Assembly: GCA_002869405.1 (NCBI GenBank)
Contig: PKSY01000107.1
Coordinates: 1-44,569, forward strand
Origin: Marinilabiliales bacterium
GTDB taxonomy: Bacteria; Bacteroidota; Bacteroidia; Bacteroidales; BM520
Direction of reading: 5' to 3'
DNA: 44,569 nucleotides
Part shown: positions 1 through 44,569 of the stretch, in pieces
Position numbering within the stretch: the first letter of the stretch is position 1
Layout: the number at the start of each line of letters is the position of its first letter
The notes under the pieces: generated by a model
What the model saw: the letters and a program-made list of their open reading frames with translations, nothing else
Told to the model about the DNA's origin: nothing
Databases searched by the model: none
Position numbers and translations under genes: made by a program

Positions 1-1529
1 GTATCCACAAGATTACGATATCTTTTTTCGGATTCTTCCAGCTTTTCGGAAAAGGATCTTTGCTTTGTAATATCCTTGGCAACACCGTGTAATTCTCCTA
101 CAGAAGCATTGTATATTGCCGACCATGCCAACAGTAGATAACTTCCATCCTTATGCCTGTATCTGTTTTCGAAATAAAAAGTTGTTTTGCCTTTTTCGAG
201 CTCTTTTAATTCATTAATCGTTGAGATTTTGTCTTCGGGATGGATAAATTCAATGATATTTTTGCCCAAACTTTCATCCCTAGAGTACCCAAGTGTTTCT
301 TCCCAACCCCTGTTAACTTTCTTTATAACACCATTTATGTTGCCAACAAGATGAATATTGACTGGCTGCTCAAAAAACATATTTACAGTATCAAATGCTT
401 TTTTTGCCTCAGTAGTATCCTTAACAAAACCCATGAAGCGTGTCTCAGATATTTTCACTGCCGAAACATACCAAAACCTTTTCTCTCCGGATTTAGTAAT
501 ATAACCCAGTTCTCCTTTGGCAAAACCCTTTTCCTTTACTTCCAGGAAGTGCCTAAAACCATTTTCAACATACTCTGGCTGTAATAAATCGGAAATTGAT
601 TTATTCACCAGCTCTTCGGCATCATATTCGGTTAATTTACATGCAGCAGGATTTACCTCCAGATATTGACCGTTTTCATCTGCAACAAACACTCCGTCAG
701 GAGCATTTTCAATATAGGACTTTAACTTTTGTTCACTTGCTTCTATACGGTTAAAGGCATTCATTCGCTCACTAATATTCCTTGCAATGCCATAATAATA
801 AGTCTCTCCATCCAGTAAAAATTTCTTCCCGCTAATTTCCATAGGAATAATATTCCCTGCTTTATAGGTATGAGTAGTCTCGAAAGTCCTCTGGGTATCA
901 AAAGGAAACTGACTCCAAAATTCCAGAAATGCATCAACGGGAAAGTTAGGATCAATAACATCAACTGTTTGCCCGATAATTTCATCTTTACTTTTTTCGA
1001 GCATGATAGTTGCCTGATGATTTGTATCGACAACTATTCCCTTTGCATTTATGAGATAAATGGCATCAACAGCAGTTTCAACAAGTTGCTTGTATCTGGT
1101 CTCACTCTCTTTCAGTTGTTGCTCAGTTACTTTCTTCTCTGTGATATCATTTGAAGATGATATAAGGGATATTAAGTCTCCATTGTCATCTTTAATAGCG
1201 CGAATTCTGGATTCAAGCCAGATGATTTTTCCGGTTTTATGAAATATCCTGTACTGAAGACTCAATGACTCTGCACCTAGCTTAAACTTTTCCACTGCAT
1301 CATACAAAAGGCCATGATCATCAGGAAAAACATTCTCCATAGGTTCAAACCGGTAATACTCTTCGGCAGAATACCCGGTATAATCTATAATGTTTGGTGA
1401 TACATAATTGAATTTCCCCGAAGGAAGCTGATACCGGATCAGGTCAGAGGTGTTTTCTGCCAAGAGCCGGTATAGAGATTCACTTTTCTTAACCTTTTCA
1501 AGCTCTTTCCGTAATTCACGTTCGTCATT
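1..1529 (-). CDS. Multi-PAS-domain sensor protein, N-terminal ~509 aa (C-terminus lies beyond the left window edge)
   Basis: A minus-strand frame is open from ATG 1529 down to position 1. It is missing from the ORF track because it has no stop in the window. My translation shows repeated PAS S-box-like blocks: KSESLYRLLAENTSDLI, KESETRYKQLVETAVDAIYLINAKG, EASEQKLKSYIENAPDGVFVADENG, and YGIARNISERMNA-type PAC ends. The start is uncertain; see the finding on 1497-1548. Confidence 0.8.
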
Positions 1530-1609
1530 ATTCAGAGAATTTGCCATAAAAATCCGTTAGGTATATACTCTATAAAAATACATATTATTTCAGAATTATA
1601 CGATTTGAT

Positions 1610-3553
1610 TCAAACAGGCAAACTAAAATAAAAAACCGAGCCATTACCTTGCTCACTTTCCACCCATATTTTTCCATTAAGCATCTCAACATATGATTTG
1701 CAAAGCGAGAGTCCTATCCCGGCACCCTGGTAAGCATTTATATCGGCAATATCTGCCTGAACAAAACGATCAAAAACAGCATCCTGCCGATCCTTCGGGA
1801 TACCAATTCCTGTATCTTTTACATAACACTCTATACCGGATTCGATTAAACGACAACCAATATTCACCTGGCCATTTTCCGTAAATTTTATTGCATTTCT
1901 GAGCAGGTTACAAAGGATAGTATTTACCTTATTGCGGTCAGTAAGTATTATTTCAGAAACATCGGGTAAAAAGCTGTCAATATGCAGGGTTAATCCTTTC
2001 TTTAACGCATCCGGCTTATAAAAATCATATAACTCTTTTAAAAGGTTGTTAAAATTGGTCTCTTCTTTCTTTACCTCAACTATGCCCGTCTCAATTTTAG
2101 AAATCTCTACAATATCATTCACGGTATTCAGCATTCTTTGTCCGCTTTGGTGAACGATTTTTATATACTCATCCTTCTCCTTACTTGTTAGGTCAGGCTC
2201 AAGAAGAAGTGCGGTAAAGCCAAGGATTCCATTCATCGGAGTCCGTATTTCATGACTCATATTAGCTAAAAATGCAGACTTAAGTCGATCGCTCTCCTCT
2301 GCTTTCTCTTTTGCCTCTGTTAATAGCGAGATATTGCTTTTTAGCTCAATATTTGCCATCTCTAATTCCTGAGTCTTTATTTGAACCTCCGACTTTAATA
2401 ATGCATTAAATCTTCTCTTTTCGATATAAATGTAAATAAATACTCCCAGTACAATGACAGCAATTAATAACAGCAACAGGATAATATCTTTTTTCTGTTC
2501 TGCATCAGAAAGTTTTATATCAGCAGCCTGTTTCTCCTTTATTGCTTTCTCGGTTTCATAAAGTGCCTGCATCTCCCCCACCTTTTGGCTTAACTCACCG
2601 GAAAAAAGCTCCTCACTCAACAAAAAAGCTTCATAGAGATATTGCTGAGCCATTTCATGGTTATCAGTAAGAATATAATGGATCGTTAAAAGCTTATAAT
2701 TATCCAGTAGCAACTCTTTATCCTGAAGTTTTTCAGATAAGGATATTGATTCCTGAAGATAGGGCAAGGCATTCTGAGGTTGATTAACAGCCAAATAATA
2801 CTCCGCCAGGTTATATGTCTTATAAGATATCTGTTGCTCATAATTTGCCTCGCGATCCAAGGCCAGTGCCTTTAAGCGATAAGGCAGGACTTTATCCAAT
2901 TCATCTTTCGCAAAATAGATATTGGCTATATTATTATAAACCTTTGAGAGATTCTCTGTGTTTTGCAAGTCCTCCAAAATTGCTTCAGATTTCAAAAAGA
3001 GTTCAAGCGCTTCATCAAAATTCCCCATTATGGCATGAACACTTCCAAGACCGATATACGACCATCCTATTTCGGCAGGGTCACCCAACTCAATCTTTAG
3101 CGCAACCGATTCTTCCATCATCTCCAGGCTTCGCTCCGGTTGTTTAAGATAGAAGTATGTTCTCCCAAGCACCTCCAGTGCTCTGGCTTTAAATTTCTTA
3201 TCATCCAGAGAATCATAAATCTGTATCGATTTTTGCAAACTATATACTGCCTTATCATAATTTCCGGCATCCGTGTAGGCTGCTCCTGCTGAAAGATGCG
3301 CTGAAGCTTCACTGTTTGGATCGTTCTGTTCTATGGCCAGCATTAACCACGCCTGTGAATATTCAATTCTATCTCCGGATGGAAGATTTCTTTGATTTGA
3401 AAGCGCAATATATGCTTCAAGCCTGACCTTGGCATCATCAGAATGCGTAAGCATTTTCAAGCTATCAATGTTACTTCCATAAATATCGAAAGCAGAAAAT
3501 AATAGAAAAAATATGGTGACTGCGCAAATGGATATGGTTGTACGGATTTTCAT
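1610..3553 (-). CDS. TPR-repeat sensor histidine kinase
   Basis: 647 aa ORF. It has an N-terminal signal/TM, TPR-like repeats, a central TM (ILLLLLIAVIVLGVFIYIYI) and a coiled coil. The HisKA H-box is SHEIRTPMNGILG. The HATPase_c boxes are NLLRNAIKFT, DTGIGIP and GAGIGLS. Confidence 0.9.
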   Translation of the reverse strand: MKIRTTISICAVTIFFLLFSAFDIYGSNIDSLKMLTHSDDAKVRLEAYIALSNQRNLPSGDRIEYSQAWLMLAIEQNDPNSEASAHLSAGAAYTDAGNYDKAVYSLQKSIQIYDSLDDKKFKARALEVLGRTYFYLKQPERSLEMMEESVALKIELGDPAEIGWSYIGLGSVHAIMGNFDEALELFLKSEAILEDLQNTENLSKVYNNIANIYFAKDELDKVLPYRLKALALDREANYEQQISYKTYNLAEYYLAVNQPQNALPYLQESISLSEKLQDKELLLDNYKLLTIHYILTDNHEMAQQYLYEAFLLSEELFSGELSQKVGEMQALYETEKAIKEKQAADIKLSDAEQKKDIILLLLLIAVIVLGVFIYIYIEKRRFNALLKSEVQIKTQELEMANIELKSNISLLTEAKEKAEESDRLKSAFLANMSHEIRTPMNGILGFTALLLEPDLTSKEKDEYIKIVHQSGQRMLNTVNDIVEISKIETGIVEVKKEETNFNNLLKELYDFYKPDALKKGLTLHIDSFLPDVSEIILTDRNKVNTILCNLLRNAIKFTENGQVNIGCRLIESGIECYVKDTGIGIPKDRQDAVFDRFVQADIADINAYQGAGIGLSLCKSYVEMLNGKIWVESEQGNGSVFYFSLPV

Positions 3554-3896
3554 TTCTCCACTTTTTAATTACTTCAATAGTTGGCTTTGGCTGTATATTG
3601 CACAATACACAAACCCATCAAAGTTTGCGTATCTTTTATATTAAGGATTCAAAGGTTAAAAATACAAAAAATAAAATTGTTGTCACAGCCCACTAATGAT
3701 TTTCTAAAAAACACATAAATATGCATGTAACCATTTACTGTGCATCTCGTCACTCCAGACATCAAAACCACTCATTATGAAGCTGCCAATGGGTATTGAT
3801 ATTGGCAGCGATATACTGAAGCACTTTACCATCACAATAGACAGAACAGAAAACCGGAATCTCTTAATCTTTCATAAATGACAGGATTTTTTAAAT

Positions 3897-3904
3897 TACC
3901 TTTG
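3897..3904 (+). promoter_or_regulatory. Candidate Bacteroidota -7 promoter box (TACCTTTG = TAnnTTTG) for the GH47 gene
   Basis: Exact TAnnTTTG match 21 nt upstream of ATG 3925. This is a motif match only. Confidence 0.35.
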
Positions 3905-3924
3905 AAGCGTAAAAATCTTATCCA

Positions 3925-5370
3925 ATGAAAACATTCCTGTTATTTACTACTACCATTATTCTATTTTCATCATGCATAAACAGCACCACTGAATCGGAAA
4001 ATAAAAATCCGGACCTTGCTCTTGCCAACGAGGTAAAATCTGAATTCATACGAAGCTGGGAAGGGTATAAAACTTATGCCTGGGGGCATGATGTATTGCT
4101 CCCGCTATCCAAAGGCTATAAAGACTGGTACGAAGAGTCTCTTCACATCTCTCCTATTGATGCATACAGCACAATGAAGGTGATGGGTCTGGAAGAATAT
4201 GCGGAAGAGATTGAAGACTATATCATTGATAGTGTAAGTTGGGATAAGGATCTTTTTGTAAAGACTTTTGAAGTCAACATAAGAATCCTTGGCGGGATGC
4301 TGGCCATGTATGAGTATACCGGGAACACGCAGATTCTGGATAAAACTGAAGATTTCGGACGACGCATGCTGAAGGCATTTGATTCTCCAACAGGAATTCC
4401 ATACTACTGGTTTAACCTGAGAACAGGTGAAGCAAAAGGTGACAGGGTTAATATTGCTGAAGCCGCAACCTACATTTTCGAGATGGGAATTTTAAGCTAT
4501 TATACAAAGAACCCGGTCTATTATCAGGCAGCGAAAAGGGCAAACCTGGCGATATGGGATCGTGTTTCTGAAATCAACCTTGTTGCTGAGGTTATCAATG
4601 TAGAAAGTGGTGAATGGATGAATAACACAAGCCACATAGGTGCCGGAATAGACTCCTATTATGAATATCTGCTAAAGGCATATCTGATGTTTGGCGATGA
4701 AGACCTGAAACCCATATGGGACAAAAGCATCGAGGCAGTTAATAAATACCTTGTGGAAGAGAGCGACACGTCATTCTGGTATAAGCGTGTGGACATGAAT
4801 ACCGGCATGAAAAAGACACACCTGATGTATGCCGATAACGATGAAATCAGAGAAGGTGGAATAGTTACCCTTTATGATGCGTTTATGCCGGCAGTACTGG
4901 CATTAAATGGTGATTTTGAAAGAGCAGAGAAAAACCAGGCTACATGGGACTGGCTTTGGAACCGTTATGGGCTGGAACCAATGGTTTATGACTTTAACGC
5001 AGCAAAACCCACCTACCCTGTATATGATCTCAATCCGGAAATCATTGAATCAGCATATTATTTGTATCACTTCACGGGTAAGGAAAAGTATTATAACATG
5101 GTAGTTCAATATTGGTCAGATATTAAAGAATATTGCAAAACAGATATCGCCTTTTCTTCAGTTGCCAATGTGGAAACCATGGAGAAGAAAGACTATATGG
5201 CTACCTTTTTCTTTGCGGAAACAATGAAATATCTCTACCTGACATTTTCACATCACACCGGAGCATTTGTGCTCGATGACTATATATTTAACACGGAGGC
5301 GCATCCTTTCCTGAAAAGTAATTTTGATCATGAGAAAGTAAAAGAATATTTAGGTTTACAAGCGATGTGA
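3925..5370 (+). CDS. Glycoside hydrolase family 47 (class I alpha-1,2-mannosidase-like) lipoprotein
   Basis: 481 aa. Lipoprotein-type signal (ILFSSC). GH47-like blocks: EVNIRILGGMLAMYE, DSYYEYLLKAYL, FFFAETMKYLYLTF. Confidence 0.8.
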   Translation: MKTFLLFTTTIILFSSCINSTTESENKNPDLALANEVKSEFIRSWEGYKTYAWGHDVLLPLSKGYKDWYEESLHISPIDAYSTMKVMGLEEYAEEIEDYIIDSVSWDKDLFVKTFEVNIRILGGMLAMYEYTGNTQILDKTEDFGRRMLKAFDSPTGIPYYWFNLRTGEAKGDRVNIAEAATYIFEMGILSYYTKNPVYYQAAKRANLAIWDRVSEINLVAEVINVESGEWMNNTSHIGAGIDSYYEYLLKAYLMFGDEDLKPIWDKSIEAVNKYLVEESDTSFWYKRVDMNTGMKKTHLMYADNDEIREGGIVTLYDAFMPAVLALNGDFERAEKNQATWDWLWNRYGLEPMVYDFNAAKPTYPVYDLNPEIIESAYYLYHFTGKEKYYNMVVQYWSDIKEYCKTDIAFSSVANVETMEKKDYMATFFFAETMKYLYLTFSHHTGAFVLDDYIFNTEAHPFLKSNFDHEKVKEYLGLQAM

Positions 5371-5564
5371 TTATTTTAACTTCAAATGATAAAAAATTCT
5401 ATCAGATAACTCTATTTAAATACACTGTATATTTCAGATAGGATAGGATAATAGAAGTTTTTTTGGCTGTCCGTAATATCACTTTCAGCCATTTTTTGAA
5501 TTCCAAATGCTTTTTTGTGAAACAAAACCGCTTTATTTCGGTCTCAATAATTAAATCTTTGAAC

Positions 5565-6422
5565 ATGGAATTCAAAATTAACTCATTGGAAAAAATCTCA
5601 TTCGGCCAACTGTTTAATGCCTTTAGTAAAGCATTTAAAGATTATGAGATGCAGGTTACCCATGATGAATTGTATAAAATGATTCACCGCCGGGGTTATA
5701 ATGCAAAATTATCCTTCGGGGCTTTTCATAACAATGATTTAGTCTCTTTTACGCTTAACGGTACAGGAATATACAACGACCTCTTTACCGCATATGACAC
5801 GGGGACAGGCACATTGGAATCCTTCCGCGGGAATAAACTGGCAGGAAAAATCTTTAATCACAGCATTTCGTTTCTTAAGGATGCCGGCGTAAACCAATAT
5901 CTTCTTGAAGTTCTTCAGCATAACAAAACAGCAGTAAAAGTTTATAAGGATTTTGGGTTTAAGGTATCACGTGAATTCCTGTATTATGTTTTACCTGAAA
6001 AAACAATTGATTACAAGCATAATATTTCTGCTAAAGCAGTAGAGATAACCTCAATCACCTTAGAACAATGCATTAATAATAAGAACTTTAATGATTACGA
6101 GCCTTCCTGGCAAAACAGTTTCGAATCTATCAGCAGAGACCTGAATAGTTTCAGAATCAGAGGGGTTTTAATAAATAGTGAGCTTGCAGGATATTGCATA
6201 TCTGAACCGACAACCGGAGATATCACACAGCTTGCAGTTCATAAAGAGTACCGCCGAAAGGGAATAGGATATTCACTTCTTAAGGATGCAATTGAAGGCA
6301 TAACACATCATTCCTTTAAAATAATTAATATTGATACAAGATGTCAAAGTATGGTTTCATTTCTTTCATCACTCGGTATTGAACCAAAAGGAAAGCAATA
6401 TGAAATGATTTTAGAGTTATGA
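5565..6422 (+). CDS. GNAT family N-acetyltransferase (two GNAT-like halves)
   Basis: The track ORF 5463..6422 begins at a TTG. The first ATG with a sensible N-terminus is 5565 (MEFKINSLEK). The acetyl-CoA-binding-type block is QLAVHKEYRRKGIGYSLL. Confidence 0.7.
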   Translation: MEFKINSLEKISFGQLFNAFSKAFKDYEMQVTHDELYKMIHRRGYNAKLSFGAFHNNDLVSFTLNGTGIYNDLFTAYDTGTGTLESFRGNKLAGKIFNHSISFLKDAGVNQYLLEVLQHNKTAVKVYKDFGFKVSREFLYYVLPEKTIDYKHNISAKAVEITSITLEQCINNKNFNDYEPSWQNSFESISRDLNSFRIRGVLINSELAGYCISEPTTGDITQLAVHKEYRRKGIGYSLLKDAIEGITHHSFKIINIDTRCQSMVSFLSSLGIEPKGKQYEMILEL

Positions 6423-6432
6423 TGAAGGCAAA

Positions 6433-7062
6433 TCAATGTCCGGCAAAAATCAAACTTAACCCTAAAAGCACTAAAACTGCGACCTTACCCCATTTTGCAA
6501 AAGTCTGAAATTTGGGACGATTGAAAAATCGGGCAAAACGTCCTGCCAGCATTGAAACCATCACGAAAATCAAAAATGCCTGAATAATAAACACCCATCC
6601 CAGGATAATCATCTGCCACATGGGAGAGATTCCTTCGTATACTATAAATTGCGGAAGAAAAGCAATAAAAAAGAGTGCAACTTTAGGGTTCAGGATATTC
6701 ATAAAAAAACCTTTTCGGAAAAGCTGAAAAAAAGTCCTGTCATCAATCACTTTGCCTGCACCCTGATCCAGCGTAAGTTGCTTCTCCTGTGATGCCGACC
6801 AGGCAAGAAAAAAGAGATACCCGGCGCCAAGGTATTTTATCACAGAAAAAACAATTTCTGATTGCTGAATAATTAGCGACAATCCTGTAGCAGCCAATGT
6901 AGTGTGAATCAGAACTCCGGTCACCAGACCCACGGCGACAGAAACTCCGGTACGCAACCCTTTTGTCAGGCTCTCCGTCAGTACATATATTATATCGGGA
7001 CCGGGCATCAACGTTAACAATATTGAAGCTCCGGCAAATGATAAAATCTGAGTGATAGTCAT
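6433..7062 (-). CDS. LysE/RhtB family amino-acid exporter
   Basis: 209 aa with about 6 TM segments. The N-terminal block LTLMPGPDIIYVL is typical of LysE-type translocators. Confidence 0.85.
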   Translation of the reverse strand: MTITQILSFAGASILLTLMPGPDIIYVLTESLTKGLRTGVSVAVGLVTGVLIHTTLAATGLSLIIQQSEIVFSVIKYLGAGYLFFLAWSASQEKQLTLDQGAGKVIDDRTFFQLFRKGFFMNILNPKVALFFIAFLPQFIVYEGISPMWQMIILGWVFIIQAFLIFVMVSMLAGRFARFFNRPKFQTFAKWGKVAVLVLLGLSLIFAGH

Positions 7063-7301
7063 ATTTTTTTTATTTCTTCAAACCTTTAACAAAAACTGTA
7101 ACGCAAGATAGTAATTATAGTCAAATGCATCAAATCTTATCCCACATGAAGATAAATTTTCGCAAAGGAAAACTACCCCAGAATTTCCGGGCATTAGGAT
7201 ATATATCCTTTATTGGGGGCATTGTTGCATTTTTTAATATTGGTATTGTTGCATCATTAATATCTCTTTTTTGATTAATCCTGATCTCGGTAATAGATGG
7301 T

Positions 7302-7601
7302 ATGATTATAAATACTGATGAGTTATTGCTAAAGGAGTATATCTCAGTACTGTTCGTGAAATTCGGAAAATGGAGAAGTATTAAGAATCCATCTGAATTG
7401 CAAATTTTTAAATCCATGGAATCACAAACCATGAGTGTTCTGTCAATTACACGTCAGGATGTAAGAGAAACCTACAATTTGTTTCTTATTACACAGCAAG
7501 AAGAGATTGCTTTGTATAATGGAGAAAAAAATATAGCTATTGAGAAGGGCAGAATATTGTCCAAAGCATTAAATATAGATCTGAATATAGATGAGGAATA
7601 A
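7302..7601 (+). CDS. Hypothetical small protein (99 aa)
   Basis: I recognised no motif. Its stop overlaps the first ATG of the next ORF by 11 nt (ATGAGGAATAA), the same coupling geometry seen in the ole-like operon. This favours it over the overlapping antisense ORF 7130..7432. Confidence 0.3.
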   Translation: MIINTDELLLKEYISVLFVKFGKWRSIKNPSELQIFKSMESQTMSVLSITRQDVRETYNLFLITQQEEIALYNGEKNIAIEKGRILSKALNIDLNIDEE

Positions 7602-8415
7602 AAACATAATAAATATGAGAAAGAATACTATTTTAATATTAATGCTGTTTTTCGGAACATGCATTTCTGCGCAGAGTATTTCTACTGATCATGAGCCTGA
7701 GATTTCCGTTCCCGGCTTATATATTGGTATAGAATCCGGAATTAAAACCTTCAACACTTTTGAAAAAGAGCACGAATTCATCCGTGAATCGGCATCATAC
7801 TACTATGGATATTCATACAGATATTCTGCATTATCACTTATGTCATTATCTTATTATGCCTCAATCAATGCCGAGTACAGGATGTTGGACAATCATCTGT
7901 GGGTATCCGGAGGAATCAGCTATTCAACGATGAATGCCTCTATTGCAAAATATTCCGGTTCTGACAGTCATCCCGACTATTTTTACGTACTTCTAAATCA
8001 GCAGGATAATGAATCATATTATTACCGTATTTCAGAACTTCGGTTTTTAAGTCATTATATAGGTATTCCGCTGGATTTTAATTTTGCACCTATAACCTCA
8101 AAATACTTTCAACTTTACGGAAAAATCGGAATGGATCTGAATTTTAGGGTTAATACAAACAAAAGGGCAACTTTCTATAACGAAGAGATGAATTCTTATG
8201 AACCGGAGGTTTTGGCTCTTTTTGAAGACCCTCAAAACTTCTATGCTTTAGCCGGGTTCGGTGGCGGGCTCCAAATCGGACAGAAAAACAAACCCAATAT
8301 CCGCTTTGAGATGGATTTACTCTCGTTTGTGCTTACTCCTGATGCTTTATCACTGGTTGAACAGAATGTAGCATTCGGTGGAAATATCTCTTTTCTAATT
8401 CCTTTAAATAAATAA
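7591..8415 (+). CDS. Outer-membrane beta-barrel (porin-like) protein of unknown function
   Basis: 274 aa. Signal peptide MRKNTILILMLFFGTCISAQ (alternative start 7615). Alternating aromatic/Gly-rich beta-strand pattern throughout. Confidence 0.6.
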   Translation: MRNKNIINMRKNTILILMLFFGTCISAQSISTDHEPEISVPGLYIGIESGIKTFNTFEKEHEFIRESASYYYGYSYRYSALSLMSLSYYASINAEYRMLDNHLWVSGGISYSTMNASIAKYSGSDSHPDYFYVLLNQQDNESYYYRISELRFLSHYIGIPLDFNFAPITSKYFQLYGKIGMDLNFRVNTNKRATFYNEEMNSYEPEVLALFEDPQNFYALAGFGGGLQIGQKNKPNIRFEMDLLSFVLTPDALSLVEQNVAFGGNISFLIPLNK

Positions 8416-8419
8416 GACC

Positions 8420-9025
8420 ATGAAAAATATCCTGTTCATATTCACCATATCATTACTCATTGTTACGGGCTGCTCAAAAGAATCTGAATTAAATGATTCT
8501 ATCTATATTCCCGACTCAGACTACTCGAATCTACCGGCCTATACAGAATGGGGGTATAACACATTCGGAGTGATTTGGGAACGCAAATATTTCACCTATT
8601 CCACCGATGAAATTCCGCTCAAAATCATCAAAAACGACAGCACTATCTCATTACTTTTTCAGGGATACAATCCTTATGACTACAGTTATGGCAACTACAT
8701 GGCTCTTAAATTCACCTTCATTGATTCGGAGATAAACGAATACACTGATTTACTTTCCTATAATGACCATATCATCAATTTTATCGATGAAGACGTTAAA
8801 GTTGAGATGACACTTGGCGACACAGAAGAGCTTCAAATCCTTGATGGCGAAATTCATTTCAAAAGAGCTCAGAAACTTTTCGTAGATGATGAAGAGGAGC
8901 AAATTATTCTTTCGGGAACATTTTCACTGAAATTCCTACAAAATTCAGTTCCTGAAAGTATGACCAACGGCAGATTTGACTTTGGCATTAACGATGATAT
9001 CTTCTACGATCTTAGCGGAAAATAG
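8420..9025 (+). CDS. Hypothetical lipoprotein
   Basis: 201 aa. Lipobox LLIVTGC. Starts 4 nt after the previous ORF. Confidence 0.6.
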   Translation: MKNILFIFTISLLIVTGCSKESELNDSIYIPDSDYSNLPAYTEWGYNTFGVIWERKYFTYSTDEIPLKIIKNDSTISLLFQGYNPYDYSYGNYMALKFTFIDSEINEYTDLLSYNDHIINFIDEDVKVEMTLGDTEELQILDGEIHFKRAQKLFVDDEEEQIILSGTFSLKFLQNSVPESMTNGRFDFGINDDIFYDLSGK

Positions 9026-9166
9026 GATGTAATAAGGAAAGAACTCCGGAAGGCTGTTTTTACTATGGCGGAAGTCAGAGCAGTTAATATTTATGCATAA
9101 TTCGTTGTAAGAAATCCTGTCACACGGCGAAGCAATTATTTATTTGGACTGGATTGTTACTTTGTG

Positions 9167-9174
9167 TACTTTTG
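9167..9174 (+). promoter_or_regulatory. Candidate -7 box (TACTTTTG) with an upstream TTTG (9143-9146) for the GH3 gene
   Basis: TAnnTTTG match 39 nt upstream of ATG 9213. The TTTG lies 20 nt upstream, matching the -33/-7 spacing of Bacteroidota promoters. Confidence 0.4.
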
Positions 9175-9212
9175 ACACTATCAAAATAACACGGGATTTA
9201 TAATTAACAATT

Positions 9213-11810
9213 ATGAAAAAATATTTGGGGCTCCTAATCCTTTCAACGATGATAATTACATCATGTAACGAAGCAACACCTGACTACTTAAATGAATCTT
9301 TAACCTTCGAAAAGCGGGTAGATGACTTGGTCATCAGAATGACCCTGGCAGAAAAAATCGAACAGCTGCGCTATGATGCGCCGGCAAATGACCGTTTGGG
9401 AATTCCGGCGTACAATTGGTGGAATGAGTGCCTGCACGGAGTAGCGCGGTCAGGAAAAGCGACTGTATTCCCTCAGGCTATCGGACTGGCTGCAACATGG
9501 AATAAATCTCTGATTTTTGATGTGGCAACGATAATTTCTGATGAAGCAAGGGGAAAATACCATGATTATATACGCAGGGATAAGCATGGAATCTATCAGG
9601 GATTAACATTTTGGACGCCCAACATCAATATCTTCAGAGATCCGCGGTGGGGTCGTGGTATGGAGACCTATGGTGAAGACCAATATCTAACAGCTCAGAT
9701 TGCCATTCCTTTCATAAAAGGCATCCAGGGCGATCACCCGAAATACCTGAAAGCAATAGCGACAGTAAAACACTTTGCAGTTCACAGTGGTCCCGAACCG
9801 GAGCGCCACTCCTTTAACGCGGATGTCACAGATCAGGATCTCTATGAAACCTACCTCCCCCACTTCAGGGATTGTATCATGGAAACCAACGTACAGTCAG
9901 TGATGTGTGCTTACAATCTCTACAAAGAAAATCCCTGTTGCGGCAATCAGTTCCTGCTTGAAGAAGTATTACGAAAAGAGTGGGGATTTAAAGGATATGT
10001 GGTTTCTGATTGCTGGGCGCTGAGCGACTTTTACACTTTCCAGGAAACCGCTGAAAACAGTCCTCAGGCAGGTGCCATTGCACTAAAAGCCGGCACTGAC
10101 CTCAACTGCGGCGTTGTTTACCGCGACCTGCAACAGGCTGTTGACTCTAATCTTGTAGATGAAACATTCGTCGACACAGCCCTTAGAAGACTAATGCTGG
10201 CAAGGTTTAAGCTCGGAATGTTCGATAACCGGAAGAATGTTCCCTGGAGCAATATCCCGATTGAGATTCTTGACAATAAGGCACATCAGAGTATTGCGCT
10301 CAAAACAGCGGAAGAGTCAATGGTTTTACTCAAAAATGAAAAACAAACGCTGCCACTGTCAGAAGAGATTAAATCGATAGCGGTAATCGGACCCAATGCC
10401 AACAATGCAGAGGTGATGTTTGCCAATTACAATGGTACTCCAATAAATCCTGTTACGCCCTTTGATGGGATTACAAAACTTGCAGGGAATAATGTCATCG
10501 TAAAATATGCATTGGGTTGCGACTGGGCTGAAAACATGCCGTTTATGGAAACTGTTTCATCAGAATACCTCAGGCCGGAAGAGAATTGCGAGAAGAGAGG
10601 GCTTCTGGGAAAATACTATGATAACAGGGAGATGAAAGGAGATCCGGCCTTCACAAGAGTTGACAGTATCATTGATTTTAACTGGTGGGACAAGGCTCCT
10701 GCTCCTGAATTGGATGAAGACAATTTTGCCATTGAATGGAGTGGGTACATTATAGCTCCGCAGACCGGTGAATATTACATCGGTGCATACGGGACTGAGT
10801 ATGAAGTACATCTCGGTGACAGCCTTCTGGCACAACGGGCCCAGCCACATGGTTCCTTCCCGTACTATAAGAAGGTCATGCTTAAAGAGAATCAAAAATA
10901 TGCAATCCGTATCCTGCAAAAAGAGGAAGATGGGGAGAGTGAGGTCCGTCTTATCTGGAGCCGGCCGCAAAGAAATCTTGAAAAGGAAGCACTGAATCTG
11001 GCCAAAGAATCTGATCAGGTTGTCCTTTTTATGGGTTTATCCCCATGGCTGGAAGGTGAGCAGATGGATGTGGAAGTTGAAGGTTTTCTGGGTGGTGACC
11101 GCACAACCATAGACCTTCCTGCAAAGCAAAAGGATTTCATAAAAAAAGTATACGATGTAAACCCGAATATTTTGCTTGTGCTGATGAATGGAAGCGCACT
11201 GAAAATAAACTGGTGTGATGAACATATTCCTGCCATCCTTGAAGCATGGTATCCCGGGCAGGATGGAGGTACCGCAATTGCAAATATCCTCTTTGGAAAA
11301 GCAAATCCTTCAGGCCGCCTTCCGCTAACATTCTATAAAACCGTTAACGATTTACCGCCTTTTGATGATTATAATATGCAGGGCATAACCTATAAATATT
11401 TTAAAGGTGTACCTCTTTACCCATTTGGTTATGGACTGAGCTATACAACTTTTGATTATGACAATCTGAATATTCAAAACAACGACTCTGCGCTGGACAT
11501 AAGGTTTACAATCATGAATTCAGGTAATTACGATGGCGACGAAGTGATTCAGGTTTATGCAGGCCATAAAGAATCCATTCAATTTTACCCTATCAGAAAG
11601 TTAATCGCATTTGAAAAGATCAGCCTACAGGCCGGTGAAGAGAGAGAAATGACGATCTCTGTGCCTTATAAAAACATTGCCATGGCAGATGAGAAGGGCA
11701 CATTTCAGATTTCACCGGAAGAGTATATTATTTCTGTTGGTGGTGGTCAGCCTGATAAAAGGTTTCAAAAAGCGAATCACTTCATCACTAAAACTATCCG
11801 GATAGAATAA
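9213..11810 (+). CDS. Glycoside hydrolase family 3 (beta-glucosidase/beta-xylosidase) with inserted PA14 domain
   Basis: 865 aa with a lipoprotein signal (IITSC). GH3 blocks: NIFRDPRWGRGMETYGED, KHFAVHSGPE, GYVVSDCWA. PA14-like insert: GLLGKYYDNREMKGDP...IDFNW. C-terminal fibronectin-like domain. Confidence 0.9.
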   Translation: MKKYLGLLILSTMIITSCNEATPDYLNESLTFEKRVDDLVIRMTLAEKIEQLRYDAPANDRLGIPAYNWWNECLHGVARSGKATVFPQAIGLAATWNKSLIFDVATIISDEARGKYHDYIRRDKHGIYQGLTFWTPNINIFRDPRWGRGMETYGEDQYLTAQIAIPFIKGIQGDHPKYLKAIATVKHFAVHSGPEPERHSFNADVTDQDLYETYLPHFRDCIMETNVQSVMCAYNLYKENPCCGNQFLLEEVLRKEWGFKGYVVSDCWALSDFYTFQETAENSPQAGAIALKAGTDLNCGVVYRDLQQAVDSNLVDETFVDTALRRLMLARFKLGMFDNRKNVPWSNIPIEILDNKAHQSIALKTAEESMVLLKNEKQTLPLSEEIKSIAVIGPNANNAEVMFANYNGTPINPVTPFDGITKLAGNNVIVKYALGCDWAENMPFMETVSSEYLRPEENCEKRGLLGKYYDNREMKGDPAFTRVDSIIDFNWWDKAPAPELDEDNFAIEWSGYIIAPQTGEYYIGAYGTEYEVHLGDSLLAQRAQPHGSFPYYKKVMLKENQKYAIRILQKEEDGESEVRLIWSRPQRNLEKEALNLAKESDQVVLFMGLSPWLEGEQMDVEVEGFLGGDRTTIDLPAKQKDFIKKVYDVNPNILLVLMNGSALKINWCDEHIPAILEAWYPGQDGGTAIANILFGKANPSGRLPLTFYKTVNDLPPFDDYNMQGITYKYFKGVPLYPFGYGLSYTTFDYDNLNIQNNDSALDIRFTIMNSGNYDGDEVIQVYAGHKESIQFYPIRKLIAFEKISLQAGEEREMTISVPYKNIAMADEKGTFQISPEEYIISVGGGQPDKRFQKANHFITKTIRIE

Positions 11811-11936
11811 ACCGGATTCGGAGAAACAAGACACTGTTCTTGCATGACTATGGCCTTGTAAGGAAGTGAATCATTACAAGGACATTGACAGTCGATAATT
11901 TATTTATTTTTACGGCTTTATAATCAGATCATAAAC

Positions 11937-14336
11937 ATGCAATATATAAAGTCGCTCTGTTTTATTATTTCATTCTTATTAATATCAGGTTTTACCTTTG
12001 CAGATTCACCGGAAAAACTATGTACAATAACGGGCATTGTGTCCGACAGCATTACCGGCGAAGGTCTACCCTACGCATCACTGCAGCTTTATGCCACTGA
12101 CAATGAAATGCTGCAGGGTGTTTTGACTGACAACGAAGGCGGTTTTTCATTCGCATCAGTCAAGCCGGGTTCCTATTCATTGGTAGCTTCCTATATGGGT
12201 TACAATACTTGCAGAAAAAGCATCCGTTTAAACGATAAGAGAACAAATATCGAATTCCTTCTTCAGCCTAAAAGCCTTTCTCTGGAGACCTATGAGGTTA
12301 CTGCAGAAAAAAACCTGGTGGAGACTACTATTGAAAAAACTACGATTAATGTGGCAAAGAACATTACAGCTATTCAGGGAACAGCCCGGGAAGTGATGGC
12401 TACGCTACCTTCTGTGGATATCGATATTGACGGAAATATAAATTACCGCGGGAGCGACAAGGTTACAGTGCTTATAAACGGAAAAAGATCTGAGTTGACC
12501 AAAACATTAGACCAGATTCCTGCCGGTCAGATCGAAAAAGTCGAGATGATAAATAATCCATCAGCAAAATATGAAGCAGACGGAATGTCAGGGATTATTA
12601 ATATAATCCTAAAAACAAATCACGGCAAAAACAGCAAAACCACGCTGATGCTCAATGTCGGTCTTCCGGAGACATTTGGTGGAAACGCAGGTTTCTCGCA
12701 ATTCAGAGAAAAATCATCGCTCTATGTGAGTGGAGGTTATCACCATAAAACGAAATTTCAAACCAAGGAGCATTTGCGCAGTAATTATGGAATGCCGGAT
12801 GGGCTTAATTACTATCAGTTTGACCGCATGGATGATAATATTAACAATGCCATCTTTACATCATCATATATTTACAACCTATCAGGTAAGCAACAGATTG
12901 GTTTCTCTATAACAGGATCAAAACAATTTAACCACGCAAATCGCGCTATAAACTACCAGACACTTTTTCCCAACGGTGATGTTGAATCAGCATCCAACAA
13001 AGCAATCAGTTTATCACTGGACAATTACAACCTGGAAAGTGACATTCACTACAATCTGGTTTTTGATAATGAAAACCATAATTTAACTGTAAAGGCGCAC
13101 TACTCATTGCTGGATCAGATACAAAAAATGGAAAACAAACATTACCTCAATGAATATGATGAACCGGCATTACAGAATACTTCTCTGAATCAAAATAACA
13201 GCATTTATGATGTGTCATTGGATTATTCGCATCCTGTTACAGAGAATTTTTTATTTGAGACCGGGTACAGCAACAACACCAGAGACTTATTAAACAATTT
13301 CATATCAGAGAGTTATAATTATGACAGCGGGCTATGGTATGATGATCCGGATCTGAATAACATGTTTTGTTTCTTCCAACAGATTAATGCACTCTATGCT
13401 GAGTTTTCAGGCAACCGGAAACGATTTGTTTTTCAGGGTGGCGTAAGAGCTGAATATGTAAAGACATCGCAGAATGCTATTGATACCGACCGGTACATTG
13501 ACCTCTTTCCGTCAGCAACAATATCTGCTAAAATCGCAAAACTGCACACAATATATGCAGCATTTACGAGCAGAATCAATCGTCCTACCATAAAGATGCT
13601 TAATCCATATACTGATGAGTATGCTGATATAATGAATCAACATCGCGGGAACCCGGAGCTTAAACCGGAGTATGTGAATTCCTATGAGGCCGGACATCGA
13701 TTTGCAGGCAAAAAAATCACTGTTGCAGTTTCACTCTATTATCGTGATATCAGCAATGCCATCTCAAGAGTCAAGTCCGCTTCCAATGACAGTGCGCTGT
13801 ATGTTACCTTTATGAACCTTAGCAAAGCGAAAATGCCCGGAGCAGAAGCAACAATATCATTCAATCCGTATAAATGGTGGAATCTCAATGCCGGAGCGAA
13901 TATATTCAATACAACGCTTGTTGGTTCATACGCATACAATGAAGTCAATAAAAGTATGACCGGATGGAACCTGAATGGCTCCTCAAACTTTAGATTCAGA
14001 GGAGGAATTGGAGTACAGATATATGCTTATTACCGTTCTTCACTTCCGTCTGTGATGGGAACATATATTCACAGATATTACTCGGATGCCGCAATAAGCA
14101 AGAAAATTCTTAAAAATAAAGGTCAACTTGTTTTAAAAGTCTCAGATGTATTTAACAGCTATAGGTATGGATTGGATCTTGATGCTTTAGATATCAATGG
14201 AGATCAATATAGTCAACGCAACAGACGTAAAAATGAATCCCAATACTTTATCCTGAGTTTTATCTATAATATTGATGGAAAACAGAAGAAAGAAGAACCA
14301 AAGACTAATTTCTTTCTTGATAGTTTTGACAAGTAG
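11937..14336 (+). CDS. TonB-dependent receptor / outer-membrane beta-barrel family protein with CarboxypepD_reg-like N-domain
   Basis: 799 aa. Signal peptide, then ITGIVSDSITGEGLPYASL...KPGSYSLVASYMGY (carboxypeptidase regulatory-like fold). This is followed by a plug-like region and a long beta-barrel. Confidence 0.85.
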   Translation: MQYIKSLCFIISFLLISGFTFADSPEKLCTITGIVSDSITGEGLPYASLQLYATDNEMLQGVLTDNEGGFSFASVKPGSYSLVASYMGYNTCRKSIRLNDKRTNIEFLLQPKSLSLETYEVTAEKNLVETTIEKTTINVAKNITAIQGTAREVMATLPSVDIDIDGNINYRGSDKVTVLINGKRSELTKTLDQIPAGQIEKVEMINNPSAKYEADGMSGIINIILKTNHGKNSKTTLMLNVGLPETFGGNAGFSQFREKSSLYVSGGYHHKTKFQTKEHLRSNYGMPDGLNYYQFDRMDDNINNAIFTSSYIYNLSGKQQIGFSITGSKQFNHANRAINYQTLFPNGDVESASNKAISLSLDNYNLESDIHYNLVFDNENHNLTVKAHYSLLDQIQKMENKHYLNEYDEPALQNTSLNQNNSIYDVSLDYSHPVTENFLFETGYSNNTRDLLNNFISESYNYDSGLWYDDPDLNNMFCFFQQINALYAEFSGNRKRFVFQGGVRAEYVKTSQNAIDTDRYIDLFPSATISAKIAKLHTIYAAFTSRINRPTIKMLNPYTDEYADIMNQHRGNPELKPEYVNSYEAGHRFAGKKITVAVSLYYRDISNAISRVKSASNDSALYVTFMNLSKAKMPGAEATISFNPYKWWNLNAGANIFNTTLVGSYAYNEVNKSMTGWNLNGSSNFRFRGGIGVQIYAYYRSSLPSVMGTYIHRYYSDAAISKKILKNKGQLVLKVSDVFNSYRYGLDLDALDINGDQYSQRNRRKNESQYFILSFIYNIDGKQKKEEPKTNFFLDSFDK

Positions 14337-14363
14337 CTATCAGAACATCAAAAAACCAAAATA

Positions 14364-15590
14364 CTATTTCCCCTCCAGCTTCAGGGGCGCAGGTTCTTTC
14401 TTATCCATAAACCTTCCGGAGAACAATAAACCGCCTATTATTCCCATAAAGATATATAGAATTTGCTCTCCCATATTATTATGCGCCGGACCCGAGTCGA
14501 GTAATATACTGCTCAGGCCTATAAAAGCTTTGCTTCCGGGAACAAGCATGATGATTCCGGGAACAAGAAACACAAGTCGGGGTGTTTTTGTGATAATTGA
14601 TAATACCCTGCTGAAGGTGACTGCCACTACAGTACCAATAAACACACTAAGCAATATGCCCGCGTCACCCAGGAGAAGTGCTGTATAATAACTTGCAAAA
14701 CCTGATAATACACAAAACGGGACATCCTTTAATCGCACTTTAAATACAGGTGCCAGACCGTAAGTAAGCATTAGAATTGCTATATAATCAAACCATGCCG
14801 GAACATCATTAACCACTTCATTAGGTTTCAACTCAACAAATATCGAGAACACTGCAAGTGCAAGTACAACACCAAAAAACTGCTTGAACAGAGATACCAG
14901 AGCATCAAACAACTTGGCGGTTCCGGACACCAGACTGCGAGAAGTAATCTCCTCCAAAGCGGTAGTCAGTGATAAACCCGGAATAAATACAATAATTGAA
15001 GCCAGAATAGTCATTGACATATTAATCTGCTCAAAGTGCATCGCCATAAAACCGGTAATTATTGTTGAGATAAATGCCACCATCGACTCCAGCGTACTTC
15101 TTAAATAAACCGATTTTCTGGATAGCAAAGTCAGACCATAAACAACGGCACCCAGGAAAAAAGCCAGAAAAGCTGAAGCCCAACTGGTATCAAGGATAAT
15201 ACAGAATGCTCCGGCAGAGATCATATACGCCAAAAGTTCCACAAGCCAGCCATAACCCATTTTTGAATTCCTGAGGTTTTCAATATTGGTCTTGGCTTCA
15301 GAAAAGTCACTTTTCCCGGACAAAACATTGTTGGTAATCTCAACAATCCGGGAAAGTCCCCCAAGGTTTAATTCTCCGGGAGGCACGCACTCCACATAAT
15401 TGTATGTATGCTCATCCTCTTCATAAAACACATAATTAATCCAGGTAGGTGTATCCATAAAGCTCCCTTTAATCCCTTTTTTCTCAGCAATTTCACTAAG
15501 ATAAATCTGAGATTTATAGGATGGCACGCCATAGGTATGGAGCGCTTTCCCAAGCTGAATAATAAACTTGTATTGTTCAGGAATCTTCAT
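14364..15590 (-). CDS. Threonine/serine exporter (ThrE) family protein, fused DUF1212+DUF3815 type
   Basis: 408 aa. Soluble N-terminal part (LGKALHTYGVPSYKSQIYLSEIA) followed by about 10 TM segments, the architecture of YjjP/YjjB-type fusions. Confidence 0.75.
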   Translation of the reverse strand: MKIPEQYKFIIQLGKALHTYGVPSYKSQIYLSEIAEKKGIKGSFMDTPTWINYVFYEEDEHTYNYVECVPPGELNLGGLSRIVEITNNVLSGKSDFSEAKTNIENLRNSKMGYGWLVELLAYMISAGAFCIILDTSWASAFLAFFLGAVVYGLTLLSRKSVYLRSTLESMVAFISTIITGFMAMHFEQINMSMTILASIIVFIPGLSLTTALEEITSRSLVSGTAKLFDALVSLFKQFFGVVLALAVFSIFVELKPNEVVNDVPAWFDYIAILMLTYGLAPVFKVRLKDVPFCVLSGFASYYTALLLGDAGILLSVFIGTVVAVTFSRVLSIITKTPRLVFLVPGIIMLVPGSKAFIGLSSILLDSGPAHNNMGEQILYIFMGIIGGLLFSGRFMDKKEPAPLKLEGK

Positions 15591-15630
15591 AAATAAATTT
15601 GATATCCAGTATAAAAATACAATTTATACA

Positions 15631-15664
15631 CAACAACGACAACAACCACAACAACCACAACAAT
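15631..15664. repeat. Imperfect tandem 9-mer repeat (CAACAACGA CAACAACCA CAACAACCA CAACAAT)
   Basis: Read directly from the sequence. It lies about 40 nt upstream of the ThrE-family start (15590, minus strand). Confidence 0.9.
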
Positions 15665-15677
15665 ATAATTAACACCC

Positions 15678-15700
15678 GAGCCGCGATAAATCGACGGCTC
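15678..15700 (-). terminator. Possible terminator hairpin downstream of the YhaM-family gene
   Basis: GAGCCG-(U)-CGA-UUUA-UCG-CGGCUC on the minus strand, 31 nt after the stop at 15731. There is no clean U-tract. Confidence 0.4.
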
Positions 15701-15730
15701 TCCAGAATGACTACAACGACATCCCTTCCC

Positions 15731-17014
15731 CTACTCTCCCATCATAATTCTGATTATCTCCTTGTCAGTTTCCCGCATTCCGATGCTTCCAAGACGGCCT
15801 ACGTTTCGGATGGTATTCTCAACGCCCTTAACAATGATTCCTTCACCACCATAGAACTGCTGTCCGTTTTTATACATATGATACCCAAGAATTCCTGCTT
15901 CCACAGCTGCGGCAATTTTTCCGGCACAGGATGGTTTTGCACCATCACAGATTATCCCTGAAACTATTGCAAGCGCATTAACAATGGTATGAGCAACCTC
16001 TTTGAATCCTCCACCACAGATCCACGTAATGCCAGCTCCAGCGCCTACGCCGGCCGAAATTGCACCACAATATGCTGAGAGACGGCCTATACCCGTTTTC
16101 TGGTGTATGGTTACCAGATTTGCAATCAAAAGTGCACGGTATAGTTTATCCTGATCAGCATTTATTTCTTTGGCATATTCAATCACAGGTAAAGATGCAG
16201 TAAGGCCCTGATTTCCGCTGCCGGAAACAATAATAACAGGAAGCTCACAACCGCTCATTCGGGCATCTGATCCGGCAGCAGCCATAGCCTTGGCACGAAC
16301 TTTCACATCATCACTACCCCAGGCTTTCAGAATCGTAGAACCTACATTTGCACCCCAGTCATTATTGATTCCTTCTTCTGCAATCGCAGTATTAAAATCA
16401 ATCTGACGCTGCAACACCTCCCGAACATCATCAATTTCAACAGTTTCCGCAAAATCGATAATATCCTCAACTTTCATAAACGAGCGATCTGTTGACTGGT
16501 CTGTGCTCAAATCATCACAGTGCGTGTTGTGAAGTACAGTTTCATTATTCTTCGTTACCTTCACAATGTTTGTATGGTAGTGTGAAATTTGAACTGACGC
16601 ACATTCATCACCATAAAATACATTCACAAGAAGGTCAAAAATCAGATTGCTTTCAGATTTTACAACTTTGATTTCTGCTTCATTAAGATATTGAGCAATA
16701 CTGTTTTTTTCAGCTTCTGAAACATCGGAAATTACCTCAAGGACTTTATCGGCATCTCCGGCAACAATGCCTGCTGCAGCCGCAGCCTCGATACCCTTCA
16801 GGCGTCCGGTGTTGGGAACAACAACACTCTTGACATTCTTAATAATATTTTCACTGGCTTCAACCACAACTCTGTCGGGTTTTCTTTCCAGAATTTTACG
16901 TGCCATGGCAGCAGCATATGCAATAGCAATAGGTTCTGTACAACCCATGGCCGGCATTAGCTCTTCTTGCAAAACAGTTATGTATGATGAATATCTCTTA
17001 TCAGTCCTTTCCAT
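15731..17014 (-). CDS. UPF0597 / YhaM (CyuA)-like L-cysteine desulfidase family protein
   Basis: 427 aa. Collinear with my recollection of E. coli YhaM: MGCTEPIAIAYAAA, GSDARMSGCELPVIIVSGSGNQGLTASLPV, GIICDGAKPSCAGKIAAAV, TDKEIIRIM. Confidence 0.85.
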   Translation of the reverse strand: MERTDKRYSSYITVLQEELMPAMGCTEPIAIAYAAAMARKILERKPDRVVVEASENIIKNVKSVVVPNTGRLKGIEAAAAAGIVAGDADKVLEVISDVSEAEKNSIAQYLNEAEIKVVKSESNLIFDLLVNVFYGDECASVQISHYHTNIVKVTKNNETVLHNTHCDDLSTDQSTDRSFMKVEDIIDFAETVEIDDVREVLQRQIDFNTAIAEEGINNDWGANVGSTILKAWGSDDVKVRAKAMAAAGSDARMSGCELPVIIVSGSGNQGLTASLPVIEYAKEINADQDKLYRALLIANLVTIHQKTGIGRLSAYCGAISAGVGAGAGITWICGGGFKEVAHTIVNALAIVSGIICDGAKPSCAGKIAAAVEAGILGYHMYKNGQQFYGGEGIIVKGVENTIRNVGRLGSIGMRETDKEIIRIMMGE

Positions 17015-17178
17015 TACTTCTTGGTTTTTACATATTTATGGAGTAATTATTCCGTTTGTTATTTTGAAATTGTAGCTTTGCTTTGGAGGCCCAAAAGTAA
17101 AATTTAACCTTCAATGTACAAAATGAATTATAGGCTTCCGTAAAAGGGAAAATTCTTCTATTATTCTCAACAGATAAT

Positions 17179-18495
17179 TTATCGCGCTACTTCTATTTTG
17201 GGTTGCATTCGCTTTATCCTCAACCCCTGTGAGCTTTTCAACAACTGCTTATGTTTACTAATATTAACAGCTACCAGGGCATAATAATCTTTAACCTCAA
17301 TAAGGCCAAGGTCCTCCTTTTTCATAAAATCAAATTGAAGAAAGAATCCCACAAGATCCATCTTGTTAATCTTGTCTTTTTTTCCCTTACCGATATATAA
17401 AGTCACCCAATCGGCAGTTTTCACAGGACAATCTTTATCAAAAGTCAGTGTTTCCGGTTCTTCAGATATGTATTCAGGTAATTTATCCTGGTCACTTCGG
17501 ATAAGCAATGCTGTTCCTGTAGCTTTCATTCTGGCAGTGCGGCCATTCCGGTGTGTAAAGACATTCTCCTGTGGTGATATCTGATAATGAATCACATAAT
17601 CCAGTTCCGGGATATCTATACCACGGGAAGCAATATCGGTAGCTATAAGCACACGAGAGCTACCATTCCGGAATTTTGCGAGTTCAAGTTCACGCTGGTT
17701 TTGCTCCAGTCCTCCATGAAAGATTGAGCAGGACATTTTCAAAATCCGGAAATAATCACCTATGCGATCACATGCATCACGATGATTCACAAATACCAGG
17801 ACGTTTTTATCTGTATCAAGGCTATTAACAAACTGTAATAGTCCCTCAGGCTTTTGGTCTTTGGGAACGATAATTTGTTTCAATGAGAGCAAATTACTAT
17901 CCTCACTGGTAAAATCCAGCGTTTCATAATCAAAGAACCTGAGAAAGGCAGGTATTTCGATATTTTGCGTGGCAGATACCAGTGTCTGCCCCTTAAGATT
18001 CAATAATTTCCGCCGGATATACTCCATCTGATCAGCGAAGCCAAACTCCAGTGATTTATCAAACTCATCATAAACCACATGGTGAATTCCGGAGGCATCC
18101 AGGGTTTCACGTTGCAGGTGATCCTGAATGCGTCCCGGTGTACCCACGAGAATCCGGGGAGGATGAATAAAGTTCTTCTTCTCCACGGAAAACGGGTGCC
18201 CGCCATAGGCAGAGTTCACCTTCCAGGGCAATTTCATCTTTTTCAAAACCGACTCTATTTGCAAGACCAACTCTCGTGTGGGGGCAAGAATAAGTACCTG
18301 AACACCGTCTTTATCATTAATATGAGATAAAAAACCCAGTATAAACGCCACCGTCTTACCGCTACCTGTTGGAGCCAGGAGTAATATATTATGATTTATT
18401 TCTGATGTCTCCGCAGTGACAGTTTGGATTTCATTCAAAGTCTCAAATCCAAGGTTGTGGATTATTTCTTCCTGCCGTATATTCTTCATTCCCAT
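17179..18495 (-). CDS. DEAD-box ATP-dependent RNA helicase with DbpA-type C-terminal RNA-binding domain
   Basis: 438 aa. Motif I is APTGSGKT and Ia is PTRELVLQ. Motif II reads DEFD instead of DEAD. Motif III is SAT and VI is HRNGRTAR. The C-terminal block YIGKGKKDKINKMDLVGFF is DbpA-like. Confidence 0.9.
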   Translation of the reverse strand: MGMKNIRQEEIIHNLGFETLNEIQTVTAETSEINHNILLLAPTGSGKTVAFILGFLSHINDKDGVQVLILAPTRELVLQIESVLKKMKLPWKVNSAYGGHPFSVEKKNFIHPPRILVGTPGRIQDHLQRETLDASGIHHVVYDEFDKSLEFGFADQMEYIRRKLLNLKGQTLVSATQNIEIPAFLRFFDYETLDFTSEDSNLLSLKQIIVPKDQKPEGLLQFVNSLDTDKNVLVFVNHRDACDRIGDYFRILKMSCSIFHGGLEQNQRELELAKFRNGSSRVLIATDIASRGIDIPELDYVIHYQISPQENVFTHRNGRTARMKATGTALLIRSDQDKLPEYISEEPETLTFDKDCPVKTADWVTLYIGKGKKDKINKMDLVGFFLQFDFMKKEDLGLIEVKDYYALVAVNISKHKQLLKSSQGLRIKRMQPKIEVAR

Positions 18496-18621
18496 GCCGC
18501 AAAAGTAGATTTTTTAATTAATCGCTCAACAGTATCCATCAGTTTGATGGTTTATGTACTAAAAACCCTCTGTAGACTTTACCGATAGGGAAAATCGAGA
18601 GAATACAACAGGAAAAATGAC

Positions 18622-18629
18622 TACCTTTG
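18622..18629 (+). promoter_or_regulatory. Candidate -7 box (TACCTTTG) for the ole-like operon
   Basis: Exact TAnnTTTG match 23 nt upstream of ATG 18652. I saw no clear -33 TTTG. Confidence 0.35.
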
Positions 18630-18651
18630 AGAAAGGGTTAAGGCATTTTTC

Positions 18652-19539
18652 ATGATTAAGAGGCAGCTAAAGCATAGAGAAAAAAATATCCGAACACCAT
18701 TCCCATCGCATAGCATTACGATTAATGGTATCAAAATTCATTATCTGGATGAAGGAGAAAAGAATTGGCCTGTCATATTGCTTTTACATGGTATTCCGAC
18801 CTGGTCCTATACTTTTCGAAATATCATTCCAACGCTAAAAGAAGAAAAAATACGATGTATTGCTCCTGATCTTCCCGGATTTGGAAATTCAGATTGTATG
18901 GATAGCGGATCCTATACATTGAAAAATCACAGGGATCTTATCATTGACTTTTAAAAACAATTAAAGGTCAATGAACTTTATGTGTACGGAAATGATTGGG
19001 GCACAGTGATTTCATTGCTTTTATTGGCTAATAACAGTGTAAATATTAAGGGAACGGTGGTTAGTAACGGATATCTTCCTGTTATTGGTCAAAATATTCC
19101 GGTGCACTTCAGAATGTGGATGTGGTTTACAAGATTTTCACCGATTTTGCCAATCTCATGTATTATAAATGCCGGCACCAAAACAACTTTATCACAGATT
19201 TCAAAGAAGATGTTTGATGCACCCTTTAAAAACAACAGGAAAACTGCGGTTCGAAGACTTCCAAATATTCTTCCTGTAAGAACATGGCACCGGGAAGCAA
19301 AATTTGTTGAAGCATCATGGGAAAAACTGAAAGACACAAACACTCCTTTACTTACTGTTTTCAGCACAAACGATCCATATACATCAGAGGGAGCAAAACT
19401 TCTTCAGCAAACTATTCCGGGAGCAGCAGAACAGTTGCATTTAAAGCTTGACGCAAAACACTTTATCACTGAAGATGCACCCGGGCCTTTGGCTCAAAGC
19501 ATTGTTGGTTTTATTAGAAAATATCAAAATGACATATAA
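18652..19539 (+). pseudogene. oleB: OleB-like (haloalkane-dehalogenase-type) alpha/beta hydrolase interrupted by one in-frame TAA (18952-18954)
   Basis: Track ORFs 18652..18954 and 18982..19539 are in the same frame, and only the TAA separates them. Read through the stop, the protein is ...DLIIDF*KQLKVNELYVYGNDWG.... HLD/OleB-type blocks: LLLHGIPTWSYTFRNIIP, DLPGFGNSD, the nucleophile elbow GNDWG, and the catalytic-His block KHFITEDAP. Confidence 0.75.
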
Positions 19540-20569
19540 TTCAAAAATAGAGAGTATAGGTGCATTCTATCCTGAGAAGAGTGTATCTACTGATGCGCTG
19601 TTAAGCAGGCTTAAAATAAAGAGAAAGCCGAAGTTGGAATTGCTCACCGGCATTCACTCGAGGCATGTTTGCGAAGAAAAGGAGGATTCGCTCTCTCTGG
19701 CAATCAAAGCTGCAGAAAGTTGTTTGAAGCATTCAAAATACGAGGCTAAAGAAATTGAAATGATCATTAACTGCTCTATATCAAGGTATGTCAATGGTAC
19801 GAAATATTATTTTGAGCCTTCGCTTTCGCTGATGATAAAGAAGACACTTGGCAATAAGAAGGCACAGGTTTTCGATATTTCCAATGCCTGTGCGGGTATG
19901 ATTACAGGTGCGTTGCTGGCAAACTCATTTATCAGACAGGGAGTGGTAAAAAACTGTCTTGTTATAAGTGGTGAGAATATCACTAACATCGCTGATAATG
20001 CAATACGTCATATTGACTCCACATCACACCCGGAAATGGCTTCATTAACAGTGGGAGATGCAGGTGCAGCAGTAATTTTCGAACAGGCAAAATCAAAAAC
20101 AGAGGAAATTGATATTATCTCGATGCAAACGCTTAGTGAATATTCTGACCTGTGCATGGGATATCAATGTACCGATTTCCCGGGTGCATATATGTGTACT
20201 GATATGAAAACTATTCATGATGTATCGCTGGAGCGGTCGCCTGAAATTATAAAAAACAACCTTAAAGAAGCTCTCCTCTCCTATTCCGATATTGATTATC
20301 TTATTCCGCACCAAACCGCAAAACGCTCTATTCAATCCGGTGAAAAGATCTTTCAGGAATTCTTTGGTGCATCACCAAAAGTCATTGATAATCTGTATGA
20401 TAATGGCAACACTGCCTCCACAACACACTTTACCACATTATATAAATATCTTAACAAAGGGCTATTTAAAACGAACGATAGAGTAATGCTGCTAAGTTAT
20501 GCTTCAGGGTTGGTTATCGGAGCACTTATTTTCACTATTAACGACCTTAATAAAAGATATGAACTCTAA
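19529..20569 (+). CDS. oleA: OleA-like thiolase-fold condensing enzyme (KAS III/FabH superfamily), catalytic subunit
   Basis: The likely start is ATG 19529 (MTYNSKIESIG), overlapping the hydrolase stop by 11 nt. Cys block FDISNACAGM, His block IPHQTAKRS, Asn block NGNTASTT. It also has the YFEPSLS (Glu-Pro) block I associate with OleA. Confidence 0.75.
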   Translation: MTYNSKIESIGAFYPEKSVSTDALLSRLKIKRKPKLELLTGIHSRHVCEEKEDSLSLAIKAAESCLKHSKYEAKEIEMIINCSISRYVNGTKYYFEPSLSLMIKKTLGNKKAQVFDISNACAGMITGALLANSFIRQGVVKNCLVISGENITNIADNAIRHIDSTSHPEMASLTVGDAGAAVIFEQAKSKTEEIDIISMQTLSEYSDLCMGYQCTDFPGAYMCTDMKTIHDVSLERSPEIIKNNLKEALLSYSDIDYLIPHQTAKRSIQSGEKIFQEFFGASPKVIDNLYDNGNTASTTHFTTLYKYLNKGLFKTNDRVMLLSYASGLVIGALIFTINDLNKRYEL

Positions 20570-21383
20570 AATAGAAGCATATTCCATTGTGAATGGCGAG
20601 GTAAATTCAACATTAATTGACCTTCTTGCTAAAGCCGCAAAACAATGCTTAATAAAATCAGGAATAACAATCAATGACGTTGATCTCATCATCAACAGCT
20701 CCATATACTCGGAGGATTACATCAGTGAACCGGCTGTAGCTTCTTTAGTGCAAAACAGACTCAACAATGGTACTGCAGCAAACAAACAGTTCTCATTTGA
20801 TCTGCAAAGCGGTGGTGGCGGAGTAATTCAGGCAATGCAAATTGCTGATACTATGATAAAAAATGGGAATATTGCTACTGCACTTCTTGTAGCCGGCGAT
20901 GTACAACCTAAAAAAGGAGATACGGGAGAATTTAAGGTAAATAATGGCGCCGGTGCAATTATTATAACCGCTACGGAAGAAGATTGTGGCTTTATAAAAT
21001 TCCACTTCGAAACATATGAAGAGTTTTTGGAAATGGACAACAGGTTTTTGAGCTGGGAAAAGAGCGGAGTAGTATTCAATCACCAGAAAAGTGAAGAATA
21101 CTCACCATTATGTTCAGATCTGATTATCCAATCCATTGCAAAAAGTGGAATAGAGATAAAGGCTGACAGCATGGGATTTGTATTCTCTCAATTTCCTGAA
21201 GATATTAGCATAATAGCATCGAATCAATTGAATATAAAGGTCAACACTATAAATCATGCACCTCTATATTCAGCCGGTATTATTCAATCATTATTAGCAA
21301 ATGATAATAAGAAAGAAATACTTTTTGTAAATGCAGGTCCGGGGATATCTATCTCCGTTGCACATTATAAAAACATTTCATGA
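20559..21383 (+). CDS. Thiolase-fold OleA-like partner lacking the Cys-His-Asn triad (probable non-catalytic heterodimer subunit)
   Basis: The likely start is ATG 20559 (MNSKIEAY), an 11-nt overlap with the upstream stop. It reads FDLQSGGGGV where the Cys block should be, SQFPEDI in place of the His block, and HAPLYSAG in place of the Asn block. It retains ISEPAVAS (Glu-Pro). Confidence 0.65.
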   Translation: MNSKIEAYSIVNGEVNSTLIDLLAKAAKQCLIKSGITINDVDLIINSSIYSEDYISEPAVASLVQNRLNNGTAANKQFSFDLQSGGGGVIQAMQIADTMIKNGNIATALLVAGDVQPKKGDTGEFKVNNGAGAIIITATEEDCGFIKFHFETYEEFLEMDNRFLSWEKSGVVFNHQKSEEYSPLCSDLIIQSIAKSGIEIKADSMGFVFSQFPEDISIIASNQLNIKVNTINHAPLYSAGIIQSLLANDNKKEILFVNAGPGISISVAHYKNIS

Positions 21384-22987
21384 ATCTGACAGAGAATATA
21401 TACTCTATTGCAACAGAGACACCAAATCGGAAACTCTTTGTGGACAGAAATAACCTGACCTACTGTGAGTTCTGTAATATTGTTGATGGATATGGAGCAT
21501 ACTTTTACCACAAAGGCATCAAAGCCCGCACGCGGTGTATTGTACTAATCGCACCCTCTGTAAATATGTTTGCGGTGTCTTTTGCACTTTTCAGAATGGG
21601 CGCCATACCGGTAATGATAGACTCTGGAATGGGTGTTGGGCCAATGGTAAAGGCGCTGGATAAGTCAGAAGCAGAATTTGTAATTGCGATGCCTAAGGCG
21701 ATGCTCATAAAGGTTCTTTTTCCTCATAAATTAAAGACTGTACAGCGCTGGGTTACGGTTTGCAATAAACATAACGGAAAGGTTGATATCGCTTCGTTTC
21801 ATAAACTAAAAAAATCGGGCGACTATCCAATTTATGAACCAAAACCGAATAATCTTTCGGCGATCTTTTTCACCAGTGGAAGTACGGGAGCGGCAAAAGG
21901 CGTAAAATACAGACAATCACAACTGGAGAGTCAGTTAAAAATTCTAAAAGAGCAATTTCATTATACACATGGTGAGCGTGATCTTTGTACTTTTCCTCTC
22001 ATAGGATTCTTTGCCATAAGTCTTGGTCTGTCAGTGGCGCTGGCAAGGATGGATATGACAAATCCGGCAACACTAAACCCAAAAAGGATTATAAAAGATC
22101 TGAATAAAAACGAATGTACATTGATGTTTTGTTCTCCCATGGTGCTCCGAAAGCTCACGCTGTTTGTGGAGAAAAAAGATATCCATATAAAAAGCCTGCG
22201 GCACCTTCATCTTGCAGGTGCTGCAGTAGATCCGGATTTGGTGAAACGATTCAAAAAGCACCTTCCTGACAACGCACAAATAAACACACCCTATGGCGCA
22301 ACGGAAGCACTGCCGGTTGCAACAATAAACGATAAAGAACTTGCAATATCATCACAAATATCAATTGGCAAAGGCGTTTGTGTGGGAAAACCCATTAAAG
22401 GCATTGAGATAAAAATTATTCCTGTTGATGATAACCCCATTATTAACATCAACAAGACCAGAGACTTGAAGCACAACGAGGTTGGAGAGGTTATGGTGTT
22501 GGGCGATAATGTTACACAGGAATACCTCGCAAACTCAAAAGCCGAAGAATTATCAAAGGTGTTTGATAATGAAACCGGAAAATTCTGGCATCGTATGGGG
22601 GATTTAGGTTATCGGGATGAAAATAAGTTTATTTGGATTGTGGGAAGGAAAAATCATCGTGTTGAGACCAATGACCGCACCTTTTACACACTTCCTGTTG
22701 AACAGATTTTTAATACACATAAAGATATTGAAAGAAGCGCTTTGGTGGGTGTAATGTTAAATAAGAACACAATACCGATAATTTGTTGTGAACTGAAGAA
22801 GGGGCATCGTAGAAAGCAAAAAATAAAAGAAGAGCTGCGGAAGTTGGCAGGAGAATACGCGGAAACAAATGGGATAACCAAAATTCTGTTTCACAAGAAA
22901 CTACCTGTGGATTCACGTCATAACGCAAAAATTTTCAGAGAAAAACTTACAGTATGGGCACAGCAAAAGGCAAAAAGGTACTGGTAA
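21380..22987 (+). CDS. oleC: OleC-like AMP-dependent synthetase (beta-lactone synthetase family)
   Basis: 535 aa with an ATGA overlap onto the previous gene. Adenylation motifs FFTSGSTGAAKGV, PYGATEALPV and MGDLGYRDENKFIWIVGRKNHRVET. The block PVEQIFNTHKDIERSALVGV is as I recall for OleC-type enzymes. Confidence 0.75.
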   Translation: MNLTENIYSIATETPNRKLFVDRNNLTYCEFCNIVDGYGAYFYHKGIKARTRCIVLIAPSVNMFAVSFALFRMGAIPVMIDSGMGVGPMVKALDKSEAEFVIAMPKAMLIKVLFPHKLKTVQRWVTVCNKHNGKVDIASFHKLKKSGDYPIYEPKPNNLSAIFFTSGSTGAAKGVKYRQSQLESQLKILKEQFHYTHGERDLCTFPLIGFFAISLGLSVALARMDMTNPATLNPKRIIKDLNKNECTLMFCSPMVLRKLTLFVEKKDIHIKSLRHLHLAGAAVDPDLVKRFKKHLPDNAQINTPYGATEALPVATINDKELAISSQISIGKGVCVGKPIKGIEIKIIPVDDNPIININKTRDLKHNEVGEVMVLGDNVTQEYLANSKAEELSKVFDNETGKFWHRMGDLGYRDENKFIWIVGRKNHRVETNDRTFYTLPVEQIFNTHKDIERSALVGVMLNKNTIPIICCELKKGHRRKQKIKEELRKLAGEYAETNGITKILFHKKLPVDSRHNAKIFREKLTVWAQQKAKRYW

Positions 22988-23925
22988 CCGGCGGTGGTGG
23001 TTTTGTTGGACTGGCGCTTGTAAAAAGGCTTGTCCGAGAAGGATTTGAAGTCACCTCGTTTTCAAGAAAAAGATATAGTGTTCATCAGGAATTGGGAATT
23101 AATACGGTTATTGGTGATATCACTGATGCCCATGTAGTGAAAAAAGCATGTAAAGGAGTGGACGTAGTATTTCACACGGCTGCAAAAGTTGAAATGTGGG
23201 GCAGGTATAAAAATTTTTATGATGTAAATGTCGTTGGAACAGAGAATATCATCGAGGCTTGTATCGAGAATGAAGTGCCACATCTTGTCTTTACCAGCAG
23301 CGCAAGCGTAGTGTTTGATGGGAATGATATTGAAGGTAAAGATGAGACATTACCCTATCCCGATAAAGGAGAGTCGCATTATGCACACACAAAGATGCTG
23401 GCAGAGCAACGTGTGGTTCAGGCTTCAGGCGAAAAACTTAAAACCATTTCGCTAAGACCACATTTGATCTATGGCCCCGGTGACACGCAACTGGTGCCCA
23501 GGATAATCGAAAAGGCTAAAAGTGGCAGAATCCGGCGCATCGGGAAAAAGCAATGCCTGATTGATACTACGCACATCGACAACTTCACGGAAGCACAGAT
23601 GCAAGCCTATGAAAAGCTTGTCAGCGGATCAGGTGTTTCAGGGAAAGCATATTTTATCACTAACGGGCAACCCATTGAAACGTGGGAATTTATTAATGGC
23701 ATACTTAAAGAAAACAACCTCACCCCGGTTCAGCGTACTGTTCCAAAATGGCTGGCACTAACAGTTGCGGCATTGTTCGAAATAACCTGCCGAATAACAG
23801 GAAGACCTCCACTACTAACACAATTTCTTGTGAAAGAGATGAGTACAAGTCATTGGTTTGATATAAGTGCGGCCAAACGGGATTTACAACTCCTCCACCA
23901 GCCTGTTCAAAACCGAAACCAGTGA
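22954..23925 (+). CDS. oleD: OleD-like NAD(P)-dependent reductase (3-beta-HSD/extended SDR family), C-terminus probably non-native
   Basis: 323 aa with a 34-nt overlap onto oleC. Rossmann motif VLVTGGGGFVGLAL and catalytic YAHTKMLAE (YxxxK). The last 12 codons read antisense through the 3' end of the convergent M14 gene. Confidence 0.75.
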   Translation: MGTAKGKKVLVTGGGGFVGLALVKRLVREGFEVTSFSRKRYSVHQELGINTVIGDITDAHVVKKACKGVDVVFHTAAKVEMWGRYKNFYDVNVVGTENIIEACIENEVPHLVFTSSASVVFDGNDIEGKDETLPYPDKGESHYAHTKMLAEQRVVQASGEKLKTISLRPHLIYGPGDTQLVPRIIEKAKSGRIRRIGKKQCLIDTTHIDNFTEAQMQAYEKLVSGSGVSGKAYFITNGQPIETWEFINGILKENNLTPVQRTVPKWLALTVAALFEITCRITGRPPLLTQFLVKEMSTSHWFDISAAKRDLQLLHQPVQNRNQ

Positions 23926-25020
23926 AGCCCCAAGTTTTATGGAGCGCTCCGGTGACCAGCCAAAGACAGCGTCAGGTATATTATCATTTTGTTTGAATGG
24001 CATCTCCAGTGTCTGGCTCAGGCATTTAAACTCCTCGCCTATTGCTTTTGAGCAGATATTCAGATTGGCTTTCCCCGGTTCATTCTTCGGGTAACCATGC
24101 ACATCCTGCATATCCGGATTCACCGATTTCCAGGTCTCCATGAAAAAGTCGGTAAGGTGTTTGAGGCGATCATCGAAAGATGGTATGCCTTCGATTCCTG
24201 AGATGAAGTTATAAGGCAATCCTTCATCGCCATGCACATCAAGCATAAAGTCCATACCTGTCTCCTGCATTTTTTTCTTCACGTAATAAACTTCAGGGCT
24301 GTTTTCAATGCTCGGATTACCCCATTCACGGTTCAGATTGATTCCTTTGGCATTCACCCTAAGGTTACCCAGAATACTTCCATCGGGGTTCATATTGGGA
24401 ACCATAAACAGGTTCGCCTTTTCAAGGAGCGCAATAGAAACAGGATCTTCATCGTCGAGGAGTCTGTCGATGAGACCAGACATAAAATATTCGGCCATAC
24501 TTTCACCGGGGTGTTGGCGGGCGATAACCCACAATTTCTTCTTGTCGGGATCATCATCGCCGATTCGCAGAAAATCGACTGGGCGACCTTGCAATGTTTT
24601 ACCTATTGCTTCGAGAGAACATAACGGTGATAAATTAGCACTGTCCACCAGGTCAAGGTGTTGTTCGTAAGAGAATGGGGCAAAGTATGCGATGTATAGC
24701 GAATCGAATTCGGGAGTGATTTCAAACTTCAGAACACCATCTTCATAGTTTGTAGGAATGGTAAACCATGTGAGGCGATCGTAGGAAGCACGCGCCTGAT
24801 AGTTATCCCAACCCTCGGGATATGCGGCATCGCCGGCATTCACAATACGCATGGTGCAGGCTGTATCTTTAGCACCCTGTACCCGGAAATAAAACCATTG
24901 CAAAAAATCTGAGTTGGTATCTTTCTCGATTTTCAACTGAATATCAGATGGATTTTCAGCATTAACTACTTCTATGTTTCCCGCATCAAAAGCGGAGGAT
25001 ATGTGTAAATTCATAAGCAC
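23884..25020 (-). CDS. M14 family zinc carboxypeptidase with cytosolic-carboxypeptidase-type N-terminal beta-sandwich domain
   Basis: 378 aa. Zinc ligand blocks ARQHPGESMAEY (HxxE) and MLDVHGDE. No signal peptide. Confidence 0.85.
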   Translation of the reverse strand: MLMNLHISSAFDAGNIEVVNAENPSDIQLKIEKDTNSDFLQWFYFRVQGAKDTACTMRIVNAGDAAYPEGWDNYQARASYDRLTWFTIPTNYEDGVLKFEITPEFDSLYIAYFAPFSYEQHLDLVDSANLSPLCSLEAIGKTLQGRPVDFLRIGDDDPDKKKLWVIARQHPGESMAEYFMSGLIDRLLDDEDPVSIALLEKANLFMVPNMNPDGSILGNLRVNAKGINLNREWGNPSIENSPEVYYVKKKMQETGMDFMLDVHGDEGLPYNFISGIEGIPSFDDRLKHLTDFFMETWKSVNPDMQDVHGYPKNEPGKANLNICSKAIGEEFKCLSQTLEMPFKQNDNIPDAVFGWSPERSIKLGASLVSVLNRLVEEL

Positions 25021-25040
25021 AATATGTAATCAAAAGATGG

Positions 25041-26018
25041 TTAATACCCTAAGAGGTATGCAAAGATCAGAGGGGCAACAATGGTAGCATCGGATTCAAC
25101 AATAAATTTCGGTGTATTTTCATCCAGTTTACCCCAGGTAATTTTTTCATTGGGCACAGCACCGGAATAGGAACCATAGCTGGTTGTAGAATCTGAAATC
25201 TGACAAAAGTAGCTCCAGAACGGAGTATCTGTTCTTTCAAGATCCTGATATAGCATAGGTACAACACAGATAGGAAAATCTCCGGCTATTCCTCCGCCAA
25301 TCTGAAAAAAGCCGATTCCGTTGTCTTTGGTATTTTCTGTGTACCAATCAGCCAGAAATGTCATATATTCTATACCGGATTTCATTGTTGAAGGCTTTAA
25401 TTCACCTTTAATACAATAGGATGCGAAAATATTTCCCATGGTAGAGTCTTCCCAGCCTGGTACAACGATTGGAAGGTTCTTCTCTGCGGCGGCAAGCATC
25501 CAGCTGTTCCTGGGGTCAGCTTCATAATACTGCTCCAAAACGCCTGACAGCAGCATCTTATACATATATTCATGGGGGAAGAAACGCTCACCATTAGCTT
25601 CAGCCTGATTCCAGATTTCAAAAATATGTTGTTGTAATCTTCTGAAGGCCTCCTCTTCAGGAATACAGGTATCAGTAACGCGATTCAATCCACTGTCGAG
25701 TAATTCACGTTCCTGCAGTGGGGTCAGATCGCGGTATTCAGGAACCCTTTTATAATGATTATGGGCAACAAGATTCATTATATCTTCTTCTAGGTTAGCA
25801 CCTGTACATGAGATAATTGCAACTTTGTCCTGACGAATCATTTCGGCCAGCGACCGTCCAAGCTCAGCAGTACTCATAGCGCCGGCAAGCGTAATCATCA
25901 TTTTATTTCCCTGTTCAAGCTGTGCTTCATAACCTTTGGCAGCATCAACAAGACTTGCTGCATTAAAATGCCTGAAATGCTCAAGCATAAAGGCTGTTAT
26001 TTCACCCTTCTTTTCCAT
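25041..26018 (-). CDS. Deoxyhypusine synthase family protein (homospermidine-synthase-like)
   Basis: 325 aa. The blocks MITLAGAMSTAELGRSLAEMIRQDKVAIISCTGANLEEDIMNLVAH and QIGGGIAGDF match bacterial DHS-like proteins as I remember them. Confidence 0.75.
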   Translation of the reverse strand: MEKKGEITAFMLEHFRHFNAASLVDAAKGYEAQLEQGNKMMITLAGAMSTAELGRSLAEMIRQDKVAIISCTGANLEEDIMNLVAHNHYKRVPEYRDLTPLQERELLDSGLNRVTDTCIPEEEAFRRLQQHIFEIWNQAEANGERFFPHEYMYKMLLSGVLEQYYEADPRNSWMLAAAEKNLPIVVPGWEDSTMGNIFASYCIKGELKPSTMKSGIEYMTFLADWYTENTKDNGIGFFQIGGGIAGDFPICVVPMLYQDLERTDTPFWSYFCQISDSTTSYGSYSGAVPNEKITWGKLDENTPKFIVESDATIVAPLIFAYLLGY

Positions 26019-26308
26019 AATATTATAATGTATAAATAGTTAAAACCTGTTCACAATCGAAAAACGGATATTGATTCCAAAAATCAAAAATACGTATAAA
26101 TTAAATATCAAAGTAGAATGATCAAAATATGTGCTGAATCAGAAAAAACCGGAATTATGACCGAATTATTTTTTGATAATCAAGGTCTGTCCTCAGTTAT
26201 TGTTGATTTCAAAATCGCTTTGACACGCCGTTGTCAGGCAAAGCAAATGTATGGTAGGACTTTCACGCTGAAGCATGGTGCAGTTACGGATTGATTTTGA
26301 CGGAAAGT

Positions 26309-26917
26309 CTAATGATTAATATGATAATCGACTAACTCCTTTTTATATATCGTATCCATAGTCGTGGTATCAACAATACACCAAAAAGTTAGACCAACAC
26401 CCTTTACATACTTCTGAAAGGAAATATTGAACCGCTCAAAACATTCTGATCCCCAATGGCTTGTAAGGATAAGAATTTCTTCATTATCTTCAATAAACTT
26501 ACCTTTTACAAGAACATACTCACTGCCATCACCCATACGTTTATCGAAAAAACCTCTTTCGAATTCAAAACCTATCTCTTCGGACAATATAGGCCATGGA
26601 ATATAAAAATTACCAAATGGAGAGTCAATATGTTCAATAAACTCATATCCATAAATAGGGTTACCATTCAGAAATGGTACTTTTACAGTTTCTGACATGG
26701 CAGTGTCACCATCACGGCCAACTTTATAGGAGTGTTCCATATAATTATCGCTCACACGATCAAAAACAGTAAGCGTATCATTTTCAAGATATTGCCACCA
26801 CGAGCCAGGGTATACAGGGTAAAAATCTTTAGGATAGATGGTTTCTGGTATATGCTCTTTTTCGCACGATAAAACGAGTATTAAAAAAATCACAAAAACA
26901 GAGATTAATCTTTTCAT
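26309..26917 (-). CDS. Hypothetical lipoprotein
   Basis: The likely start is ATG 26917 (MKRLISVFVIFLILVLSCEKE, lipobox). I recognised no family motif. Confidence 0.5.
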   Translation of the reverse strand: MKRLISVFVIFLILVLSCEKEHIPETIYPKDFYPVYPGSWWQYLENDTLTVFDRVSDNYMEHSYKVGRDGDTAMSETVKVPFLNGNPIYGYEFIEHIDSPFGNFYIPWPILSEEIGFEFERGFFDKRMGDGSEYVLVKGKFIEDNEEILILTSHWGSECFERFNISFQKYVKGVGLTFWCIVDTTTMDTIYKKELVDYHINH

Positions 26918-26988
26918 TACAGCTAATATTAGGAATTGAGTGGACTGTCGCCATATATAATGCAAATATATCAAATAAAATCAAGAAA

Positions 26989-27957
26989 TCAATATAAACC
27001 AATATTCTTTCTTACCATGTCAAGCATATGAGAAAGCGCCAGACTATCGTGCAATGGTAGTTTTACACTCTCTGTTTTTCCCTCCATAAGACAACCATTA
27101 ACCTCTTCTATTTCAAAGAGGTAACCAAAATTATTGTAATCCAAAACTATCTCTTTTTTCTGTCTATTCATCTCGATAGTAATTATCTTACTATGATGAA
27201 AACGAGTGTGCAGTTTGATGTATCCATTGGTACCAGTAATTATGGCTTCAGTAGGCGTTTCTTCTTCCAGTGTTGAAAGCAAATTGGCGCGGCATTCGTT
27301 TTTATAAGTTAAATCCATCCTACAGGAGCTGTCAACCCCAGTGACGGTCAGTTTTGCCGTAGCCTTTATCGAATCAGGTTTTCCCGATACAAGCAAAGCC
27401 AGATAGAGTGGATAGATACCAATATCCATTAAGGATCCACCGCCCAGGGCTTTATTAAACAGACGGTGATTCCTGTCAAAGGGAGGATTAAAGCCAAAAT
27501 CAGCCTTGATATTAATGATGGTACCAATCGCATTATCGGCTAAAAGATCCAGCACCTTTTCAGTGGCAGGGATAAAACGTGTCCAAAGGCCTTCCATAAG
27601 AAACAGCTTTCGCTTTTGAGCTTCGGCAATCATCGTTTGTACTTCCAGTGGCGTCATTCCCATAGGTTTCTCACATAACACAGATTTACCATTTTTCAGG
27701 CAAAGCATCGTATGCTCAAAATGAAAAGCATGCGGAGTAGCAACATATACCACATCAACATCTGAATCCATGGCAAGAGATTCATAATCAGAATAAAACG
27801 TTGAGGCTTTGTATTGATCGGCAAAAGATTTTGCTTTATCAGCATCTCTGGAAGCAACAGCATGGAGAGTACCATTTTCAGACAACAAAAGATCAGCAGC
27901 AAATTTCCGTGCGATATGTCCGGGCCCGATAATACCCCATTTGACTTTGTTATTCAT
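26989..27957 (-). CDS. Gfo/Idh/MocA family oxidoreductase
   Basis: 322 aa. N-terminal Rossmann block KWGIIGPGHIARKF and the EKP motif (VLCEKPMG). Confidence 0.9.
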   Translation of the reverse strand: MNNKVKWGIIGPGHIARKFAADLLLSENGTLHAVASRDADKAKSFADQYKASTFYSDYESLAMDSDVDVVYVATPHAFHFEHTMLCLKNGKSVLCEKPMGMTPLEVQTMIAEAQKRKLFLMEGLWTRFIPATEKVLDLLADNAIGTIINIKADFGFNPPFDRNHRLFNKALGGGSLMDIGIYPLYLALLVSGKPDSIKATAKLTVTGVDSSCRMDLTYKNECRANLLSTLEEETPTEAIITGTNGYIKLHTRFHHSKIITIEMNRQKKEIVLDYNNFGYLFEIEEVNGCLMEGKTESVKLPLHDSLALSHMLDMVRKNIGLY

Positions 27958-27966
27958 ATTTTTCTT

Positions 27967-28755
27967 TTAGGAATTTTCATTTTTTGAACCGGCATCTTTT
28001 AATGCTGCCATCACCTCCTTTTTATAACTTCTTCCAATATTCAGGGATATATTGGCAAGATCGACTTCATTGTAAGAGAATGACCGAACCTGATCTTTAT
28101 TAACAATAAAAGAACGATGAATGCGAAGAAAAAGCTCTGGCAACCGCGAAGAGATACTACTGATTTTTTCCTTGCAAACGTAATGATCGTTCAGGGTATT
28201 TACCTTCACATAATCCGACAGACTTTCAATAAAAATAATCTGGTCGTACGGAATCTTTACTGTTTTACGGTTGGATGTTATTTCCAGAAATCCGGTTTTC
28301 ATCTTTGCATTTTCTTCCTCAAGTTTAAGTATCTGCTCCTGCTTCTCACGAATCTGTAATATCATCAACAAAAAAGAGCCAATAAAAACAAGAAGATAGA
28401 GAATTACGCCCATCAGAAGAAGATCTGTGGCGTGAGGACTCATCCTGTCATATCCAAAGTTTGCAATATAGATAAATGAAAACAGGAGCACCAGTGTTTC
28501 AAGATATAAGGACGCTATCAGCGTATAAACAGTATAGAGGGCAAAACGAAGATAACGCTTCCTTAGAAAGAAATTAGGAACGAGAAAATAGTTAAAAAAA
28601 TATGAGGTGCCGAGCACAATTGGCAATAGCATAGTAATAAAATAAAATGCTGACATGTTATCACCCCATGAGAGTCCGAATACAAGAGTCAGGACTATTA
28701 TCACCAAAATCCAGTAGGCAATATGATAATAAAGGTTGTTTGATTTCAGTTTCAT
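27967..28755 (-). CDS. Membrane-anchored LytTR-domain DNA-binding protein
   Basis: 262 aa. About 4 N-terminal TM helices, a coiled linker, then a LytTR domain (IPYDQIIFIESLSDYVKVNT...RIHRSFIVNKDQV). There is no receiver domain. Confidence 0.8.
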   Translation of the reverse strand: MKLKSNNLYYHIAYWILVIIVLTLVFGLSWGDNMSAFYFITMLLPIVLGTSYFFNYFLVPNFFLRKRYLRFALYTVYTLIASLYLETLVLLFSFIYIANFGYDRMSPHATDLLLMGVILYLLVFIGSFLLMILQIREKQEQILKLEEENAKMKTGFLEITSNRKTVKIPYDQIIFIESLSDYVKVNTLNDHYVCKEKISSISSRLPELFLRIHRSFIVNKDQVRSFSYNEVDLANISLNIGRSYKKEVMAALKDAGSKNENS

Positions 28756-28903
28756 AATCGAAATTTTCCTCTAAATTAGTGATATGCATTAATACAGCAA
28801 GTTAGTATCGGTAAACAACCGTTTAATAATCGGATACGACCTTGAAAAAAGCTGGTTGCAGCAGTAATTTAGCCAAAGTATTAATCATAAAAATTATAAT
28901 GTT

Positions 28904-29284
28904 ATGAAAGATTTATTTTACATGGGTGGGACAATGTTCATGAGCATCCTCACCATTCTACTAATTATCATGGTTGCATGGTATATTTTTCACACAGTAC
29001 GATTCTTTATAAACCCGGATTTGGGAAAAGAGAAGGCTCTGCGTCAGTTGATGTACGGTCGGTCTATCGGATTGTTTTCCATTATCACAGGTATCACCGG
29101 ACAGATGGTTGGATTGTTTGCTGCGTTTGATGCCATTGAAAAGGCAGCAGATATTTCGCCTGCCCTGGTTTTTGGAGGCGTCAAGGTTTCTATGATTACA
29201 ACTATGTATGGTATCTTGATATTCCTTTTTGGATTGATTATATGGTTTATTGTAAGCCAGCTTGTTGAGCGGACTGAGCGATAG
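28904..29284 (+). CDS. Small MotA/TolQ/ExbB proton-channel family protein
   Basis: 126 aa with 3 TM segments. The block GQMVGLFAAFDAIEKAADISPALVFGGVKVSMITTMYGILIF resembles the ExbB/TolQ signature region. Confidence 0.6.
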   Translation: MKDLFYMGGTMFMSILTILLIIMVAWYIFHTVRFFINPDLGKEKALRQLMYGRSIGLFSIITGITGQMVGLFAAFDAIEKAADISPALVFGGVKVSMITTMYGILIFLFGLIIWFIVSQLVERTER

Positions 29285-29292
29285 GATTTATT

Positions 29293-29335
29293 GTACCGAC
29301 GATGCATGTACCGACGATGCATGCATCGTCGGTAC
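29293..29335. repeat. Direct repeat of GTACCGACGATGCAT (x2) merging into a perfect 28-bp palindrome (29308-29335); probable bidirectional terminator
   Basis: Read directly. GTACCGACGATGCATGCATCGTCGGTAC is its own reverse complement. It sits in the 60-nt gap between convergent genes ending at 29284 (+) and 29345 (-). Confidence 0.85.
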
Positions 29336-29344
29336 ATAAATCAT

Positions 29345-30283
29345 TTACCACGGTAATTGTAATTGTTTTACCCTCCCGGCATAGAAATCCTGAAGCTTTT
29401 GCACCAATTCAACCGGCAAAGGATTCTCAATGCTTTTCAGATTACTTTCCAATTGCGCAATTGTAGTATTCCCTGGTATCACCGTTGATACTGCATCAAA
29501 AGCAAGACAGAAAGAAATGGCAGAATGGACCAAATTTCTATCACCAATAATATCCTGTATTTCATCAACAAGGCGAGCACGGGTCTCAATATCTTTTCTA
29601 GACCATCGGGCACGAATATCATTAAAGGTACTCTCAGCATTGTATTTACCGGTCAGCCATCCGGAGTCGAGAGGTATTTTTGCAATTATGGCCACTTCAT
29701 TTTCTTCAGCAATTTTAAAAGCCCGGGCTGCATCCTGATGCAGGATGTTAAAAAATGCTTCTACTACTTTTGAGCCTGTTGTTTCGAGAAGCAGTTTTAT
29801 ATCTTCATAAGTATCCAGTGATGCACCATAAGCCTTAATCTTACCTTCTTCCTTTAAACGCTCAAGAATCTCGTAATGGTCATTCTTGTTTCCATCCAGA
29901 AATGATGAAGGAGGATTGTGAAATATCACAGAATCCACATAATCAACCTGTAAACGCTTTAAAGATCCTTCTACTGACTTTCTGATGTGACTTGATTCCC
30001 AGTTTGTACCACCATCATCAGTATGTCCAAATTTTGTATTGACAACTATTTTATCACGATCGAAGGCTTTTAGTCCTTTACCCAGGCGGCTTTCACCAGT
30101 CCCATGACCATAGTTCGGGGCAGTATCAAAAAAGTTTATTCCATTATCAAAAGCGTAATGTACCATATCAATGGCTTCCTGCTCAGTCATTCCTTTCCAG
30201 CCTGAATTCACTCCAAGCTGCCATGCGCCAAGGCCTATTTCAGAAACGGCCGGTGATTCTTTTATAAATTGCTTGTATTTCAT
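29345..30283 (-). CDS. Aldo/keto reductase
   Basis: 312 aa. Blocks GLGAWQLG, FDTAPNYGHGTGE, KFGH, and a typical AKR C-terminal half. Confidence 0.9.
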   Translation of the reverse strand: MKYKQFIKESPAVSEIGLGAWQLGVNSGWKGMTEQEAIDMVHYAFDNGINFFDTAPNYGHGTGESRLGKGLKAFDRDKIVVNTKFGHTDDGGTNWESSHIRKSVEGSLKRLQVDYVDSVIFHNPPSSFLDGNKNDHYEILERLKEEGKIKAYGASLDTYEDIKLLLETTGSKVVEAFFNILHQDAARAFKIAEENEVAIIAKIPLDSGWLTGKYNAESTFNDIRARWSRKDIETRARLVDEIQDIIGDRNLVHSAISFCLAFDAVSTVIPGNTTIAQLESNLKSIENPLPVELVQKLQDFYAGRVKQLQLPW

Positions 30284-30339
30284 ATCAATGAGTTTTGATA
30301 TGATTACAACAAGAGTAAGAAAATTCTGTTCAGATGAAT

Positions 30340-32307
30340 TTAATTCTCGTCTTTCGGCGGATTGGTAAGGATATGAACCACGCCACGGAAAATATCTTCT
30401 TTAAAGAAACCGGTACACCGCAGAATATAGTAGTAAGTACCATCGTCATGGTTTCCACCATCCCAGCTACTACCGGGCTGACCACTGTAGTCATTGTCTT
30501 CAAAAACCTTTTGTCCCCAGCGGTTATAGATTACCATAACACTGTTAAGATAAATATCGGTAATTGCTTTCCCTTCTTCACCGGTTACCTGCACTTCAAA
30601 GAAATCATTAACACCATCAGCGTTAGGTGTGAACACATCGGGGATAGTAAGTTCTGCTTCTCTGACATCAAGTGTAAGGCTTGCGGAATCGCGGCAACCG
30701 TTTACATCTTCCACAAAAACCCAAACATCATAGGCTGTTATCTCCATATTCAGCTTTTCATACAAGTGAATAGGGTTTTGCTCGGTTGAATATGTTGTAT
30801 CACCAAAATCCCAGTAATAGGTAAGTGCATTATCGCTGGTACCTGTAAAAGTAATTTTGGGGTTCTGGATATAGATACTCTCAGGATCAGCCTCAGCTTC
30901 AACGCCCGGAGACTCGAAGGTCTCTACTGTGGCAGTCTCTTTCACACTACATCCCACACTATCAACAATTGTAATGGTATAATCACCTTCGGCAAGACGC
31001 AGGGCAATACTGTCGTAATTAAAGACAATTGGCGACCAGGTATAAGTATAAGGCGACCGGGGTTGTCCGGGGGTAATCTCTTCAAAAGGAATTCCTCCGT
31101 TAACTTTTGCATGAAGTGCGCCAATTGTTGATCCCGGGCATCCTTGTCCAATCTGCTCAACATCAATTGTAATCTCAGGATACACATCAACAAAAACACT
31201 GTCTGTGCAATGGTTTATACCATCATCGATATCAACATAATACCAGGTTGCCTCGCGGGGAGAAACACGTAAAGATGTGTCAGTACTTCCGTCCGACCAC
31301 TCAAAAGTCATGTCATAGGTCATATTTACCCGGTTCAGCGTCTCAACATCAATATCAGACAACGCGCAGGAATATAATCGCACATCATCAATACCTCCCT
31401 TGAAGTTATGATCATTGGTTTGTACTGCTGCTCCGATGTAAATATCTGTCGGTGATTCCTGAGGTATCACAAAATCATCTGCAGATGCCTCCTCCTGAAT
31501 ACCGGTAACATCACCAAGATACATTGTGAGTTTTCCGTTTTCCATGACAACAACTACATGATACCAGCGCTCAGTCAGCAAAGGTGCTGTAGCGGTAATT
31601 TCAGATGTTTCTGTACCATCGGTTGTACGGAAAAAGAGCACCCCGTTTTCATTAATTCCCAATATATATGATGACTCTTCAGGAAGAACAGTTCTCCATT
31701 TATTGATAATATAGTATTCACCGTCGGAGGCACCGCTACCCCACCCTTCGGAAGGATTAATCCACGCACTCAAAGTAAAAACATTGGTAAGCTCCAGGTC
31801 TTCAGCCTGAGGAATCATAATCCGGCTTTTGGATGAAGGATTAAAAAATCCGGCCATGGCATTTTCATCATAGCGGTTTGAAAAAGGTACAACCTCGATT
31901 ACAAGACCATGGTGATTATTCCCTGAAATATCATTACCATCTGCATTAAGCGGGTATAAAGCTCTCAGGCATTCCGGTTCAATATTCTCCAACGACAATG
32001 TCAGGCTATCGCCATAGCAAATAATTGTGTCCTCTTCAACAATGGAGGCTCTTATAAGGTCTACATAAAGCGAGTCACGGGTTTCATCAGATCCGGAAAA
32101 AGCAGAAACGCTGTATTCTGCGGTCCTTTTAACATAAATCTGAGATGTAGTTTCTCCGGTATTCCAAAGGTAGCTGTCGTATCCGTTGCCGGCATCCAGT
32201 AACAGGCTGTCAATGTGACATTCCCGAATTGTGTCGGTGCTAAAAATCTGCGCTGCCAAAGGCAGAGATAAGACAATACTGAGGGTAACAAATAGTATTC
32301 TTTTCAT
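30340..32307 (-). CDS. T9SS type-B sorting (gliding-motility C-terminal) domain protein with LamG-like and PKD-like domains
   Basis: The likely start is 32307 (MKRILFVTLSIVLSLPLAAQ). The LamG/ConA-like region is LNADGNDISGNNHHG...FTLSAWINP...DDVRLYSCALS. The PKD-like block is YYWDFGDT. The C-terminal block is PDVFTPNADGVNDFFEV...IYNRWGQKVFE...WDG...GTYYYIL. Confidence 0.85.
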   Translation of the reverse strand: MKRILFVTLSIVLSLPLAAQIFSTDTIRECHIDSLLLDAGNGYDSYLWNTGETTSQIYVKRTAEYSVSAFSGSDETRDSLYVDLIRASIVEEDTIICYGDSLTLSLENIEPECLRALYPLNADGNDISGNNHHGLVIEVVPFSNRYDENAMAGFFNPSSKSRIMIPQAEDLELTNVFTLSAWINPSEGWGSGASDGEYYIINKWRTVLPEESSYILGINENGVLFFRTTDGTETSEITATAPLLTERWYHVVVVMENGKLTMYLGDVTGIQEEASADDFVIPQESPTDIYIGAAVQTNDHNFKGGIDDVRLYSCALSDIDVETLNRVNMTYDMTFEWSDGSTDTSLRVSPREATWYYVDIDDGINHCTDSVFVDVYPEITIDVEQIGQGCPGSTIGALHAKVNGGIPFEEITPGQPRSPYTYTWSPIVFNYDSIALRLAEGDYTITIVDSVGCSVKETATVETFESPGVEAEADPESIYIQNPKITFTGTSDNALTYYWDFGDTTYSTEQNPIHLYEKLNMEITAYDVWVFVEDVNGCRDSASLTLDVREAELTIPDVFTPNADGVNDFFEVQVTGEEGKAITDIYLNSVMVIYNRWGQKVFEDNDYSGQPGSSWDGGNHDDGTYYYILRCTGFFKEDIFRGVVHILTNPPKDEN

Positions 32308-32404
32308 GAACCGGTATTTTCTGATGACCGTCAAAATTAACTAAAAATCCTGTGTACAGGAACAATTTATCTATATGACGAAATATTAAACAAATTATTG
32401 TGTA

Positions 32405-32770
32405 TTAGTGATCATAGGCTCCAACCCTTAACAGTACGAGCGTACATTCATGTGCTACAATAATTCCAGCTTCGTGAGCTTTTCTTTCCAGCGAAGGATT
32501 TCCTGCTCCGGGATTAAATATAATCCGGCGAGGGTTAAGGCTGAGAAAGTAATCCTCATAGGGTTCCTGATTTTTTGCGCCCAGATACATGGTTATTGTA
32601 TCCACATCGTGCAGTTGTGGTTTTCCGGTTAGTATCTCAACATCCAGAATCTTTCCTTCCCGGCGGCCGAGCGCAACAACTTCATAATCAAGACTTCGTA
32701 ACAATCGTATTGCTTTATTGCTATATCTTGCCGGGTTCTCACTTGCTCCTGTGACTAAAGTTTTTTTCAT
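32405..32770 (-). CDS. CoA-binding domain protein (YccU/YneT-like)
   Basis: The start is probably ATG 32770 (MKKTLVTGASENPARYSNKAI). The longer track ORF would run through the terminator hairpin at 32784-32813. Confidence 0.75.
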   Translation of the reverse strand: MKKTLVTGASENPARYSNKAIRLLRSLDYEVVALGRREGKILDVEILTGKPQLHDVDTITMYLGAKNQEPYEDYFLSLNPRRIIFNPGAGNPSLERKAHEAGIIVAHECTLVLLRVGAYDH

Positions 32771-32783
32771 ATGAAACAACAAA

Positions 32784-32813
32784 CCGCAAACCCTCATATA
32801 TGAAGGTTTGCGG
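32784..32813 (-). terminator. Hairpin terminator downstream of the DUF349 gene
   Basis: On the minus-strand RNA a 9-bp stem (CCGCAAACC / GGTTTGCGG) with a 12-nt loop is followed by TTTGTTGTTT. It lies 21 nt after the stop at 32834. Confidence 0.55.
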
Positions 32814-32833
32814 CCTGTAATATTTAGTATCTC

Positions 32834-34888
32834 TTAAAATTGTTCATTCAGTATCTTCAGCTTGGCATTAAGCAGAGCTACATCCTGTTTTGCACGCTGA
32901 ATTTTTTTATCAAACTCACGCTTAAGAAGGTTCGCATTTTTCGATTCTGCCAGAAAACCAATATTATTTTCCCACAGATTAATATCGTCATTGAGTTTAG
33001 AAATCTTATTTATCAGCTGTGTACGTTCACGATACATTGCACGATTGGCATCATTACCATCTTTCATGTTTTCAATTCTGTTCTTGAAATTCATGGTACT
33101 GATTTCCATTTCATTGATTTTCAGCTGTTCAAGTTTCTCGTCCACAATACTACGGAACTCCTTCTGAACAGCATCTTTCTCTTTAATCGGAACGTGGCCA
33201 ATGCTCATCCATTCACGTTGAAACTCTTTAAGAATTGCAAGGTTCTCACTTTTCTTTGTGCCAAACTCCTGATTTTTTACACGTTCGATAAGGCTACGCT
33301 TCTTTTCAAGGTTTTCAGCTTCATGTTCATGGATATGACCAAAGAACTCCTCTTTTCTGTTGAAAAATTCATCACACGCTGCACGGAAACGCTTCCATAC
33401 TTTATCGGAGTATTTCTTAGGTACCGGGCCAATGGTCTTCCACTTCTTCTGCAAATCAATCAGTGCCCGTGTAGTCTCTTTCCAGTCTTCACTATCTTTA
33501 ATACTTTCAGCCTGATTACAAAGATCGAGTTTCAGGTTATAATTATTGATTTGCTGATCCTTAAGCTTATTAAAAAACTCTTTTTTGCGTTCAAAGAAGG
33601 CATTGAGATTTCCTTTGAAACGAGCCCATATCTCGTCATTCGTTGCTTTAGGTGCAGGACCAATGGTCTTCCATATCTTCAGCAATTCATTAACACTGTC
33701 TGTTTTAGTATTCCACTCCTTGATACTCTTGATATCACCTTTAACTACCTCTTCCACCTGCTCACAAAGCGCCAGTTTTGCATTGTAATTATTCTCCTGC
33801 TCTTCGCGGATGCGGGTATAATGATCACGGCGACGCGCATTTATCTTTTCGGTAATATTTTTAAACCTTGTCCATAACTCATCAGTTTGATCAGAAGGCA
33901 CCGGGCCTGTATCTTTCCATTCCTGATGTAATTCCTGAAGCTGTTTAAAGGATTTTATGATGGATGTTTCCAGAAGAAGCTCCTCTGCGCTCTCACATAG
34001 TTGCACCTTCTTTTCCAGGTTCTTCTTAAGGTCAAGGTCTCTGAGTTCGTTATTAATCTTTACATTGTCAAAGAATTTCTCAACAAGGAAATGATAACTC
34101 TGCCACAGATTATTGACTTCAGTTTTTGGAACCATTCCGATTTCGCGCCATTTCTCCTGAAGCGCTTTAAATTCGTCGTAACTTTTCTTTAATGGTTCAT
34201 CAGAACTAATCACATTTTTAAGTTGCTCAAGAATTTCATTCTTCGCTTCAAGATTTTTAACTTTTTGAGCTTCAAGAGCTATCTGGTACTCTTCTTTTTT
34301 CTTTCTATATATCTTAAATGCAGCACGGTATCGTGAAGCTAAAGGATCGCGGGGTTTTTGCTCATCCTCTTTTTCAGTTTCACCTGGTTCTTCTCCGGTT
34401 GTATTTTCCTGAACTTCAACGGTAACTTCGGTTTCCTGAGCTGTTTCAGGTTTAGCGTCAGTATCTTCAGCAGGAGCTTCTTCGGCTGTTTCACTTTCGG
34501 AAGTCTCCTCCTCAATACTTTCTGCTTTACTTAGTCGAAGATATGCCATCTTAACCATTCCAACCTTACGTTTCACACTGTTTATATCTTCAGTAGTGAC
34601 AAGGTTTTCGAGTTCCTCAACCAGTTGTTCACGGGTAAAATCATCATAATGGTCTTCAGCGATTTCCTCTTCTTCCTCCTCCTCTTCAGGAGTGAGTTCT
34701 TCATCCTGATTACTAACTTCTTCTTCAGGATTAGTTTCTTCAGACTTAGTTTTTTCTTCGGGAATATCGTTTGATTTTTCCGGCTTTTCTTCCACTACAG
34801 CAGTCTGATCAGCTGTGGCTTCAGATTTGGTCTCTTCCTGAAGTTGTTCCTTATTAATTTCTTCAGGTTTCAGATTTTTTTCTTCCAT
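32834..34888 (-). CDS. DUF349 repeat protein with acidic N-terminal region
   Basis: Repeated DUF349-type units occur about every 75 aa: ELWTRFKNITEKI, EIWARFKGNLNAFF, KVWKRFRAACDEFF, LQKKWKTIGPVP. The N-terminus is Glu-rich. Start taken at ATG 34888 (MEEKNLKPEE); the track start is 34930. Confidence 0.85.
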   Translation of the reverse strand: MEEKNLKPEEINKEQLQEETKSEATADQTAVVEEKPEKSNDIPEEKTKSEETNPEEEVSNQDEELTPEEEEEEEEIAEDHYDDFTREQLVEELENLVTTEDINSVKRKVGMVKMAYLRLSKAESIEEETSESETAEEAPAEDTDAKPETAQETEVTVEVQENTTGEEPGETEKEDEQKPRDPLASRYRAAFKIYRKKKEEYQIALEAQKVKNLEAKNEILEQLKNVISSDEPLKKSYDEFKALQEKWREIGMVPKTEVNNLWQSYHFLVEKFFDNVKINNELRDLDLKKNLEKKVQLCESAEELLLETSIIKSFKQLQELHQEWKDTGPVPSDQTDELWTRFKNITEKINARRRDHYTRIREEQENNYNAKLALCEQVEEVVKGDIKSIKEWNTKTDSVNELLKIWKTIGPAPKATNDEIWARFKGNLNAFFERKKEFFNKLKDQQINNYNLKLDLCNQAESIKDSEDWKETTRALIDLQKKWKTIGPVPKKYSDKVWKRFRAACDEFFNRKEEFFGHIHEHEAENLEKKRSLIERVKNQEFGTKKSENLAILKEFQREWMSIGHVPIKEKDAVQKEFRSIVDEKLEQLKINEMEISTMNFKNRIENMKDGNDANRAMYRERTQLINKISKLNDDINLWENNIGFLAESKNANLLKREFDKKIQRAKQDVALLNAKLKILNEQF

Positions 34889-35027
34889 TATTAATTCTGT
34901 TAGTTTGACAGATAAGCGTTCGCTTCCCATCAGGGAATATGATATTGATAGTTTCTATTAAATCACTTTATAATAAGGAGTGCAAAAATAGCAATAATAA
35001 GGATTTATGAAAATAAAATTAAAATTA

Positions 35028-37322
35028 TCAATAAAGGCTGGAGCGGTTGAAAATCACATAACCCAGGTTAAATAGTATTTGCCAGGGTTGCTCTGTGCCG
35101 GCATAATAAGTTACAGATAATGAAGCAGGCAAAACAGTGTTGTTTAATACCAGAGCTGCTGAAGCACCATGATAAATTTTGCTTAACGGATCTCCAAGCT
35201 CAACCAGCTGATCTTCAACCTCAAGGAGTTCACGGTACGGTAGAAACGCAAATATATCACATCGCAGGTCAATGGGATTTACCAGTGAGAAATTCCCTCT
35301 GGTTCCAACACCGACCCAGTTATTTGCCCTGTATTCGGGAATAAACAGCAGCTTACTTTGAGGAACAGGACGAAATGGAGGCGCCTGAATCTTTGCCGCC
35401 ATAAAGTTTCCAAAGAGATCACGGTTAGAGATTATACTTTCAGCATAAATGCCGGGAATAAACACACCAAGTTTATTGAAATACCGCTCATAAAAGAGAT
35501 GTAGCTGAATCCAGCGGTGACGGTCAGAAAACTCCTCCGGGTATAATGATGTTGACCCCGGGTCATAACTCTCTGTTCCTGAAACATAACGCAAGGATGC
35601 CATAATTTGCTCTCCATGGGTGGCAAAGGCTTTCTGATTCAGCGTATTTTTCTCATAAATCATTGCAAACGAGAAATTCCCGAAGCCTGTAATATCACTG
35701 GTATCCTGACGCGTAAAAGCATTGGTATGATAATAGGAGTCGGACATATTCGTTCCCACAAAATCGATTGACATTTTACTTGTGTTGGTAACCGGAACTC
35801 CGGCAGTAAACCGTAAATAGTTGTCATTCTGCACCAAAAAACTCGGGGATTCATCTCCCACAAAGTATCGCGATGTACTAAAATAATCACGGCTGTTCAG
35901 TGCACCGATAAACTCAGCATAAAACGGGGGATCGGTTGGGTATTCCAGCCGTGCACGAAGTAAAAAGCTATTGTAGAAGCTTCCTACATACACATTTCCG
36001 GTAAATGTCCATGAATAGCCATTAAGAAGTTTATATCTAAAGCCAAGAAAAGCCTGATTGGCAGCTGAAGAAGTAATATTACCGCCAAAAGATAGTGTAA
36101 AGTCCTTCGCCGGATCAATATCCAGGAAGATATCAAAATACCCTGTCCCGGGGTTATACCTGCTTCGCGGGTATACTGAGGCAATCTTATCGTCGGCAAT
36201 AAGACGAAAATAGTTCGGCTTTAACTGGCTGACAGTAATAATATCGGATTCCTGCTTGAGCAGCATATTCACATATGATGCCTGCCTGGGTTTTAATCCT
36301 ATGGTATTAATATTCTGAAAAAGTAAGGGTGGAAACTGGTTTTTAAATATACTTCGGTTTAGTTATACTTCGGAAGGAGTAACCTCCCTTTCAATTTTAT
36401 CTTTTATGGGTTGCATCTCTCTGATTGCCGCAACGTAACCGCTGTCAACAATTGAGTTGGGGGTACTGAAATCCAGAAGCTCCAGAAACCTTACATTTGG
36501 TTTCACAAGAACACCTAATGAATCCGGAATGGAGTAATCGGTGTTCGTCATGAAGATGGTCTGCAGAATAGAAATCATATCGTCGGTGGAAGGCTTATCA
36601 TAATTTCCAACCACCACTGATCCGATCACAACATCCGGGTTAAAGTCTTCCAGTGCCACATCAACAGGAAAGTTATTGTACATTCCTCCATCCATCATCA
36701 CTTTCCCGTTAATTTCAATCGGTTTAAAGTAAAAAGGAAAAGACATTGAAGCCCGGATTGCTGAGCCCAGGTCACCGGAACGCGAAATATAGGCCTTGTT
36801 TTCTTCGATATTGGATGCTACACAACGAAAAGGCACCATTAGGTTATTGAAATCATAACCACAAGCGGCAGAGGGCTGTGCAAAAAACTGAAGAAATGCG
36901 AAATCCATCTGATAGGGAGATATAATGTTTGTGGGAACCAATTGTGCTGAAAACACCGAGTCCACATCAAATTTTACATTAACCCATTCAGCATCATCAG
37001 CCTCTCTTTTATAGAAAAACTGATACTCATCTTCTATTTCTCCGGTGAGCCATGTATCAAATGCCTCAGAATTAAAGTGATCTATCATTTGCTGTGGTGA
37101 CATTCCGGCGGCATACATTCCTCCAACTATGGCGCCCATTGAAGTGCCGGCAATAAAATCGATGGGGACATTATTCTCCTCCAAAGCCTTGATAACACCA
37201 ATATGAGCCAATCCTTTTGCGCCTCCTCCCGACAATACAAGTGCTACTTTCTGGGCCATACCTTGTAACAGAATCAGGTTCAGAAGTATAATAAGCAATG
37301 TATTTCTAATTGTGTTTCTCAC
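35028..37322 (-). pseudogene. Patatin-like phospholipase with C-terminal Omp85-type beta-barrel, split by one in-frame TAA (36363-36365)
   Basis: Track ORFs 36363..37322 and 35028..36272 are in the same frame. The 90 nt between them translate without a stop (LNRSIFKNQFPPLLFQNINTIGLKPRQASY). The patatin motifs are LSGGGAKGLAHIG and GTSMG. The C-terminal half has alternating beta-strand character and a C-terminal aromatic residue. The total is about 764 aa, as in full-length Bacteroidota homologs. Confidence 0.8.
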
Positions 37323-37432
37323 CGGGGGTATCTTCTATGTCTCCAACGAACCAATTATGGGTTCAGTATTTATCTGTAACAAAATTACCATAAAGGTTAC
37401 AAATCTCACAACATATCATCGAATAATATAAA

Positions 37433-37464
37433 AAAGGTCGCCCAATTCACATTGAACGACCTTT
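37433..37464 (-). terminator. Rho-independent-type terminator after the HMA gene
   Basis: Minus-strand RNA reads AAAGGTCG-(16 nt loop)-CGACCTTT followed by further Ts. It lies 23 nt downstream of the stop at 37487. Confidence 0.5.
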
Positions 37465-37486
37465 ACAATTCCTAAAACAGGACTAT

Positions 37487-37936
37487 TTATTTTTTATCAC
37501 AGCAATTAGGGTCTTTTGATTTTCCCTTGCATGATGATTTGCAATCGCTTTTTGCTTCACCTTTTTTATCGTTACACTTCGACTCGCAATCCTTCTTTGA
37601 ATCTTTGCACTCTTTTCCGGTGTCTTTGCAATCACCTTTCATAACTTTTCCGTCGTAACCAAGTTTTGTAATTTCTGCAGCAAGCGTCTCAGGATTTGTT
37701 TTCTGAGGATCATACTCAATGGTTACAATTTTGGTTTCAACATCTGCAACAACGTCTTTCACACCTTTTTCAAAAGCCATGTGCTTCTCAATAGTGCTTT
37801 TACATCCATTGCAATCAACCTTTGCACTGATTTTTGTAGTTTCTGTTTTTTTGCCATCAGCAAACACCTGTGGTGACAGGGTTACTAAAAACATCATAGC
37901 AAATACTGTGGCAGTAATTTTAATCATTGTTTTCAT
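37487..37936 (-). CDS. Secreted heavy-metal-associated (HMA) domain protein with Cys/Lys-rich C-terminal tail
   Basis: 149 aa with a signal peptide. The HMA fold has a CxxC motif (KVDCNGCKSTIEKHM...VTIEYD). The tail is GDCKDTGKECKDSKKDCESKCNDKKGEAKSDCKSSCKGKSKDPNCCDKK. Confidence 0.8.
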   Translation of the reverse strand: MKTMIKITATVFAMMFLVTLSPQVFADGKKTETTKISAKVDCNGCKSTIEKHMAFEKGVKDVVADVETKIVTIEYDPQKTNPETLAAEITKLGYDGKVMKGDCKDTGKECKDSKKDCESKCNDKKGEAKSDCKSSCKGKSKDPNCCDKK

Positions 37937-37953
37937 AATTCTAATTTTTGAGT

Positions 37954-40170
37954 TTAATAAAATGGATTAATACGTATTCCTAAATAAAATTTTCTACCGA
38001 TTAACGGTCCCCAAACCATTGAAGCATCAAAATAGTTGCTAAAAGGGTCATTGGCAGCAATAATCGGGTTTTCCTGTGTATAATTGGTAAGATTTTCCAC
38101 ACCAAGGTAAATATCCCAATGACGGAAAAATTTTGTAATCTGACCATTCATAACCAAGTATGCAGGAGCCATATCAGGGCGACGATACTCCACAGGGTTA
38201 TCGTCAGTGGAAGGTAAGCGCTGATCACCATTCAATACAGCAGTGTAATCAAATTGCCACTTCTTCAGGTGTGTGGCATATGAAACATTGAAAAGAGCTT
38301 TATACCTGGTAGTCAAGGGCTTTTCAATTAGTTCATCATTTAATGTATATTTCACATCCTGCCATCTGTAAGCCAGCAAAACATCCATCCCTTTAATCAC
38401 CTCATAACGTGTTTCAACCTGAAAAACATTTGAGAATGATTGTCCGTCAAGATTGGATATATATATGGTATGTAAATCACTATCCATATCAACAATAACC
38501 TGGTTAACGAATGAAGACCGGTAAAGTTCAACATTAAGCACCAGTTCACGATTATTTATATCATGATAATGAGTAAAATTAATACCATAATTCCATGCTT
38601 CCTCCATATTAAGGCCTTCAAGAACCTGAATTCTGCGGCTACTGGCAAAGAGAAATGTATTTTCAGCAAACACATTCGCTGTACGATATCCTTTTCCTGC
38701 GGAAGCCCGAAGAATATTATGATCATTGAAAGAATACCTAAGGTGCAGGCGCGGAGTAAAAAACAGACCATAAATATTATGATAGTCGGCACGTAATCCT
38801 GCAATCACAATTGGTAATTTCTCTTTATGGAAAGTATACTGAAAGAATGTTCCCGGGACGATTTCAGTTTTCAGGAAAAGACTGTCATTAAAGTTTTCCG
38901 TATAATCATCGTACAGGAAACTTGCACCTGTGGCGAACTTATGATATTGATTCCCAATTATGCCTTGAAAAATATAATTTGCATATAGACTTTTTTCTGT
39001 GGCATCATAGGTATTCATACCAAAGTAGGACTCCTGTTCATGCCATGATGCAGTGGTTTTAAAAGCCATATTAAAATCAGAGTTCGAGGGCAATTCATAT
39101 CCCATTTTATAAAAGGCTTCCACACGACGTGTATCGATGCCGATACCATAAACACGAGGTAATATGGCATCGTTTTCCACTGCTTCAACCTGACCTCCTT
39201 TGCGCGACTCATCAATAAACTTTATCCCGGCCTGAGCCATAAAACCACGTTTCCCGAAAAATTTCCACCGGTTCATCACATTGTATTGCCGTATTGCAGG
39301 CATATCGACAAAGCCATCATCATTATTATCATGAGCCAAAGGTGCATTTTCAGCATGTAAAAAGATGGAAGTGCTTAGTTGTTTCCCAACGGGAAGTGAG
39401 CTGGTATAATTTGCTTCATGTTTTCCCTTATCATTTACCAGGGCATTAAAAAACACCTTTTCGCCTTTCATCGGATCCTTTGTATTGGTATTGATTTGAC
39501 CTGTAACAGAAGAGTAACCGTCGAGCACAGATGCTGCGCCTTTACTAACCTGGATAGATTCCATCCAGCTTCCGGGAATATACCCGAGGCCGTAAGGTGT
39601 TGCAAGTCCGTACATGTTTGGTATATTCTCAGTCATCATCTGACTGTATATTCCGGCAAGGCCCAACAACTGAATCTGCTTTGCTCCGGTAACAGCATCA
39701 CTAAAATGCACATCAACAGAGGCGTTAGTCTCAAAGCTTTCACCAAGATTACAGCAAGCTGCTTTTTTTAGTTCCGTACCTGAAATATTTTGTACAGTAA
39801 GCGGATCAAAACGCTTAATAGTAGTTCCTGCAGCCCTGGAAACCACCTCTACAGCCGCAAGCTCCAGGTTTTTAGATAGTACAATCTTAAGATCTTCCTC
39901 TGTGTTTGAAACAGTTAGAGTATCATTTGCAAAACCCACAAAACTAATTACCAGGTTCTGACTTTCTGAATGATTTCTGGGAATTGAAAAAAATCCATTG
40001 GCATCAGTAGCGACACCGTCGGTGGTTCCTGCCCAATATACATTCACTCCGGGCAGCTTGTTTTGCTTATTTCCCTGCTGTTCATAAACTACACCATGAA
40101 GATTCTGTGCATTTATACTACCCGCGAATATCATAAACAGGATTACGAATCCTGAAAAATATTTTTTCAT
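37954..40170 (-). CDS. TonB-dependent receptor (CarboxypepD_reg + plug + barrel)
   Basis: The likely start is 40170 (MKKYFSGFVILFMIFAGSINAQ). The N-domain is LHGVVYEQ...GVNVYWAGTTDGVATDANGFFSI. A plug region follows, then a long barrel with a terminal aromatic residue (RINPFY). Confidence 0.85.
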   Translation of the reverse strand: MKKYFSGFVILFMIFAGSINAQNLHGVVYEQQGNKQNKLPGVNVYWAGTTDGVATDANGFFSIPRNHSESQNLVISFVGFANDTLTVSNTEEDLKIVLSKNLELAAVEVVSRAAGTTIKRFDPLTVQNISGTELKKAACCNLGESFETNASVDVHFSDAVTGAKQIQLLGLAGIYSQMMTENIPNMYGLATPYGLGYIPGSWMESIQVSKGAASVLDGYSSVTGQINTNTKDPMKGEKVFFNALVNDKGKHEANYTSSLPVGKQLSTSIFLHAENAPLAHDNNDDGFVDMPAIRQYNVMNRWKFFGKRGFMAQAGIKFIDESRKGGQVEAVENDAILPRVYGIGIDTRRVEAFYKMGYELPSNSDFNMAFKTTASWHEQESYFGMNTYDATEKSLYANYIFQGIIGNQYHKFATGASFLYDDYTENFNDSLFLKTEIVPGTFFQYTFHKEKLPIVIAGLRADYHNIYGLFFTPRLHLRYSFNDHNILRASAGKGYRTANVFAENTFLFASSRRIQVLEGLNMEEAWNYGINFTHYHDINNRELVLNVELYRSSFVNQVIVDMDSDLHTIYISNLDGQSFSNVFQVETRYEVIKGMDVLLAYRWQDVKYTLNDELIEKPLTTRYKALFNVSYATHLKKWQFDYTAVLNGDQRLPSTDDNPVEYRRPDMAPAYLVMNGQITKFFRHWDIYLGVENLTNYTQENPIIAANDPFSNYFDASMVWGPLIGRKFYLGIRINPFY

Positions 40171-40241
40171 CACATCAAAAATTACGTTATTAAAATCAAA
40201 TATCATTGCGATTCATGTCGCAAAAACGATTGAAATAACGA

Positions 40242-40751
40242 TTAGATGTGATATTTAAACTGCTGAATAAAACGGATTAATTCCAGACCATAATATAAGG
40301 GAGGTCCGGAGTCAGAGATTATCTGACGTTGAAATTTTGCAGAACCCGGATCCGCGACGTAAGTCTTTATGACAGCCAGCAAAACAGGAATAAATTGTAT
40401 TTTCACAATATCCTGAACCTGCTGAACTTCAAACTTTTCCATTAACCGATAATATCGTGCTTCGGTGTTACAACATGAAGCAAAACCGCCATCATCCAGA
40501 ATAACTTCACAGGATACCGGCTCTCCCTCTTCAGATTCTGAATGATGAGAACAACATCCTCTTTCATGTCCATCATGCGATTCCTCTGCGGGCTCATGAT
40601 GATCACAATCTGTCAAATCCACAATATAAGATACCTGAGTAGTATTCATTTGTGAACAATGGTGCTTATAAACTGTAAAGCCGGAACTGGCAAGCAGCAC
40701 AACCACAGCTAAAAGCATTGACATTATGGATCTTACTATTCTCATTGACAA
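40242..40751 (-). CDS. His/Cys-rich single-TM protein, resembles the HYC_CC_PP-type family found beside TonB receptors
   Basis: 169 aa with an N-terminal TM. Motifs are YKHHC, HHEPAEESHDGHERGCCSHHSE, SCCNTE and SGPPLYYG. The family name is from memory and is not verified. Confidence 0.55.
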   Translation of the reverse strand: MSMRIVRSIMSMLLAVVVLLASSGFTVYKHHCSQMNTTQVSYIVDLTDCDHHEPAEESHDGHERGCCSHHSESEEGEPVSCEVILDDGGFASCCNTEARYYRLMEKFEVQQVQDIVKIQFIPVLLAVIKTYVADPGSAKFQRQIISDSGPPLYYGLELIRFIQQFKYHI

Positions 40752-40846
40752 TAAAAGCCGCTAATTTAAACCATTTCTAAATAAGAAACAACTCAAAAAA
40801 ACTAAAGTTCATAATTACAGACATATTAAAACAGATTAAGGTTGCA

Positions 40847-42178
40847 TCACACAGTTTTCCCTTTCCATTTTCCTGAAAGAAGGTATAACAGTGAAATCAG
40901 CCCCAGCAGAAAGGCATAAATATATTCTGCTGTCCAGACAAGTGTTAAGTTCCATTCCAAAACATAAACAAAAAAGTACACAGCAATAATATATATTAAT
41001 AACACAAACCCTTCAATAAGGAGACTAATCATTGTATTCCCGGTACCACTAACACCCTGAAAAAGAGTAAACCCCGTGCCTAAAAACAGCGCTGATCCTG
41101 TTACCATTGCTATTGGTCCGTAAGATAATGTGATCAATTCTGCATTGTCAGTATAAATATGAAGCAGGTGATCACGAAACAGAGTAACAGGAACGATCAT
41201 GGCTACTGTAGCCAGAATCACCATCAACACAATTCTTTTCATCAGGAAGAGTACATCATCCTGTCGTCCTTCGCCGATAAGAAAGCTTACCAGTGTGGCT
41301 GCCGCAGATGCAAATCCAAAAACCGGAATTAAAATTATCATATAGATGCTTCGAATAATATTGGAGACTGCAAGCTCCATTTCGCCAAGGTGAGCAACAA
41401 AAAGAAAGAAGACAAACCAACCTGCCATAGAGAGAAAATTCTGAAGCATCACAGGTGTGGCAACCTTCATAACTCTGCCAATTCGCTCCCACTGAGGTTT
41501 AAAGCTCACGTGGAGGTTATACCTTTTAGCGGGAACAGCCATACGTATGTAGAAAAGTAAGAATACAGAGGCTGTAGCTTCAGCAATAACGCTGGCAAGT
41601 GCTGCACCTTCCACGCCCATGGCCGGCAAGCCCAACCGTCCGAAAATCAATCCATAATCAAGAATTATATTCACTACACCCATTATAATGGTTGTAATTG
41701 TAATGACTTTGGTTTGATGTATTGAAATAAAAAATGCACGCATCAACACATTAAATGTGGCGAAGAAGACTCCAAAAGCACGGTAAGATAAAAAACCTGT
41801 TGTTGCAGCCATTACAGCTTCAGACTCCACGCTGAGCGAGAAGAATAAAGGAGAAAGATAGAAAAGACAGGCAAACAGGAATCCGGCGACAACTGCTATT
41901 ATCAAGCCTGTTTGAGCCATAAGATCCCCAATCATTGAGTATTTTCGTTCGCCAAAGCGCCGCGACATAATAATCTGTGCACCAACACCAATACCATTAG
42001 CTACAAATACCGCAATATAATAGAACAGGCCACCCAGGGCAGCAGCACCGAGTGCTACTTCTCCCAGGCGGCCAAGAAATGCAGTATCTGTAGCCAGCAC
42101 GATGTTCTGTGCTACACCACCCAATATAATCGGGTATGCTATCCTCCAGATCTTACGATTTGTAATTCTCGCCGTCAT
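40847..42178 (-). CDS. MATE family efflux transporter
   Basis: 443 aa with 12 predicted TM helices and a typical MATE N-terminus (IWRIAYPIILGGVAQNIV). Confidence 0.9.
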   Translation of the reverse strand: MTARITNRKIWRIAYPIILGGVAQNIVLATDTAFLGRLGEVALGAAALGGLFYYIAVFVANGIGVGAQIIMSRRFGERKYSMIGDLMAQTGLIIAVVAGFLFACLFYLSPLFFSLSVESEAVMAATTGFLSYRAFGVFFATFNVLMRAFFISIHQTKVITITTIIMGVVNIILDYGLIFGRLGLPAMGVEGAALASVIAEATASVFLLFYIRMAVPAKRYNLHVSFKPQWERIGRVMKVATPVMLQNFLSMAGWFVFFLFVAHLGEMELAVSNIIRSIYMIILIPVFGFASAAATLVSFLIGEGRQDDVLFLMKRIVLMVILATVAMIVPVTLFRDHLLHIYTDNAELITLSYGPIAMVTGSALFLGTGFTLFQGVSGTGNTMISLLIEGFVLLIYIIAVYFFVYVLEWNLTLVWTAEYIYAFLLGLISLLYLLSGKWKGKTV

Positions 42179-42213
42179 GGCGGCAAAGATAGGTCAATTA
42201 TTAATCGGCTGAA

Positions 42214-43410
42214 TTAGAAATTCCTACCAACATCCTTATCCCCTCTTCCTGAAAGGTTAATAATTGACAACTGATCTTTTTGCCCTTCGAGCATCTTCAT
42301 AGCAAGGGCTACAGCATGTGAGGATTCTATTGCAGGGATTATACCTTCAAGCCTTGACAACAGCTCAAAAGCTTCTATTGCTTCCCTGTCGGTGATAAGG
42401 TGATATGTTGCCCTTCCAGAATCTTTCAGGCTGGCATGCTGAGGGCTCACTCCGGGGTAATCCAGTCCTGCGGCAACAGAACGTGTAGGTACTACCTGAT
42501 CATTCTCGTCCATCAGCGCGTAACTATATGTTCCCTGAAATACTCCCGGTCTTCCCATACAAAGTGTTGCAGCGGTTTCATGGAGGAATGGTCCTGCACC
42601 ACCACCTTCAGCTGCATGAATTGACACAGAGTCATCATTAAGAAATGCACCAAACAGACCAATCGCATTGTATCCTCCACCAATACATGCAAACAGGTTA
42701 TCAGGAAGTCGATTCTCTTTTTCAAGGATTTGCTGTCGGGCTTCATTTCCTATTACAGACTGGAAAAAACCAACCATTTCAGGGTATGGATCCGGGCCAA
42801 CCTGTGATCCTAAAAGATAATAGCTGTCAGGGTTTTCTATGTAATATCCCAGGGCAGCATCAACAGCATCTTTCAAAGTCCCGCGACCCAGTGATGTTGT
42901 TACTACTTCAGCTCCCAACAGTTCCATCCGGCGCACGTTCATCGATTGTCGTGAAGCATCTTCGGCACCCATAAAGACCTTGCACTTCATTCCCATAAAT
43001 GCTGCTGCGGTAGCTGTTGCAACGCCGTGCTGCCCGGCACCGGTTTCGGCAATTACCGAACGCTTTCCCATCCTGGCAGCGAGCAAAATCTGGCCGATAG
43101 TATTGTTGATCTTATGTGAACCGGTATGATTCAGGTCCTCCCTCTTCAGGTATATTGCAGAACCCACATATTCCGACAGGCGTCGGGCAAAATAGAGTGG
43201 CGATGGTCTTCCGGTAAATTCTTTTAAAATCCGATGAAATTCAGATATAAACTCAGGATCGTTTTGGCAGAGAAAAAACTGCTCGCGCAGGTGTTGTAGT
43301 TTATCTTCCAGAACCGGCGGCACATATCGTCCGCCATAGTTTCCATATAATCCATTCTGAGCAGTAAATGTTGATATTGCTGTTTTTTGATATGTTTCAA
43401 GATATGTCAT
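42214..43410 (-). CDS. trpB: Tryptophan synthase beta chain
   Basis: 398 aa. PLP-Lys block LKREDLNHTGSHKINN, plus GAGQHGVATA. The phosphate loop reads GGGYNAIG, where the canonical motif is GGGSN. Confidence 0.9.
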   Translation of the reverse strand: MTYLETYQKTAISTFTAQNGLYGNYGGRYVPPVLEDKLQHLREQFFLCQNDPEFISEFHRILKEFTGRPSPLYFARRLSEYVGSAIYLKREDLNHTGSHKINNTIGQILLAARMGKRSVIAETGAGQHGVATATAAAFMGMKCKVFMGAEDASRQSMNVRRMELLGAEVVTTSLGRGTLKDAVDAALGYYIENPDSYYLLGSQVGPDPYPEMVGFFQSVIGNEARQQILEKENRLPDNLFACIGGGYNAIGLFGAFLNDDSVSIHAAEGGGAGPFLHETAATLCMGRPGVFQGTYSYALMDENDQVVPTRSVAAGLDYPGVSPQHASLKDSGRATYHLITDREAIEAFELLSRLEGIIPAIESSHAVALAMKMLEGQKDQLSIINLSGRGDKDVGRNF

Positions 43411-43531
43411 TGTTTTCGTTTTTTTAATGGTTCATGAATATTTCTTAATCGTACTTTCTTCGTCCAAAAATTGTTTGTCTCTGTTGCCCCAGCGGGCCAT
43501 CGTTGTGAATACATATTTTAATTTTTTAGAT

Positions 43532-43560
43532 AAAAAAAAGCCACCGGATTCTCCGATGGC
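43532..43560 (-). terminator. Attenuator terminator of the trpB leader
   Basis: Minus-strand RNA reads GCCAUCGGA-GAA-UCCGGUGGC followed by U8. The stem is 9 bp including one G-U pair. On the plus strand that pair would be a C-A mismatch, so the hairpin is specific to the minus strand. Confidence 0.65.
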
Positions 43561-43596
43561 CTCAATATTTTGCACATAATGGATTCTTCCGTTAAC

Positions 43597-43641
43597 CTAA
43601 GTTATCAGATTCCACCACCATGTATTTGTTCTGTGCATCAT
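43597..43641 (-). CDS. Trp leader peptide MMHRTNTWWWNLIT (14 codons, three consecutive UGG)
   Basis: ATG ATG CAC AGA ACA AAT ACA TGG TGG TGG AAT CTG ATA ACT TAG, read from the minus strand. The stop lies 37 nt upstream of the terminator stem. Confidence 0.6.
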   Translation of the reverse strand: MMHRTNTWWWNLIT

Positions 43642-43658
43642 TTGCTTTTTATTTGGAA

Positions 43659-43666
43659 CAAAATTA
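43659..43666 (-). promoter_or_regulatory. Candidate -7 box (TAATTTTG) for the trp leader transcript
   Basis: TAnnTTTG match on the minus strand, 18 nt upstream of the leader ATG. A TTTG lies 18 nt further upstream. Confidence 0.35.
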
Positions 43667-43697
43667 TTCAAATTTCTCAAATCACAAAATATTTTTT

Positions 43698-44569
43698 TTA
43701 TTCTATGGTTTTTGCTGAGCGGGAGTTCACAAAAAGGATCTCTCCTACTCCATCAAAACCAAGAAAAGCCTCTTCCTTCTCATGCTTAACCTGATCCGAA
43801 CGGAACCCCATAATTGTCAGGTCTGCTTTATCAGAATACTCTGCCATTACAGAACGTATATTGCGTTCAGGATCTTTTTCTATAATTCTAATATTCCGGG
43901 AAGTAATTGGGAGTCGTCCGCTTTTCAACAAATCCTCAAGATATTCTCGCTCTTCAACAATCATTTCAGGGTCGCATACATCAAAAATGGAGATATGACA
44001 CCTTTTCCAATAAGGATGAGCAGAAATCACATATCCCAACAGAATCATCAGATTGGCATTATCAGGGTCACTTTTTTGAATCCAGATATGTATATCGCGA
44101 CGGCGCTTTTTTGGGTTGGCAACCTGTGCACAACCAAGTACGCATACATCACAATCAGCAGCTGCTACAAGATTAAAATTATCAGTAATCTGATGAAGAT
44201 TTTCAGGCTTGTTTTTATCAAAATCAAAGATTACCATATTATTCTCTTTTCCGGTAACGGAAGGAAGCTGGATTACCTGAGCAATTGCTGAAGTGTAGGA
44301 AGGTGAAATCAGAGTATCCACATATATCTGACCTTTACGGGAGCTGGCTCTGTCAAGGAGCACTTCTTTAATGTCCTCGGCCTGCTCTTTGGTTTTCTTG
44401 CTAAAATATCCCTGAAAAAGATGAATAAAAGTTCCAAACCCGTACTTATGACTAATCCACGACATCAGATTAAGGGCATTATCTCTGATAAGCGAATCGG
44501 TGCTTACACAAACAACGGCAGGGCGCCATGTTTCACTTTCACCTCTACTGCTCTCTCCCTGTAGGTAAA
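43698..44569 (-). CDS. C-terminal cytoplasmic domain of an amino-acid-permease / cation-chloride cotransporter (SLC12-like) protein; N-terminus beyond the right window edge
   Basis: The frame stays open from the track ORF (43698..44465) up to the window end (...YLQGESSRGESETWRPAVVCVSTDSLIRDNALNLMSWISH...). The WRP block and the following regulatory-domain-like sequence resemble SLC12 C-terminal domains. This call is from memory. Confidence 0.55.
   Translation of the reverse strand, partial: YLQGESSRGESETWRPAVVCVSTDSLIRDNALNLMSWISHKYGFGTFIHLFQGYFSKKTKEQAEDIKEVLLDRASSRKGQIYVDTLISPSYTSAIAQVIQLPSVTGKENNMVIFDFDKNKPENLHQITDNFNLVAAADCDVCVLGCAQVANPKKRRRDIHIWIQKSDPDNANLMILLGYVISAHPYWKRCHISIFDVCDPEMIVEEREYLEDLLKSGRLPITSRNIRIIEKDPERNIRSVMAEYSDKADLTIMGFRSDQVKHEKEEAFLGFDGVGEILFVNSRSAKTIE

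Follow-up and report, generated by a model that had tools for sequence, protein, structure and literature searches.

A probable ribosome-mediated tryptophan attenuator upstream of a lone trpB gene in an uncultured Bacteroidales clade

How is a trpB gene that stands by itself adjusted to the supply of tryptophan (Trp)? The question is raised by a stretch of bacterial DNA of 44,569 nt (called the window here, by which the whole stretch is meant), in which a leader and the trpB gene that follows it are read on the minus strand. The trpB ORF matched the NCBIfam family TIGR00263 with 526.6 bits (cut-off 392), and the PALP domain is present in its 398-aa product. No other trp gene adjoins trpB in the window, and none was found within about 2.5 kb of trpB in any relative, as far as each locus extends. 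The gene is nevertheless preceded by an array of small elements (Table 1), of which the first is a short ORF rich in Trp codons. We consider it likely, with a probability of about 0.8, that a ribosome-mediated transcription attenuator sets the expression of trpB by the supply of charged tRNA-Trp. The regulated gene, trpB, belongs to the pathway of the amino acid that is sensed. There is little novelty in the main element, which is a largely ordinary example of a kind of switch already described; what it does offer is a lone trpB under probable attenuator control.

Table 1. Coordinates of the features of the trpB leader region in the window, and of the conserved core of the second small ORF in related loci
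Feature	Position	Strand	Description
Possible -33 element TTTG	43688-43685	-	18 nt upstream of the -7 box
Candidate Bacteroidetes-type -7 box TAATTTTG (TAnnTTTG)	43659..43666	-	Sequence and recurrence in relatives
Leader ORF uORF1, MMHRTNTWWWNLIT and stop	43597..43641	-	14 codons
Hairpin P1 (1:2 structure)	43573..43624	-	Minimum-energy fold
Proposed antiterminator strand (region 2)	43572..43598	-	Alternative fold predicted under the ribosome mask
Intrinsic terminator	43532..43563	-	12 pairs, 6 of them G-C, then U8
Terminator, 5′ arm	43563-43552	-
Terminator, loop	43551-43549	-	GAA
Terminator, 3′ arm	43548-43537	-
Terminator, U-run	43539-43532	-	U8
Second small ORF uORF2, MYSQRWPAGATETNNFWTKKVRLRNIHEPLKKRKQ	43407..43514	-	35 codons, between terminator and trpB
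trpB (tryptophan synthase beta subunit, 398 aa)	43410..42214	-	TIGR00263 match
MATE transporter gene	42178-40847	-	Downstream neighbour, 3′ of trpB
uORF2 core in relatives	L002:3850-3900, L003:1094-1150, L081:1552-1596, L166:1081-1159, L168:1095-1200, L171:149-230, L173:1082-1163, others

Anatomy of the leader and its recurrence in related loci

The leader was compared with those of related trpB genes. A TrpB protein search with one genome per species returned nine Bacteroidales genome bins at 62-75% identity (L001-L009), and a metagenome scan together with exact-protein look-ups added L081, L083, L084, L086, L163, and L166-L173. These 22 loci are informative, in that each holds a Bacteroidales-type trpB with at least about 250 nt upstream; the contigs of three closer relatives (P0002, P0003, and P0009) break inside the leader and hold fragments of uORF2 only. 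An earlier note on this DNA, made from its letters, had read the region as the canonical layout of ribosome-mediated Trp attenuation and had proposed a comparison of orthologous trpB leaders. The anatomy was confirmed and it recurs. In 22 of the 22 informative loci, a TAnnTTTG-like box is followed by a short ORF with a WW or WWW run and by a hairpin in which the Trp codons lie in the 5′ arm; next come a spacer rich in A/U, often AAAUAUA, a GC hairpin trailed by a U-run, and then trpB. The closest leaders are those of L001 (MKNTCKFWWWFLIT) and L163 (ending in NNIWWWHLITYR), and in both the terminator is nearly identical to that of the window.

The -7 box that had been proposed on the minus strand ahead of a short ORF is present as TAATTTTG. 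The pattern TAnnTTTG is not enriched in the window (39 occurrences were found and 48 expected), so the box carries weight only because of where it lies and because it recurs in relatives. Similar boxes lie just 5′ of the leader ORF as TACTTTTG in L001, TAGATTTG in L003, and TATATTTG in L166, L168, L172, and L173, and we take TAATTTTG to be the probable promoter element of the leader. In five relatives (L166, L168, L171, L172, and L173), the TATATTTG box stands only 4-7 nt before the leader ATG, so that their leader transcripts may be leaderless or nearly so; the corresponding gap in the window is 17 nt.

The 14-codon ORF with three consecutive UGG codons, likewise described earlier, was recovered in full as uORF1. 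It reads ATG ATG CAC AGA ACA AAT ACA TGG TGG TGG AAT CTG ATA ACT TAG, with the UGG run at 43620-43612 and the stop four codons after the run, and it has no Shine-Dalgarno sequence. The string TGGTGGTGG is expected 0.24 times per window and was observed twice; the second copy (11738) is part of an ORF of 865 aa, where it is read in a Gly frame, and is irrelevant to the leader.

The Trp codons are held in hairpin P1. In the minimum-energy fold, the outer helix of P1 pairs 43624-43615 (UACAUGGUGG, which includes Trp codons 1 and 2) with 43582-43573, and encloses a small two-part hairpin, formed by 43609-43606 with 43591-43588 and by 43604-43601 with 43596-43593. The 1:2 pause helix that had been suggested over the first two Trp codons is contained in this fold, where ACAUGGUGG (43623-43615) and CCAUUAUGU (43582-43574) form 9 bp, two of them G-U, to which one further U-G pair is added. 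The inner hairpin keeps its pairing despite sequence changes in L001 and L163, the helices in the folds being UAAC/GUUA, UAACA/UGUUA, and UAACG/CGUUA. Folding of the 136-nt leader with RNAfold gave -38.3 kcal/mol (z = -3.9), with none of 200 shuffles equally stable. This stability, together with the low expected count of TGGTGGTGG, indicates that the leader pattern did not arise by chance. When the region from the start of the leader to the terminator was compared with shuffles of its downstream half, a z of -3.4 was obtained for the window (p = 0.005), and the combined p for leader-to-terminator stability was about 1e-10 over 15 leaders, which, as for the other combined p-values given below, are related and not independent. 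Only the overall stability of P1 was significant. Pairing of the Trp-codon bases themselves was not unusual, because G/U-rich runs pair easily.

The GC core of the terminator begins 36 nt past the stop codon of uORF1, and the hairpin alone is worth -17.9 kcal/mol. The 9-bp GC-rich hairpin with U8 that had been noticed after the leader stop proved to be the core of a longer stem of 12 pairs, with the T8 ending at 43532, and the distance to the trpB ATG (43410), estimated at about 120 nt, was measured as 121 nt from the end of the U-run. In an alignment of 19 leaders, compensatory double changes were found at 7 of 9 aligned pairs of the terminator stem. The terminator was also the only structure recovered when 19 whole leaders were aligned with MAFFT and analyzed with RNAalifold; P1 was not recovered because its length is too variable. 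The spacer before the terminator (43564-43572) is A/U-rich, and often reads AAAUAUA(C/A)A in distant relatives and in the published Bacteroid-trp seeds; it would form the apical loop of the antiterminator that is proposed below.

Alternative folds of the nascent transcript

In the mechanism that we infer, transcription would probably start a few bases past the TAATTTTG box, and the 14-codon leader would be translated as RNA polymerase advances. With Trp plentiful, the ribosome would reach the UAG and its footprint would cover 43598-43588, a segment that copies one arm of the terminator. With the leader untranslated, P1 and the terminator would both form and transcription would stop. Either way, the strand 43598-43572 would be unavailable, the 12-bp terminator would fold as its 3′ arm emerges, and transcription would end in the U-run at about 43532. 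When charged tRNA-Trp is scarce, the ribosome would halt on UGG UGG UGG, hold the 5′ half of P1, and free 43598-43572 (n 44-70, where n = 1 is the A of the first uORF1 ATG and the window coordinate is 43642 - n). The freed strand would pair first with the 5′ arm of the terminator and then also with the first bases of the 3′ arm, the latter because it is a near copy of the 5′ arm. Folding of the terminator would be delayed long enough for the polymerase to pass, and the read-through transcripts would carry uORF2. Translation of trpB is probably coupled to that of uORF2, as the uORF2 stop codon and the trpB ATG overlap.

The antiterminator, which the earlier note had not been able to find by eye, was sought by folding. 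Two segments of region 2 are candidates. The segment AGGUUAACGGA (43598-43588) starts in the stop codon of uORF1, resembles the 5′ arm of the terminator, and can pair with the 3′ arm, since UAGGUUAACGGAAGAAUCC repeats the terminator's GAGGCCAUCGGAGAAUCC in degenerate form; the segment UCC..AUGUGC (43583-43572) can pair with the 5′ arm. A stalled ribosome was represented by masking nt 1-34 of the leader, or as far as 12 nt beyond the first Trp codon, the +12-nt footprint being an assumed value. In the classical 2:3 test, the ribosome was masked, the transcript was cut before the 3′ arm of the terminator, and the energy gained from pairing of the 5′ arm with upstream sequence was measured. By this measure the antiterminator was no better than shuffles (p = 0.73 in the window; 0.15 combined).

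An alternative, composite hairpin that draws on either arm was found. In it, the 3′ arm of the terminator is paired with n 44-48 and 51-54 (AGGUU..CGGA, from the UAG stop) and the 5′ arm with n 59-61 and 65-70. The energy gain was -11.1 kcal/mol in the window, compared with -7.1 +/- 3.4 kcal/mol in shuffles (p = 0.11). For L001, p was 0.01, and the arm copy and the 3′ arm form nine contiguous pairs (GUUACCGGA:UCCGGUGGC); the combined p was 1.6e-4 over 15 leaders, again related and not independent.

Folding of the growing transcript revealed a contrast between stalled and unstalled states. When the ribosome was placed on Trp codon 1, nascent transcripts of about 90-100 nt had the alternative hairpin as their fold of lowest energy, and the terminator replaced it only once 8 of the 12 bases of the terminator's 3′ arm had emerged; three of these bases were enough to nucleate the terminator when the ribosome stood at the stop codon or was left out. 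The contrast is also present in L001 (9 versus 3 bases), L163 (6 versus 3), L005, L006, L007, L009, and L086, and such a stall-specific delay is absent in about seven relatives (L002, L003, L004, L008, L083, L084, and L081/L167). Compared with shuffles of the intervening sequence, the delay had a p of 0.073 for the window; for L001 p was 0.013 and for L163 0.060, and the combined p was 0.004 over 19 leaders, a value that overstates the evidence since these leaders are related. At equilibrium, however, the terminator state is favored even with a stalled ribosome (-21.0 versus -14.2 kcal/mol), as it is in every ribosome state in the window, so that the antiterminator model has to rely on kinetics, like the E. 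coli paradigm. A direct-path estimate put the barrier for refolding from the alternative hairpin to the terminator at about 15 kcal/mol. The comparison of folds with and without masking of the Trp codons, which had been put forward as a check, revealed a delay of the terminator (8 versus 3 bases) and no switch of the favored state at equilibrium. The missing antiterminator was filled in only in part: a stall-specific alternative hairpin exists, whereas the plain 2:3 pairing does not rise above chance and the support within the window is marginal (p 0.07-0.11).

The composite antiterminator is the weakest part of the model; it is plausible but not established, and marginal in the window alone. 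A related reading keeps the Trp attenuator as real and assigns the escape from termination to a different pairing, a pseudoknot, a pause of the polymerase at P1, or some protein factor. The negative outcome of the 2:3 test, the seven relatives that have no stall-specific delay, and the thermodynamic preference for the terminator in every state in the window all fit such a reading. We nevertheless regard it as improbable, given that all three leaders of the window's clade show the stall-specific delay and that the arm copy of L001 can form 9 contiguous bp with the 3′ arm. If the composite hairpin does act as the antiterminator, the latter may be built from a copy of a terminator arm that overlaps the leader's stop codon, which would tie the choice of fold directly to the position of the ribosome.

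Relation to known Trp leaders

Among described RNA elements, the attenuator proposed for the window most resembles the Bacteroid-trp leader (RF01692), which was characterized by two or more UGG codons and "a loosely conserved hairpin" (Weinberg et al. 2010, PMC2864571 supplement) and was predicted for trpB and trpE of Bacteroidetes (PMC2864571). The window shares with it a Bacteroidetes-type host, a position directly upstream of trpB, a short ORF with at least two UGG codons, and an A/U-rich spacer and intrinsic terminator after the hairpin. In the RF01692 seed and consensus, a smaller hairpin is nested within one whose 5′ arm includes the UGG codons, which is the form of P1 in the window, and the string AAUACAUGGUGGUGGA is common to the window and one seed sequence. 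There are also differences. The window leader is shorter (14 codons), with its stop only four codons after the Trp run, and in the published leaders that were examined a short spacer separates the terminator from a trpE-like ORF, whereas the window has a lone trpB and a spacer of 121 nt, which carries a second Trp-containing ORF.

The RF01692 covariance model returned no match at E <= 10 in a 501-nt slice of the window (43300-43800), nor at the gathering score in the whole window; it likewise gave no match in 13 relatives at the gathering score, nor in four relatives at E <= 10. The best Rfam matches in 43300-43800 at E <= 10 were to terminator-like sRNAs and Phe_leader, all at chance level. 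Judged by layout and genomic context, the leader of the window belongs with the Bacteroid-trp class, as a divergent member that falls outside the current covariance model. Trp attenuation of the Bacteroid-trp type would extend to an uncultured Bacteroidales clade, and annotation pipelines will leave these leaders unmarked because the current Rfam model misses them. The only results of a literature search for experiments on Trp attenuation in Bacteroides or Bacteroidetes were the 2010 prediction and one mention in Flavobacterium psychrophilum.

Two further Rfam families were considered. The trpB motif (RF04312), a riboswitch candidate of Firmicutes and Fusobacteria (PMC11109978), had no match in the window, and a match of its model in L081 was at chance level (25.3 bits against a threshold of 59, E = 7.2). 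The model of the gammaproteobacterial trpL (Trp_leader, RF00513) had no match in the window either, and one match in L166 (22.6 bits against a threshold of 41) was judged to be due to chance.

In its architecture, the window leader is close to that of E. coli trpL, with tandem Trp codons in a leader of 14 codons, a 1:2 hairpin that holds these codons, and a 3:4 terminator followed by a U-run; the difference in energy that separates terminator from antiterminator in trpL is also similar to that of the window. The two have no sequence or model similarity. The window carries three Trp codons and trpL two, and pairing of region 2 is predicted to involve both terminator arms in the window, whereas in trpL it involves region 3 only. 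Furthermore, the window leader has a putative Bacteroidetes-type promoter and no Shine-Dalgarno sequence, and it precedes a lone trpB rather than trpEDCBA.

The second small ORF and the neighbors of trpB

The spacer between the terminator and trpB is occupied by uORF2, which carries Trp codons at 43499-43497 and 43466-43464 and whose TGA overlaps the trpB ATG (ATGA). A Trp-containing uORF2 is found at the same place in most relatives. Its core, W-[IL]-x-[KR]-x-[IVT]-[IL]-F-R-W-[RQPH], is conserved in at least 12 of them (L002, L081, L003, L164, and L166-L173), in forms such as YWIRRTIFRWQ, VWLGRTIFRWP, FWLKKVIFRWR, and EKIIFRWR. In the Phi-F-R-W part of this core, where Phi stands for I, L, or V, all differences among loci in the codons for Phe and Arg fall on the third position, and the second base of the Phi codon is unchanged; variation mainly at third positions is the pattern expected for selection on the peptide. 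The clade of the window (L001 and L161-L163) retains only R-W, close to the N-terminus, and every uORF2 in it reaches or overlaps the trpB ATG. The version in the window is reduced to M-Y-S-Q-R-W-P..., in which only R-W-P of the motif is left.

The conservation of the core suggests that the uORF2 peptide itself may matter, for example as a nascent-peptide or coupling device that would tune trpB after read-through. It may couple or occlude translation where trpB starts, serve as a second hungry-codon sensor, or act through its nascent peptide. Translational coupling is not general, since uORF2 ends 28-260 nt before trpB in many relatives. In the relatives, uORF2 has some likeness to tnaC of the tryptophanase operon, as a small ORF before a gene of Trp metabolism that encodes an apparently conserved Trp-containing peptide. 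The tnaC leader senses free Trp through its nascent peptide and is Rho-dependent. The direction of regulation that uORF2 would require is opposite, and uORF2 presumably bears no resemblance to the W12/D16/P24 pattern of TnaC. No description of the conserved W-x7-W / FRW peptide was found in the literature, and the FRW codon string was not found in the published Bacteroid-trp alignment with 300-nt flanks. A peptide-conserved small ORF between terminator and trpB may be of interest to specialists; it is weakly represented in the window.

Two further readings give uORF2 a larger part. It is possible, and we put it forward only tentatively, that the lone trpB of this Bacteroidales group is under two successive Trp-sensing leader peptides, the attenuator and then uORF2 after the terminator. 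According to the other reading, uORF2 would be the main Trp-responsive step, with an effect either at the trpB start, by translational coupling or occlusion, or by way of its nascent peptide, and the terminator would be a constant partial stop. The Trp codons and the overlap with the trpB ATG in the window, L161, L162, L163, and L001 would agree with this, as would the W-x7-W / FRW motif conserved in 12 relatives. Such a role is very unlikely, however, as so little of the motif is left in the window and the ORF so often ends short of trpB; moreover, L005, L006, and L008 have uORF1 and the terminator and lack uORF2, and in the 121-nt spacer of the window neither a second attenuator nor a structure that masks the trpB start was found (fold z = -0.86), leaving no structure to be remodeled.

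Some relatives have other elements in this region. In L004 (697-771) and L083 (1531-1605), the second ORF has a WWW run of its own, MILLYRQI(H/E)QI(A/S)VFAPWWWRGLPA, and immediately after the run a GC hairpin (GCGGGGCCUCCCCGC) falls inside the final codons of this ORF; in L084 a similar hairpin follows W-R-W. The arrangement in L004 and L083 looks like a second attenuator-like unit, with no adjoining U-run. In L169, short tandem repeats (GAACCCTTGAACTCTT and GGAAGACGG units, at about 1000-1110) lie between the second small ORF and trpB, and lengthen this spacer to more than 150 nt.

The gene upstream of the leader, which encodes a transporter, ends at 43698. That the hairpin and U-run are merely the terminator of this gene, and the WWW ORF a chance, non-regulatory one, is hardly credible: no other terminator was found between 43698 and 43563, and short ORFs are abundant in A/T-rich spacers, but TGGTGGTGG is expected less than once per window (0.24), a promoter-like box stands between the upstream gene and the leader ORF, and a WW or WWW ORF with a terminator precedes trpB in 22 loci in which the surrounding sequence and the upstream genes vary, the latter sometimes lying on the other strand (e.g., L003, L005, L007, and L009).

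The attenuator assigned here to trpB is accompanied by different neighbors in different relatives. L001 is syntenic with the window, having an SLC12-like transporter gene followed by trpB, a MATE transporter gene, and a gene for an HYC_CC_PP protein. In five other loci, a convergent ORF (458 aa) lies 3′ of the lone trpB (L002:5320-6696, L003:2557-3933, L164:1501-2841, L167:2597-3591, and L170:2573-3591). It is recorded as a Beta_elim_lyase (tryptophanase-family) gene in L164, L167, and L170, and the N-terminal sequence of the ORFs in L002 and L003 resembles that of these three. The pairing of a lone trpB with a tryptophanase-like neighbor suggests that the enzyme may have a role in indole salvage or turnover, and not in a full pathway operon. 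In the window, the 35-nt gap between trpB and the MATE transporter gene holds a further box of the TAnnTTTG type, TATCTTTG (42184-42191, minus strand), 5 nt 5′ of the MATE ATG (42178), which may be a separate promoter that gives rise to a leaderless MATE transcript, or a chance occurrence.
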